Positions 1 to 64,000 of a stretch of DNA of 64,000 bases are shown here, in pieces. Origin of the DNA: Octopus vulgaris. Taxonomy: Eukaryota. Made by a program: the position numbers and the translations under genes. Numbering within the stretch: position 1 is the stretch's first letter; each line of letters starts with the position of its first letter. The notes below the pieces were generated by a model. The model saw only the letters and a list, made by a program, of their open reading frames with translations. It had not been told where the DNA came from and searched no databases. The stretch lies in contig OX597822.1 in NCBI GenBank assembly GCA_951406725.2, positions 5,952,001-6,016,000 of the forward strand, read 5' to 3'.

Positions 1-51
1 CGTGTTTGTTCATTTCTCATTTGGTTGTACATTTATTATTTAATGGAATGT

Positions 52-433
52 CACAGGAGTGGCTGTGTGGTAAGTAGCTTGCTAACCAGCCACATGGTTC
101 CGGGTTCAGTCCCACTGCGAGGCATCTTGGGCAAGTGTCTTCTGCTATAGCCTCGGGCCGACCAATGCCTTGTGAGTGAATTTGGTAGACGGAAACTGAA
201 AGAAGCCTATCGTATATATGTATATATATATATGTATGTGTGTGTCTTTGTTTGTCCCCCCACCATCGCTTGACAACCGATGCTGGTGTGTTTATGTCCC
301 CGTCACTTAGTGGTTCGGCAAAAAGAGACCGATAGAATAAGTACTGGGCTTACAAAGAATAAGTCCCGGGGTCGATTTGCTCGACTAAAGGTGGTGCTCC
401 AGCATGGCCGCAGTCAAATTACTGAAACAAGTA
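52..433 (+). mobile_element. tRNA-derived SINE, family A (head + CORE-like segment + (TA/TG)n linker + tail matching the CR1-group LINE)
   Basis: A/B-box-like head TGGCTGTGTGG...GGTTCAGTCC, CTTGGGCAAGTGTCTT segment, tail GGTGCTCCAGCATGGCCGCAGTC...CTGAAAC; more than a dozen related copies in the window. Confidence 0.9.
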
Positions 434-559
434 AAAAAAAAAAAATCTATATATTCATATGTATATACATACACACACATGTGTATGCCATTGTGTCTGT
501 GTCTCCCACTGCTGTTTGTGTTGTTGACGTATACATATACATATATATATATATATTGC

Positions 560-760
560 ATGTGTACCGTTGGCGATTTTTTTCCCTCCGTCTTCCCTTC
601 CTTGGATCTTTCCTTTTCCTATGTTTCTGACGAAGAGCTCCACTCGAAACGTTAAACACCCCTTCTTTCCTTCTTTCCTGAGCGTCCAATAATACTAGAC
701 TTGTTCCATGTCCTCGCGTTGTTGTGGTTTCTCTTGGTGTTTTCATGTTTGGATTAACAT
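560..760 (+). mobile_element. Short Penelope pLTR/retrozyme-like element carrying a minimal hammerhead motif, between (TA)n tracts
   Basis: Close copy at 22108-22310; contains the hammerhead core; microsatellite on both sides. Confidence 0.7.
622..658 (+). ncRNA. Minimal type I hammerhead ribozyme motif
   Basis: TGTTT-CTGACGA-a-GAG ctcca CTC-GAAA-CG-T-T-AAACA: stem I TGTTT/AAACA, stem II GAG/CTC, palindromic ACGT stem III. Confidence 0.7.
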
Positions 761-767
761 TATATAT

Positions 768-854
<87 letters not shown>

Positions 855-2292
855 CATTTATATATATATATATGCATATATACTGTATTAGATATTTAGG
901 TGCAAAACATATAAATATATATATAAATGTATGTGTGTTTATGGTTTGCACCTAAATATCAAATAATTATTGTAACACTCCATAACAAAGTATTTTATCA
1001 CTTCTTTTAATGAATTTTTAGAGTATTATTTAGCATTAATTATCCTACTTCATTGAATACGAAGATCTGTTTATGTTGATACTTCTCCAATTTTTATTTT
1101 TCCTTTGAAATATGAAATTACCTGTTCATTTAACAATTCAAATAACTTTATTAATTTTTGAAGTGTAAGATAATTATTAGCTTAAGGTGCAAGAATCATC
1201 TTTTGTCATCTGTTTCTCTCTCGTTTTTGCTTCTATTTATTTTGTTAATGGCATTAAGTACTGGTTTTGCTATTACTGGTCTCTTGAAATCAATTGTAAT
1301 TTATATAATACTTACTTTTAACAGAGAAGCTTTCTTTTGTCTCATTATATATTAATTTAAATGCTGATAAAACTGCAGTTGATATCGTTTTCTTTCTTTG
1401 TGTAATCATATATAGTTTTTGTGCAACAATAAATGCATATTTAATGTGTTTTGTTTCCCATTTTAGGTATCTGATACATAATGATTAGGTCTAGATTTCT
1501 TCTATTCCTAAATTCCTTTGTTCAGCATATCACATGACTTACGGTATTATTTTCTTAGTTTTTCTATGCCTTTATTGTTTTATATAAGCATCACATGCTT
1601 TATCAGATATATCAATTTCTTTAAGGAGAATCTCTACAGAATATCTCTTGGAGATAAACTGAATCCTTATTTGCCAATTTATCTATGGATCTACAGTGTA
1701 ATCATTAAATTACTTATTCACGTATCCAAATTGCATTACATACACGGTGTTTCATCTTATCTTTGATGTAATTAATTCTGTAATCTTCTCTATGTAGAAT
1801 CTCTTCATTTGTTTGGTTAAGTCTATTTTTGCATTTTCCATTTCTATTTTAAGTTTAGAATATGTTTGAAACACATATTTTTATAGATGTAATTTTGTTC
1901 CAACACAATTTCCATTTTCTAGATGCCATTTTCTGAATATATAACTTCTTACCAGCAATTTTCTTCATTAGCAGGTTTTGTTTTAGAACTCTAAATTCTT
2001 TCGTATGTGTGTAACGCCATTAAGTTTATGTGTCACTTTCCATTTTTAATTTTTTTGAATTATTTCTACAAAGAAGAGGTTGAATTCTAACTAAGAATCA
2101 AACACTCTCAGTGAAATTTAGCAAACAGAAACAGTAAAAAGTTACATTTTAAACTTTATAAAGGTTTAGCATATTTTTTCTGTCCCTTTCATGACTGAAT
2201 TTGTAGGATATATATTACATTGTCAGCTTTTTGAGTTGAAAGTAAAAGATTTTCTAAACAATTATTGAATCACTTAGTAACATAATCAACTG

Positions 2293-2688
2293 GTGTGTAT
2301 GTTCTACCTGAGAGGTTCCTGCTGGCATGGAAAGGAAGGTGCAGGCTGCCGCTTTGCACATCAGGGACCCTGCCACAGAGACACGAGGCAGATGGACAAA
2401 CCATCAACACAAAGAAAAGGGATGGACCACGCACCACCTGCCCCAAAGCGGAGGTACGCAGATGTTGTGCGCGCCACAAACAGCCAACATGATGTTGTCG
2501 AAAGAGCAGCTGCTGAGCAACAATCTTTTTTGTGCATGGCACAAAAGATTGTACAGCAGCTGACCTGGCTTCATCAAACCCAAGCCCGCAGGTGGGACTA
2601 CCCACTATATACCAGACCACCACAGCAAACAGACACAGGATGGACACCGCCGGCAACAACGTACACCTCACCTCGATACTCCTACTGA
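2293..2688 (+). CDS. LINE ORF1 C-terminal fragment with CCCH zinc finger
   Basis: CMFYLRGSCWHGKEGAGCRFAH (C-x7-C-x8-C-x3-H); stop overlaps the ORF2 start. Confidence 0.6.
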   Translation: MCMFYLRGSCWHGKEGAGCRFAHQGPCHRDTRQMDKPSTQRKGMDHAPPAPKRRYADVVRATNSQHDVVERAAAEQQSFLCMAQKIVQQLTWLHQTQARRWDYPLYTRPPQQTDTGWTPPATTYTSPRYSY

Positions 2689-5636
2689 ACATCAGAGGAC
2701 TGCAAACACTCAGTAACAGGACAAAGATCCCGTTCCTGAAAGACTTTGTTGCATGCAATCAAGCCATATGCATAGCACTTACAGAAACGCACCTGAAACC
2801 GGACATAGCAGATGCGGAGTTACACATACCACAGTATGCTGTACTACGGACCGACAGGAAAGAAAGGAGTCATGGAGGTGTTGCTATGTACATCCGTGAG
2901 GACCTCACACCCCAGGTCCTCTTGTCATACTCAAACTCGGTGTGTGACACACTAATTGTACATATTAGGCAACTTGATGTAGTTGTGTGTGCTACATATC
3001 GCCCTCCAGATGCCCCAAGCCATGTGGGCAAGTTTGAAGACTGCCTTATAAATATAGAAGAAATTCTAACCACATTAGAACAACACATAGGTGTGCTTCT
3101 TATGGGAGACTTCAATCTGCCCAATGTCAGATGGCCCGAGGGCCTTTCTCTCCCAGGAATGACAAGATGTGAACGAGGACAGGCGAGGTCCCTCCTGAAC
3201 CTCATCAACACCCTGTACATGGAGCAGGTAATACTCCAACCAACCAGGGCAAGTAACACACTGGATCTCTGCTTCACAAATGACATGGATCTCATCCATA
3301 ATGTGAAAGTGACACCGACACTACTCTCGGATCACAACATGATAGAGCTGACCATGTACGGGCCAAAAGAGAGCACGGACATGCAGCCTACAAGAAACCC
3401 TCAAAATCTTTCCAGCTTGAACTACCATAAGGCAAACTGGAAACAAATTGAGAAAGAGATCCTCAAACAAAACTGGCCTAAATGTCTCTCCTCGCCAGAC
3501 ATCGACGTGAAACTTCAACAATTCATGTCTGTAATGCAAGCCATATGCTACAAATGTGTCCCAGAGAGAAAGGCCACTGTACACAAGAACAAAATCCCCA
3601 GAGAGAGGAAAATTTTAATGAGACGGCGTACGAAATTTTCAAATCGCCTAAACAAACAGATTGAAAGCAGTGAAAAGTCCCGCCTAAAAATAAAACTGTT
3701 GGAAATCGAAAAATGTCTGCAACTCTCCCATGAAAAAGAAAGAGCAGACAAAGAAGCCTGGGCTATAGAAAACATAAAATCTAACCCCAGAGCTTTCTAC
3801 AGGTATGCCAAAGAAACAGCTACGGTGCACTGTAGGATAGGGCCACTCCTCGAAAAGGATGGCACACTTACAGGAAAACCAATGAGGGTAAGTGAAATAC
3901 TGAATGAGCAATTCAATAGTGTTTTCACTCCACCCCTTGGGCATCTCCAAATCACCAATCCAACTGACTTTTTTACCACTGCAGATATAAAATCAGAGGC
4001 GGCGACGATAGATTACATCGATATAAAGGAAGACGATGTAACCAAGGCTATAGATGAAATGAAAACAGACTCAGCTACTGGCCCCGATGGATTCCCGGCA
4101 ATCCTCCTAAAAGCATGTAAGAGAGTCCTAGCAAGACCACTGCAGTTCCTCTTTCAGATCTTCCTTGCAGCTGGCAAACTTCCAGGAAAACTGAAGGAAG
4201 GTAAAATATGCCCCATTCATAAAGGAGGTAGCAGAGCGGAAGCCAAGAACTATAGACCTATCTCTCTGACCTCACACATCAGCAAGGTCATGGAACGAAT
4301 AGTCAGAAGGAAGCTGATCACCTTCCTTGAAGAGAATGACTTGCTGCCCGACACCCAACATGGTTTCCGACCAGGGAGAAGCTGTTTAACTCAGCTCCTA
4401 CAACACTATGACTGGGTGCTGAAACGGCTGCTCAACCACTCAAATGTGGAAGTGATATATCTCGACTTTGCAAAGGCCTTTGATAAAGTCGATCATGGAA
4501 TGATGTGTCACAAACTGCGTGATCTCAACATAGTTGGAAAACTGGGAGAATGGCTTCATGACTTTCTGAAGGATAGAAGTCAGGTGGTAGTAGCCAATGG
4601 GGCCACCTCCATTAACACACAAATAGTGAGCGGTGTTCCGCAGGGCACTGTTCTGGGACCACTACTGTTCATAATGGCCCTCTCAGACATGCCCTCAGCC
4701 ACGCAGAGAGCCACGATCACAAGTTATGCAGATGATACAAAAGTTTCACAGGCAATACAGAACCCTGAGGACACTAAACACCTGCAATGTGAGCTGGACG
4801 AAATATACAAGTGGGCTGAAAAGAATAGCATGCAGTTCAATGCTGGAAAGTTTCAAGCTTTATACTATCAGCATGCAAAACTGAATGCAATACCCAATGA
4901 ATACACTGGACCCGGAGGGATTGCAATCCCAGAGGCACAATCAGTGCGTGACCTGGGTATTCACATGAGTGATGACGCGACCTTTCATGTACATGTTGCT
5001 AAACTGACAATGAAATGTAGACGGCTGGCTGGATGGATTCTTAGAACCTTTAGAACAAGAGAACAAGAAACCATGATGGTCCTCTGGAAGACACTTGTCC
5101 TAAGCCACTTTGACTATTGCTCTCAGCTATGGTCACCATCCAGTGTCAAGTTGATCACAGAACTTGAGGCGATCCAACGAAGCTACACAAAGAAGATAGC
5201 CTCTATGCAGAATGTAAGCTACTGGGAAAGACTCAAGAGATTAAAATTATATTCCCTGGAGCGTAGGCGGGAAAGATATGCCATAATATACATCTGAAAG
5301 ATCCTGGAGGGAAGTGTCCTGAACTTTGGCATCGAGAGTTACGCAAATGCCAGAACTGGGCGCCACTGCGTGGTGCCTAGGACTCCAAACCTGCCATCAA
5401 GATGTAGGACAAGATTCTGTGATAGCCTGGGCTTCCGAGGTCCACAGCTCTTCAATATCCTCCCGAAGAACCTGAGAGACCTGCATGGGGTGGATACAGA
5501 TGTCTTTAAAATGAAGCTGGATCTCTTCCTGTCAGGTGTCCCAGATGAACCAACTTCACGGCAGGAGGGGCAGATGAGGGCAGCTGCATCGAACTCTCTC
5601 ATGCACCAAATAGCAGTTGCTAGAAAGCCTCCATGA
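2640..5636 (+). pseudogene. LINE ORF2 (APE endonuclease + reverse transcriptase) with one in-frame stop at 5295-5297
   Basis: LNIRGL, LTETHL, GDFN, SDH (APE); NYRPISLTS, QHGFRPGRSC, YLDFAKAFDKV, SGVPQGTVLGP, YADD (RT); same frame continues to 5636. Confidence 0.93.
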
Positions 5637-5911
5637 AGTGAAACCAAGTAGCAACACCAAATGGCGGTGCCCCAGCATGGCCACAGCTCATAAGCTGAAA
5701 CTAGAATCAATCAATCAATCAAAACTGCACCAATGATTATAAGAACAAGCTTAAATTTGTAATTTGGGAAGATAAGTTATACATTTTGAAGCTGTTGTCT
5801 ATAAATACTCATGTTAAACTGTTGTAGCTTGATGGCCTTTTCCAAAAAAAAAAATGTCTCAAAAAATACACTCCCAGGTCTGGTTTGTAAATCTGGGCTT
5901 TCAATAATCTA

Positions 5912-7201
5912 TCAGTTCATCTCATATGTTCTGTCCGATTTTACCTTTTTTTAAAATTGAATGAAATTTAATAGTATTTTAGAATGTCTAATGGAATTAA
6001 AAATTATTTTTCTGCATTTGTGTACATTTAAACTAATTAAATATTATTTTACTGAATAATAGAATTAAAATTTCTTTGATTAAAACCCTTTCTAACATGG
6101 AAGCATCCAAAGAGCATTTGAGGCACATAATGCTTTATGAGTACAAAAATTGAAACTCTGCAGCTGAATCAACGTGAAAAATACACTCAGTTTATGGGAA
6201 AGAATGCTTGAATGAAAGAACTTGCAGAAGATGATGGTTTGCAAAATTCAGAAGTGGAGATTTCAGCCTTGAAGATGAAGATCGAACAGGACGTCCAGTT
6301 GAATTTGATGATAAGCTCCTTGAGGCATTACTTGAAGAAAATCCTGCATTATCAGTTGAAGAATTGGCAATAAAGCTTAGTTCAAACCATACAACTGCTC
6401 ATCATTATCTTCAACAACTTGGAAAAGCTCCTAAACTTGGAAAATGGGTGCCTCATAAATTGTCTGAAAGCAACCACAAATCCCGAGTTGACATCTGGTC
6501 TTCTCTCCATTCTCACAAATTCATTTCAGCCTTTTTGGATAGACTTGTGACTGGTGACGAAAAATGGATCTTCTATCGAAATGTTAAACGTCGTAAACAG
6601 TGGCTTGGTAAAAGGAAAAAGCTCAACCACAACCGAGAAGAGAACTTCATGGGAAAAAGGTTCTTCTCTCTATCTGGTGGGATTGCAAAGGAGTAATTCA
6701 CTTTGAATTGTTACCACCTAATGCAACAATCAATACTCAAGTCTACTGTCAGCAATTAGAGCGTTTGAACCAAGCTTTGAAGAAAAAAAGACCCGCTTTA
6801 GTGAATCAAAAAGGAGTGATGTTTCATCAGGACAATGCGTGACTCCACACTGCAAAGATCACATCACAGAAGATCGAAGAGCTTGGTTTTGAAAAAATTC
6901 CTCATCCACCTTATTCTCCCGAACTTGCTCCTTCAAACTACCATTTGTTTCGTAGTTTACAGAATCATTTGGGGGACATAACTTTCGCAAGCCGGGAGGA
7001 GGTCGAAACTGACATTTCAGAGTTCTTCGCTTTGAAACCAAAAGAGTTTTACATTGATGGGATTAAAAAGCTTGTAAATAGATGGAAGGAAGTCATAGAT
7101 AATCGGGGAAAGTACATTGATGATTAAATTTCAATTAAATATAACATTTGATCACTTGCTTTCTTTATTCAAATTTGGACAGAACTTATGGGATGACCTG
7201 A
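5912..7201 (+). mobile_element. Full-length decayed mariner (DD34D-type) transposon
   Basis: ~30-bp imperfect TIRs (TCAGTTCATCTCATATGTTCTGTCC / GGACAGAACTTATGGGATGACCTGA), TA on both sides, 1290 bp. Confidence 0.92.
6097..7127 (+). pseudogene. Mariner transposase pseudogene
   Basis: WFAKFRSG, GRP, WVPHKL, TGDEKW, HQDNA, HPPYSPELAPSNYHLF; several stops and frameshifts. Confidence 0.92.
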
Positions 7202-7306
7202 TAATTTTGTCCCTGTTAAAATATATATATGATTGTTAGTGTGTCCTGAATGTCATGCTGAGTATATATATTTATATATGCATGTGTATATATCTATATG
7301 TATATA

Positions 7307-7460
7307 TCATCATCATCATCTCCATCATTTAACGTCTGCTTTCCATGCAGGCATGGGTTGGCTGGTTTGACAGATGCTAGTTAGGCAGAAGACTGTACCT
7401 GCTTCTATCAGTTTTGGCATGGTTTTTATGGCTGGATGACCTTTCCAATACCAACTAAAT
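7307..7460 (-). mobile_element. Degenerate retroelement 3' end with (GAT)n tail
   Basis: (CAT)n followed by TTTAACGTCTGCTTTCCATGCAGGCATGGGTTGG; similar remnants after (CAT)n near 12550 and 16600. Confidence 0.45.
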
Positions 7461-7623
7461 ATATAAATATATTTTACAATGTACAAATATGTACTTCACG
7501 ATAAAATTATTTTAGCATTTTCTACCTTGTCTTATTTTCCTTATACATATCGACTTGTGTTGCTTTTCTACCTTCTACACATATGTATATATGTATACAC
7601 ACACATTTATATATATATATATA

Positions 7624-7854
7624 TTTCTTTACTACCCACAAGGGGCTAAACACAGAGGGGATAAACAAGGACAGACAAACAGATTAAGTCGATTATATCG
7701 ACCCCAGTGCATAACTGGTACTTAATTTATCGACCCCGAAAGGATGAAAAGCAAAGTCGACCTTGGCGGAATCTGAACTCAGAACGTAACGGCAGACAAA
7801 ATACGGCTACACATTTCGCCCGGCGTGCTAACGTTTCTGCCAGCTCGCCACCTT
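7624..7854 (-). mobile_element. tRNA-derived SINE, family B (tail 1)
   Basis: Reverse complement of the family B head GGCGAGCTGGCAGAAACGTTAGC, body GTCGACTTTG(C/T)...CCTTTCGGGGTCGAT and tail TAGCCCCTTGTGGGTAGTAAAGAAAT; (TA)n flanks. Confidence 0.9.
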
Positions 7855-7947
7855 GAAATATATATATATATAAGTCCATATCCATATCTCTATAAATCCA
7901 CATCAATATTTATTTCTATCTACATGTATATCCTGTATCTATATCTA

Positions 7948-8690
7948 CCGGGTGCACGGGCTAAATTTGATGAGTTGGCATCGGCTTTTCTATGTGTTGG
8001 AGACATAGAGATTAAAGTTGTAGTTGAGATAAAATCAACTGATATGAAGGACTGGAAGCCATCTAAATATTGGAAAAGAGTTAACTCTATTGTCATGGTT
8101 TGCAACATATATCAAAATGTCGACATCATGACTGCCAGTCAATGCTCTGTGAATGCTGTAAAAGCTGTAACACATGATATGGACAGCTGCAACAGAGACT
8201 ATGAAGCCATGTCCAGAAGGATGGTAATGGTCTTCGGGTATGTCTCTGTGAGGGTGATATGCTACTCCACATCTTTGATAAGAGCCTTTGACTCAATTCA
8301 GACAGCTATACGAAGCTGCTGGAGACTGTGGTCAAACTCTGGCTGGAGAGGGTTGCTGCTGGAAGGCCATGTAAGTAGCAACGGCATATGGTTCCTTGCT
8401 GTACCTCAAGAAAGAGTCAAAAGGGGTTGTCAGAGAATTTCTGTGACTTCACCATCTCCAATTTCTGGCCTCTTAATTCCTCTGATTGTAATCCCATGGA
8501 TTTACTAAGAGCAAGATGTAGTTGAGAAAGATACCAACTACTCTGCCTACAACACCAAAGCTGAGCTGCTGACCAAGATCAAAGGTGGTGTTTGTAGATC
8601 TTCCCAGGGACAGAGTGAGGAATGCATCCACCAGGTTCCAGAGCTGCCTTGAGGCCATCACAGAAGCTGAGGGTTGCTAATTTGACTAAA
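7948..8690 (+). mobile_element. Degraded Tc1/mariner-superfamily element (DD37D/maT-like)
   Basis: TA-CCGGGTG start; remnant NFWPLNSSDCNPMD...VVEKDTN resembling the WPPNSPDLNPLD motif. Confidence 0.55.
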
Positions 8691-8736
8691 TGTTATCTCC
8701 CAGCCACAGTCCAGTTGACATGTTTTGATGTTTTAA

Positions 8737-8958
8737 CACTTTTGTTACCAACCCAGCTGAAACCAGCTCTGGCTCTGAGTACAAATGTCTTGTTTTTTCA
8801 TAAGTTCTGAATTAAAATCTTCCACCAAACCTTAGTCACAGTTTATGTTTCTAGCATGAGCTTAATGATAACTAAGTTATTTTACTAAATTCTTTGTTAT
8901 ATTTAAAGAAATTGAAAGAAACACAGAATATCTCAACAGAAATACAGTAACGAAAGGG
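8737..8958. mobile_element. piggyBac-like MITE
   Basis: TTAA at 8733-8736 and 8959-8962; TIRs CACTTTTGTTAC / GTAACGAAAGGG; older relative near 41195-41445. Confidence 0.75.
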
Positions 8959-9451
8959 TTAAAATACTTGTATTTTTGGATGGGATATAGTATTTTCTTT
9001 TCCTTTAATGCAAACTGTCAAATTTAGCCTAAGCACCGTGTTCTCAACACACCAACATTGTATACAGTCACTGGTCACATGTGCTCTATATACAACCACA
9101 TTTCTTTTCCTTGTTTCAGTTATTAGACAGAGGCCAAACTGGGGCCCCACCTTGAATTGTTAGTTGAATGAAATGACCCCAGTATTTATATTTTTTTAAA
9201 GTCTGGTTCTTATTTTGTTGGTCTCGATTGCTGAACTGCTAAGTTATAGGGATGTAAAAATCCCTACAGTGGTTGTCAAGTGGTGGTGGTCTATCAAATC
9301 CATTCACAAAGCTTTGGTTGGTCAGAGGTTCTAACAGACACCCTAGGTGCCAAACTCTGGGACTGAACCCAGAGCCATGTAGTTGGGAAGCAAACTTCTT
9401 ACCACACTGCCACACAAACATATCCAAACTACATGCTACAGACAATCACAT

Positions 9452-10198
9452 GCATGTATTCACAAATACACCTACATGTGTTCACAAATACATCTACATG
9501 TATTCACAAATACACCTACATGTATTCAAAAATACACCTACATGTATTCACAAATACACCTACATGTATTCACAAATACGCCTACATGTATTCACAAACA
9601 CACCTACATGTATTCACAAACACAACTACATGTATTCACAAACACACCTACATGTGTTCACAAATACATCTACATGTATTCACAAATACACCTACATATA
9701 TTAACAAATACACCTACATGTGTTCAAAAATACACCTACATGTGTTCACAAATACACCTACATGTATTCACAAATACACATACATGTGTTCACAAATACA
9801 CCTACATGTGTTCACAAATACACCAACATGTATTCAAAAATACACCTACATGTGTTCACAAATACACCTACATGTATTCACAAACACATCTACATATATT
9901 CAAAAATACACCTACATGTATTCACAAATACACCTACATGTATTCACAAATACGCCTACATGTGTTCAAAAATACACCTACATGTGTTCACAAATACACC
10001 TACATGTATTCACAAATACACATACATGTGTTCACAAATACACCTACATGTGTTCACAAATACACCTACATGTATTCAAAAATACACCTACATGTGTTCA
10101 CAAATACACCTACATGTATTCACAAACACACCTACATATATTCAAAAATACACCTACATGTATTCAAAAATACACCTACATGTATTCAAAAATACATC
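9452..10198 (+). repeat. 22-bp minisatellite (CCTACATGTATTCACAAATACA), about 34 copies
   Basis: Direct inspection; accounts for the periodic ORFs 9273-10479. Confidence 0.95.
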
Positions 10199-10351
10199 TG
10201 CATCCACACTACACAAAATCCTATGCACACATTCATAAACGCATCCACGTTACACATGTGGCATGCTACATCAACACTACCCTCAGTTACATTTACCTCT
10301 TCCTAAGCTTGTCTCTATTGCACACTGTCACAAGCACATATTCTTACATGA

Positions 10352-10569
10352 AAGGTGGCGAGCTGGCAGACTCGTTAGCACGCCGGGCGAAATGCGTAGC
10401 CGTATTTTGTCTGCCGTTATGTTCTGAGTTCAAATTCCGTCGAGGTCGACTTTGCCTTTCATCCTTTCAGGGTCGATAAATTAAGTACCAGTTACGCCCT
10501 GGGGTCGATGTAATCGACATAATCCATTTGTCCCCTCTGTGTTTAGCCCCTTGTGGGTAATAAAGAAAT
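10352..10569 (+). mobile_element. SINE family B (tail 1) with 13-bp TSD
   Basis: TSD ACATATTCTTACA at 10336-10348 and 10570-10582. Confidence 0.9.
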
Positions 10570-11509
10570 ACATATTCTTACACACAGCCATTGCAAACTA
10601 CATTCGATCAATGAGAAGCACAGGCACCACCCACATCTTACAAATACTCACACGATAGAAAATACATATAATAACATACAGATGTTCACAGTCATGCATT
10701 GTTACATAGTCACAAAAACACCCAATGAAAATTATGCACACACTTACACACATATGCACACAAGCGCACACACTCACACGTACACATGGACAGACACACA
10801 CATACAAACACACACAAACACATACACACACCCACACCCACACACACACTCACACACATATGCACAGGCACATGCACACAATCACATATGCACACACACA
10901 CAAACACACACAAACACATACACTCACTCATACACACACACATATGCACAGACATGCACATGATCACATATGCACACACACACACACACACAAACACATA
11001 CACCCACCCACACCCCCACACACACTCACACACATATGCACACGATCACATATGCACACAAACACACACACACACATACATGCACACATATACACACAAA
11101 CCATTTCCCATAAAGACTGGAAAATAAAAGTTATGACACTTTAATGATATAACTATTAAATAGATAACTGAACATAATAATAATATGTCTGTGATAAACA
11201 TAATGAATATAATATCCTGAGATAATAAATCACAGTAGATAATCTTAACTCATGGGAATAAATATGCATCGGCCTGGCTGTGTGGTTAACATGTTGACTT
11301 CCCAGCAACATGGTTTCATGTTCAATGCCAATTGTAGATCATGTCTCTCATCAAAAGCTTTGATTGACCAAAATTTCCGAGTGAAATTCGGAACCAGCAC
11401 AGCAGCTACTCAAGGGAGCTGCCTGGTTTAATAGTACTACCTGTCACTTAAGTTTCCTTTCAAGCCAATGGTGATGCCTCTATGTGGTTGCTTGACATGC
11501 TAGAAATAC

Positions 11510-11885
11510 TGGGTTCAGTCCCACAGCGTGGCACTTTGGACAAGTATCTTCTACTATAGCCTTGGGCTAACCAAACCCTTGTGAGTGGATTTGGTAGAGG
11601 AAACTGAAAGAAACCCGTTGTATATATATTTCTTTACTACCCACAAGGGGCTAAACACAGAGAGGACAAACAAGGACAGACAAAGGGATTAAGTCGATTA
11701 CATCGACCCCAGTGCACAACTGGTACTTAATTTATCGACCCTGAAAGGATGAAAGGCAAAGTCGACCCCGGCGGAATTTGAACTTAGAACGTAACGGCAG
11801 ATGAAATACGGCCACGCATTTCGCCCGGCGTGCTAACGTTTCTGCCAGCTCGCCGCCTTATATACACCTGTTGTATATATGCATG

Positions 11886-11920
<35 letters not shown>

Positions 11921-12138
11921 ATGTTTGTGTGTCTGTTCTGTGTTTGTCCCCCCAACATTGCTTGACAACCGATGGTGGTATGTTTACGTCCCCATAACTT
12001 AGCCATTCGGCAAAAGAAACCAATAGAATAAGTACTAGGCTTACAAAGAATAAGTCCTAGGGTCGATTTGCTCGACTAAAGGTGGTGCTCCAGCATGGCC
12101 ACAGTCAAATGACTGAAACAAGTAAAAGAGTAAAAGAG
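11510..12138 (+). mobile_element. SINE family A interrupted by a family B copy
   Basis: Family A 5' part 11510-11627 and 3' part 11870-12138. Confidence 0.85.
11628..11859 (-). mobile_element. SINE family B (tail 1) nested in the (TA)n linker of a family A SINE
   Basis: TSD GTTGTATATAT at 11617-11627 and 11870-11880. Confidence 0.88.
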
Positions 12139-12519
12139 TATGTGGTGATGTGGTGGTACTGAAGGAAATTAAAATGATACTTGTCTTCTCGACGTTGTTA
12201 GTTTTTATACCATATTTAACATGTACAGAAACTCTGGAGAAACCATATTGATTTTAGGTTATATTCTTGGTTGATGTAATTTTTCTTTTTGTAGAATTTG
12301 CTGCTCTAGCTTGGCTGCAGTTGAATGACTGCAAACAATAGAAGACTAAAAGCAAGAACAAAGAGTTCAATGAACCATCAAATTCTATCAAAGAAAATAA
12401 AAGCAATTTTCTTGATTTCACTTGCTTTGTTCCTCTCTTATAAATATGTGGCCTTGTTTCAAAAGTAAGGAACAAATATCTGGTTCTTGTTGTTATAGTT
12501 ACCAAATAGAAATATGTTA

Positions 12520-12551
<32 letters not shown>

Positions 12552-12694
12552 ATGATTTAATGGTCACATTTCCATACTTGCATGAACCAGATAGAATTTG
12601 TTGAGGTACTTTTTCCAAGCAAGATATATTTTTCAAGATAGATAGGAAACTAATGGCTTGTCTTCATTACGACCATCATGTAGTGTCAAGACAA

Positions 12695-13242
12695 GGAAAA
12701 AATCCGGGCTATTCAAGTCTGGGGAACATGAAGGCCAGTTGACATTGCCGTAGCGGGAGATTCTTCTCTCTCCAAAGCCCTGTCGTAGTAACTGCATTAT
12801 TTCTCTTGTATGAGCAGTTACCCCATCTTGCTGGAACCCTGTGTGGGGTCTACTTTGAATGGCTTTCACGTTCCCCAGACTTGACTAGCCCAGATTTTTT
12901 CTTGTGGGGACATCTGAAAGAGAGAGTTTACCCCCAACAAACTGGAGAACCTGGTGCAACTGAAGGAGTACATCAATAGAGAAATCGGTGAAGTGGGGTC
13001 TGAAACTCTTGAGGGTGTTATGGTGTAAGTTTTGGAAAGAGGGTGGGTGTGTGAAGCCCAAAATGGCTGCCATTTAAGTGATGTCATTTTTCACATGTGA
13101 TGTAGTGGTGTTGTAAAATTTGACTTGTGCATATTAATTTCCATTATGTCTTTTATATTGTATCAAAATTTCATGCATTTATTTGTAGAGTTAAGGAATT
13201 TATTAAAATTTAAAACCCATTGGTGACCTTTGGGACACCCTG
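12695..13242. mobile_element. Tc1/mariner (DD37D-like) 3' fragment with an internal inversion
   Basis: Minus strand FQQDGVTAH...WPSCSPDLNSPDFF; plus strand SRSPDLTSPDFF..WGHLKERVY; terminal GGGACACCCTG-TA. Confidence 0.75.
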
Positions 13243-13263
13243 TATATACATATATTTATATAC

Positions 13264-13587
13264 CAGCACTCTGTCGGTTATGGTAATGAGGACTCCAGTC
13301 GATTCAGTCAACAGTACAACTTACTCATGAAATTAACGTGCATATGGCTGACCCCTCCACAGACACATGTAACCATAACGTAGTTTTCAGGAAGATTCAG
13401 CATAACACAGAGTGTAACAAGGCTGGCCCTTTAAAATACGAGTACTTCTTATTTTTGTCAGGTGAGTGGATTGGATCAACACGAAATAAAATGTCTTGCT
13501 CAAGGACATGACGCATCACCAGGAATTGAACTCACAACCTTATGATCATGAGCTGAATACCCTAACCACTAAGCCATGTGCCTTCAC
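13264..13587 (-). mobile_element. Old SINE related to family C
   Basis: Degenerate match to 49901-50289. Confidence 0.65.
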
Positions 13588-13601
13588 TATCTATCTATCT
13601 A

Positions 13602-13780
<179 letters not shown>

Positions 13781-14209
13781 AAACGCCACACATCCTCTTC
13801 TATTTTCTCTTCCTGTTTTCATTTTGACCTGTCTCTTCATTCTAATCATACACATCTTACCTATCGACCCCACCTCATCTATCGACAAGTACTACCAATG
13901 CATTCTCAAAATTTCATTCACCCTTCAAGGCCCCTACGAATGAACAATACATAATCCATGGCTCCATACTTTGAAATGACTAAACATGAACTACTGTTGG
14001 AACTTACCATGTACCGGAAACTTTTTTACCACTTCTATACACCACTTTCCTCGAATAACGGAAATCTAACGACAATATCTTTATATATTTTATATTTTTA
14101 TTTCTACTTTCATTCTCTTATTTTCCCCTATATCCCCTATTGCCTCCTTTTCCATAATAATTCCTTATTTTGAGCTCAAATACTTACCTCTGTTTAACCA
14201 TCTCACATC

Positions 14210-14257
14210 GTCTCTGATGAAGGAATATCCATTATATCTCAGAAACAGCTATAAGGC
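14210..14257 (+). ncRNA. Degenerate hammerhead motif in a probable Penelope pLTR remnant
   Basis: GTCT-CTGATGA-aggaatat..atatctca-GAAA-CAGCTA-TA-AGGC; stem III one change from the ACAGCTGT palindrome. Confidence 0.5.
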
Positions 14258-14330
14258 TATATCTATATCTTTTTCCTTACAAATGTCCTGAAAACTCCTC
14301 ACAGCCTTGGTTTTGTTATCTCATTTTGTG

Positions 14331-14369
<39 letters not shown>

Positions 14370-14373
14370 CATA

Positions 14374-15251
14374 CAGGGTGTGATGGGTAAATTGTCGCCA
14401 TTTTATATTTTTTATTTCGTGCATGATTTTGATTTTGTCGACTACACAGTATAGTAGGGTCAGTTGGGTCACAGTCTGAGAGAAAAACAGCACCATGATA
14501 AAATTCACTCTGCCAGAAGTTTGGAAACGGCATGCTGTACTGCTTGGCCTTCATGCTGGAAGCTCGAATACGAACATTTCAGAGTGTTTGGGTGTCAATC
14601 TGAGGACAGCGCAATCTGAGGATATGTACCGAGAGTGAGAAAAATCAAACATCCAGTCAACACCATGGTATTTGGAATGACCACTAGTGATGGTGACGTT
14701 TATGCCTCCATTCATCTTCCCACATGGCCTCAGATTCAACACAGAGCCTACATCAAGTGCATGGAGGAGGTAGTGCTGCTCTAGGTCAAGAAGGTAGCTA
14801 CTGGAAGACCCTATGTCTGGCAACAGAACTCTGCACCATGCCACACAAGCAGGAGGACCCAGTCATGGCTGTCAGATAATTTCTGCAACCACATCACCCC
14901 TAACATCTGGCCACCTAACTTCCTAGACTGAACCCCCTTGATTATAATGTGTGGGGTGCAGTTTAGTGAGAGATGAACAAAACTCCTTGTAACACCAAAG
15001 ATGATCTAAAGACAGGGAGTATGGCAGTATTCACCAGCTTAGATGAGGAAACCATCTAGAAGAGTTGCAGGAGATTCTGAAGACATCTGGAGGCCATAGT
15101 TGAAGCCAATAGAGATTTTATTGTGTAAATTTATTCTTTAGTATTTCAAGATATTTTGATGTAATTTTGGTAAATAAATCTGTTAAAATGAGATTTTAGT
15201 GTTATTTTCATTTCTGCATATCTTAGACAACAGTTTATTCACTGCATCCTG
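14374..15251 (+). mobile_element. Internally deleted Tc1/mariner (DD37D-like) element
   Basis: TA-flanked imperfect TIRs CAGGGTG / CATCCTG; remnant WQQNSAPCHTSRRTQSWL...IWPPN..PLDYNVWGAV. Confidence 0.8.
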
Positions 15252-15593
15252 TATATATATTTAGTCTACCCGGATAGCTGAGCCAGTAAGATGTGAAACT
15301 TCTATGTTAACCTTAGAGGTAATCTGAGGGTGCATTCAAGTCCCTATATATGTGTATGACCTTTTAACTTACTGAGAGCAACAGGCCACATTTTTCACTG
15401 GTGCAAAGTCCCAATCAGACCTAGGGTGACATGGGGGTGGAATTGAGTAGTAGGCAGGTCCATTAGAGTGAAGAAACAGACCTAGGATGACTGGAAGATT
15501 GGTGGTAGCAGAGAACTACATACATGTGTGTGTGTGTGTGTGTGTATATATTTATATGCATATAAATATGTGTGTATATATATATGCATATGC

Positions 15594-15630
<37 letters not shown>

Positions 15631-16234
15631 TATATATATCATGTGTTTGTGTGCATGCATGAATCTTGGCATTCTTCACTTTGCATGACGCCATGAACAT
15701 AGAAAATGGTGTTGTTTGCTGAGATTCTCTGCCAACAATATCATCCTCTAGGTCTACATTTTTAAAGGGTTAGTGGCAACGATGGCATCCATCTTTAAGA
15801 CAATGCCTATAATTTATATTCTTCCAAAACATGCTGGCATGAAAAAAACAAAACAAAACAGATGTAAAACAACAAATGAAGAAACAAAATTTCTGTTTGG
15901 ATAGCAAGACTATATTTGCATAAACCTGACAGGTTACATCATATTCCCTGTGGGGCGAATAATATTTAACAACAAAGATCAACTTTAAAAAAACACCAAC
16001 CCTCGATATTGAGATGTGAGCATGTAACAACAAAACTCAGTATTAATAATTATGTTTGATATTTGTCTAAAGTGGAACGAGGTGTAATGGAAGTTTTAAA
16101 ATTGTTGCAAGGCATCTGAGAATATAAGACAAATGGGAATTGAGATAGAACCATCTGAGCCACTATTAGGGTTCTCCTCATCCTTGTCTTTATTACCTTC
16201 GTTGTTCTCGTTGTTGTTTCTTGGTACCGAAATG

Positions 16235-16374
16235 ATCATGATTATCATCATAACCATCACACTGTCATCATCGTCCTCCTCCTCCTCATCTCATCATTGT
16301 CATCAATATTGTCATCATCGTGATTGTCATCATTCTCATTGTTGTTGTCATCATGATGATGATGATCATCATCG

Positions 16375-16422
<48 letters not shown>

Positions 16423-16605
16423 ACTTGATTGTCTTCATCATAATGATGATTGTTACCACCACCACCACCACCATCATCATCATTATGATTGTCATCATCA
16501 TCGTTGTTGTCATCATCATCGTCATCATTGTCATCATCATCATCACCATCATCCTCATCCTCCTCCTCCTCATCCTCATCACCTTCATCATCAATCAGGT
16601 CATCA
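16235..16605 (+). repeat. Compound (CAT)n trinucleotide microsatellite
   Basis: Direct inspection. Confidence 0.9.
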
Positions 16606-16990
16606 TTCATGGTTTCATGCTTGCATGTGTCAGACAGAATTCGTTGAGCCAGATGTGACACAGTTGCCTGCCCTACACCTGTTTCCAAGCAAAACAACAA
16701 TCCTTTAATCTACCAAACACAGCTTATGTGTTTGTTGGCCTGGAAGCAAACAACACCATCTGAACGAACTGTTTCCTTACAAACATTACACAGCATGTTT
16801 GAGATACCCTGAAATGCTTTTTTGCAATGGATTGCAAGCAAAGGGCACTGCCTATATTGACACCAAGGTTGTTGCTTACACTCAGGAAACAGATGTAGTT
16901 TTGCTTGACCTGCAGCTGTTGCTGCTGCTGATGGTTGTTGTTGTTGTTGTTGTTAAGCAGCAAGACGGGTAAGGGTGATTAGGTGATGGT

Positions 16991-17250
16991 CTAGGGCTTA
17001 GGGGCAGGAGACTCCAGACCTTGGAAAAAAATCTTTGGTCGTCTTGTTGTAGTCGAGGGCTCTTCGTTGATGCCCGACACCACTGGGAAGTGGCCCTCGA
17101 AGTTGCTGGAAATGGAGATCTCCAGGTCCAAATTCTTGGACGGCTGCTGATGCTGATGGTGGTAGTGTTGGTGGTAATGATGACGACGACAATGACGACG
17201 ATGATGGTCGTGGTGTTGATTGTAATGATGATGATGATGATGATGATATC
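16991..17250 (-). CDS. Possible host coding exon (His-rich, then QQPSKNLDLEISISSNFEGHFPVVSGINEEPSTTTRRPKIFFQGLESPAPKP*)
   Basis: Non-repetitive GC-rich island with strong GC3 bias in one frame; no family recognised; splice acceptor weak. Confidence 0.3.
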
Positions 17251-17599
17251 CTAGATGTGGTTGTATTGTTATTGTATTAATCTTGTTGCTGTTACTGTTG
17301 TTATAGCTATTTAGCCAACCTAAATCAGCTGCTGTGATTGAGCTGACCAATGATCAAAGCCGTTCCAGATATGACCTTTTCCTCATTTTGTATTATCAGA
17401 AACAGTACATTTACTCACACACCATGACTGGACCCTAATCATGTGGTTCCAAAGTGAATTTCTTAATCACACAGTCATTTTATTTTTGTTTCAATCAGAC
17501 TCACTGAAAACCCCCAACTAAAACACCCTACAAAATTTATTGTTATTGTTGTTGGTGCTCTCATGATTGTTGTGTAGCTCTTAAGTAAGATCTAAAATT

Positions 17600-18085
17600 T
17601 TGTGTAACAAAATAAAATTTTTTTTTGTTTTTGGTCAGTAAGTGTTATTTTCTATTTGCTTCTATCTAGAAATCAGAAGAAATGACAATTCTTCTCTTCA
17701 AACTTTGCTTTTGTGACCTGGACATCAATGTTTTGAAACTGACCTATTTTCCATTACATTTCAAACAGATTCAGCACCGAGTTGCTCAAGCAGAAATATT
17801 GCTATAGAAACTATTCTGCTCAATACCACAGATTTGCTTGTCCGTTGCTTGACCATAACTACTTGAGCATGTCCTTTTGTGGCTAACAATACGTGCATCT
17901 CTGATTATGAGCAGCAGTAGCAGGGAAGCATCATAGCCATGTGTTGAGACGGATTCTTTGGGGTTTGAATAGAAGTAACAAAAGCAAAGTTTGAAGGAAA
18001 TATTGGCCGTTTTTCATCCTTTCTAGGAGTAAGGAAATAAGAAATAACAGTTCCTACCCAAGGACAAAAATCTTGTTACACAGTG
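17600..18085. mobile_element. MITE with long imperfect TIRs (CACTG/CAGTG termini)
   Basis: TTCAAACTTTGCTTTTGTGAC / GTAACAAAAGCAAAGTTTGAA; oppositely oriented copy at 55834-56285. Confidence 0.7.
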
Positions 18086-18439
18086 TCCTGGCTGTGACCA
18101 TCCTATCTTCTCAGAGTTTGTATAAGATCGCATTATCCAATATATTTCTCATCTTCTAAGATGGTAGAAAGCAATTTTAAGGAAGGTTGGTTGGTATTTC
18201 TAGCAGGTCACTCAACCCTGTATTAATTTCCTGTCAAAATTAAAATTAGCATTTAATCTCTAGGATATTGAAAAACAGACATTGAGAAACATTTTCTTGA
18301 CAAGGAAAAAATTGTGAGCCATATTTGTAACTTTATATGTCTATTTTCATTGATGAACATTTTACTGGAAAATGTATGTCAAATTCAAAGCTAGCTTTCA
18401 CACTGGTTTTTATAGTCTTGGATACAGACATACTGGAGA

Positions 18440-18810
18440 ATGTTTCAACCAATAATAATCATTATAAGAAAAAGAGAAAAAAATCCAAAATATTAGCCAA
18501 TTGTAAAAGAAAACAAAAAAATAAGAATAAAACAATCTATATAGTTTTTTAGCCAATCATAAACCATTATCAGAGACAACCTAATAAATCTTGACTGCAT
18601 TTTAACCAATAGGATGGTTAAGCAAAACACAATAAAATCTGGGTAGAGTTTAGCCAATCATAAAGCATTATGAGAATAACAATAAATCTAGACAGTATTT
18701 TAACCAATAGAAACTAAAATATGAAGCAATGAAATCTTGATAAATTTTAGCTAAAAAGAAAGCATTATAAAAGAAGCAATAAATTCAGCCAAGTTTTGGC
18801 CAATGTGAAA
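18440..18810 (+). repeat. Degenerate ~50-bp tandem array with conserved CCAAT boxes
   Basis: CCAAT at 18449, 18497, 18553, 18606, 18654, 18704 and 18800; degenerate unit at about 18751. Confidence 0.7.
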
Positions 18811-19143
18811 GAAACATGTCAAAGGGCATCAATAACAATAAATTTCTTTGGAAATATAATGTCAGAACTTGAAAGGGTTGCGGACTTGTATGTGAAAATC
18901 TTACAAAATGAAATTATTAAAAGTGTTTATGTTATTCTAGGAAAGCAGACACCGAACAATAATAAACTAAATCCATATATGTATGTATGTATATATATAT
19001 ATACACTCACACACATATATATGTGCGTGGGTATATGCATTGTTTATATTTATACACACACATATATGGATTTAGATTATTACTGTTACATGCACACACA
19101 CACATATGTACGTACATAAATATGTACATATACACATACATAC

Positions 19144-19189
<46 letters not shown>

Positions 19190-19205
19190 TATATATATAT
19201 ATACT

Positions 19206-19236
<31 letters not shown>

Positions 19237-19276
19237 TTATATATATACTTATATATATATATATAAATATATATAT

Positions 19277-19357
<81 letters not shown>

Positions 19358-20641
19358 CAATATTGATTCTGCAACACAAAGTAAAATGGACATATACATG
19401 CACACACACACACACACAAGCCAACACATATGCTTACATATTCTCAAAGTCACATGCATGTTATATATATATAGATATAGATATGTGTATATGTGTGTGT
19501 AAGCACAGGAGTGTGTGTGTGTGTCTGTGTGTGTGTTTATACAGATATATATTTATATAACATATGGATATTCATATAAACATGTACAGTGCATACACCT
19601 ACTTACCTACTTAGAAACATATATTATGAATACATCCATATATTCTACACACTAATGCATACATACAAAAAGTGATGACATACGAACATTTGTGTTTGTA
19701 TGAGTATATATATATATATATACATACATGTTTTACACACTAATGCATACATATATTCTACACCCTAATGCATACATACAAAAAGTGCTGACATATAAAC
19801 ATTTGTGTCTGTATGAATAAATATAAATATATCTGTACTATGCATGTGTATATATATATATACATACCTCTATTATGTGTGTATATATATATATATTATA
19901 TTAAATTTATGTATATGCACATGTATATAATGCCCACGTATGTGTATTCATACGTGGGGGAAATGGATGTAAAAATGATGTAAAAACGAACAAATGAAAT
20001 AACTATATCAGATGCAAGCATATATACACCCACCCACACAGATGTGCTCATTCATACATATACATACATGCATATAGAAATATCTAGATATATTATAAAA
20101 GTGTGTGAATACATATTCATACATAGAAAAATTATGAATATATGTTTTACCAACACTCTCACACATTTATATATACACATGTATAATAAATATATGCAGA
20201 CATAAGAGAATAAATGTATAGTATAGAAAATAAAATTTAAAAAATAATGCAGCAATGTTTTTTCCGCCTTTCTCAATATCTGTGAAAATGAAGTAGGTTT
20301 ATATGAAAAATATTAAATGTTTTGTTCAATATATTTAATAATTTGATAAAATATGGTAAAATTTATGTCCATTTGACTGAAATACATCAATTAAGAGATT
20401 TAAATAATCTATACAATTTTCTGACATACATTTTACTATGTAAGAATGTATAGATTCTTTTATTCTGAATTTTTTGCTGTTTAAGCATGTATGATTTTCA
20501 TCTTTAATCTTTCATCATTTACTTGATTCAATAAAAGTACTGTGGTCATGCTGCAGCAAACAGGTCGAAGGGTTTTAGTTGAACAAATCAACTTCAAGAT
20601 TTATATAATATTTTAAAATCTGGTAACTTAAAGATCTGTAT

Positions 20642-20824
20642 AGGCACAGGTTGGCTGCGTGGTAAGACGCTTGCTTTCCAACCACATGTTTCCAGGTTCA
20701 GTCTTACTGTGTGGTGCCTTGGGAAGGTATCTTTTACTATAGCCTTGGGCCAACCAAAGCACTGTGAGTGGATTTCGTAGACAGGAACTAAAAGAAGCCT
20801 GTCGTATATAATCCTGAAAATATA

Positions 20825-20856
<32 letters not shown>

Positions 20857-20980
20857 TGTGCGTGTGCACACGTGTCTTTGTATCTGTATTGTCCCCCTAC
20901 CACCACTTGCCAACCAGTGTTTGTGTGTTTATGTCCCCATGACTAAGCAGTTTGGCAAAGGAGATCAATAGAATAAATAC
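20642..20980 (+). mobile_element. SINE family A, diverged and 3' truncated
   Basis: Similarity to other family A copies. Confidence 0.75.
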
Positions 20981-21271
20981 ACAGATATAAATATGCATAT
21001 ATATACATACACACATATACATGCACACATACACCTGTACATATGTACACACCTATATATATGCATGTGCATATATACACATACATAAACGCACACACAC
21101 ACACACTTATATATACATATATACACATATACATACACATTTATATCTACACACATATACATATATAAACACATACACATACATATAAATACATACACAC
21201 CTGCGCCTGCACACACATACATATACACATACATATATATACACAGCCACACACAATTATTCTCTCTCTCT

Positions 21272-21477
21272 CTTTACTCTTTTACTTGTTTCAGTCATTT
21301 GACTGCAGCCATGCTGGAGCACCACCTTTAATCGAGCAAATCGACCCCGGGACTTATTCTTTGTAAGCCCAGTACTTATTCTATCGGTCTCTTATGCCGA
21401 ACCGCTAAGTGACGGGGACGTAAACACACCAGCATCGGTTGTCAATCAATGCTAGGGGGATAAACACAAACACACAA

Positions 21478-21516
<39 letters not shown>

Positions 21517-21630
21517 CGACAGGCTTCTTTCAGTTTCTGTCTACCAAATCCACTCACAAAGCAGTGGGATTGAACCCGGAACCATGTGGTTGGTAAGCAA
21601 GCTACTTACCACACAGCCACTCCTGCGCCT
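21272..21630 (-). mobile_element. SINE family A with internal deletion
   Basis: Reverse complement match to family A. Confidence 0.88.
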
Positions 21631-21909
21631 ATATAAATGTATACATACTGCTTGTCTGAAGATATTATACAATTCTTTTTGTTTTAATAAAATGAATGTG
21701 CATGTACATAGGAAGCTGAAATTCTAGGATGTTGGTACAAATGCTCTTTCTTAATTGTGGCTAAAATTTGACACACATTTCATCTGTTTTTTGTGAGTAA
21801 TTGAGAATTCACTGTAATTGGCTGTCTGAAGTTATTATGCAAATGTTGGAAGTTATATTTTTACAGTGTTAATAATACGTTTTTGTTATTTTGCTGGTTA
21901 TAATATAAT

Positions 21910-22040
21910 CAGGGATAAAAAGAAAGATATTACAGCGTCTGAAAAGCAGAAAATAACTAAGCTTTTGAGTGATGCATTAGCCTCTTTGAACATTTCGAAG
22001 CATCTTGGCCGAGATCGTCGAACAATCAAGAAAACAAAAT
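21910..22040 (+). pseudogene. Tc1-like transposase N-terminal HTH fragment
   Basis: [39 protein letters not shown]. Confidence 0.55.
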
Positions 22041-22107
22041 ATTATACCAAGAACTTTCTCTTTATTATTCCACTATATATATATATATATATATAATATG
22101 TGACCTC

Positions 22108-22303
22108 TTGTGTACCGTTGGCGATTTTTTTTTTTCCTCTGTCTTCCCTTCTCTGGATCTTTCCTTCTCCAATGTTTCCGACGAAGAGCTCCGCTCGAAA
22201 CGTTACACTCTCCTTCTTTCCTTCTTTCCTGAGCGTCCAATAATGCTATATATGTTCCACGTCCTCGCGTTGTTGTGTTTTTTGTGCTTTCTTGTTTGGA
22301 TTA

Positions 22304-22310
<7 letters not shown>
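22108..22310 (+). mobile_element. Second copy of the 560-760 hammerhead-bearing element (core reads CCGACGA)
   Basis: Close similarity to 560-760; stem II GAGC/GCTC; (TA)n flanks. Confidence 0.7.
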
Positions 22311-22396
<86 letters not shown>

Positions 22397-22411
22397 GTAT
22401 ATATATATATG

Positions 22412-22453
<42 letters not shown>

Positions 22454-22485
22454 GAGTTTAACGCAGGTGTAATTCAAATACTTTT

Positions 22486-22574
22486 ACTTCCGACACAGGT
22501 TTCGAAGATATCACTGATATTATTCCAAAGGAATAAAATGGTGTAAAACAATGTAATCTTCTCTTCAGGGAAGT
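22486..22574 (-). ncRNA. Type I hammerhead ribozyme with intact core
   Basis: Minus strand: ACTTCC-CTGAAGA-GAAGAT...ATCTTC-GAAA-CCTGTG-TC-GGAAGT; 6-bp stem I, 6-bp stem II, GUC cleavage triplet. Confidence 0.75.
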
Positions 22575-23372
22575 GAAGAAATGAAACTCGTCAATCAGAC
22601 ATTTTAACATATATATACTTACGTGTGCGCGGCATTGTGTCTGTGTTTGCCCCAGCCACAGTTTGACAATCGGTGCTGGTGTGTTTACGTCCCAATTAAA
22701 CTTAGTGGTTCGGCAAAAAGGGGCCGATAGAATAAGTACCAGGCTTTTAAAAAGTAAGTACTGGAGTTAATACATTCGACTAAAAATTCTTCCATGTGGT
22801 GCCCCAGCATGGCCGCAGCCTAAAGACTGAGACATGTAAAAGATAAAAAAAAAAAAAAAGATTTATACAAGTCTCATTGGACGGAATGAAGCAGCTACTC
22901 AGTGGCGTAATCTACAGCAGCGCCGTCTGGAATATAAATACAAATTTCGAGTGTCATCAAGTGACCTGTTCGTTTTCAGTCTTAGATTCCTGCTGATGAT
23001 GGCTTGAAACATTTATATTTAAATCTTGCACAGGTTTTAGCCATTGGTTCAATGTTTACCACTGCTCATGCGCAATGTATTAGGTCTTCATCAATTACAG
23101 TTTTTGTGTTCGTTACATTTAGTACGCTTGCACTTAGTTTACACTCCCTTTCTCCCCGCTCCAGCCCCCTTTCTTTACACACACACACACATTATATATT
23201 GGGTGGGCCATATTTTCATTGGAATTAAACAATTCAAAAAATTATTTTCTAATTGTGTTTATTACAGAAAGAAATTTATTGATTTTTTAAAACCTCTTTT
23301 GTAACACAATAGCCAATCCTCTCTCTTACTCTCTATTTTGCTTACATATAAATCAAAATATACATACATACA

Positions 23373-23460
<88 letters not shown>

Positions 23461-23896
23461 CGTGTCTTGCATATACATACATACATACATACATCAAATA
23501 TTTACGCTATAACTTTATGAATAGAATTTTACAATTGAACTGAAAAATAATCTCCGGGTAATTGACTTAGTAAAGATCTCGACAGAGTAAAGAAAGCTCT
23601 AGAGAATGGGTATATATTGATATCTCGGCGCTAAAATTGATTAATTTTTCAAACTGCCCTTCTCCTTGCTTATCAAACCTATACACACAGAATTGCATTC
23701 ATACGAAGATGTTAATCGATGTTAGCGCCAGGATATCAGTATATATCTATATACATAAATACTTACATAATGCACTCACATCCGCACTATACATATGTAT
23801 GTATGTATGCATGTATATATGTATATATGTATATGCATGTATATATATATATATATACATGCATATACATATATATATATGTATGTGTGTGTGTGT

Positions 23897-23977
<81 letters not shown>

Positions 23978-23996
23978 CATACATATATATATATAT

Positions 23997-24151
23997 CTCC
24001 TTGTTTCTCTCCTTGTTTTTCTGTGTCCCTTTCTGTAGAAGAGCGTAGGCTCGAAACGTAAAAGACTTTTTTATTCCTGAGCGTTATACTAATACATCTG
24101 TTTGTTTTGTACACCACCTGTCTTTGTCTTTTGTTTTTTTCGTAAACTCTT

Positions 24152-24152
<1 letters not shown>
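23997..24152 (+). mobile_element. Short (TA)n-embedded element with variant hammerhead motif (24029-24064)
   Basis: CTTT-CTGTAGA-a-GAGC gtag GCTC-GAAA-CG-T-A-AAAG; shares downstream CCTGAGCGT..AATAC with the 560-760 family. Confidence 0.6.
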
Positions 24153-24207
<55 letters not shown>

Positions 24208-24544
24208 TCCTTGTTTGTCCCCTCTATGTTTAGCCTCTTGTGGGTAGTAAAAAGAAATATATATATATAGGCCTTGCTTAGAGGCCTTAACTCCTGCATG
24301 TTGTCAGGAGCGACGTTGTGACATGGTGTGCCGAGGATATCTTAAACCTGGCGGAGCCCATCTCTCTCAAGGTTTGATCATAGTTGGTCCATCAAATTCT
24401 TCATATTTTTGAAATGTTTTAACTGAAGAAGGCTTACGCAATGGACGCATCTCTTTTTATATACTACGCAAATCTGAAACGTGCGTATTAAATGATTTCA
24501 GACTATTATTATTTAGTTTGACTTCCTTATTACATCTAATACAA

Positions 24545-24930
24545 AAACAGCGAGCTATCAGAATCGTTGGCATCCCGGGCGAAATGCTTAGCGGTATTTC
24601 GTCTGCCGTTACGTTCTGAGTTCAAATTCCGCCGAGGTCGACTTTGCCTTTCATCCTTTCGGGGTCGATTAAATAAATACCAGCTACGCACTGGGGTCGA
24701 TATAATCGACTTAATCCGTTTGTCCTCTCTGTGTTTAGCCCCTTGTGGGTAGTAAAGAAATAGGTATTTCGTCTGCCGCAACGTTCTGAGCTCAAATTCC
24801 GCCGAGGTCGACTTTGTTTTTCATCCTTTCGGGGTCGATAAATTAAGTACCACTTGAGTACTGGGGTCGATGTACTCGACTATCCCCCCCACTAATTTCA
24901 GGCCTTGTGCCTATAGTAGAAAGGATTATT
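24545..24930 (+). mobile_element. Dimeric family B SINE (tail 1, then repeated body + tail 2) with 16-bp TSD
   Basis: TSD TTATTACATCTAATAC at about 24527-24542 and 24926-24941. Confidence 0.85.
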
Positions 24931-25139
24931 ACATCTAATACGACTCGATGCCAGTACAGACTTGATTTCGCTAAAGTGAATACTTTAACAATGATTTGGG
25001 GTAATTTGTTACATTTGACTGGAGTCGAAAATTCTGCTACCACCACTGCTTCTTAGCGTAACTGAAAACAAAGATAGATAGATAGAAAGATAGATAGATA
25101 GATACATAGGTGCGCGCGTGTGTGTTTGCGTGTGAACAT

Positions 25140-25356
25140 GATGGAGTGCTGAAAAGTTCCTGGGTTTAAGGATATCGCGAAAGGCCTTGTTGGAGACCCA
25201 AGCTTCCGAGTTCCTTTCCAGGGCTTAGAAAAACTGACGGACCACTACAGTAAGTGTGCAAATCTGAGAGGGGAATATGTTGAATAAAATCAGAACTAAC
25301 TGACCCTTCTTTATTTTCTTTTACCCAAAACCAGGAACTTTTCAGTACTCACTCGT
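25140..25356. mobile_element. Mariner-type MITE
   Basis: TIRs TGCTGAAAAGTTCCTGG / CCAGGAACTTTTCAGTA. Confidence 0.7.
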
Positions 25357-25371
25357 ATATATATGTGTGTA

Positions 25372-25721
25372 TACTCTTTTACTTGTTTCAGTTATTTGAC
25401 TGTGGCCATGCTGGAGCACCGCCTTTAGTCGAGCAAATCGACCTCAGGACTTATTCTTTGTAAGCCTAGTACTATCGTTCTCTTTTTCCGAACCTCTAAG
25501 TTACGGGGACGCATACACACCAGCATCGGTTGTCAAGCGATGTTGGGGGGACAAACACACACATATATATACATACATACGACGGGCTTCTACTCACAAG
25601 GCTTTGGTTGGCCCGAGGCTATAGTAGAAGACAGATGCCCAAGGTGCCACGCAGTGGGACTGAACCCGGAACCATGTGGTTCGTAAGCAAGCTACTTACC
25701 ACACAGCCACCCCTACGCCTA
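25372..25721 (-). mobile_element. SINE family A
   Basis: Reverse complement match to family A. Confidence 0.85.
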
Positions 25722-25733
25722 TGTATATATATA

Positions 25734-26625
25734 TAACTTATAAAACAAGAAGATGGAATGAACATGCTTTAATCATCAATCACAACAATTGTTTCTGTAC
25801 AATAATAACAACTGTTCGTTACTGAGTTTTCCATATCATACTATTTACATACAATATTATATAGATAATTACAGAAATAAATATGATCCAGCTGGATCAG
25901 AGTCAGTTTCTAATCGTTTTATACCCCATTGTATTTTTGGCATTCTGTCTCTGTGGAGTAACTTATGGATTCAAATAGACATCTTTATATATAAAAGAGA
26001 GGTTGTGTGCTGTCTGTCTCCTACGATTTAGATTCCTAACTACTCCCACATTCTATGGTGCAGTTTAATCAAAACCGGGTATCTTATAGTCGTGATTCAT
26101 ATCGAGCCCTTCTGGGTATTAGCGCGCGTCTACGATGAGTCTACGATTTTAAAAAAAATTACCATCAATTTTTCCCATTTTTAATGCATTTTTGGCATAT
26201 ATAAGGGAAGTAACTCTCTAAAAATTTATTATTAAATCTCAGAACGTAAAAAGCTACAGTAACATCCCCCCCTTTGTGGTTAGCCATATTGAGATGGCTA
26301 TTATACTTTACATCTCTAAAAATGCTTATATAGTTATTTCCCTTACAAACCCGAGCAACGCCGGGCGATACTGCTAGTAGCTTATAAAACAAGAAGATGG
26401 AATGAACATGCTTTAATCATCAATCACAACAATTGTTTCTGTACAATAATAACAGCTGTTAGCTACTGAGTTTTCCATATCATACTATTTACATACAATA
26501 TTATATAGATAATTACAGAAATAAATATGATCCAGCTGGATCAGAGTCAGTTTCTAATCGTTTTATACCCCATTGTATTTTTGGTATTCTGTCTCTGGGG
26601 TGTAACTTATGGATTCAAATAGACA
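25734..26625 (+). repeat. 248-bp direct duplication (25734-25981 and 26378-26625) flanking a Helitron
   Basis: Two copies differing at only a few positions. Confidence 0.92.
25982..26377 (+). mobile_element. Non-autonomous Helitron
   Basis: A|TC 5' end, subterminal hairpin CCCGAGCAACGCCGGG, CTAG|T 3' end; 3' part shared with 52772-53155. Confidence 0.8.
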
Positions 26626-26709
26626 TAACTCATAAAGATATCAAATAAAGTAATGGCAGTAAGGAATGAAAATTATAAATCATAAAACAAAGAGACCAAA
26701 ATTAGTGAT

Positions 26710-27117
26710 AGGCGCAGGAGTGGCTGTGTGGTAAGTAGCTTGCTAACCAACCACATGGTTCCGGGTTCAGTCCCACTGCGTGGCATCTTGGGCAAGTGTC
26801 TTCTGCTATAGCCCCGGGCCGACCAATGCCTTGTGAGTGGATTTGGTAGACGGAAACTGAAAGAAGCCTGTCGTATATATGTATATATATATGTATATGT
26901 ATGTGTATGTGTGTCTGTGTTTGTACCCCTAGCATTGCTTTACAACCGATGCTGGTGTGTTTACGTCCCCGTCACTTAGCGGTTCGGCAAAAGAGACCGA
27001 TAGAATAAGTACTGGGCTTACAAAGAATAAGTCCTGCGGTCGATTTGCTCGACTAAAGGCGGTGCTCCAGCATGGCTGCAGTCAAATGACGGAAACAAGT
27101 AAAAGAGTAAAAGAGAG
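26710..27117 (+). mobile_element. SINE family A, full length
   Basis: Match to the other family A copies. Confidence 0.92.
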
Positions 27118-28009
27118 AGTAATGGAAATAAAAGTGAAGCGTATAAATATAAATGAAACCTAAAATTCTGTTCTTTATTATTCTATCGTAAGCATGTCTC
27201 CTTTTTCTTATGAAGATAGATTAAAACTGTGTGTACTGTTTTCTGTTTTGATGCAGTTCACTTTACCAGCTATTTTCGACCCAGAGTAGAGTAACATTCC
27301 TCTCCTGTTCCCCATATTGCTTTTTAACGGTTTTATTGAAATAGAGACAGGCTAAATTGTTCTAAACATGAGTCATATATTATTAGGAAATCGTAGCAAA
27401 ATAATTGATATTCCGACTGCATTTAATGCATATGTTTCAATTGATTATGTAACAAATTACTATGTAAGTACCACCCTCATTAGTTGATTACAAACGAAAT
27501 GCATTGATGGAATCGAGTTTGCCTCTGTATATTGTAGCAGAGAGAAGAGAGTCGTATAAAACACGGAAAGAATTATATTATAAAGAGAGGGAATGAAAAA
27601 AAGACGAGACATTTGAATAGATATCTAATGAAGAGGAGAAGATGTGTAATATAAAGTAAAAGTGAATGGATGAATAAGTAAGAGGATGACGTAGAGGACG
27701 ATGGAGTTTTGTTAAAGAAAGGAGAAGAGGAAAAGGAGGAAAAGAGAGGAAACAAAGAAAAAAATAGAGACAAGAACAATGAAGGGAATCAGTCTGGTGA
27801 GGATTCTGCTAATCAGATCATGAGGAATTTCGTCAGTGCTGTTCTTCTCAGCAGACCATAACACTTTAGAGCTAAGAAAACATTTATTAGCCTATGTGCT
27901 AGTAATAATTTCAAATCCCAAAATTGAAGAAAAGATTAGAATTTTCCCTTATTTAGATTTGCTACAGTTTCGAAATACGGGGTCTCATTGTAATTATGTA
28001 CTCTTTACT

Positions 28010-28416
28010 TTCTCTCTTTTACTCTTTTACGTGTTTCAGTCATTTGACTGCGGCCATGCTGGAGCACCGCCTTTAGTCGAGCAAATCGACCCCGGGACTT
28101 AGTCTTTGTAAGCCCAGTACTTATTCTATCGGTCTCTTTTTGCCGAACCGCTAAGTGACGGGGACGTAAACACACCAGCATCGGTTGTCAAGCAATGCTA
28201 GGGGGACAAACACAGACACACAAACACACACACACATATATATATATTCATATATACGACAGGCTTCTTTCAGTTTCCGTCTACCAAATCCACTCACAAG
28301 GCTTTGGTCGGCCCGGGGCTATAGCAGAAGACACTTGCCCAAGATGCCACGCAGTGGGACTGAACCCGGAACCATGTGGTTGGTTAGCAAGCTACTTACC
28401 ACACAGCCACTCCTGC
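28010..28416 (-). mobile_element. SINE family A, full length
   Basis: Reverse complement match. Confidence 0.92.
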
Positions 28417-29000
28417 ACACTATATAAAAAGTAAACACAAAGAATTGGTAATACTATAAATAGTAATATTATATATAATATTAACAAAATTAATAGTACT
28501 ATTAATAACAATATGTATGTAAGTATGTATGTATGTATGTATGTATGTATGTATGTATGTATGTATGTATGTATCTATCTATCTATCTATCTATATCTAT
28601 CTATCATTTAAAATATACAATTTAAAGAAGTAGTAGTAATAGTTTCGTGCCAAAGAGATATAATAATTAGGTAGATTTTAAATAACATGACATTCATCTC
28701 CAAATAATCTTCCAGGCTCAGGGCATAGCGTCAGACCTAATTGAAAACTCAAGACACTAGTCTACGAGAAAACATGAGAAAAAAACTGTAAGAAAAACGT
28801 GAAGAATTTTGATGGAAAAAAGTAGAAGAAAAATAATAAGAAAACCAAGATTTTCGTCTCCTTTGTATGTAGAAATCACATTTAATCTAGTCGATGTAGA
28901 ATAATATAATGGAGTGGCGACCAAAGTTTGTGAAATAGCTACTCAATTTGGAGAGGTTTTTATTCCCTAGTTCAACAAAAAAAACTTGTCTATGTGTTTG

Positions 29001-29725
29001 TATTTGCTAAACATTTCGGACCTGGAATTAAGAAGTGTGGTAGAACTTGGATCGAAAAAGAATGTGCCATCTTTCAGCTACGCATTAGTTGCATTTCTTT
29101 TATCCATTCATATCTATCACAGTTTTCTCCCCGATACTCCATTTGACTGTACGTAGTGTGCAGTTGGTGTTCAGATACTATAAATGTTAGTCAACTTAGT
29201 GGCTTTATTTTTATCAATGTGTCGCAAAAACCGTCGTAATTTTTTGCTACTCGATTACGTTATCTTGGAGCACAGCTGTAACTTCAGCTTCATAAACAAG
29301 TGTTCATCAAACACAACTGATCAAGCTGGCAAGCTTCATAGTGTCGACAGTTACAAGTGGAACTGAGCTTTTGGTTTGACTTGTAAGTGAAAATGTCCTT
29401 CAGATTAGGGCAGTAACTGTATAGAATTTACATCTATTTAGAATCTTTCCGTACCTATGGTTTACTGGAAGATGCATATTTAATAATGCCCGGAATTTCT
29501 TATCGCTGTTAATTTTAACATTTAAGGAGAAAGGTGTGGGTGAACTATATTATTTTCCTATGTCTAATTTTAGGCTTCATATTCTTAACTGCAAGGTTAT
29601 ATCATATCTTATAAATAGACCAAAGAGATGCAAGTTATGCGTAGCTGAAAGATCGCACATACTTTTCCGATCCAAGAATTCCACTACGCTACTTAATTCC
29701 ATATCCGAAATGTTTAGCAAATGCA
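29001..29725. repeat. Diverged ~110-bp inverted repeats (29001-29108 / 29612-29725)
   Basis: TTTGCTAAACATTTCGGA..GGAATTAAG..TCTTTCAGCTACGCAT against its reverse complement. Confidence 0.7.
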
Positions 29726-30328
29726 AGCTGATGGACGATATATATAAAGTTGAAACTTTGTATAGTTGTATTTAGAGTAAGATATCAGTCAATCAAATTC
29801 CGCCATAGTCTTATTTGCACATTTTATTTTTGTATTTTTATAATTTTACAAATACCTTCACGTTTAATAACAATCCTCTACTAAATGATTATGTAGTGGA
29901 ATTAAGAAACAGCTAATACGTTTCACAATTGACAATTGCAGTAAAATGACTGAATTTTCTGTTTAAAATACCTACCAATAGGTTTCATCAAGCTGAAGTT
30001 CACGAGAGCATTTTAACCAATCAGTGTACGTCTTAGACGCTTCTGTATGAGTAAAATGTTAGCACAGTTGACTTTGATAAAGCCTTTTCATAGAAATATT
30101 TTAACCAATCACAGTGAGCAGTAGAGGATTCAGTAATTATCAGATGTTGAGAAATATCTGATTCAACAAACAATTGTTTTGGCTAAAATATTTCTCACCG
30201 AAATTAATTTCAAAGGGTTTTCTACTCAAACAAAAATATCCATCCTTATTAATGGAAAAACGTATACAATATAGAACAATTTACAGCTTCCCAAGAAAGA
30301 AGATGAGTGAACTTCACGGCATATATCT

Positions 30329-30561
30329 AAGGCGGCGAGCTGGCAGAAACGTTAGCACGCTGGGAGAAATGCTTGGCAGTATTTCGTCTGCCGTTACGTT
30401 CTGAGTTCAAACTCTGCCGAGGTCGACTTTGCCTTTCATCCTTTCGGGATTGATTAAATAAGTACCAGTTACACACTGGGGTCGATATAATCGACTTAAT
30501 CTGTTTGTCTGTCCTTGTTTGTCCCCTCTGTGTTTAGCTCCTTGTGGGTAGTAAAGAAATA
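30329..30561 (+). mobile_element. SINE family B (tail 1)
   Basis: TSD ATATATCTAA at 30321-30330 and 30565-30574. Confidence 0.9.
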
Positions 30562-30934
30562 GGTATATATCTAAATCCTTAAAAAAAATTCCCGGGATGT
30601 CTGTGGCTACATGAATTCCTAATGGTAGCTTAGACGACTTAATATATCCAGTTCGATCTCTTTCTCTTAAGTTTGTTACTATAATTAATGTTTGTATAGT
30701 TATTTCTTTGTATATTAGTTCCCTCATGGTTGCTTAAAGTATTGCGATTGTTACACTGCACTGGTTAAGTTTCGAACACAACGCTTTCAGAATGTATAGA
30801 TTAATCTTGATTTACCTTTAACATAACACATCTATGAGGTTTAAATAGCAGAGATGATAATATTTTTGCATCCCCTCTGAGTATAATAACGATAACACTA
30901 ATAGAGTAAGACTTCTTATGACTACATATCTAAT

Positions 30935-31110
30935 GGAATGTGTAACTGTAGAAACTGTGATAAATACGCGCCCTCTGGAAACCAATGCCTAAGGATGGAT
31001 ATTATATATCTCGGTCAAAACATCTGATAATGTCCATTATTACATAGGCACTTCCGCCTCGAAATTCAAGGCTAAATTACACCAACGCATTCATTCATTG
31101 AAATACAACC
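30935..31110 (+). pseudogene. Penelope-like GIY-YIG endonuclease remnant
   Basis: CNCRNCDKYAPSGNQCLRMDIIY / YYIGTSASKFKAKLHQRIHSLKY across a frameshift. Confidence 0.55.
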
Positions 31111-31228
31111 CCGCCCCACAAAAAATGCACTTCATCGGCGAAATTCATCTGGGACTTCAAAGAGTGGAATAAATCACTCTGTTTCGGGGTCTTTTATAGA
31201 TAGTGCTCTTACAAATACACACACGCGG

Positions 31229-31322
<94 letters not shown>

Positions 31323-31613
31323 TGAGAGGTTGGAGCTGTATTTTGTGCCTGGTGGAGGCGTTTGAAATTGTAAATCCATTCTAATTCACTAACATAGCAA
31401 GTTATTAATTTAATGTCCTCACTTAACAAAGCATTCTTAAAATTTTCGCACGAAATCTCAGATGATTAACTCACCTGGTTACAAATAAAATTAATGCCAA
31501 CGTTATCTTAAGAATTCTTTCTTTTCTTTCATAAGTTACCTGTGATGGAATATATTACTCTTTTCCCAAATAAGTTTGGACCTTTATTCCAATTCTTCAC
31601 TATTGCACACAAT

Positions 31614-31790
31614 AGGCGCAGGAGTGGCTGTGTGGTAAGTAGCTTGCTAACCAACCACATGGTTCCGGGTTCAGTCCCACTGCGTGGCACCTTGGGCAAG
31701 TGTCTTCTGCTATAGCCCCGGGCCGACCAATACCTTGTGAGTGGATTTGGTAGACGGAAACTGAAAGAAGCCTGTCGTATATATGTATAC

Positions 31791-31821
<31 letters not shown>

Positions 31822-32041
31822 GTGTGTTTGTGTGTCTGTGTTTGTTCCCCTAGCATTGCTTGACAACCGATGCTGGTGTGTTTACGTCTCCGTCACTTAG
31901 CGGTTCGGCAAAAAGAGAACTATAGAATAAGTACTGGGCTTACAAAAAGAATAAGTCCCGGGGTCGAGTTGCTCGACTAAAGGCTGTGCTCCAACATGGC
32001 CGCAGTCAAATGACTGAAACAAGTAAAAGAGTAAAAGAGAG
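31614..32041 (+). mobile_element. SINE family A, full length
   Basis: Match to the other family A copies. Confidence 0.92.
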
Positions 32042-33092
32042 TAACTGAGTTCAGTTTAATCTAAGTAAACCTGGTATTTCTCAAACCGACTAGAGCGAAA
32101 TATCTTATAAATTCTATATTGTCTTATAAATTTTATATACAATTACTATGCACCCGGTTGACTTCCCTACGTTCCCTCTTCTAGGACTTTAAATGTCACC
32201 CTACCGCAGATTGACCAGCAAAAAAGCTTGTTAATAGTAACTTTTCCTGAGCTGCGTTCTCACAATCTAATAAACTGCAATGCTTGATGATATCTTGACC
32301 TACAGGATTGTGAATTTGGTAAGAATATAATAAATCAAAGAAAGAAAATTGCTATGTGTGTTTTCTACAATCTTTCATCCACAACTTTGCAGCAGAAACT
32401 CAAAATCTACCACAATAACTTTTAATCTTTGAAGACAATAATTGGGATGGGTAGGCATCAATTTATTGATTGACTATGCATACACGCCATTGTATAGCAA
32501 GGAAACAGCGCTTGAAGCCATTCGGAACGTTTGTAACTGTGAATAAAGTTATGTGAAAATATAATAAATATAATTCTTCATTCTTTGTCTGATTGCTATT
32601 ATATTTTATGATTAATAGAGTAACCTACCGACAGGTGAATAACCTCGGATTTAAAATTTGTACAGATCATCCGGTGTATTCAATGTATGTGGATTATTAT
32701 ACTCTGCAATAGAAATTCTGTTAGTCATGTTTTACAGAATGGAGTACTGACGAAGATATACGCCTGAGATTCTTCACTCCCTAATTTCGATGTATGTGCG
32801 TATGTGTGTATGTATGTCTGCGTGTGCATGTGTATGTATGTGAGAGAGTGTGTGTGTATGTTTATGTCTCCTTGTATCGATCTCGCCTGGTTGTTGTGAG
32901 TCGCACTGTGGTACAAGCAGCGTCGTTTATTTTCAATATCTTCCAAAAAACATGTCTGACCATTAAAAAATATTGTCTTGCTTGGAAACAAGCGAGGGTT
33001 GGTGAGAAGAAGGACATCCAGCCGAAGAAAATTTGCATCAGTAAACTCCGTTCGAAACGCGCAAAGATGGAAAAGTGAACGTTAAATGTATG

Positions 33093-33147
<55 letters not shown>

Positions 33148-33165
33148 CATATATAAGAATGCATA

Positions 33166-33289
33166 TAATAAGGATGACCGCTAAGTGAATATCCAATATG
33201 CTAGAAGAAGATCACCTACTATCTAATTAGATCGTAGGCGATCTTCTTCTAGCATATTTTAGATGTCCACTTAGTGGCCATCCCTATTA
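33166..33289. repeat. ~124-bp imperfect palindrome next to (TA)n
   Basis: AATATGCTAGAAGAAGATC...GATCTTCTTCTAGCATATT centred on TCTAATTAGA. Confidence 0.85.
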
Positions 33290-33839
33290 CAATTTTTAGT
33301 GAATTTTCAGATTTTTATATATGAAGAAGATGCTAGGCTACTGGTTTTAAATTGATTTTAATTAAATTAATATTCAATTTATCACCCTCATTATTTAAAT
33401 TTATATATATTCTTTAGAGTATGTCACATGGTATTAGATATTGTGTGGTAAATATTGACCAACCGAAATGACCATTGGTGTCTGATAATGTTAGTGAATT
33501 AGATTGGTTATTAGGTTTACTAAATCTGACACCGAGCTTGCCTAGACCCTCAGTGACTTGGATATTGTATCTCTTTAAAAAATCTCCGCCTGCACAACAG
33601 GTCTCTGTAGTTATACATCTCTTTCGGTATATTTGGTCTTCTTAAAGAATATACAATGATATATATAAGTTCACGCACATATATATACACACACACGCAC
33701 AAACATACACACTCAAACTTTATAAATATTGTAGTTCTGAGATTTGTCTCTGTTACACGAATGTCTGTTGTGGATTATGTAGCTGAATTTTGATGCACAC
33801 GGTGTCAAATGTTTAGGTAAGATAAACTACGTATAGATC

Positions 33840-34262
33840 TATAGGCGCAGGGGTGGCTATAGGCGCAAGGGTGGCTATAGGCGCAGGCGTGATCATAGGT
33901 ACTGGTGTGGGACTGTGGAACGAAACTTGCTTCCCAACTACATGGTTCTGGGTTCATTCTCACTGCATGGCTTCTTGGGCAAGTGTCTTCTACTATAGTC
34001 TTGGGCCGACCAATATCTTGTGAGTGGATTTCGTAGACAAAAACTGAAAGGAGCCCGTCGTATAGATATGTATATATTTATGCGTGTGTGTTTGTACCCC
34101 GCCATCGTTTGACAACTGATGTGTTTATGTCCCCGTAACTTAGCGGTTCGTTAAAAATGACCGATTGAATAAGTCCTGGGAGCGATTTCTTCGACTAAAC
34201 CCATAAGATGGTGCTCCAGCATGGTCGCAGTTAAATGATTGAAACAAGTGAAAGAATAAAAG
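33840..34262 (+). mobile_element. Old SINE family A copy with triplicated 5' start
   Basis: TATAGGCGCA.GGGTGGC repeated, then the family A body. Confidence 0.75.
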
Positions 34263-34388
34263 AACATCTGTATATGTGTATAGTGTGCATATTTGTGTGT
34301 ATGTGTACACATAAATATGGATATGTATATACTCGCTTCTGTTTGTGCGCATCTATGTATGTATGTATGTATCAATCAATCAACCAAC

Positions 34389-34465
<77 letters not shown>

Positions 34466-34479
34466 TATCTATCTATCTA

Positions 34480-34527
<48 letters not shown>

Positions 34528-34849
34528 AATTGAAAGTAGAGAAATGCACACAGTTTACATAGTTTTAATATATTTTTTTGATATAAGTGAAAGAGTATTG
34601 TGTTTGTTGGCCAGTTTCGCTTTCGTTAATCATGAATTTGAAATTATTGTAATTTCGTATTTTCTTAAGACTATATTAGTCCATGTTGTGTACAGGGGTT
34701 TGTGAATGAAATGAAACAACATGTAGAAAAATCTAAGGGTAGGTAATTAGCGATCGTTATTATTCGGAGCAGGGGAGGTAATTGCTCACTTTTGAGGGAG
34801 AGTGTAAATAAATATGCAAAAACTCAAAAGCTAAAGTAGTGAGATTAAA

Positions 34850-35135
34850 TATTTACAGAGATGTGGTTCTCTGTCCAAGTACACATAACTATATAGGACA
34901 GACTAGTATGACACTTAGACGGAGCACCACACTACTTAAGGAACAGATCCGTTTACTACTGTACAGACAGATTCTGTTGAGTGAATACATAGAGAGACGT
35001 GCAGGTAATATCCAACGAAACTTCACTATTTTCTCCATCAAATAGGGTAAAGGAACAATTTCTGTACAAGAACGTTTAAATAAAGAAAATCTATTTATCG
35101 AAAAATACCGAACACACCTAGATATGAACGCATAA
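34850..35135 (+). pseudogene. Penelope-like GIY-YIG endonuclease remnant
   Basis: VVLCPSTHNYIGQTSMTLRRSTTLLKEQIR...LSEYIE. Confidence 0.65.
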
Positions 35136-35975
35136 CCAACTTTGTTCTCAGTATATCGTTTAATTCATATTCACATACACATCACTGTAAATATTTCATC
35201 TCAATACGTTTGAGTTTTTGTATATTTATTTACTCCCGCCCCCAAATGAGCAATTACATCCCCTATCCCGAAAAATCACGATCACCAATTACTCCCCTTA
35301 GATTTTTATACCTGTTGGTTAATTTCATTCACAAATCTTCATACACAACATGGACTAAAATCTTTTTAAGAAAATACGAAATTACAATAATTTCAAATTC
35401 ACGATTAGCGAAAACGAAACCGTTCGTCAAAAACAATACTCTTTGACTTATAAAATATATCTTAAAATATTTAAAAACTATGTAAGCTGTGTGCATTTTC
35501 CGTCTTTTATTTAATATATATATATATATATTTTGTGCATGAAGTAAAGAAACCTACTTCATTGAAAAATATGAGCCAAAACTTAACCATTTCTAACATT
35601 TTTAAATAAGGAAACTCACCCCATTGAAAAAAAATATAGAGCTAAACCTAACTACTTGAAACATTCTATTCTTTCTAAACCAAATCATATTAAATTAATA
35701 AAACCTAGTCTTTCCCAACATTTTTTATTATCTCCCTTATACCGAAAAAATCTCTGATCATCTTCCCCTGTCTTGAACTCCATATTTCACAAAATAGCGA
35801 AGAAATGACACAATACAGGTAAAGAAATTTGAAAAGAAAATACGAAACCGGTTATTTCTCCAAAAACAATGTTACTATAAGCAAAATTTTCTAACATTTT
35901 TCTAACATAACGATTTAAATATATTCTTTAACCATATAACACAAGCATTCTGTAGTATTTGTCACTCTATTTCAT

Positions 35976-36035
<60 letters not shown>

Positions 36036-36478
36036 AAATTAAAATTAAAATGAGGGTGAAAAATTGGTTATTAATCTGATAACATCAATTTTAACACCAG
36101 TGGTCTAGCATATAAAAAAAATGAGGTTCAGTAAATAGTATTACATATATAAATATAAGAGGGAATTTTACCACTATGTGGAAACCCTTATGCTAGAAGA
36201 AGATCTGCTATGGTCTTACCACTAAGAATTGTTCTCTAGAAAATTTAGCAAACACCAGAAACGTAAGCGAGCAAGACAAATGAAAAGTAACAAAAATATA
36301 GATTAATCATAAACATGTTTCATACACAGCTGGAGTATAAATCCATGTTTTCTTTCGCAATTAAATATGTATTCCTGAATCACTGTTTGTTCGCGATAGC
36401 GATTTCACCGACCCGACCCTGGGAATTTTACTATTTAAGGACCTGGTGCGCTTGAATCCTGAATATGTGTGTGTATGT

Positions 36479-36531
<53 letters not shown>

Positions 36532-36709
36532 CATATCTATATACATTTTGTTATGATATTATTCTTTTTGGCACAAAATCAGGTATTTTGAAGGGAAAGG
36601 AAGAGTCAATTTGGTCGACCCCAGTGTTATAGTGGTACTTATTTTATCGATGGCGAAAAGATGAAAGGCAATGTCGATCTCAGCTGGATTTGAAGTTTAA
36701 ATTCTTTAG

Positions 36710-37270
36710 TTTTTCTCTGATAAGAAAAACTTCGACCAAAACCAAAAGTCTAACAGGGTAACTAGCAGATAGTTATGTGCAAATCCTTCTTATGTCTCAA
36801 GAGTGAGGTACACTAAGTTTCCAGCAACTGTGATGGTTTTAGGAATGGTTAGGAACGAAGGTTACGTCATGCTACCTCACATCTTTCCACAGATTATCAG
36901 CATTAATACTGTTGTTAATCCCTGGATTAATGAAATACATAAAGGAAAGTCACATGTATATCAAAAAGACTCTGCGTTTTCTTACAAAAGTCCAATTAAC
37001 TCAGAAATGTTTGTCAGATAATCTTTACGATAATGTAACATCAAACTTGTGGCCGTCAAACTCGCCAGATTAGCGTCCCATGGACAACAAAGTTTAGTGC
37101 ATTGTTGAAAGGAAGCTCAATCGAGATCCTCACAATATCATAGAGTCACTAAAGGTCGCCATTGAGTCATGTCCGAAATGAGAAAAGATCATTTAGTGAA
37201 GGCATGTCGACATTTCCGGTCCAAATCGAAGCAATCATCGAAGCTGAAGGTGGATACATAGAATGATCTT
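36710..37270 (+). pseudogene. Degraded Tc1/mariner (DD37D-like) transposase
   Basis: FSDKKNF, TKFPATVMVLG, QKDSA, LWPSNSPD; similar remnant at 46230-46510. Confidence 0.65.
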
Positions 37271-37297
37271 ATAAAGAATCTTATTGAGAAGGTACAC

Positions 37298-37715
37298 AGG
37301 CGCAGGAGTGGCTGTGTGGTAAGCAGCTTGCTAACCAACCACATGGTTCCGGGTTCAGTCCCACTGCGTGGCATCTTGGGCAAGTGTCTTCTGCTATAGC
37401 CCCGGGCCGACCAATGCCTTGTGAGTGGATTTGGTAGACGGAAACTGAAAGAAGCCTGTCGTATATATGTATATATATATATATGTGTGTGTGTGTTTGT
37501 GTGTCTGTGTTTGTCCCCCTAGCATTGCTTGACAACCGATGCTGGTGTGTTTATGTCCCCGTCACTTAGCGGTTCGGCAAAAGAGACCGATAGAATAAGT
37601 ACTGGGTTTACAAAAGAATAAGTCCCGGAGTCGAGTTGCTCGACTAAAGGCGGTGCTCCAGCATGGCCGCAGTCAAATGACTGAAACATGTAAAAGAGTA
37701 AAGAGTAAAAGAGAG
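37298..37715 (+). mobile_element. SINE family A, full length
   Basis: Match to the other family A copies. Confidence 0.92.
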
Positions 37716-38009
37716 TAAATGTTTTAGTAAGATAGATTTGATGAGAGAAGCCGGACATATTCTAACATCTTCTTGTGACTGGTCACCGGTTACCTACCCA
37801 TGAATTTTTGCACATTTCACCAGAAATTTATGATTATTATGATTATTGTGTACCTCTGTGCATCCTGAACAGCTCTCGAGTTAGGAAATAACATATTTCA
37901 TACTTTATTCTGTATTTTTAATGCTTCTTGTACAAATATTTATATCAAGTCTGTATTTATCTCCATCACTATCTCTCATTCTCCATACATGTACATATAT
38001 ACGTACCTA

Positions 38010-38010
38010 G

Positions 38011-38089
<79 letters not shown>

Positions 38090-38207
38090 CCTACCTACCT
38101 ACCTCTCTCTGCCTATCTGTCTGCCTGTCTGTCTCCCAATCTGTCTGTCTATCTGTCTGTCCGTCCAACCATCCATCCATCCATCCATCCATCCATCTAT
38201 CCATCCG

Positions 38208-38301
<94 letters not shown>
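38010..38301 (+). repeat. (CTAT)n compound tetranucleotide microsatellite
   Basis: Direct inspection; continues at 39679-39696. Confidence 0.95.
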
Positions 38302-39312
38302 GTCGTACCTTGTCCCGACCCTACCATCACCAAACTACAACGCATCCTCTTTCGCTTCTTGTGGAAAGGATGCGTCCCGATGGTCAGGCGATCCATTTGC
38401 TGTCAACACCCGTTAAAAGGAGGGCTGGGCATGCCGTGGTTGATGATGCGCAGACACGCGCTGAGACTGCGACATCTCTGGCTCTATGTAGACGACGGTG
38501 AACAGGTGTGGTCGCCGTTTGTGAGGCACGCTTTCCCGCAGCTCGTCTCCATGACCGAACTGCAGTCGTGGATCAAAAAGAGGCCGAGGAAGGGCGAATG
38601 GCACCGCGAGTGTCGCGTTGCTCTCAAGCAACTCTGCCGTCCTGGGTCGACCTTAAGTGACTTCAACACAACCAAAGCATTCTATAGGGGTTTAGTGGAG
38701 GGGAGGTACGACGACGAGCTCGGGGCGAACCTGGACGTCGACGAGGAGTACCTGACCCGCCTGTTCAGGACGACTTTCGGGCCAGGGCCCATGGACAACT
38801 TCCAGAGATCCCTGGCCTGGCAGTGCTACCGAGAAGCGCTACCCGTTCGGGATAAGCTCTACAGACACGGCTCGAGAAACACGGGGCCGACCTGCCCGAG
38901 ATGCGGTCAGAGCGACGAAACCGTTCTGCACGCACTCGTTCAGTGTCCAACAATTTCCGACCTGTGGGCTTATGTCGAACAACTGCTGTCACGTGTGGGA
39001 CGAGTCGGTTTATCAGCTGAGTCTATCGTCAATATTGTCACGCCTCCTTCCTTCAAACGGGAAGGAAGAGCTATTTTCATCATCCTTGTGGCTATGGCGA
39101 AAGAATGTATCTGGTGGACGCGTCTGAAAGGATTGGAGACAAACACTTTCCTCTCTGGTCAATCTCTCATCAACTTCTTCAAGTACCACTTGAAAAGGAA
39201 AGTGAGAGTAGAGAGGCAGGTTTTGTCTAGCGAATGTTTTAAAAAAAGATGGGTGAATGTAGCAAGAATGGCACGTATGAATGACGAAGCCACCTTGAGC
39301 ATAGTCCTATGA
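38302..39312 (+). CDS. Tx1/L1 ORF2 C-terminal region with CCHC (zf-RVT-like) motif, 5'-truncated but uninterrupted
   Basis: LFRFLWKG...[10 protein letters not shown] and [18 protein letters not shown]. Confidence 0.85.
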
Positions 39313-39678
39313 ACCCAGAAATCGAAAACAGAGAGTTGCTTATTTGCAAAAAAAAAAAAAAAGAAATATAAAATGTGACATCATTGACCGAGGTTACCGT
39401 GGTCTTTTCCGTAGGCTTTTCTTTGCACGGGTAAACCTCACCTGTCCTCCCCTTTACACTTCATATTGACATTTCTGTGATAACGATCCCTATTGATCAA
39501 TTTTTTTCCTCCCCCCCTTTTTTTGTCCTCTTTCTCTCCTTTTACGATCCCTTTTGATCGAAACTCCCCCTTCCTTTTTTTTTTTTTTTTTTTTTTTTTT
39601 TCTTAAACCTTCAAAAGAAAAGCTCTACCTTGTAATTTGTTCTATCTGTGTGCAGCCCTGTGTGGCTAATAAAGAAAC
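38302..39678 (+). mobile_element. 5'-truncated Tx1/L1-clade LINE inserted in (CTAT)n
   Basis: Open ORF2 C-terminus, T-rich 3' UTR, AATAAA at 39668, CTAT repeats at both junctions. Confidence 0.88.
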
Positions 39679-39742
39679 ATATCTATCTATCTATCTTTAT
39701 ATATAGAATCACAGACATTCTAACACAAGTTTTAGAGCTATA

Positions 39743-39955
39743 AAGGCGGTGAGCTGGCAGAAACGTTAGCACGCCGGGCGAAATGCTTAGCAGTATTTTG
39801 TCTGTCTTTACGTCCTGTGTTCAAATACCGCCGAGGTCGACTTTGCCTTTCATCCTTTCAGGGTCGATAAATTAAGTACCAGTTGAATACTGGGGTCGAT
39901 CTAATCGACTGGTCCACTTCCCCCCAAATTTCAGACCTTGTACCTAGAGCAGGAC
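39743..39955 (+). mobile_element. SINE family B head/body with tail 2
   Basis: Family B body followed by AAATTTCAGACCTTGTACCTAGAG. Confidence 0.85.
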
Positions 39956-40480
39956 ATAATTTTTAGAACTATAAGCATTCTTCCAGTTTAATGATCACCC
40001 GTGCATATCACTTTTGTTATGAGTATAGTGTCATATGTTTCGAATTTTGTTTCTTGACCAGCTTTGAGAAGGAGATTCGCGTAAAATCTGAATTGCACCA
40101 GAGAGTAATCTCTGCAATATAATAAATAATTGCACTGCTGTTTTGTATTTAATACTTTTCCTTCCTGTCTGTAAATTCAAACACGTATGCACAGAAAAAA
40201 AATCTCAGACAGACACTTTATATTTTACAAAACATATTTCGTGATATTTTTATGTAACAGAAAGAGTGTGACGAATAACCTAAAGTGGAGCTGAAATAAT
40301 GTAATCGAATATACATGCAACGATGTATTACAAAATACACAATGTACAACAAACATTAATACTAAAATAATATCAATTTATATCATCTATATATGAGTGC
40401 ATATATATATATGTGTGAATATATAGATATGCGTATATATGTATGTATGTATAGAATATCTATACGCACATGTATACATA

Positions 40481-40522
<42 letters not shown>

Positions 40523-40685
40523 TATTTATACACACCCATTCATATATATGTATACATGTATATATGTATGAATGTATGAGTGTACGTATACATATGGGCA
40601 TTCAAACATACGTATATGAGAATACGTATATGAAATGCATTTGTATCTTCACAAAACTGGACATTAACACAAATACACACACACA

Positions 40686-40834
<149 letters not shown>

Positions 40835-40839
40835 ACACA

Positions 40840-40896
<57 letters not shown>

Positions 40897-41524
40897 ACAC
40901 ACACATTCAGGCATGAAAATATATTTAATCTTACAATATAATATATTTGGTTTTAAATCCAATCTTCACTAAACTTAAGAACTTCTTTCGATTTCACAGT
41001 TTTTTCTTCTTTTTTTGTTTTTTTAGTCTACACACTCTGTAGGAGACGTCTTATTAACAGCTATATAAATTCCTAATGGAAATTCTCTGTAAGTAGAGAT
41101 TTGACTCTTGGAGATACTTTATAGAGAAGTATAGTGAATACATTTCACATATAAAAATGTAAATTTAGTCTTGGTGTCTTAAGAATTTCTTTTTAAACCT
41201 TTTGATACTAACATGCTTCCGACTGTCGCTAGTTCTACAATACGAAAATGTCAATATTAAGTGCATATTTTTTTTAATTTCAAACTTTCTATCATCATTT
41301 TATGTAATAAACTTTTGGTAAGTAAAGTTTCTAACAGAAATATAAGTTCTTTTATATTCAATCCTTCCAAATTCTTTATTATTTTCAAAATTTAATGGAA
41401 CACCCCAGTAGAGTATTTCATTTAGACATATAGTCACTAGAAGTTAGCCAAAGGAAGCGCTTTGGGTCAAGGAATTAAAGTTATCTTAAATGATTGCAAT
41501 GAGTCGTTGTTAGAATATTAGACT

Positions 41525-42086
41525 CAGGGTGGACCAAAATGATCTGACACATTTGGAGGCTTAATAAAAGCACAAAATAAGAAATAATGAAAAGAAAAAT
41601 TTTTATTTTCTGAATGTACATATAATGCCATTTTATTTCATTAAGTTTTTAAAATTAAATCAGCTAAATGCTTCCCATCATTGTCAACACACTGTTGGAG
41701 ACGTTCATGAAAGTTTTCGATAAATCTTTTGATCATTTCTTCTGGAATGGTGAAATGTGATTTCTTCTTGTGGGGATATTTAGAATCAAAAGTATTCAGT
41801 CATCGCCCTCGATCTGTTGATGAATTAAAATGTGCAATTTCTGTAGAAATAGCAACCATTCCAGAAGAAACGATTCATAGAGTTATCGATAACTTTCATG
41901 AACGTCTCCAACAGTGTGTTGTGTTGACAATGATGGGAAGCATTTAGCTGATTTAATTTTGAAAACTTAATGAAATAGAATGGCATTATATGTACATTCA
42001 GAAAATGTATATATTTCTTTTCATTATTTCTTATTTTGTGACCTTATTAAGCCTCCAAATGTGTCAGATCATTTTGGTCCACCCTG
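41525..42086. mobile_element. Fold-back Tc1/mariner derivative built from two transposase 3' ends
   Basis: ~227-bp inverted arms 41525-41751 / 41855-42086; CDFFLWGYLESKVF...FHERLQQCV. Confidence 0.88.
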
Positions 42087-43015
42087 TATTTTTGAACGCT
42101 ATGTTTCAATTTGTGTGATCTGTGATCGTCATCAGTTGTCTTATCCCCCACCCCGGCACATACTTTCCAAACTGAATAGATAATAATAACCTTTATTTAT
42201 AAAATAAAGTCAACATTGATATAGCTGTTTAAAAAAATCCTTTGAGTAAGGCAGGTGAGAAGTTATGTAAAATATGTAAAGTAATTTCAGTAAATGAGAT
42301 AAAACTAAAAAAGTATTGTATTTATTTACATAGGTTTCCAATGCGCCTATAATATTTCGGGAAAGATTCCCTTAATCAAGTATAAGACGGAAAATAATCC
42401 ATGAGTTCGGAGAAAAGCGTCACTAGTGTGGGAATCCTTATAATAGGGTCATTAAACAACCTATATAAGGTAATACAAGATTTTTCTTTTCGTTTTATTT
42501 TATTGGCATCATCTTTTATATTTTTTTAAATTCATTATTTGTTTTGCTCCAAAGGATTTTTGTAAACGTTTTATAAACATTGCGATAATTCGAACAAATT
42601 AGAATACGATATTAGGGGAAATATGGTTTTCATCTAATTGACCGCTTAGGTCAAGTGAGTAGGTGATCAATAGGCCGTTGGCTTTTACCAATACTAAAGA
42701 GAGACGGAAATTAAAATAATTGAAAGATGAAAACGTAAATTCAGCAGATTTGTTGCTAATTAATTTTAATCCTTTGTACTAAAAAGAAACTCCTCTTTTG
42801 TGAACATGCGCATCGCTAGTTTAAAAGTTTCCTATGAAGCGATCAGGGGTTCAGGATATTTACGATAGCGAAGCGTGATCTGGAAATGCATTCTTCTTCA
42901 AAGGAACTGGTTTACCGATTTTCCCTTCGATATTTACATCTTTCACCTATATATAACAGTGAAAGTTAAACACTCACACATACACGCACAAACACTCACA
43001 CATACGCATAGACAC

Positions 43016-43049
<34 letters not shown>

Positions 43050-43054
<5 letters not shown>

Positions 43055-44980
43055 CAAAGGTTGGACGGGAAAAACATAACAAGCGAAAATCCAACAAAGA
43101 ACTACATACGGAAAGATAAACGATAACCTAAACAGGAAACTGGACAAAAACAAGATATACGGACCATTCGCAGCCGATTTCCTCGTCAGTCAGTGCCCAG
43201 AAAATCATGGCAGTTTCGCACTTTTTTTTTACTTTTGAGACCGCTCGAATCTAGCAAGCGCCAGAGCATTAAGCTAAAAGCATGAAGCTTCTGAGAAAAG
43301 CAAACGAATACATACCAGAACGAAAACAAAAAGGAGAAAGCAAGAATTATGCACACACAACAAACGAACGCCTTTCGACTATACAACAAAACGAAAATAA
43401 TTGTACATTTACAAATAAATAAATAACAGAAATGTGACGTGATAAAATAAAAATGCAAATGCAACAGAAAAAGAATTATACATAAATAATAGGCAGCCGC
43501 CTTTCGGCTATACAGCAAAATGAAAATAATAGTACAATTACAACATAAATGAATAACAGAAAGGATCTTTCGACTATCAGACGAACATAGTAGGCTGGTG
43601 CAAAGGAGAAACGGGAAGTCCTAACAGACCAAGTGGGAGTAGCTTAATGCTCTGGTGTTTCCTGGATTCGAGCGGTCTCAGGGGTAAAAAAGCGCGAAGC
43701 TGTTATGACTTTCCGAACACCGGCTGCGAATGGTCCGTGTATCTTGTTTTTGTCCAGTTTGCCGTTTGTTATCCTATCGTGTATTTTCCCGTATGTTGTA
43801 TTTTGTTGGATTTCCGCTTGTTGTGTTCTTTCTGTCCTAATCGTGATTCATCTATTCGGTGCGCCGTACAACCTGTTGTTTACTTTGTTAAAAAAATATT
43901 CCTTGAATATTATGTACGAGTCTTAACTTACCTATCCTTCCTCGTTTTTTTCTCTTGTTCCTTCCTTTTTCTCTTTCCTCCTGTGTGTGTGTGTGTCTCT
44001 CTCTCTCCCTCCCTCTCGTTCCTCGCCCTCTGATTTTCTTTTTTTCTTTTTTATTCCGTAGTCCCTCTTTTCCCCCTTCTTCTGCTTTCCTTCCTTGCTT
44101 GTCTCACTTGTACCTTTTTCTCTCTGTGTGCCTTTCTCTCCTCCCCTCCCTCTCATTCTTTAGTCTCTCTGATTTCTATTCCCTCTGTCCCATTCCTTAG
44201 TCCATCTTTCCCCCTCCCTCTTATTCTTTAATCCCTTTGCCCTCTACAATTCTTTCCCTCTCCTATCACATGATCACTGTCTGGTCAAGACATTATCGTC
44301 CTTTTCTGACCAGCCGTCATCCAGGCCTGTCACGTTCATCTGTCCTTCCGCTCGGTCTTTTAAGACCTTCCATTTCTCCTTTGCGCCAACCTACTTTCTT
44401 CGTCTGATAGTTGAAAGACCCTTTATCTTATTTATGTATGTTGTAATTGTTCAATTATTTTCATTTTGATGTATAGCCGAATGACGTTTGTCTATTCTTT
44501 ATGTATAATTCTTCTTCTGTTGTACTTGTATTATTATTTCATCACGTTAGCGTTCATCTAATAGTCGAAAGACCCTTTCTGTTATTTATTAATTTGTAAA
44601 TGTACAATTATTTTCGTCTTGTTGCATAGCCGAAAGGCGTTCATATGATGTATGTGTATAATTCTTGTTTTCTCGTTCTTGTTTTCGTTATTGTATGCAT
44701 TCGTTTGCTTTTCCCAGAAGCTTAATGCTCTGACTCTTGCCTGATTCGAGCGGTCTCAAGAGTCAAAAAGCGCGAAACTGCTATGACTTTCCGGACACTG
44801 ATTGACGAGGAAATCGGCTGCGAATGGTCCGTGTTTTTTGTTTTGGTCCAGTTTCCCTTTTGTTATGCTATCGTCTATTTTTCCGTTTGTAGTTTTTTGT
44901 TGGATTTCCGCTTGCTGTGTTCTTTCTGTCTAACCTTTGATTTATCTATGCGGTGCACCGTACAACCTGTTGTTTACTTT
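43050..44980. mobile_element. Non-coding element with ~600-bp inverted arms and an internal third partial copy (Penelope pLTR-like layout)
   Basis: 43050-43640 inverted against 44345-44943; 43640-43890 is a direct repeat of 44720-44980. Confidence 0.65.
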
Positions 44981-45019
44981 AGAGACACACACGCACACAC
45001 AGACACAGACACAGACACA

Positions 45020-45082
<63 letters not shown>

Positions 45083-45349
45083 ACACACACTTACTGTGAT
45101 CTCACAGTTAGTGAGCTGTCAGAAGCAGTGATTCTAGTAGATTTTCGAGTCTGCTCGAGACGATAACCAATATGGGAGTGTTATGAGAATCCTTGTGAGA
45201 TGTGACATGACCTTTTCTATCACACTTGTATAGACTGCTCAGAAATGCTGAGATAGTAAGTCTACAGTAAAGATGTAGGTAAACGACATTATAAAATAGC
45301 TCTAAAGGGAGCTAGTGGGTAGCGAACTTTGATAAGTTGAATACAATAT

Positions 45350-45746
45350 AGGCGCAGGAGTGGTTGTGTGGTAAGTAGCTTGCTAACCAACCACATGGTT
45401 CCGGGTTCAGTCCCACTGCGTGGCATCTTGGGCAAGTGTCTTCTGCTATAGGCCCGTGAGTGGATTTGGTAGACGGAAACTGAAAGAAGCCTGTCGTATA
45501 TATGTATACATATATATATGTATGTGTGTGTGTTTGTGTGTGTGTGTTTGTCCCCCTAGCATTGCTTGACAACCGATGCTGGTGTGTTTACGCCCCCGTC
45601 ACTTAGCGGTTCGGCAAAAGAGACCGATAGAATAAGTACTGGGCTTACAAAGAATAAGTCCCGGGGTCGATTTGCTCGACTAAAGGCAGTGCTCCAGTAT
45701 GGCCTCAGTCAAATGACTGAAACAAGTAAAAGAGTAAAAAGAGAGT
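45350..45746 (+). mobile_element. SINE family A
   Basis: Match to family A with a small deletion. Confidence 0.9.
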
Positions 45747-46727
45747 AATGCTGGGTGGCGGCATTGATTAGTTCATGATGCTTGGTAGATGGTTTTCTTG
45801 AAAGCAGAAGGGCCACGTGCTCTAGTTAGTTCGGAACATCAAATATCCTCCTAAGATGTGTTTGAAATTTGGTGGATGAAACCAATGCGTTTGCTTAGGA
45901 TCCAACGATAATCTTTGAATTAAGGTTCAATCCGTTTTCATATATATACACCATTGGTCAATCTAAGGCCTTGACAGTAGTCATGTGATCAATGGGTTCT
46001 GCCATGTGATTGGACCCCGAATTACGTGGTTCCGAAGCGAACTCCTCAAGCTCACAGTCATGTTTGTACGTTTATTTACTCAACAATGTCGCTCTTCTCA
46101 AATGAAAATTATTTCCGAACATGGCAGTAGCAAGTTTTGAATACAGAGAGACAACTTGGTTTTAAATGCACTCTTCTACCTCGATTATGGAGATTTATTG
46201 CCCAATGAATATTCATAAAGAATGATGTAATAGTTTTACGAGTGGTGAACAACGAAGGTCATGTCATACCACGTCACGTTTTCCCACTGGCTCTTAGAAT
46301 TAATGCTGTTAGATTGGATACGATGAAATGTTGGAGACTGTCGTTAAGCTTTGGATCGATGAGGAATGCACTGGAAGTCTATGCGTGTTTCAGCCTGACC
46401 CAGCACCTTCTCATAAAACCCACGTAGCTCATAAATGGATGTCAGACTATCCTTACAATTGTGGCCTCCAAACTCACGAAATTTGAATCCCATGGACAAC
46501 TACTTTTGATGGCTGATATGTCGGGTAAAACGAATTTACGTGAGTTTGTTGCGTTTTCTTCATATTTTGAGTTAAAAATCTGGCGAGCTTGACATCAGGG
46601 TTTTTTTTCATTCTTTCTGTGGTTATTGGATGTGAATATAAAATAGATTAACAAAGAATTTATTGAACTTGTATAAAAGACAGTATTTCAGTTATTCTAA
46701 AACGTGTGGCATTATGTAAATATTCGA

Positions 46728-47212
46728 AAAGGTGGTGAGCTGGCAGAATCGTTAGCATGCCGGGCCAAATGATTACCGGCATCTTGTCTCTTAGCGGTAT
46801 TTAAGCTCTGAGTTCAAATTTCACAGAGTTCGACTTTGCTTTTCATCCTTTCGGGGTCGATAAAATGAGAAGTAGTTGAGCACTGGGGTCGATGTAATCG
46901 ATTTACCTCCTCCTCCGGAATATCTTGTCGTGTGCCAAAATTTGAAATCATTATTTATATAAGAGAAACCATTTTATGAATGGATCTTAGGCGGCGTGCT
47001 GGCAGAATGGTTAGCACGCCAGGCGAAATTCTTAGCTCCATTTCGTCCCTCTTCACGTTCTGAGTTCAAATACCGCCGAGGTCCACCTTGCCTTTCATCC
47101 TTTGGGGGTCGACAAAATAAGTACCAGTTGAACCGTGGGGTCGATGTAATCGTCTTACCCCTTTCCCAGAAATTGCTGGCCTTGTGCCAAAATTTGAAAC
47201 CAGTATTATTAT
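46728..47212 (+). mobile_element. Two adjacent family B SINEs with tail 3
   Basis: 46728-46955 and 46989-47212, both ending TGTGCCAAAATTTGAAA; another copy at 62495-62712. Confidence 0.8.
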
Positions 47213-47633
47213 GATGCGATGTGTAATTCTTAGGCAAACAATTATTTCTAACTTGAAACTGGAAACAATAGTGAAGAGAATTGTTTCCGAAAATGCCAAA
47301 GGGCTCGCAGACAACATCACCTGAGCAAATGCAATTCCGAAAGTTACCGTTTTGAGGTAAGGAGAGCACATCTGATAAATTCTACGGAAGGTAAAAAAAT
47401 TCGACTTTCCAGCTATTTTGCAACTGGTCGTGTTTTGTTTTCACTGCCTTCAGCATTGCGAAGTTATGCTAAAACTCAAACAGACATTGCTTCACTTCGT
47501 AAACATACATATTCCCATATGTGCGTGTGAGCGCACATATATTCACACTTATGAGGAAAATCTTAATTACGAAGTTAAGAGAGTGAGAGCATGACACATC
47601 ACTGCTTGTCTGTTTTTTAACAATTGGAAATTA

Positions 47634-48055
47634 TACGCAGGAGTGGCAGGCGCAGGAGTGGCTGTGCGGTAAGTAGCTTGCTAACCAACCACATGGTTCT
47701 GGGTTCAGTCCCACTGCGTGGCACCTTGGGCAGGTGTCTTCTGCTATAGCCCCGGACCGACCAATGCCTTGTGAGTGGATTTGGTAGACGGAAACTGAAA
47801 GAAGCCTATCGTATAAATGTATATATATATATGTGTGTGTGTATGTGTGTGTTTGTGTGTCTGTGTTTGTCCCCCTAGCATTGCTTGACAACCGATGCTG
47901 GTGTGTTTACATCCCCGTCACTTAGCGGTTCGACAAAAGAGACCGATAGAATAAGTACTGGGCTTACAAAGAATAAGTCCCGGGGTCTATTTGCTCGACT
48001 AAAGGCGGTGCTCCAGCATGGCCGCAGTCAAATGACTAAAACAAGTAAAAGAGTA
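47634..48055 (+). mobile_element. SINE family A
   Basis: Match to family A; 5' start duplicated. Confidence 0.9.
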
Positions 48056-48262
48056 ATGAGTATCTCACTTGATATATCTTTGGGAGAAAGGAGTATGTGA
48101 AGAAGAGAGCGAGAGGAAAGATTGATGGATAGATAAATAGAGAGAGAGAAAGAGAGAGAGAGAGATAATGAGTGTTGTGGGAAAGATGATGAGAAAAAGC
48201 GAAAGGGGAAGGGAGAAAGAAAGAGAGAGAGAGAGAGAAAGAGAGAGGAAGAGAGAGAGAAG

Positions 48263-49556
48263 GGGGAACTATCGCCCAGTCAGTCTCACTAGCTGTATTG
48301 CAAAACTGATGGAATCGTGTGTCAGAGAAACACTCTGGAACTTCTGGAGCTCTCACAGTCTCATCCGACCCTCACAATATGGATTTGTCCCTAACTCCAG
48401 CTGCAGTGATCAGCTTGTCGAGTTCCTTGAGGACATTACTCAGATCACTGACAGTGGCTCAATGGTGGATGTTGTCTACTTTGACTTTGCTAAGGCTTTC
48501 AACTCTGTGCCACACAAAAGGCTTATGGTGAAACTCTCTGCAATGGGTGTGAGGGATGACCTTTTTAACTGGTTGAAATCCTTCATCCTCAGCCGAAAGG
48601 AGGTAATCACAGTTCTAGGGCAGCACTCTACACCATATGAGATGTCATCGGGTGTACCACAGGGATCTGTCCTTGGTCCCCTCTTGTTTGTGGCATACAT
48701 TAATGACATAGATGCCAATTTAAAGAATGCCACAGTATTGAAATATGCAGACGACATCAAGCTGTACCTTGTAATCAAGAGGACAGATCCTGATGTCTAC
48801 AACTCTTTCCTGCAATCAGACCTAGACACAATGCAGCAATGGATCACAGACTGGCAACTGAAACTGGCTGTGTTCAAGTGTACCACCATGCATTTTGGGA
48901 GAAAAAACCCTGCGTCCACATACTACCTCCACAACACTGATATCAAGAAATCCTCTTGCGAGCGTGACCTAGGCATCACTGTCAGCAGTGATTTGCGTTG
49001 GACAAAGCATATCTCTAAAATTGTCAAGAAGGCCGAGGGTGTCTTGGCATTACTCAGCAAGACTTTTGTTAGCCGCTCTCCAGCCATCTATTTGAAACTG
49101 TATACAGCTATGGTACGACCACACTTGGAATTCGCATCATCAGTTTGGAACCCCTATCTTGCTCAGAACATTGACCTCCTGGAACCTGTCCAGAGACGTG
49201 CAACCAAACGCATACCCTCCATCAGACACCTACCATATTCTGAGCGCCTTGTTTCCCTGGGCATGGATTCACTGAAGCTCCGGCGTCTGGTGACGGACTT
49301 GGTATACACCCACAAAGTTATCAACCACCTCACCAACAACAACACTGAACACCTTTTTGATCTCCATGTGTCTAACACACGTGGACATGCCTACAAAGTC
49401 AGAAAACAACACAGCTCCCATGACTTTCGGAAACATTTTTTCACGCTCAGAGTTGCTGAAGCATGGAATAAACTGCCTGCGTCAGTTGTTGACTGCCATG
49501 ACACTGCATCCTTTAAGGCCCTCATGCTTTCCGAAATCCGCCGAAACTACACCTGA
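48263..49556 (+). CDS. LINE ORF2 reverse transcriptase and C-terminal part (5'-truncated, open frame)
   Basis: NYRPVSLTS, QYGF, YFDFAKAFNSV, SGVPQGSVLGP, YADD, ERDLG, TRGH. Confidence 0.9.
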
Positions 49557-49605
49557 TTATATATACACTTTAGATGAGTTGTAGTGCACCTGAGCACTGT
49601 ACACA

Positions 49606-49653
<48 letters not shown>
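48263..49653 (+). mobile_element. 5'-truncated CR1-group LINE (second family) with (ATT)n tail
   Basis: RT motifs followed by a short 3' UTR and (ATT)n. Confidence 0.9.
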
Positions 49654-49655
<2 letters not shown>

Positions 49656-49900
49656 AACAGAGGGACAATGAATAAGAGAGAAAGTGAAACAATAAATGTG
49701 TGAGAAAGCGAGGGGACTATAAATAGGGCAGTAAGACAGAGGCAATAAATGTATGTGTATGTGCATATGTGTGTATGTGTGTATGTGTGTGTTAGAGAGA
49801 GATAGACTGAACAGAGATAAAAGGGAGAGGCAATAAATGTTTATGTGTGTGAGAGAAACAAAGACTAAACAAAAGAAAAAGTGTGACTCTCTTTTTATAG

Positions 49901-50289
49901 TTTTTTTGGAAGCACTCCGTCGGTTACGACGACGAGGGTTCCGGTTGATCCGAATCAACGGAACAGCCGGCTCGTGAAATTAAAGTGTAAGTGGCTGAGC
50001 ACTCCACAGACACGTGTACCCTTAACGTAGTTCTCGGGGATATTCAGCGTGACACAGAGAGTGACAAGGCCGGCCCCTTTGAAATACAAGTACAACAGAA
50101 ACAGGAAGAAAGAGTGAGAGAAAGTTGTGGTTAAAGAGTACAGCAGGGATCACCACCATCCCTGCCGGAGCCTCGTGGAGCTTTAGGTGTTTTCGCTCAA
50201 TAAACACTCACAACGCCCGGTCTGGGAATCGAAACCGTGATCCTACGACCGCGAGTCCGCTGCCCTAACCACTGAGCCATTGCGCCTCC
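49901..50289 (-). mobile_element. tRNA(Arg-like)-derived SINE, family C
   Basis: Minus-strand head GGAGGCGCAATGGCTCAGTGGTTAGGGCAGCGGACTCGCGGTC; flanked by CTCTTTTTATAG repeats. Confidence 0.88.
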
Positions 50290-50801
50290 ACTCTTTTTAT
50301 AGTATTTTATAATTCGCTGACTTCTCAGACTCAACAATTACGTCCTCTGTTTTATGGCTTATTGTTTTTAAGAAAGAATATTTTTAATGCAGTTTTCCTT
50401 GGGAAGGTGATTGGAAATGATATCAGGGAATATTTAGCTCTTATTTTTAGGATGCTGTATGATGTTGTTGAAGTTCCTGTACACGTGAGGGGTTAGTTCT
50501 GCTGCACCGAACTATGATAAAGTAAAATGCATCTCTGTCGGTTTCGACGATGAGGATTTTAGTTGTTCCTTCATTGAATTATCGCGTACGTGGTTGAGTA
50601 TTCCTCACACAGGTGAATTTTTAACGTAGTCGAGTTGAAGAATCAGCGTGATGCAGTACCTTTGAATTACAGGTGCAAACCATCATATGGTATTCCGTAC
50701 AGTTTTCGTTTATTAAATTCCGCTCAAGATACTTCAAGTGTGCTGTGGTTAAAAATGACAAGAACAACAACAACAACACCAAAAACAGCACTTACTCGAG
50801 A

Positions 50802-50942
50802 TGCGCAGGAGTGGCTGTGTGATAAGAAGCTTGCTTTCCAGCCACATAGTTCTAGGTTCAGTCCCGCAGCGTAGCACCTTGGGCAAGTGCCTTCTACTAG
50901 AGCTTCGGGCCGACCAAAGATGGAAACGGAAAGAAGCCCGTC

Positions 50943-50993
<51 letters not shown>

Positions 50994-51205
50994 TGTGTGT
51001 CTGTGTTTGTTCCCCCATTACCACTTGACAACCGGTGTTTGTGTGTATGTGTGTGTGTATACGTCCCCGTAACTTAACGGTTTGGCAAAATAGACCGATA
51101 GAATAAGTCCCAGACTTAAAAAAATAAGTACTGGGGCCGATTTATTTGACTGAAAATTCAAGGCGGTGCCCTAGCATGGCCGCAGTCTAATGACTGAAGC
51201 AAAAG
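50802..51205 (+). mobile_element. Older SINE family A copy
   Basis: Diverged match to family A. Confidence 0.8.
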
Positions 51206-51326
51206 AATGCGACGCGGTGGGATCAAATCTTCGTAACTGGGAAGCGAACTTCTTAACCATTTGGCCATACAAAGGCTACAAACAAGCTTCTTACCACACA
51301 GCCACTCCTGCACCTATATACATACA

Positions 51327-51362
<36 letters not shown>

Positions 51363-51419
51363 TATATAATATATATATGTGTGTGTGTGTGTATGTGTGT
51401 GTGTGTATGTATGTATATA

Positions 51420-51456
<37 letters not shown>

Positions 51457-51494
51457 TATGTGTGTGTGTATATATACAATTAGATACACACGCG

Positions 51495-51754
51495 ATAATT
51501 ATTCATATGAGATTCCATACATACCTGGGTGTATGCAATGATAGTTCAGCCAACCCACCATCTCAACCACATACTGACAAACACCGGGGACTCTGAGCGT
51601 GTGTGTGTTTGCATCAAATTGTATATATACACACACACGCTCAGAGTCCCCGGTGTTTGTCAATATGTGGTTGATTGGTGGGTTGGCTGAACTGTCATTG
51701 CATACACCCAGGTATGGGTATCTTTTCATGTAAGAACCTCATATGGATAATTAT
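51495..51754. repeat. Long imperfect palindrome (core arms ~90 bp)
   Basis: 51520-51608 inverted against 51629-51716. Confidence 0.9.
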
Positions 51755-51981
51755 TGGAATGTCTTACAAATCTCCACCCTGTGCCACAAATAGATTGCTT
51801 TTTTCCCCGTGAAACCGAGTAATTCTAGTTCTTTGTGTAAATTTGTGGGTGCATAACATAATGTACCTGTATGTATGTACGTCAATTGAGGAAGAGCTGG
51901 TTTCTAACCTAGATAAAGGTTCCTTCATTGGAATTTCAACATCAACAACAGGGTATTTTTGTACGTAAGTATGCGTGTGTG

Positions 51982-52061
<80 letters not shown>

Positions 52062-52080
52062 GTGGGGGGTGTGTGTGTGT

Positions 52081-52170
52081 AAAATCAAAATAAGCAACAA
52101 GATATCCAGAGGTAATGCAGCACGATCGTACTGCATTACCTCTGGATATCTTGTTGCTTATTTTGATTTT
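52081..52170. repeat. 90-bp near-perfect palindrome
   Basis: 40-bp perfect arms around CACGATCGTA. Confidence 0.95.
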
Positions 52171-52296
52171 AATCACCTTACTTTGAAATCGTATGGATAA
52201 TACCGTACTAAATTCTGGTGCCTCAACTTAAGTACCATATTTATCTGAATCAAAATTTTTGCTGAACTCATGTACCATACCTAAAGTATAAATATA

Positions 52297-52347
<51 letters not shown>

Positions 52348-52403
52348 GGAGATGTATTTGCATACCAAGTGATTTGATCTGAGGTCGTGTGCTGCTGGAA
52401 CGA

Positions 52404-52747
<344 letters not shown>

Positions 52748-52771
52748 TCTATGTATGTGTGTATATATATA

Positions 52772-53154
52772 TCTCTCTCTATATAAACGGCAGTTTGTCT
52801 GTGCGTGTTTCTGTGTGTCTGTTTGCTTGTACCCTCACCCCGACCACGGCTTTCAACCGATTCTGATGAAACTTGACACACACATAGCCCAATGTCATAA
52901 TTCAAAACTAACGCAGCGAAAATTTTGAAAAGTTCCCCCGGTTCTGAAAAAATCGATAAATTCGACATGGGGTCGAGAATCAGGAATACGAACCACAAAC
53001 AGTCTAGGGGACGCAACTCTACCTTTTTTAAATCTCAAAAAAAAATTTACCATCATTTTTTTCCATTTTTTTGCTATTTTTTGGCTATAACTCTCTAAAA
53101 ATGCTTTATAGTTATTTCCCTTACAAACCTGAGCAACGCCGGGCGATACTGCTA

Positions 53155-53155
<1 letters not shown>
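52772..53155 (+). mobile_element. Non-autonomous Helitron
   Basis: A|TC start; 3' end GAGCAACGCCGGGCGATACTGCTAG|T shared with 25982-26377. Confidence 0.8.
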
Positions 53156-53213
<58 letters not shown>

Positions 53214-53216
53214 TAC

Positions 53217-53263
<47 letters not shown>

Positions 53264-53537
53264 CGTATGCATGTACATGTATGTGTGTGATCGCGTGTAT
53301 ATGTATGTATCTTTGTGTTTGCTTTTCCCCCTTCACCTCTTGACAACCGGTGTTGATTTGTCTATGTCCTCGTATAGCTAGCGATTCGGCAACAAAGAGA
53401 CGGATAGAATTAGGATCAAACTTTAAAATGTAGGCCTGCAATCTATTTGTTCTGCCAAACCGTTTAAGCCGGTGCCCCAACATGGCCACAGTCCAATGAC
53501 TGAAACAAGTAGCAGTAATATAAAGAATTAGCATGTA

Positions 53538-53574
<37 letters not shown>

Positions 53575-54351
53575 TATCAGAACAGAACTACTATAGAATG
53601 TGTGATACACACATGGTCGCAGATTATTGCCGGAGCCTTCAGAGAGATAGTTTTGGGTAAGCACTCCCCCTCCTCCGTAGGAAGTTCCATAAAAGGAGTT
53701 TCTTATGCATTGAATAGCTCACCATGTTATGTTTTTATGTTTTTCTGAGTTACAGTAACTACAGATTCTAATGCAGTGCGCAATAAGATTTTTTCTTTTC
53801 GTGTGTTGAGATAAACCGATTTATTAATATGGATTTGTTTTAAAAGCATGTACTGTATCATAACATTAATATTGTGGTTATTTTTGTATCAAAATAGCAG
53901 CTCATTATCTAATTAGAGTTGATACAATTTTTGAAACCATTGCACTAAACAGCCCAGAGTAGGTTTAACTTCAAAAGCACCAAAGTATTAATGCAACAAG
54001 GGTCGCTAATTTCAGCACACGAGTGGATAGAGAAGTATATAAATATATGAGGTATCTCCAAAATTAGAGCTGATTAGACAGAAACTGCTGGTGTATTTTG
54101 GAGTTAGTAACCAAATATTTGCAAGGCACCAGAATTTGTCTTTGTTGTTGTTGTTGCTGTTGGACATTGCCATCAATGATTTATTTTGCGGCTGTGTGGT
54201 TAAGAAGTGCGTTTCACAACTACGTGATTTTGAGTTCGATCCCACTGCGTGCCACCTTTGATAGGTAGACCCTTCTATAATTTCGGTCAGATTAATGCTT
54301 AGTTAATGAATTTGATAGACAGAAACTGTGTAGAAGATCGTCTTACACACA

Positions 54352-54434
<83 letters not shown>

Positions 54435-54863
54435 TCACTCTCACACACACAGAGCTATATATATAGATATACATATGTATGTATGTGTCATTGTGTTTAT
54501 GTTCGTCCTCATCGCCGCTTCACAATCGGTGTAGGTTTGTTTGCATCACTGTAAATTAGCAGTTCGGCAAAAAGTTCGATAGAACAGATACCAGGCTTAA
54601 AATAAGAACTGGTGTCAATTGCACTAACCTTAAAAGCCGGTGCTCCCGTATTACTGCGCGCCAGGAACTGAAACCACTTAAAAAAGAAAAGAATTTAGAA
54701 CAAGCTTGGGAAACTTATTTCGAGAAGCGGGTCGCATGTGACACTGTTCATCATCAGGCAGGTCACACCACTAAAAAACAATGAAGATATTTTTCCTTCG
54801 GCGTATCATAAGGTAAGTGCCGCGGGTTGCATGTGACTGCAGGCTGCCTATGACTAGCCTATA

Positions 54864-55797
54864 TCTATAAAGGAGGCGCAATGGCCCAGTGGTTAGGGCA
54901 GCGGACACGCGGTCATAGGATCGTGGTTTCGATTCCCAGACCGGGCGTTGTGAGTGTTTATTGAGCGAAAACACCTAAAGCTCCACGAGGCTCCGGCAGG
55001 GGATGGTACTAATCCCACAACTGCTGTACTCTTTCACCACAACTTTCTCTCACTCTTACTTCCTGTTTCTGTTGTACCTGTATTTCAAAGGGCCGGCCTT
55101 GTCACTCTCTGTGTCACGCTTAATATCCCCGAGAACTACGTTAAGGGTACACGTGTCTGTGGAGTGCTCAGCCACTTACACGTTAATTTCACGAGCAGGC
55201 TGTTCCGTTGATTCGGATCAACCGGCACCCTCGTCGTCGTAACCGACGGAGTGCTTCCATCATACCTATAAAACAGTCCTTGGATGAAAATTGTACGCAC
55301 ATTTTGCTTTGACGGTAAATGGTGGCGAAACCGAGGCTAGGATCGAGCTGAAAATTGGCAGAGATACTAAATGCGTGGTGAGGATGAGACCGGCGATGGT
55401 TAAAATTCGCAAGCTATAAAGATGTGGTTGCTATGGCAAAAAGAATTATTTTTTATCGATTCAAGGTTCTAGGTTTGCGCGATTGGCTTTTAATGCCCAG
55501 CGGCATACACTCCAGGCTGTTGTGCTTAATAAACATATATTTTGTCGCGAAATTCCGGCTACTAGGAAACGATTTTTCATTGGGAAAAAACGATTGTTTT
55601 TGCCTTCATTTTCTTTTTAATTAATCAATAAAACCTTAAACATGAACTTCTAAACTAGACCTATGATGACACGAACAAGCTGAATTATTTAACTGAATCA
55701 TCATAAAATTAACTTTCATTTCTGTGCTATGTTGAAACCAGCTTCAACGTTTTATAACCTGAACTGGCAGTGACCCAACGGGTCACGGGTAGTCTAG
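54864..55797 (+). mobile_element. Non-autonomous Helitron with a nested family C SINE
   Basis: A|TCTATAAA start, hairpin GTGACCCAACGGGTCAC, CTAG|T end. Confidence 0.6.
54872..55259 (+). mobile_element. SINE family C
   Basis: Reverse complement of 49901-50289; TSD-like ATA(T/C)CTATAAA. Confidence 0.88.
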
Positions 55798-55833
55798 TTT
55801 AAAATAAAATAGTCATGCATTAACTAGACATAA

Positions 55834-56285
55834 CACTGCGTAACACGATTTTTATCCTTGGGTAGCGACTGTTATTTCCTATTTGCTTATTCTTAGGAAA
55901 TTTGAAAAATGGCTAATATTTCCTTCAAAATTTGCTTTTGTTACATTTATTGAAACACCAAAGAATCCCTCTCGACACACGGTTGTGATTCTTCCTGACT
56001 AGACCTCTTCATGGTCGGAGATGTACATATTGTCAGTCACTACAGGACATGCTCAAGTGGTTAAGGTCAAGCAACTGACAAGCAGATCTGTGGTGTTGAG
56101 CAGAATATTTGAAATAAAAAATGTTGCTGCTTCAGCAACTCAGGACTAGGTCAGTTTCAAAACATTGATATCCAGGTGACAAAATCAAAGTTCAAAAGGA
56201 ATATTAGTAATTTCCTTTGATTTCTAGATAGAAGCATGTAGGAAATAATACTGACTGAAGGAAAAAAGAAATATGTTATACAGTG
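55834..56285. mobile_element. MITE (CACTG...CAGTG-TA), same family as 17600-18085
   Basis: Terminal inverted repeats and internal similarity. Confidence 0.7.
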
Positions 56286-56354
56286 TAATCGTTACAAACT
56301 ATTTCCATGGACACAATTGTTACAAACTGTTCTGACAGTTTGTTTCCATTTCAG

Positions 56355-56479
56355 CTAACTGTGCAGGTATTTCAGAGGTATTATCATGTCCGGACTACCT
56401 GGACATCCCATCTGATCCGATAACTTTGAGTTCAGTGGTACAGCTGCCACCTCATTATATTCAGAGGGATTGTAAATAA
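56355..56479 (+). CDS. Possible terminal coding exon (xNCAGISEVLSCPDYLDIPSDPITLSSVVQLPPHYIQRDCK*)
   Basis: Acceptor TTCTGAC...TTTGTTTCCATTTCAG, 40 open codons, TAA, AATAAA at 56508; no homology recognised. Confidence 0.25.
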
Positions 56480-56741
56480 TAGTAATAATAATAATGATAA
56501 TAATGATAATAAACACCAGGACTAACAAGTATATATAGCATACAGAAAATAGCACTACTAAGCACAGCACACAACCTACGTAAAACACATTCAACGCAGT
56601 AAAACTAAGAGCATCACAACAAACCACAGCACATACCCAAGGCACACAGAGCTGCGCTCGGTAGTGCAGTGAAAGCTCGTGATAAAGATAAGATTACTGA
56701 ATAATAATGGTAACAACAACAACAACAACAACAATAATAAT

Positions 56742-57090
56742 TGCAAAAACCTGAACCTGCCCCATGATAAAAACTGGTGGGAACACAAACCACCTCCATT
56801 GCTTGAAAATAATCACATCTCACTCCTCTGGAACTTCACCATTCAAAATGACAGAAAGATAGATGCGAAATGGCCAGACAAATAATTTGAAAGACTTCAG
56901 ACAAAAATCCTGCCTCCTCATTGATATGACTGTCCCAGTCGATGTAAATGTATCTGTCAAGATCTACCAAAAACTGACCAAGTATAAAGATCTTGAAATA
57001 GAAATTGGCAAAATGTGAATCTTGAAGACTAACACAATACCTGTTGCCATAGGCGCCCTAGAAATAATAGCAAAATGGGCTGATTGCTAC
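56742..57090 (+). pseudogene. R4/Dong-type restriction-like endonuclease fragment
   Basis: WWEHKPPPLLEN..LLWNFTIQNDRKIDAKWPD..CLLIDMTVPVD..KYKDLEIEI..IPVAIGAL. Confidence 0.8.
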
Positions 57091-57353
57091 CCGAAAAATC
57101 CAGAATCCTTGTCAGGTTCCGGATCATTCCCCAAATCTCTCAAAAATTTGGTAAAAAACAGGAAAAATAATCCAGAAGCCTTGTCCGGTACCGGATCGGT
57201 CCCAAAATCTAATCAGTTCGTGCAGTCGCCAAGCCAAACATCCCTTAAATTTCATCTGAATCCATTCAACGGTTCTTGAGATATCTTGTCCACGGACAAA
57301 AAAAAAAAAACTACTGAAAACAATACCTCCGCCTCAGCGAAGGCGAAAGTAAT
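57090..57353. mobile_element. Helentron/HINE-like non-autonomous element
   Basis: End AAAACAATACCTCCGCC..GGCGAAAGTAA hairpin; internal CCAAAATCTAATCAGTT..AAATTTCAT motif. Confidence 0.5.
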
Positions 57354-57783
57354 AATAATAATAATAAACTCCAGTTTTCTCATTTTTCTCTATTTTAAGA
57401 CTGGTCTTTAATTTGAAATATGTTTCTCGAGATTGTCATAAATAGCTGAAGATTGCGTATTTAGTTTAATATCTTCCAAATATAATGCTTATTAACCGTT
57501 CCAGATCTTGGCCTTTGTGTCTAACCTTACCCTCCAGCTGGGGTCCCGAGTAAAGAAAAAAAAATAGTTGCATATAGAACTCAAGAGTAATAATTGCAGG
57601 GAAACTAACGGACAGATATGGCGGCATCTTCTTTTTCTACGCGTGTTTTTCGTTACCGCTTTACTGGGAATCCGACAGAGATGACGTTTTACCTTTGGCC
57701 GCTAGAGCGGAAAATTCGGTTTCACAGTGACAACTCATCAATCATTGCCCGTGACGAATGCCTTCACCCACTGATATACCTCG

Positions 57784-58016
57784 AAGGCGGCGAGCTGGCA
57801 GAAACGTTAGCACGCCGGGCGAAATAGTTAGCTGTATTTCGTCTGCCGTTGCGTTGTGAGTTCAAATTCCGCCGAGGTCGACTTTGCCTTTCATCCTTTC
57901 GGGGTCGATTAAATAAGTACCAGTTACGCACTGGGGTCGATGTAATCGACTTAATACCTATGTCTGTCCCTGTTTGTCCCCTCTATGTTTAGCCCCTTGT
58001 GGGTAATAAAGAAATA
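57784..58016 (+). mobile_element. SINE family B (tail 1)
   Basis: TSD GATATACCT at 57773-57781 and 58017-58025. Confidence 0.9.
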
Positions 58017-59104
58017 GATATACCTGTGCTTCAGTCGTTCTGTTGGCATTGCTAAATTCTTAGCAGCTATCCATTTGTTCCACCCTTCTCAAATAAAACA
58101 GCCAATGCCCTTCTTAGGTCGTACCTTTTCAAGAAACATGTGGTACCTAAGGAAAGATTCAGTAAACGCATCCGTTGGTATATTTTTCTATTACTTTCCT
58201 TACATCGTATATTATCATCTTTGATAAGATTCTGTACCCTATATTTCGTCTATTTTGTAGCCATAATTTTTGGGGGCTTCATTTAGTCGTGGAAAGTTTA
58301 TTTCGTAATGACGAACTGTTGTGTTTTTTTCAATTCATTATGCGTCTTCTGTAATACAGCCTTTCCTCTTTCTGTTTTTTATTTATTTATTCATTCACAA
58401 ACAATTTTTTTCTTTGGTTATTGGAGGTCCATACTCAATCGATCATTTGCCGAGTTTGACATTCAACAAGTTGTAGCTTGTATTTAATTGTCTATGTCTG
58501 TCTTCTTTGCTTACTTGTCACTGTATAGTGACACACAGTGTTGTCAACTGAATAACCAATTTGACAGCTAATAAATAGCGTATACCTCGGTGGTATTTCT
58601 GCCTGTCTAGACATGGTGTGTGAGTTATCATTGTTGATTCCCTTTAAACTAAATAAAACAAATGTCATTCTATTACCAGTGCCAGCAAACTGTTGTAAGC
58701 ATCCTACAAGTTGCCGTCAATACAGTACAAAACAAGATAACTTTTATAATCCTAGAACTAGAATAATTTTTTAAATATTTTATCAGTAAAGAATCCTGTG
58801 CCCGTGAACCTTCATAGGGCCTCCTTGACTGGTAGAAGGGTAAGAGGAAGATATCCTCAAATTGGAGACTTAGTCCTAATGCTTACAACAGAGTGGACAC
58901 TGCTCAAAGCATCTAAGGTACCAGGTAATGCCGTTACGTCGAGCGACGGATTAAGTCTACCACCCAAGTAGGCCACTGCTCGATTTGATCTCAAGGTGTA
59001 AAATGCAGGAAACAGATACTGCAAGTTACCCCGTCTGACATAATTGCTGACTGTAAACATAGTTGAAAGGCAAAGTTGATCGTGGTAGGATTTGAATTCA
59101 GCGC

Positions 59105-59137
<33 letters not shown>

Positions 59138-59366
59138 ACAATTACCGCCAAACATTCTGTCCGACGTTCTAACGCCTTTATTACAACCAGGAAACTTGTA
59201 AGGACTGAACAAACTTTTCTGTACACTTATTTACATTATTTACATCCGACGGCTATTTGTCCTCATCTTTGTTGTTTCGGTTGATATACCCTCCAGCCTT
59301 CATCAGGTGTCTTGGGGGAAATTTCGAATCTGGGTTCTCATCCCTAAGGTATTTTCTATGTTGTTG

Positions 59367-59404
<38 letters not shown>

Positions 59405-59408
<4 letters not shown>

Positions 59409-59479
59409 TCACTGCTGGGAATCGAACTCGGAGTCTTGGGGTTAGTAGCCCGCGCTTTTAACCACTATGCCATATGCCC
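59405..59479 (-). promoter_or_regulatory. tRNA-like Pol III head inside the pLTR
   Basis: A box TGGCATAGTGG, anticodon-like arm GGGCTACTAACCC, B box GAGTTCGATTCC. Confidence 0.7.
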
Positions 59480-59486
59480 GTGGGCA

Positions 59487-60061
59487 TCAATAACAATCTG
59501 TTAAGCAACAACTACCCACAAAACATACTATCCACTCCAAATATGAAGAAAAGAGAGGATGCAACCAATAAACTGTCCACAATCTGTCTACTCTACGTGA
59601 AAAGCCTCTCCGAAAAGATACAAAAGATATGCGGCCCATATGACATCAGGACAGTATTCAAGGGTAATACAATACTTCGCAAATATCTCCTTCGAGTAAA
59701 ACCACCAATAGAAGAGAATATCACCAAAGACTGCGTGTACTCCATTCCATGTAGCTGTGATAGGTTATGCAAAGGCGAAACATGCCGCCCCCACTAAATA
59801 AGGGTAGACGAACATCGCAAAGCTTTGACACGAGGAGATATTGATGAATTGGGTATAGATGATCATTTATGGACAAATGGAGACCACCTCCTGTGGGACG
59901 AAGTTAAAATAATAGACAGAGAACACCACTGGAAAATACGAAAACTAAAAGAAGCAGCACATATGCTAGGACACAACAACTTTTTAAGCAAACCGAGTGC
60001 AGATATGAAGAGCATATGGGAACCGGTATTAAGGAAGGATAGGAAAATATTAGATTTATAA
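59487..60061 (+). pseudogene. Penelope-like RT C-terminus and GIY-YIG endonuclease
   Basis: NNYP..YVKSLSEKIQKI..DIRTVFK..VYSIPCSC..GETCRP..RVDEHR..LWDEVKIID..RKLKEA. Confidence 0.88.
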
Positions 60062-60137
60062 GCCGTAAAATTCACTCAGTAATTACCCACGGGCATATGA
60101 CATAGGAATGAGAACCCAGGTTCGAAATTTTCCCAAG

Positions 60138-60181
60138 ACACCTGATGAAGACTGGAGGGTATATCAGCCGAAACGTTGCGT
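60138..60181 (+). ncRNA. Minimal hammerhead motif in the pLTR
   Basis: ACAC-CTGATGA-a-GACTG..CAGCC-GAAA-CG-T-T-GCGT; partial minus-strand copy near 59272-59311. Confidence 0.7.
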
Positions 60182-60679
60182 TAACAACAAAGAAGATGAG
60201 GAAAAATATCCGTCAAATGTAAATAATGTAAATAATGTACATAATTCCTCATCTCTTAAATATAGAACTGTATTTTCTGTACATTCTGATATTTTAATGA
60301 TAGGATACAGTATTATTTTCTTTGATATTTTTCGAGTAAAAAGAGTGCCTCGTGAAAAAAAGAAAGAGATCATTATAATCTTTTAGCTGATGATATATAT
60401 ATTAGGGTCAAATTTATTACAATGTTTAAGGGCTACTGCTAATACTGTATTGATTCTCGTCAATATCTGAATTAGAGGATATTAGCCCTGGACTGATCTT
60501 AGAGAACTCCTGTGTTTACTACAAGCTGGAAAATAGCAGAATTTGAAATGATTTGACCGGTTGATAGTGTTACGTACCAGAATCATTCGTACACCTCACC
60601 TTCCAGGTTTCTCACCCAAGATTCGGGTCAACAGTCTTTAGTCAATGTCACTCTTCTATCTGTTTATTCATCCTACACG

Positions 60680-61570
60680 GTCGCTATCATTGTCGTCGTC
60701 ATCGTCGACATCCTCCTCCTCCTCATCATCATCATCGTCGTCGTCACCTTGTTGTTGTTGTTGTTGCTGTTATTGTTCTTCTTCTTCTTCTAGTGGTTGT
60801 TTTTGTTGTTCTTGTTCTTGTTTTTGTTGTTGCTGTTGTTGTTGTTCTTCTTCTTCTTTTTCTTCTTTTTCTTCTTCTTTTTCTTCTTCTTCTTCTTCTT
60901 CTTCTTCTTCTCCTCCTCCTTCTCCTTCTTCTTCTTCTTCTTCTTCTTCTTCTCCTTCTTCTTCTCCTCCTCCTTCTTCTCCTCCTCCTTCTTCTTCTTC
61001 TTCTTCTTCTTCTTCTTCTTCTTCTCCTCCTCCTCCTTCTTCTTCTTCTTCTTCTTCTTCTTCTTCTTCTTCTTCTCCTCCTCCTCCTCCTCCTTCTTCT
61101 TCTTCTCCTTCTTCTTCTTCTTCTTCTTCTTCCAATTCTTCTTCTTCTTCCAATTCTTCTTCTTCTTCTTCTCCTCCTCCTCCTTCTTCTTCTTCTTCTT
61201 CTCCTCCTTCTTCTTCTTCTTCTTCCTCCTCCTCCTCCTCCTTCTTCTTCTCCTCCTTCTTCTTCTTCTTCTTCTTCTTCTTCTCCTCCTCCTCCTCCTT
61301 CTTCTTCTTCTTCTTCTTCTTCTTCTTCTTCTTCTTCTCCTCCTCCTCCTCCTTCTTCTTCTTCTTCTTCTTCTTCTTCTTCTTCTTCTTCTTCTTCTTC
61401 TTCTTCTTCTCCTCCTTCTCCTTCTCCTCCTCCTCCTCCTCCTCCTTCTCCTCCTCCTCCTCCTCCTCCTCCTCCTCCTCCTCCTCCTCCTCTTCTTCTT
61501 CTTCTTCTTCTTCTTCTTCTTCTTCTTCTTCTTCTTCTTCTTCTTCTTCTTCTTCTTCTCCTTCTTCTTC
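60680..61570 (+). repeat. ~0.9-kb (TTC/TCC)n trinucleotide tract, mostly polypyrimidine
   Basis: Direct inspection; accounts for the ORFs 60645-61829. Confidence 0.95.
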
Positions 61571-63079
61571 TGGCCCTGTCTACTTGCCCTTTGTTGCCAC
61601 AACTCTTTATGTCGCGGCAGTTGTTTCCATTAGATTCTCTTCTCACCAACCACCAAGTGCAGAACCCGTAACTTGTTTGTCAAATCAATCCACGCATTCA
61701 ATGGCAAGCACAATCATATGTGTTGAGATGTCTCTCAACGTACAATTTCTTTTTTTCGATGCAGTCCTTAATTATTATACCTGGGCGGTTTTCCTAGATC
61801 TCTTTGTTATTGTCAGTTTAGATAGGTAAGACCTAATTGATTGAGACAAAGTCGTAGCCATTAGCAGTGTTTGGAAAATGTTTACACCACATCTTGTAGG
61901 TTTCCATGTTAAAGTATTGACATATTGCCCAATGAACTTGGCAAAAGCTGGAAAGTCTTGCAGGATATTGGCCATGGAACAGGTTGTCACTTTTTTTCTT
62001 CAGTACATTTAAAATTCCGTTTTAGTTTTGTCTTGTGCTTTAGTTTTCAACATTTTGTTTTGTCCTGATCTGTAACTTTTTAAATTTGTTTTATTGTTTT
62101 CCAGTTTGAAATTTATTGTTTCCATGTATGTAGGGACAAGTTTTTGTGTTATCGTATTCAACTTAACGGTTTTTCAATATTTGCATCTAACTATATATTC
62201 TAGTCCTACAGTTGTTATTTCGTCATAGCTGTCTATTTTTATATATTCATTAGACACCGCTCACCTCGAGTGCAAGAGAGTTAATATTCTATCCATATAA
62301 ATTTTGAGTCGGTGACGTTGGAACGTAGTCAATAGTTTTCTTTTCTATTTTTTCTGTGTAAGTTTCTCAGTGTACTAAACTTGCAGTCTATTACTTTGAT
62401 GCAGTAGTTTATAACTAGGATGGCTGGTGAATTTAAATGTTCATTTTGCTTTTAGTAATGAGTTCGGAGTTTATAATATTAAGTTTGGCTCTTAGGGTAG
62501 CGAGCTAGCAGAATCGTTATCATACCGGTCAAAATGCTTAGCAGCATTTCGTTCGCCTTTACGATCTGAGTTAAAATTCCGCCGGGGTCGATTTTGCTTT
62601 TCTTTCTTTCGAAGTCGATAAAATAAATAGCAGCTGAACACTGAAGTCGATGTTATCGACTTACCTCCTCCCCCGAAATTGCTGGCCGTGTGCCAAAAGT
62701 TGAAAGCAATATTAGTTTTGCTCTACTGTAATAATCTTTCCCAACTCACTCCTTCCTTTCTGAGTGTTGTATTTTACCAGTTTCATCTACTCTTAGATAT
62801 TTATATGACTGATTCTGGTCTAATTCTCGGATGTCTATGTCTAACTCAATAGTCTCACTTATAATGATTAAAACTCTTCTTATTTGGATTTCGTACATTT
62901 CTCTAGTTCCATATTAAATTGTTATGTCTCGGATGAATTTACGAACACTATTCATTGGTTTTGAAGTCATCTATTCAGAACAGATGGTTTATAGTTTGTA
63001 GTATCTGTAACCAATGACAGTTTCATTTAGTAGATTTGTTAATGGAGTTTGGCCAAGAAGAAGAGGAATAATGGGTATC

Positions 63080-63380
63080 CCTGGAGTATTCCTCTTTTAA
63101 GGAGAACAGGGTTGCTCTGTACAGCTGTAATTCCTTTCCTACGGCCCTTATGTTCCTCTGATGATACTTTATTGCTCTCTAAGTGAGAGCAATCAACCCG
63201 TTGTAGATGTAAGGGCCTTGTACATTGTTGGGAAGCAAATTCTATGTTTAGAAGTTTTGGGGTCTCTAGAATTTTTTGCCTTTAGGAATTGGTGCTGTTT
63301 TCCTCTCAGGTGGCCAATCAGGCGTCGACTATGGTTAGCTTACTATTTCATTGAATGCTGCTACCATATACCTGTGGGTA
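63080..63380 (-). pseudogene. Heavily degraded R4/Dong-like RT fragment
   Basis: Minus strand PDW..TAPIPK..ICFPTMYKALTS..EEHKGRRKG resembles the ITCLPTMYK / EEQKGCRKG motifs. Confidence 0.5.
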
Positions 63381-64000
63381 CCGTCGGAAATCAAATTGCT
63401 GGCAATACTTGATGTGTTGCTGAATCTTTTGCCAGTAATTCTTGACCATATTTACGAATACAGGGCAGTATATTGGTAAGACTGTATGCCTTGTGATAAT
63501 CATTTCGGTTTATTGCGTTCTGAATTCAAATCCCGCTATACCTTACTTGGTTGGATGACTTAACCAGTCGACAAGTTTAAGACCACCCTACATGTCACTT
63601 GCAAGTATTTGTGTCATATCTCCTGTATGAAAAAAAAACCCCTTCCTTCTTCCTATCAATCTCAGATGCTGTGTAATAAGTCATGGACATTGCGTTCCTT
63701 CTTCATAAAAAATAAAAGCCAGTAAGGTATCTTTCTCACATGCTCCAGACAAATTATCAAATAACAGCTTAAGCGCGCAAGTATAGTAACTTCATCGATA
63801 GCCTCGTTATTAGGACGCATACACCAAGGACAGGGAACATAGACCAGAGATAAGTACAATACAGAAGTTCCATATTCTGAACAAGTCCACCTTGTCTACC
63901 TGTGTTGTCTTCCTTGCAACACCAATTGTCTCACAATAAACTGAACTGTTGAGGAAGCAACATCGTCAGGCTACGACTATGGAAAACTACATGTCTTAGA

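What the first reader, a model, noticed from the sequence alone, without database searches (positions are those of the whole stretch)
59220..60270. Penelope pseudo-LTR combining a tRNA-like Pol III promoter with a hammerhead ribozyme
Seen: read on the minus strand, the inverted pLTR is CCCACGGGCATATG, then a tRNA-like head with A and B boxes, (AAT/AAC)n, a hammerhead core and an AT-rich tail. The plus-strand pLTR after the GIY-YIG ORF begins with the same CCCACGGGCATATG (60086-60099), which includes the first bases of the tRNA head. It lacks the rest of the head but keeps the fuller ribozyme. So the head appears integral to the pLTR rather than a later insertion. Known: Penelope pLTRs carry hammerheads, and Schistosoma SM-alpha joins tRNA-like promoter boxes to a hammerhead. 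Inference: an autonomous Penelope family whose ~270-nt terminal repeat is a self-transcribing, self-cleaving SINE/retrozyme unit.
Basis: partly seen in the sequence, partly recalled or inferred. Interest (0 to 1): 0.78.

Follow-up and report, generated by a model that had tools for sequence, protein, structure and literature searches.

The report
Penelope retrotransposon with captured tRNA promoter
This is a dead copy of an abundant Penelope-type retrotransposon whose terminal repeat carries a tRNA-derived head just before its ribozyme and coding start; most head-bearing copies begin at that head, so the element likely starts its RNA from a borrowed RNA polymerase III promoter.

Summary
Observation confirmed. 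The locus is a decayed, two-armed insertion (11-bp target duplication) of a Poseidon-type Penelope family with at least 7,569 hammerhead-bearing arms. The tRNA-like head (A box, B box, best match tRNA-Arg) is a fixed part of the pLTR: it follows the ORF in 26 of 30 ORF-end copies and precedes the hammerhead in 60 of 69 heads. Copy 5' ends pile up at the head start (55 of 69 at -7..+1), as expected for a Pol III start, though a strong hairpin there is a real rival cause. The 2,960-nt majority element has no TTTT terminator (2.9-5.4 expected; P 0.027-0.002), so even the coding RNA may be Pol III-made. The 'self-cleaving SINE/retrozyme' reading is not supported: short and ORF-linked copies share variants and age, no 5' ends gather at the cut site, and the hammerhead is the ordinary minimal Penelope type inside the ORF start. 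Short copies are best read as run-off cDNAs of uncleaved element RNA. None of 33 related Penelope 3' regions had A+B boxes, and my nine paper searches found no Pol III pLTR. Transcription and cleavage are untested.

The parts
59215..59225 (+). Left target-site duplication TTTTCTGTACA (last 6 bases also match the element end)
   Evidence: Only two copies of this 11-mer in the window; 37 of 76 two-armed insertions show a 9-14 bp direct repeat at the ends versus 1.2% in random pairs
59226..59486 (-). Inverted pLTR arm, from head position -7 to the short (tail-less) 3' end
   Evidence: family 3' ends fall in two clusters about 40 nt apart
59405..59479 (-). tRNA-derived head, 75 nt (+1 = 59479); A box 59472-59462, B box 59429-59418
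   Evidence: Sequence; top four matches among 35 host tRNA sequences are tRNA-Arg; no cloverleaf
59359..59404 (-). (AAT)n(AAC)n spacer of variable length
   Evidence: Sequence; 28 of 42 head-less arms stop at it
59274..59311 (-). Hammerhead remnant: stem II mismatch, cleavage site and stem I 3' strand deleted
59487..60061 (+). 5'-truncated 3' end of the Penelope ORF (late linker and GIY-YIG-type endonuclease), one premature stop, 3-nt deletion
   Evidence: both pieces align to Anolis carolinensis protein P0087 (E 7e-8 and 5e-7); Pfam gave no hit on the window pieces
60086..60272 (+). 3' pLTR with internal deletion of most of the head and spacer; ends at the long (tail) 3' end
60108..60272 (+). 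Copy of the ORF start: ATG at 60108, frame runs through the hammerhead
   Evidence: Window frame; majority ORF of 838 aa starts here; homologous N-terminus in P0009
60137..60182 (+). Minimal type I hammerhead: stem I 60137-60141/60178-60182, core 60142-60148, extra A, stem II 60150-60154/60165-60169, GAAA, palindromic AACGTT, predicted cut after 60177; two mismatches in this copy
   Evidence: architecture as described in PMC4209133
60273..60283 (+). Right target-site duplication

Best explanation
This is a dead insertion of a Poseidon-type Penelope family whose pLTR has a fixed tRNA-derived head 29 nt after the ORF stop; most head-bearing copies begin at that head, likely because RNA polymerase III starts the element's RNA there. 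The RNA would run head, (AAT)n, ATG, hammerhead (inside the ORF start), tail. By analogy with anole Poseidon (inferred), the element's protein cuts both DNA strands and primes reverse transcription at two internal sites about 40 nt apart on uncleaved RNA; the cDNAs run off at the RNA 5' end or stop early and join in the middle, giving head-to-head inverted arms with a 9-14 bp target duplication. Short SINE-like copies would then be by-products of the same master elements as the ORF copies, not a separate lineage. The window holds one head-started arm joined to one ORF-derived arm. The hammerhead is the ordinary minimal Penelope type and is predicted to need a dimer or protein help; nothing here shows that cleavage helps copying.
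For: Shown: head follows the ORF in 26 of 30 ORF-end hits, nine of them near-identical copies on one contig; 60 of 69 position-ordered heads have the hammerhead part downstream and the other nine share no alternative body. 5' ends: 55 of 69 at -7..+1, one at -17, 13 at 40 nt or more upstream. In an independent hammerhead-anchored sample, 20 of 34 arms at risk end in -8..+4 versus 20 of 54 over +5..+60, about 7-fold per base, binomial P 1e-12. A-box T lies 8-15 nt after these ends, the usual type 2 Pol III layout (recalled). No TTTT in the 2,960-nt majority element. Same diagnostic variants and 4.3-4.9% non-CpG divergence in 40 ORF-linked and 163 head-start copies. 3' ends in two clusters, 79 and 66 of 165. 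TSDs. No pile-up at the cut site among 322 arms. PMC11167929: two internal RT starts, ORF starting in the hammerhead, uncleaved RNA the dominant substrate.
Against: A hairpin at -14..+10 is among the strongest locally (-9.1 kcal/mol; only 2 of 584 body windows as stable) and 351 exact fold-back palindromes are centred on it, so RT behaviour could create part of the boundary. The head pattern forces a match from +1, which inflates ends counted at +1. Samples come from the first 65 Mb of one contig. No RNA start data. An Inr-like word lies at about -20..-14 and 5 of 54 arms end at -11..-20. No complete copy with 5' head, whole ORF and 3' pLTR was seen; only L324 runs from head start into the body, to about base 161 of it. 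B box GTTCRA intact in only 36 of 69 copies and the hammerhead in 9 of 69, as expected for decayed copies.
Confidence: 0.6

Rival explanations
1. The head is a passenger in the pLTR. The RNA starts further upstream (Pol II or read-through), and the hairpin at -14..+10 makes the reverse transcriptase stop or the cDNA fold back, creating the 5' boundary.
For: Hairpin -9.1 kcal/mol, rank 2 of 584; 351 exact palindromic junctions versus 409 ORF-contiguous junctions.
Against: Only 16 of 69 heads have an inverted head directly upstream; many -7..+1 ends join unrelated flank or another part of the opposite arm. Stem II (-8.1 kcal/mol) causes no comparable pile-up. A stall would be expected at the 3' foot of the hairpin near +10, not in its loop and 5' arm (inference). 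Does not explain the lack of TTTT.
Confidence: 0.2
2. The RNA starts at the head but by Pol II, from an internal TATA-less promoter as in Drosophila virilis Penelope; the tRNA boxes are relics.
For: D. virilis Penelope has an internal promoter in its pLTR (PMC2377424 passages); a capped RNA would make translation of the 838-aa ORF simple; Inr-like word at -20..-14.
Against: The start window sits where A/B boxes would place it; both boxes are kept in the majority; no TTTT in 2,960 nt while 23 related ORFs show no depletion.
Confidence: 0.1
3. One reading: the ~270-nt pLTR is an independent Pol III SINE/retrozyme that spreads through self-cleavage and circles, like Schistosoma SM-alpha.
For: ORF-less copies far outnumber ORF copies (7,569 and 3,155 versus 711 exact 22-mers). 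A few short tandem units with two hammerheads exist (L308, L327, L306), but these lack the head.
Against: No separate lineage: no variant differs between classes (lowest P 0.06). No 5' ends gathered at the cut: 4 of the non-deletion arms at 0..+3, ends spread evenly from -30 to +17. Copies are mainly inverted pairs or single arms, not head-bearing tandem arrays. The ribozyme lacks helix III, and the drawn active dimer (-22.7) is not favoured over two monomers (-27.2) or the dimer minimum (-31.4) in a simple model.
Confidence: 0.1

Closest known systems
Poseidon_Ac (PAc) of Anolis carolinensis, Penelope/Poseidon clade (PMC11167929; abstract, main text and start of methods read)
   Same: RT plus C-terminal GIY-YIG-type ORF (majority protein 37% identical over 812 aa to Anolis P0087, which I take to be PAc or a close relative, inferred); ORF start overlapping the hammerhead; two 3' ends forming a tail; uncleaved RNA as template
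   Different: No tRNA head or Pol III boxes are described in the parts read; here the ATG lies before the whole ribozyme core and the motif reads VYSIP...YKG
Minimal hammerheads of metazoan PLEs (PMC4209133; abstract, first results sections and passages read)
   Same: No helix III, short helix I, unpaired base before stem II, palindromic centre, mostly single or opposite-strand pairs 100-700 bp apart
   Different: That paper has no occurrence of 'tRNA' or 'polymerase III'; cleavage triplet here is GUU
Schistosoma SM-alpha / Sj-alpha SINE-like elements (review passages in PMC6765202 and PMC6155905; the primary paper was not held)
   Same: Pol III-type promoter followed by a type I hammerhead
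   Different: SM-alpha has a fast canonical ribozyme, propagates from tandem multimers and has no ORF; here the unit is the terminal repeat and ORF start of a coding element with a minimal ribozyme
Non-LTR retrozymes (PMC7229834 passages; bioRxiv 10.64898/2026.07.22.740005 abstract, introduction, part of methods, passages)
   Same: Short hammerhead units derived from PLE pLTRs; a few head-less tandem units occur here too
   Different: Retrozymes are tandem arrays with circular RNAs; neither text mentions Pol III; this family is mainly inverted pairs
Drosophila virilis Penelope (PMC2377424, passages)
   Same: Transcript starts inside the upstream pLTR
   Different: LINE-like TATA-less promoter with DPE and an intron, not A/B boxes

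Membership tests
Penelope-like element, Penelope/Poseidon clade | Single ORF with RT and C-terminal GIY-YIG endonuclease | tested here: met
   RVT_1 E 1.4e-10 on a real copy; 838-aa majority ORF, 37% to Anolis P0087 over 812 aa; window pieces align to its C-terminus. Pfam GIY-YIG did not hit our own pieces, only homolog P0025. Clade placement is by similarity; no tree was built.
Penelope-like element, Penelope/Poseidon clade | pLTRs in tandem or inverted arrangement with a 30-40 nt tail | tested here: met
   two 3'-end clusters
Penelope-like element, Penelope/Poseidon clade | Minimal hammerhead in the pLTR | tested here: met
   Core and stems in the majority; stem II pairing probability 0.97-0.99, stem I 0.71-0.78. 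Rfam gave no hit.
Hammerhead ribozyme | Self-cleavage | not testable with these tools
   No 5'-end pile-up at the cut among copies; no read-level data
tRNA-derived SINE | tRNA-derived head with A and B boxes | tested here: met
   A box at +8, B box at +51; tRNA-Arg best among 35 sequences of only seven isotypes; other SINE-like heads in the genome are 62-68% alike
tRNA-derived SINE | Pol III transcription from the head | not testable with these tools
   Indirect only: 5'-end pile-up and no TTTT
tRNA-derived SINE | Own non-coding lineage, separate from the partner element | tested here: not met
   Same variants, haplotypes and divergence in ORF-linked and head-start copies
Non-LTR retrozyme / SM-alpha type | Tandem hammerhead arrays as the main genomic form | tested here: not met
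   Mainly inverted pairs and single arms; a few head-less tandems
Non-LTR retrozyme / SM-alpha type | Circular or cleaved RNA intermediates | not testable with these tools
   Only assembled contigs were offered

The most novel reading that the evidence does not exclude
An autonomous, protein-coding retrotransposon whose whole ~3-kb RNA is made by RNA polymerase III from a captured tRNA/SINE promoter: its 838-codon ORF has been purged of TTTT terminators and is translated from an uncapped RNA, while the same promoter floods the genome with SINE-like run-off copies.
Probability: 0.3. Interest if true: 0.85.

Novelty: new variant of a known kind. Interest (0 to 1): 0.62.

Why it matters
The Penelope promoter studied so far is a LINE-like, TATA-less one. 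A family that swapped in a tRNA-type promoter would show how a coding retroelement and a SINE can be one unit, and offers a route by which SM-alpha-like promoter-plus-hammerhead elements could arise. The copies also map the RNA's 5' end and both priming sites in the genome itself, which makes the still unclear Penelope mechanism testable in vivo. If the full mRNA is Pol III-made, it would be a rare natural case of a long translated Pol III transcript.

Tried and rejected
Rfam at gathering and E-value thresholds and ARAGORN: no hit. A motif search for a tRNA-Arg(ACG) donor found 0, so the donor isotype rests on a partial tRNA set. Independent SINE with this head and another body: rejected, nine head-only copies have unrelated downstream DNA. 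Window deletion as a spliced intron: rejected by eye, no GT-AG fit, TAG microhomology instead. Cleaved RNA as template: no pile-up. Expression: no RNA holder on record was listed and only contigs were offered; the stretch laid covered the tail and ORF start but not the head; contigs of four coded organisms cover it, which shows presence of the family only. TTTT test is suggestive only: GGGG is also absent (1.05 expected, P 0.28), 2 of 23 control ORFs of about 475 aa also have none, and one site is TTTT in six of about 41 aligned pieces, five distinct loci. In one search the own/other labels failed; nine other-retroelement ORFs picked by eye had 21 TTTT versus 17.8 expected. No tree and no structure prediction were run. 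Earlier-findings look-ups returned nothing. PMC108972 and PMC5785218 were not held. Paper searches listed nothing describing a tRNA or Pol III head in a pLTR; I saw listings for most hits, read no supplements, and could not check Repbase, Dfam or the octopus repeat library of PMC13282606, which may already hold this family.

Full report
What is there. The window lies in a 2.8-Gb animal genome; the host is probably an octopus, an inference from recalled resemblance of its repeats that I did not test. At 59215-60283 sits one insertion bounded by an 11-bp direct repeat found only twice in the window. It has a minus-strand pLTR arm (59486-59226), the last ~575 nt of an ORF (59487-60061) and a plus-strand pLTR (60086-60272) that has lost most of its head by an internal deletion. 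The copy is dead: the ORF is truncated with a premature stop, and both hammerheads are damaged.

The family. Exact 22-mer counts genome-wide are 7,569 for stem II, 3,155 for the head start, 711 for the ORF about 170 nt upstream, 409 for the ORF-contiguous head junction and 351 fold-back palindromes at the head start; reversed controls gave 0. The patterns differ in CpG content, so the ratios are rough. A majority-rule reading of fetched copies gives 2,960 nt from head -7 to the end of the 3' pLTR, with an 838-aa ORF that starts at an ATG just before the hammerhead and stops 29 nt before the head. A real copy hits Pfam RVT_1. The majority protein is 37% identical to an Anolis protein over 812 aa and 57% to P0009, whose N-terminus carries the same ribozyme-encoded peptide. 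Copies differ from the majority by 4.3-4.9% outside CpG. No intact ORF was seen; the longest family open piece listed was 465 aa.

The head is integral. It follows the ORF in 26 of 30 ORF-end hits (nine are near-identical copies on one contig), and the other four keep its first 9-20 bases. Of 69 heads taken in position order on contig C1 (70 loci; four listed positions skipped because other loci overlapped them), 60 have the hammerhead part downstream, and the other nine share no alternative body. Of 96 hammerhead-anchored arms, 54 have a head and 42 do not; 28 of those stop at the (AAT)n tract. The A box is at +8 and the B box at +51. The best four matches among 35 host tRNA sequences of seven isotypes are tRNA-Arg, but other SINE-like heads in the genome are 62-68% alike, so capture through a SINE is possible. 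Among related elements from metagenome contigs, 0 of 33 with at least 250 nt after the estimated ORF end had an A+B box pair (47 of 80 loci matched the endonuclease end).

Where the RNA starts. Of the 69 heads, 55 have their 5' end between -7 and +1, one at -17, and 13 run 40 nt or more into the ORF side; the pattern forces a match from +1, so the +1 bin is inflated. The hammerhead-anchored sample has no such bias: 20 of 54 arms end over +5..+60, then 20 of the remaining 34 in -8..+4, five in -9..-40 and nine beyond; P 1e-12 under a constant rate. This is where A/B boxes would place a Pol III start (recalled geometry). Against it: a hairpin at -14..+10 is as stable as only 2 of 584 body windows, and fold-back junctions are common. 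But only 16 of 69 heads have an inverted head directly upstream, and stem II, nearly as stable, makes no pile-up.

Terminators. The majority element has no TTTT in 2,960 nt: 5.35 expected by base shuffle (P 0.002), 2.94 in the ORF by synonymous-codon shuffle (P 0.027). Single copies show 34 in 96,054 nt. Controls are not depleted: 161 observed versus 147.7 expected in 23 related ORFs of 400 aa or more, though 2 of 23 have none. GGGG is absent too, and one site is TTTT in five distinct loci. This is suggestive, not decisive.

How copies form. 3' ends fall in two clusters about 40 nt apart (79 and 66 of 165); most insertions are inverted pairs with one end of each kind; 37 of 76 two-armed insertions have a 9-14 bp duplication versus 1.2% by chance. 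This matches anole Poseidon, where the protein cuts and extends both strands, RT starts at two internal sites in the ORF start, the ORF begins in the hammerhead, and uncleaved RNA is the main substrate (PMC11167929). I infer that priming in a pLTR of a head-started RNA gives a short cDNA that runs off at the RNA 5' end. That accounts for SINE-like copies without a separate SINE: 40 ORF-linked and 163 head-start copies share every common variant (lowest P 0.06) and the same linked haplotypes. Whether the short RNAs come from the 5' pLTR of full-length RNA or from 3' pLTRs cannot be told; L324 shows that a head-started RNA can continue into the body.

The ribozyme. It is the minimal Penelope type described in PMC4209133: no helix III, extra base before stem II, palindromic AACGTT, GUU triplet. 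Among 322 arms, 5' ends are spread evenly around the predicted cut, with four non-deletion ends at 0..+3. Cleavage was not testable. A few head-less tandem units with two ribozymes exist and could be true retrozyme-like derivatives.

Novelty. Hammerheads in pLTRs, ORF overlap, inverted arms and tails are known. A tRNA-type promoter fixed in a pLTR was not found in nine searches or in the passages read; repeat databases and supplements were not seen. SM-alpha is the nearest functional analogue but lacks an ORF and has a canonical ribozyme. Verdict: new variant of a known kind, interest 0.62; the full-length Pol III mRNA reading has probability about 0.3.

Noticed in passing
L300, L306, L308, L321, L327, L316 (oriented): Recurrent head-less units of about 290 nt (hammerhead part plus first ~120 nt of the body), some in tandem with shared junctions; candidate non-autonomous retrozyme-like derivatives
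   Followed up: partly
L304, L313, L301, L322, L302: Internally deleted derivatives that jump from body position ~116-237 to the head (-11 to +14), with junctions shared between loci
   Followed up: partly
window 60077-60100 and family majority -14..+10: The bases just upstream of the head are an imperfect inverted copy of its first ten bases, possibly a fossil fold-back junction from the capture event
   Followed up: partly
L064, L065, L067, L068, L073, L074, L075, L078, L085 (G000 contig C31): Nine near-identical copies with shared flanks on one contig; likely part of a larger amplified repeat
   Followed up: no
L038, L044, L045, L069, L196: The same other repeat is inserted into the (AAT)n spacer of this family in several loci; conversely this family often starts in the (AAT)n tails of other elements
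   Followed up: no
window 13519-13582 and 50225-50280; families D19 and D20 (e.g. 57790-58004, 62500-62714): Other abundant short repeats, some with tRNA-like heads 62-68% alike to this head
   Followed up: no
window 9321-10258: Tandem array with a 22-bp period
   Followed up: no
window 60750-61570: About 800 bp of CTT/CTC microsatellite; produces spurious long open frames
   Followed up: no
window 56740-57060: Decayed fragment that looks like the endonuclease end of another non-LTR retrotransposon (recalled resemblance, not tested)
   Followed up: no
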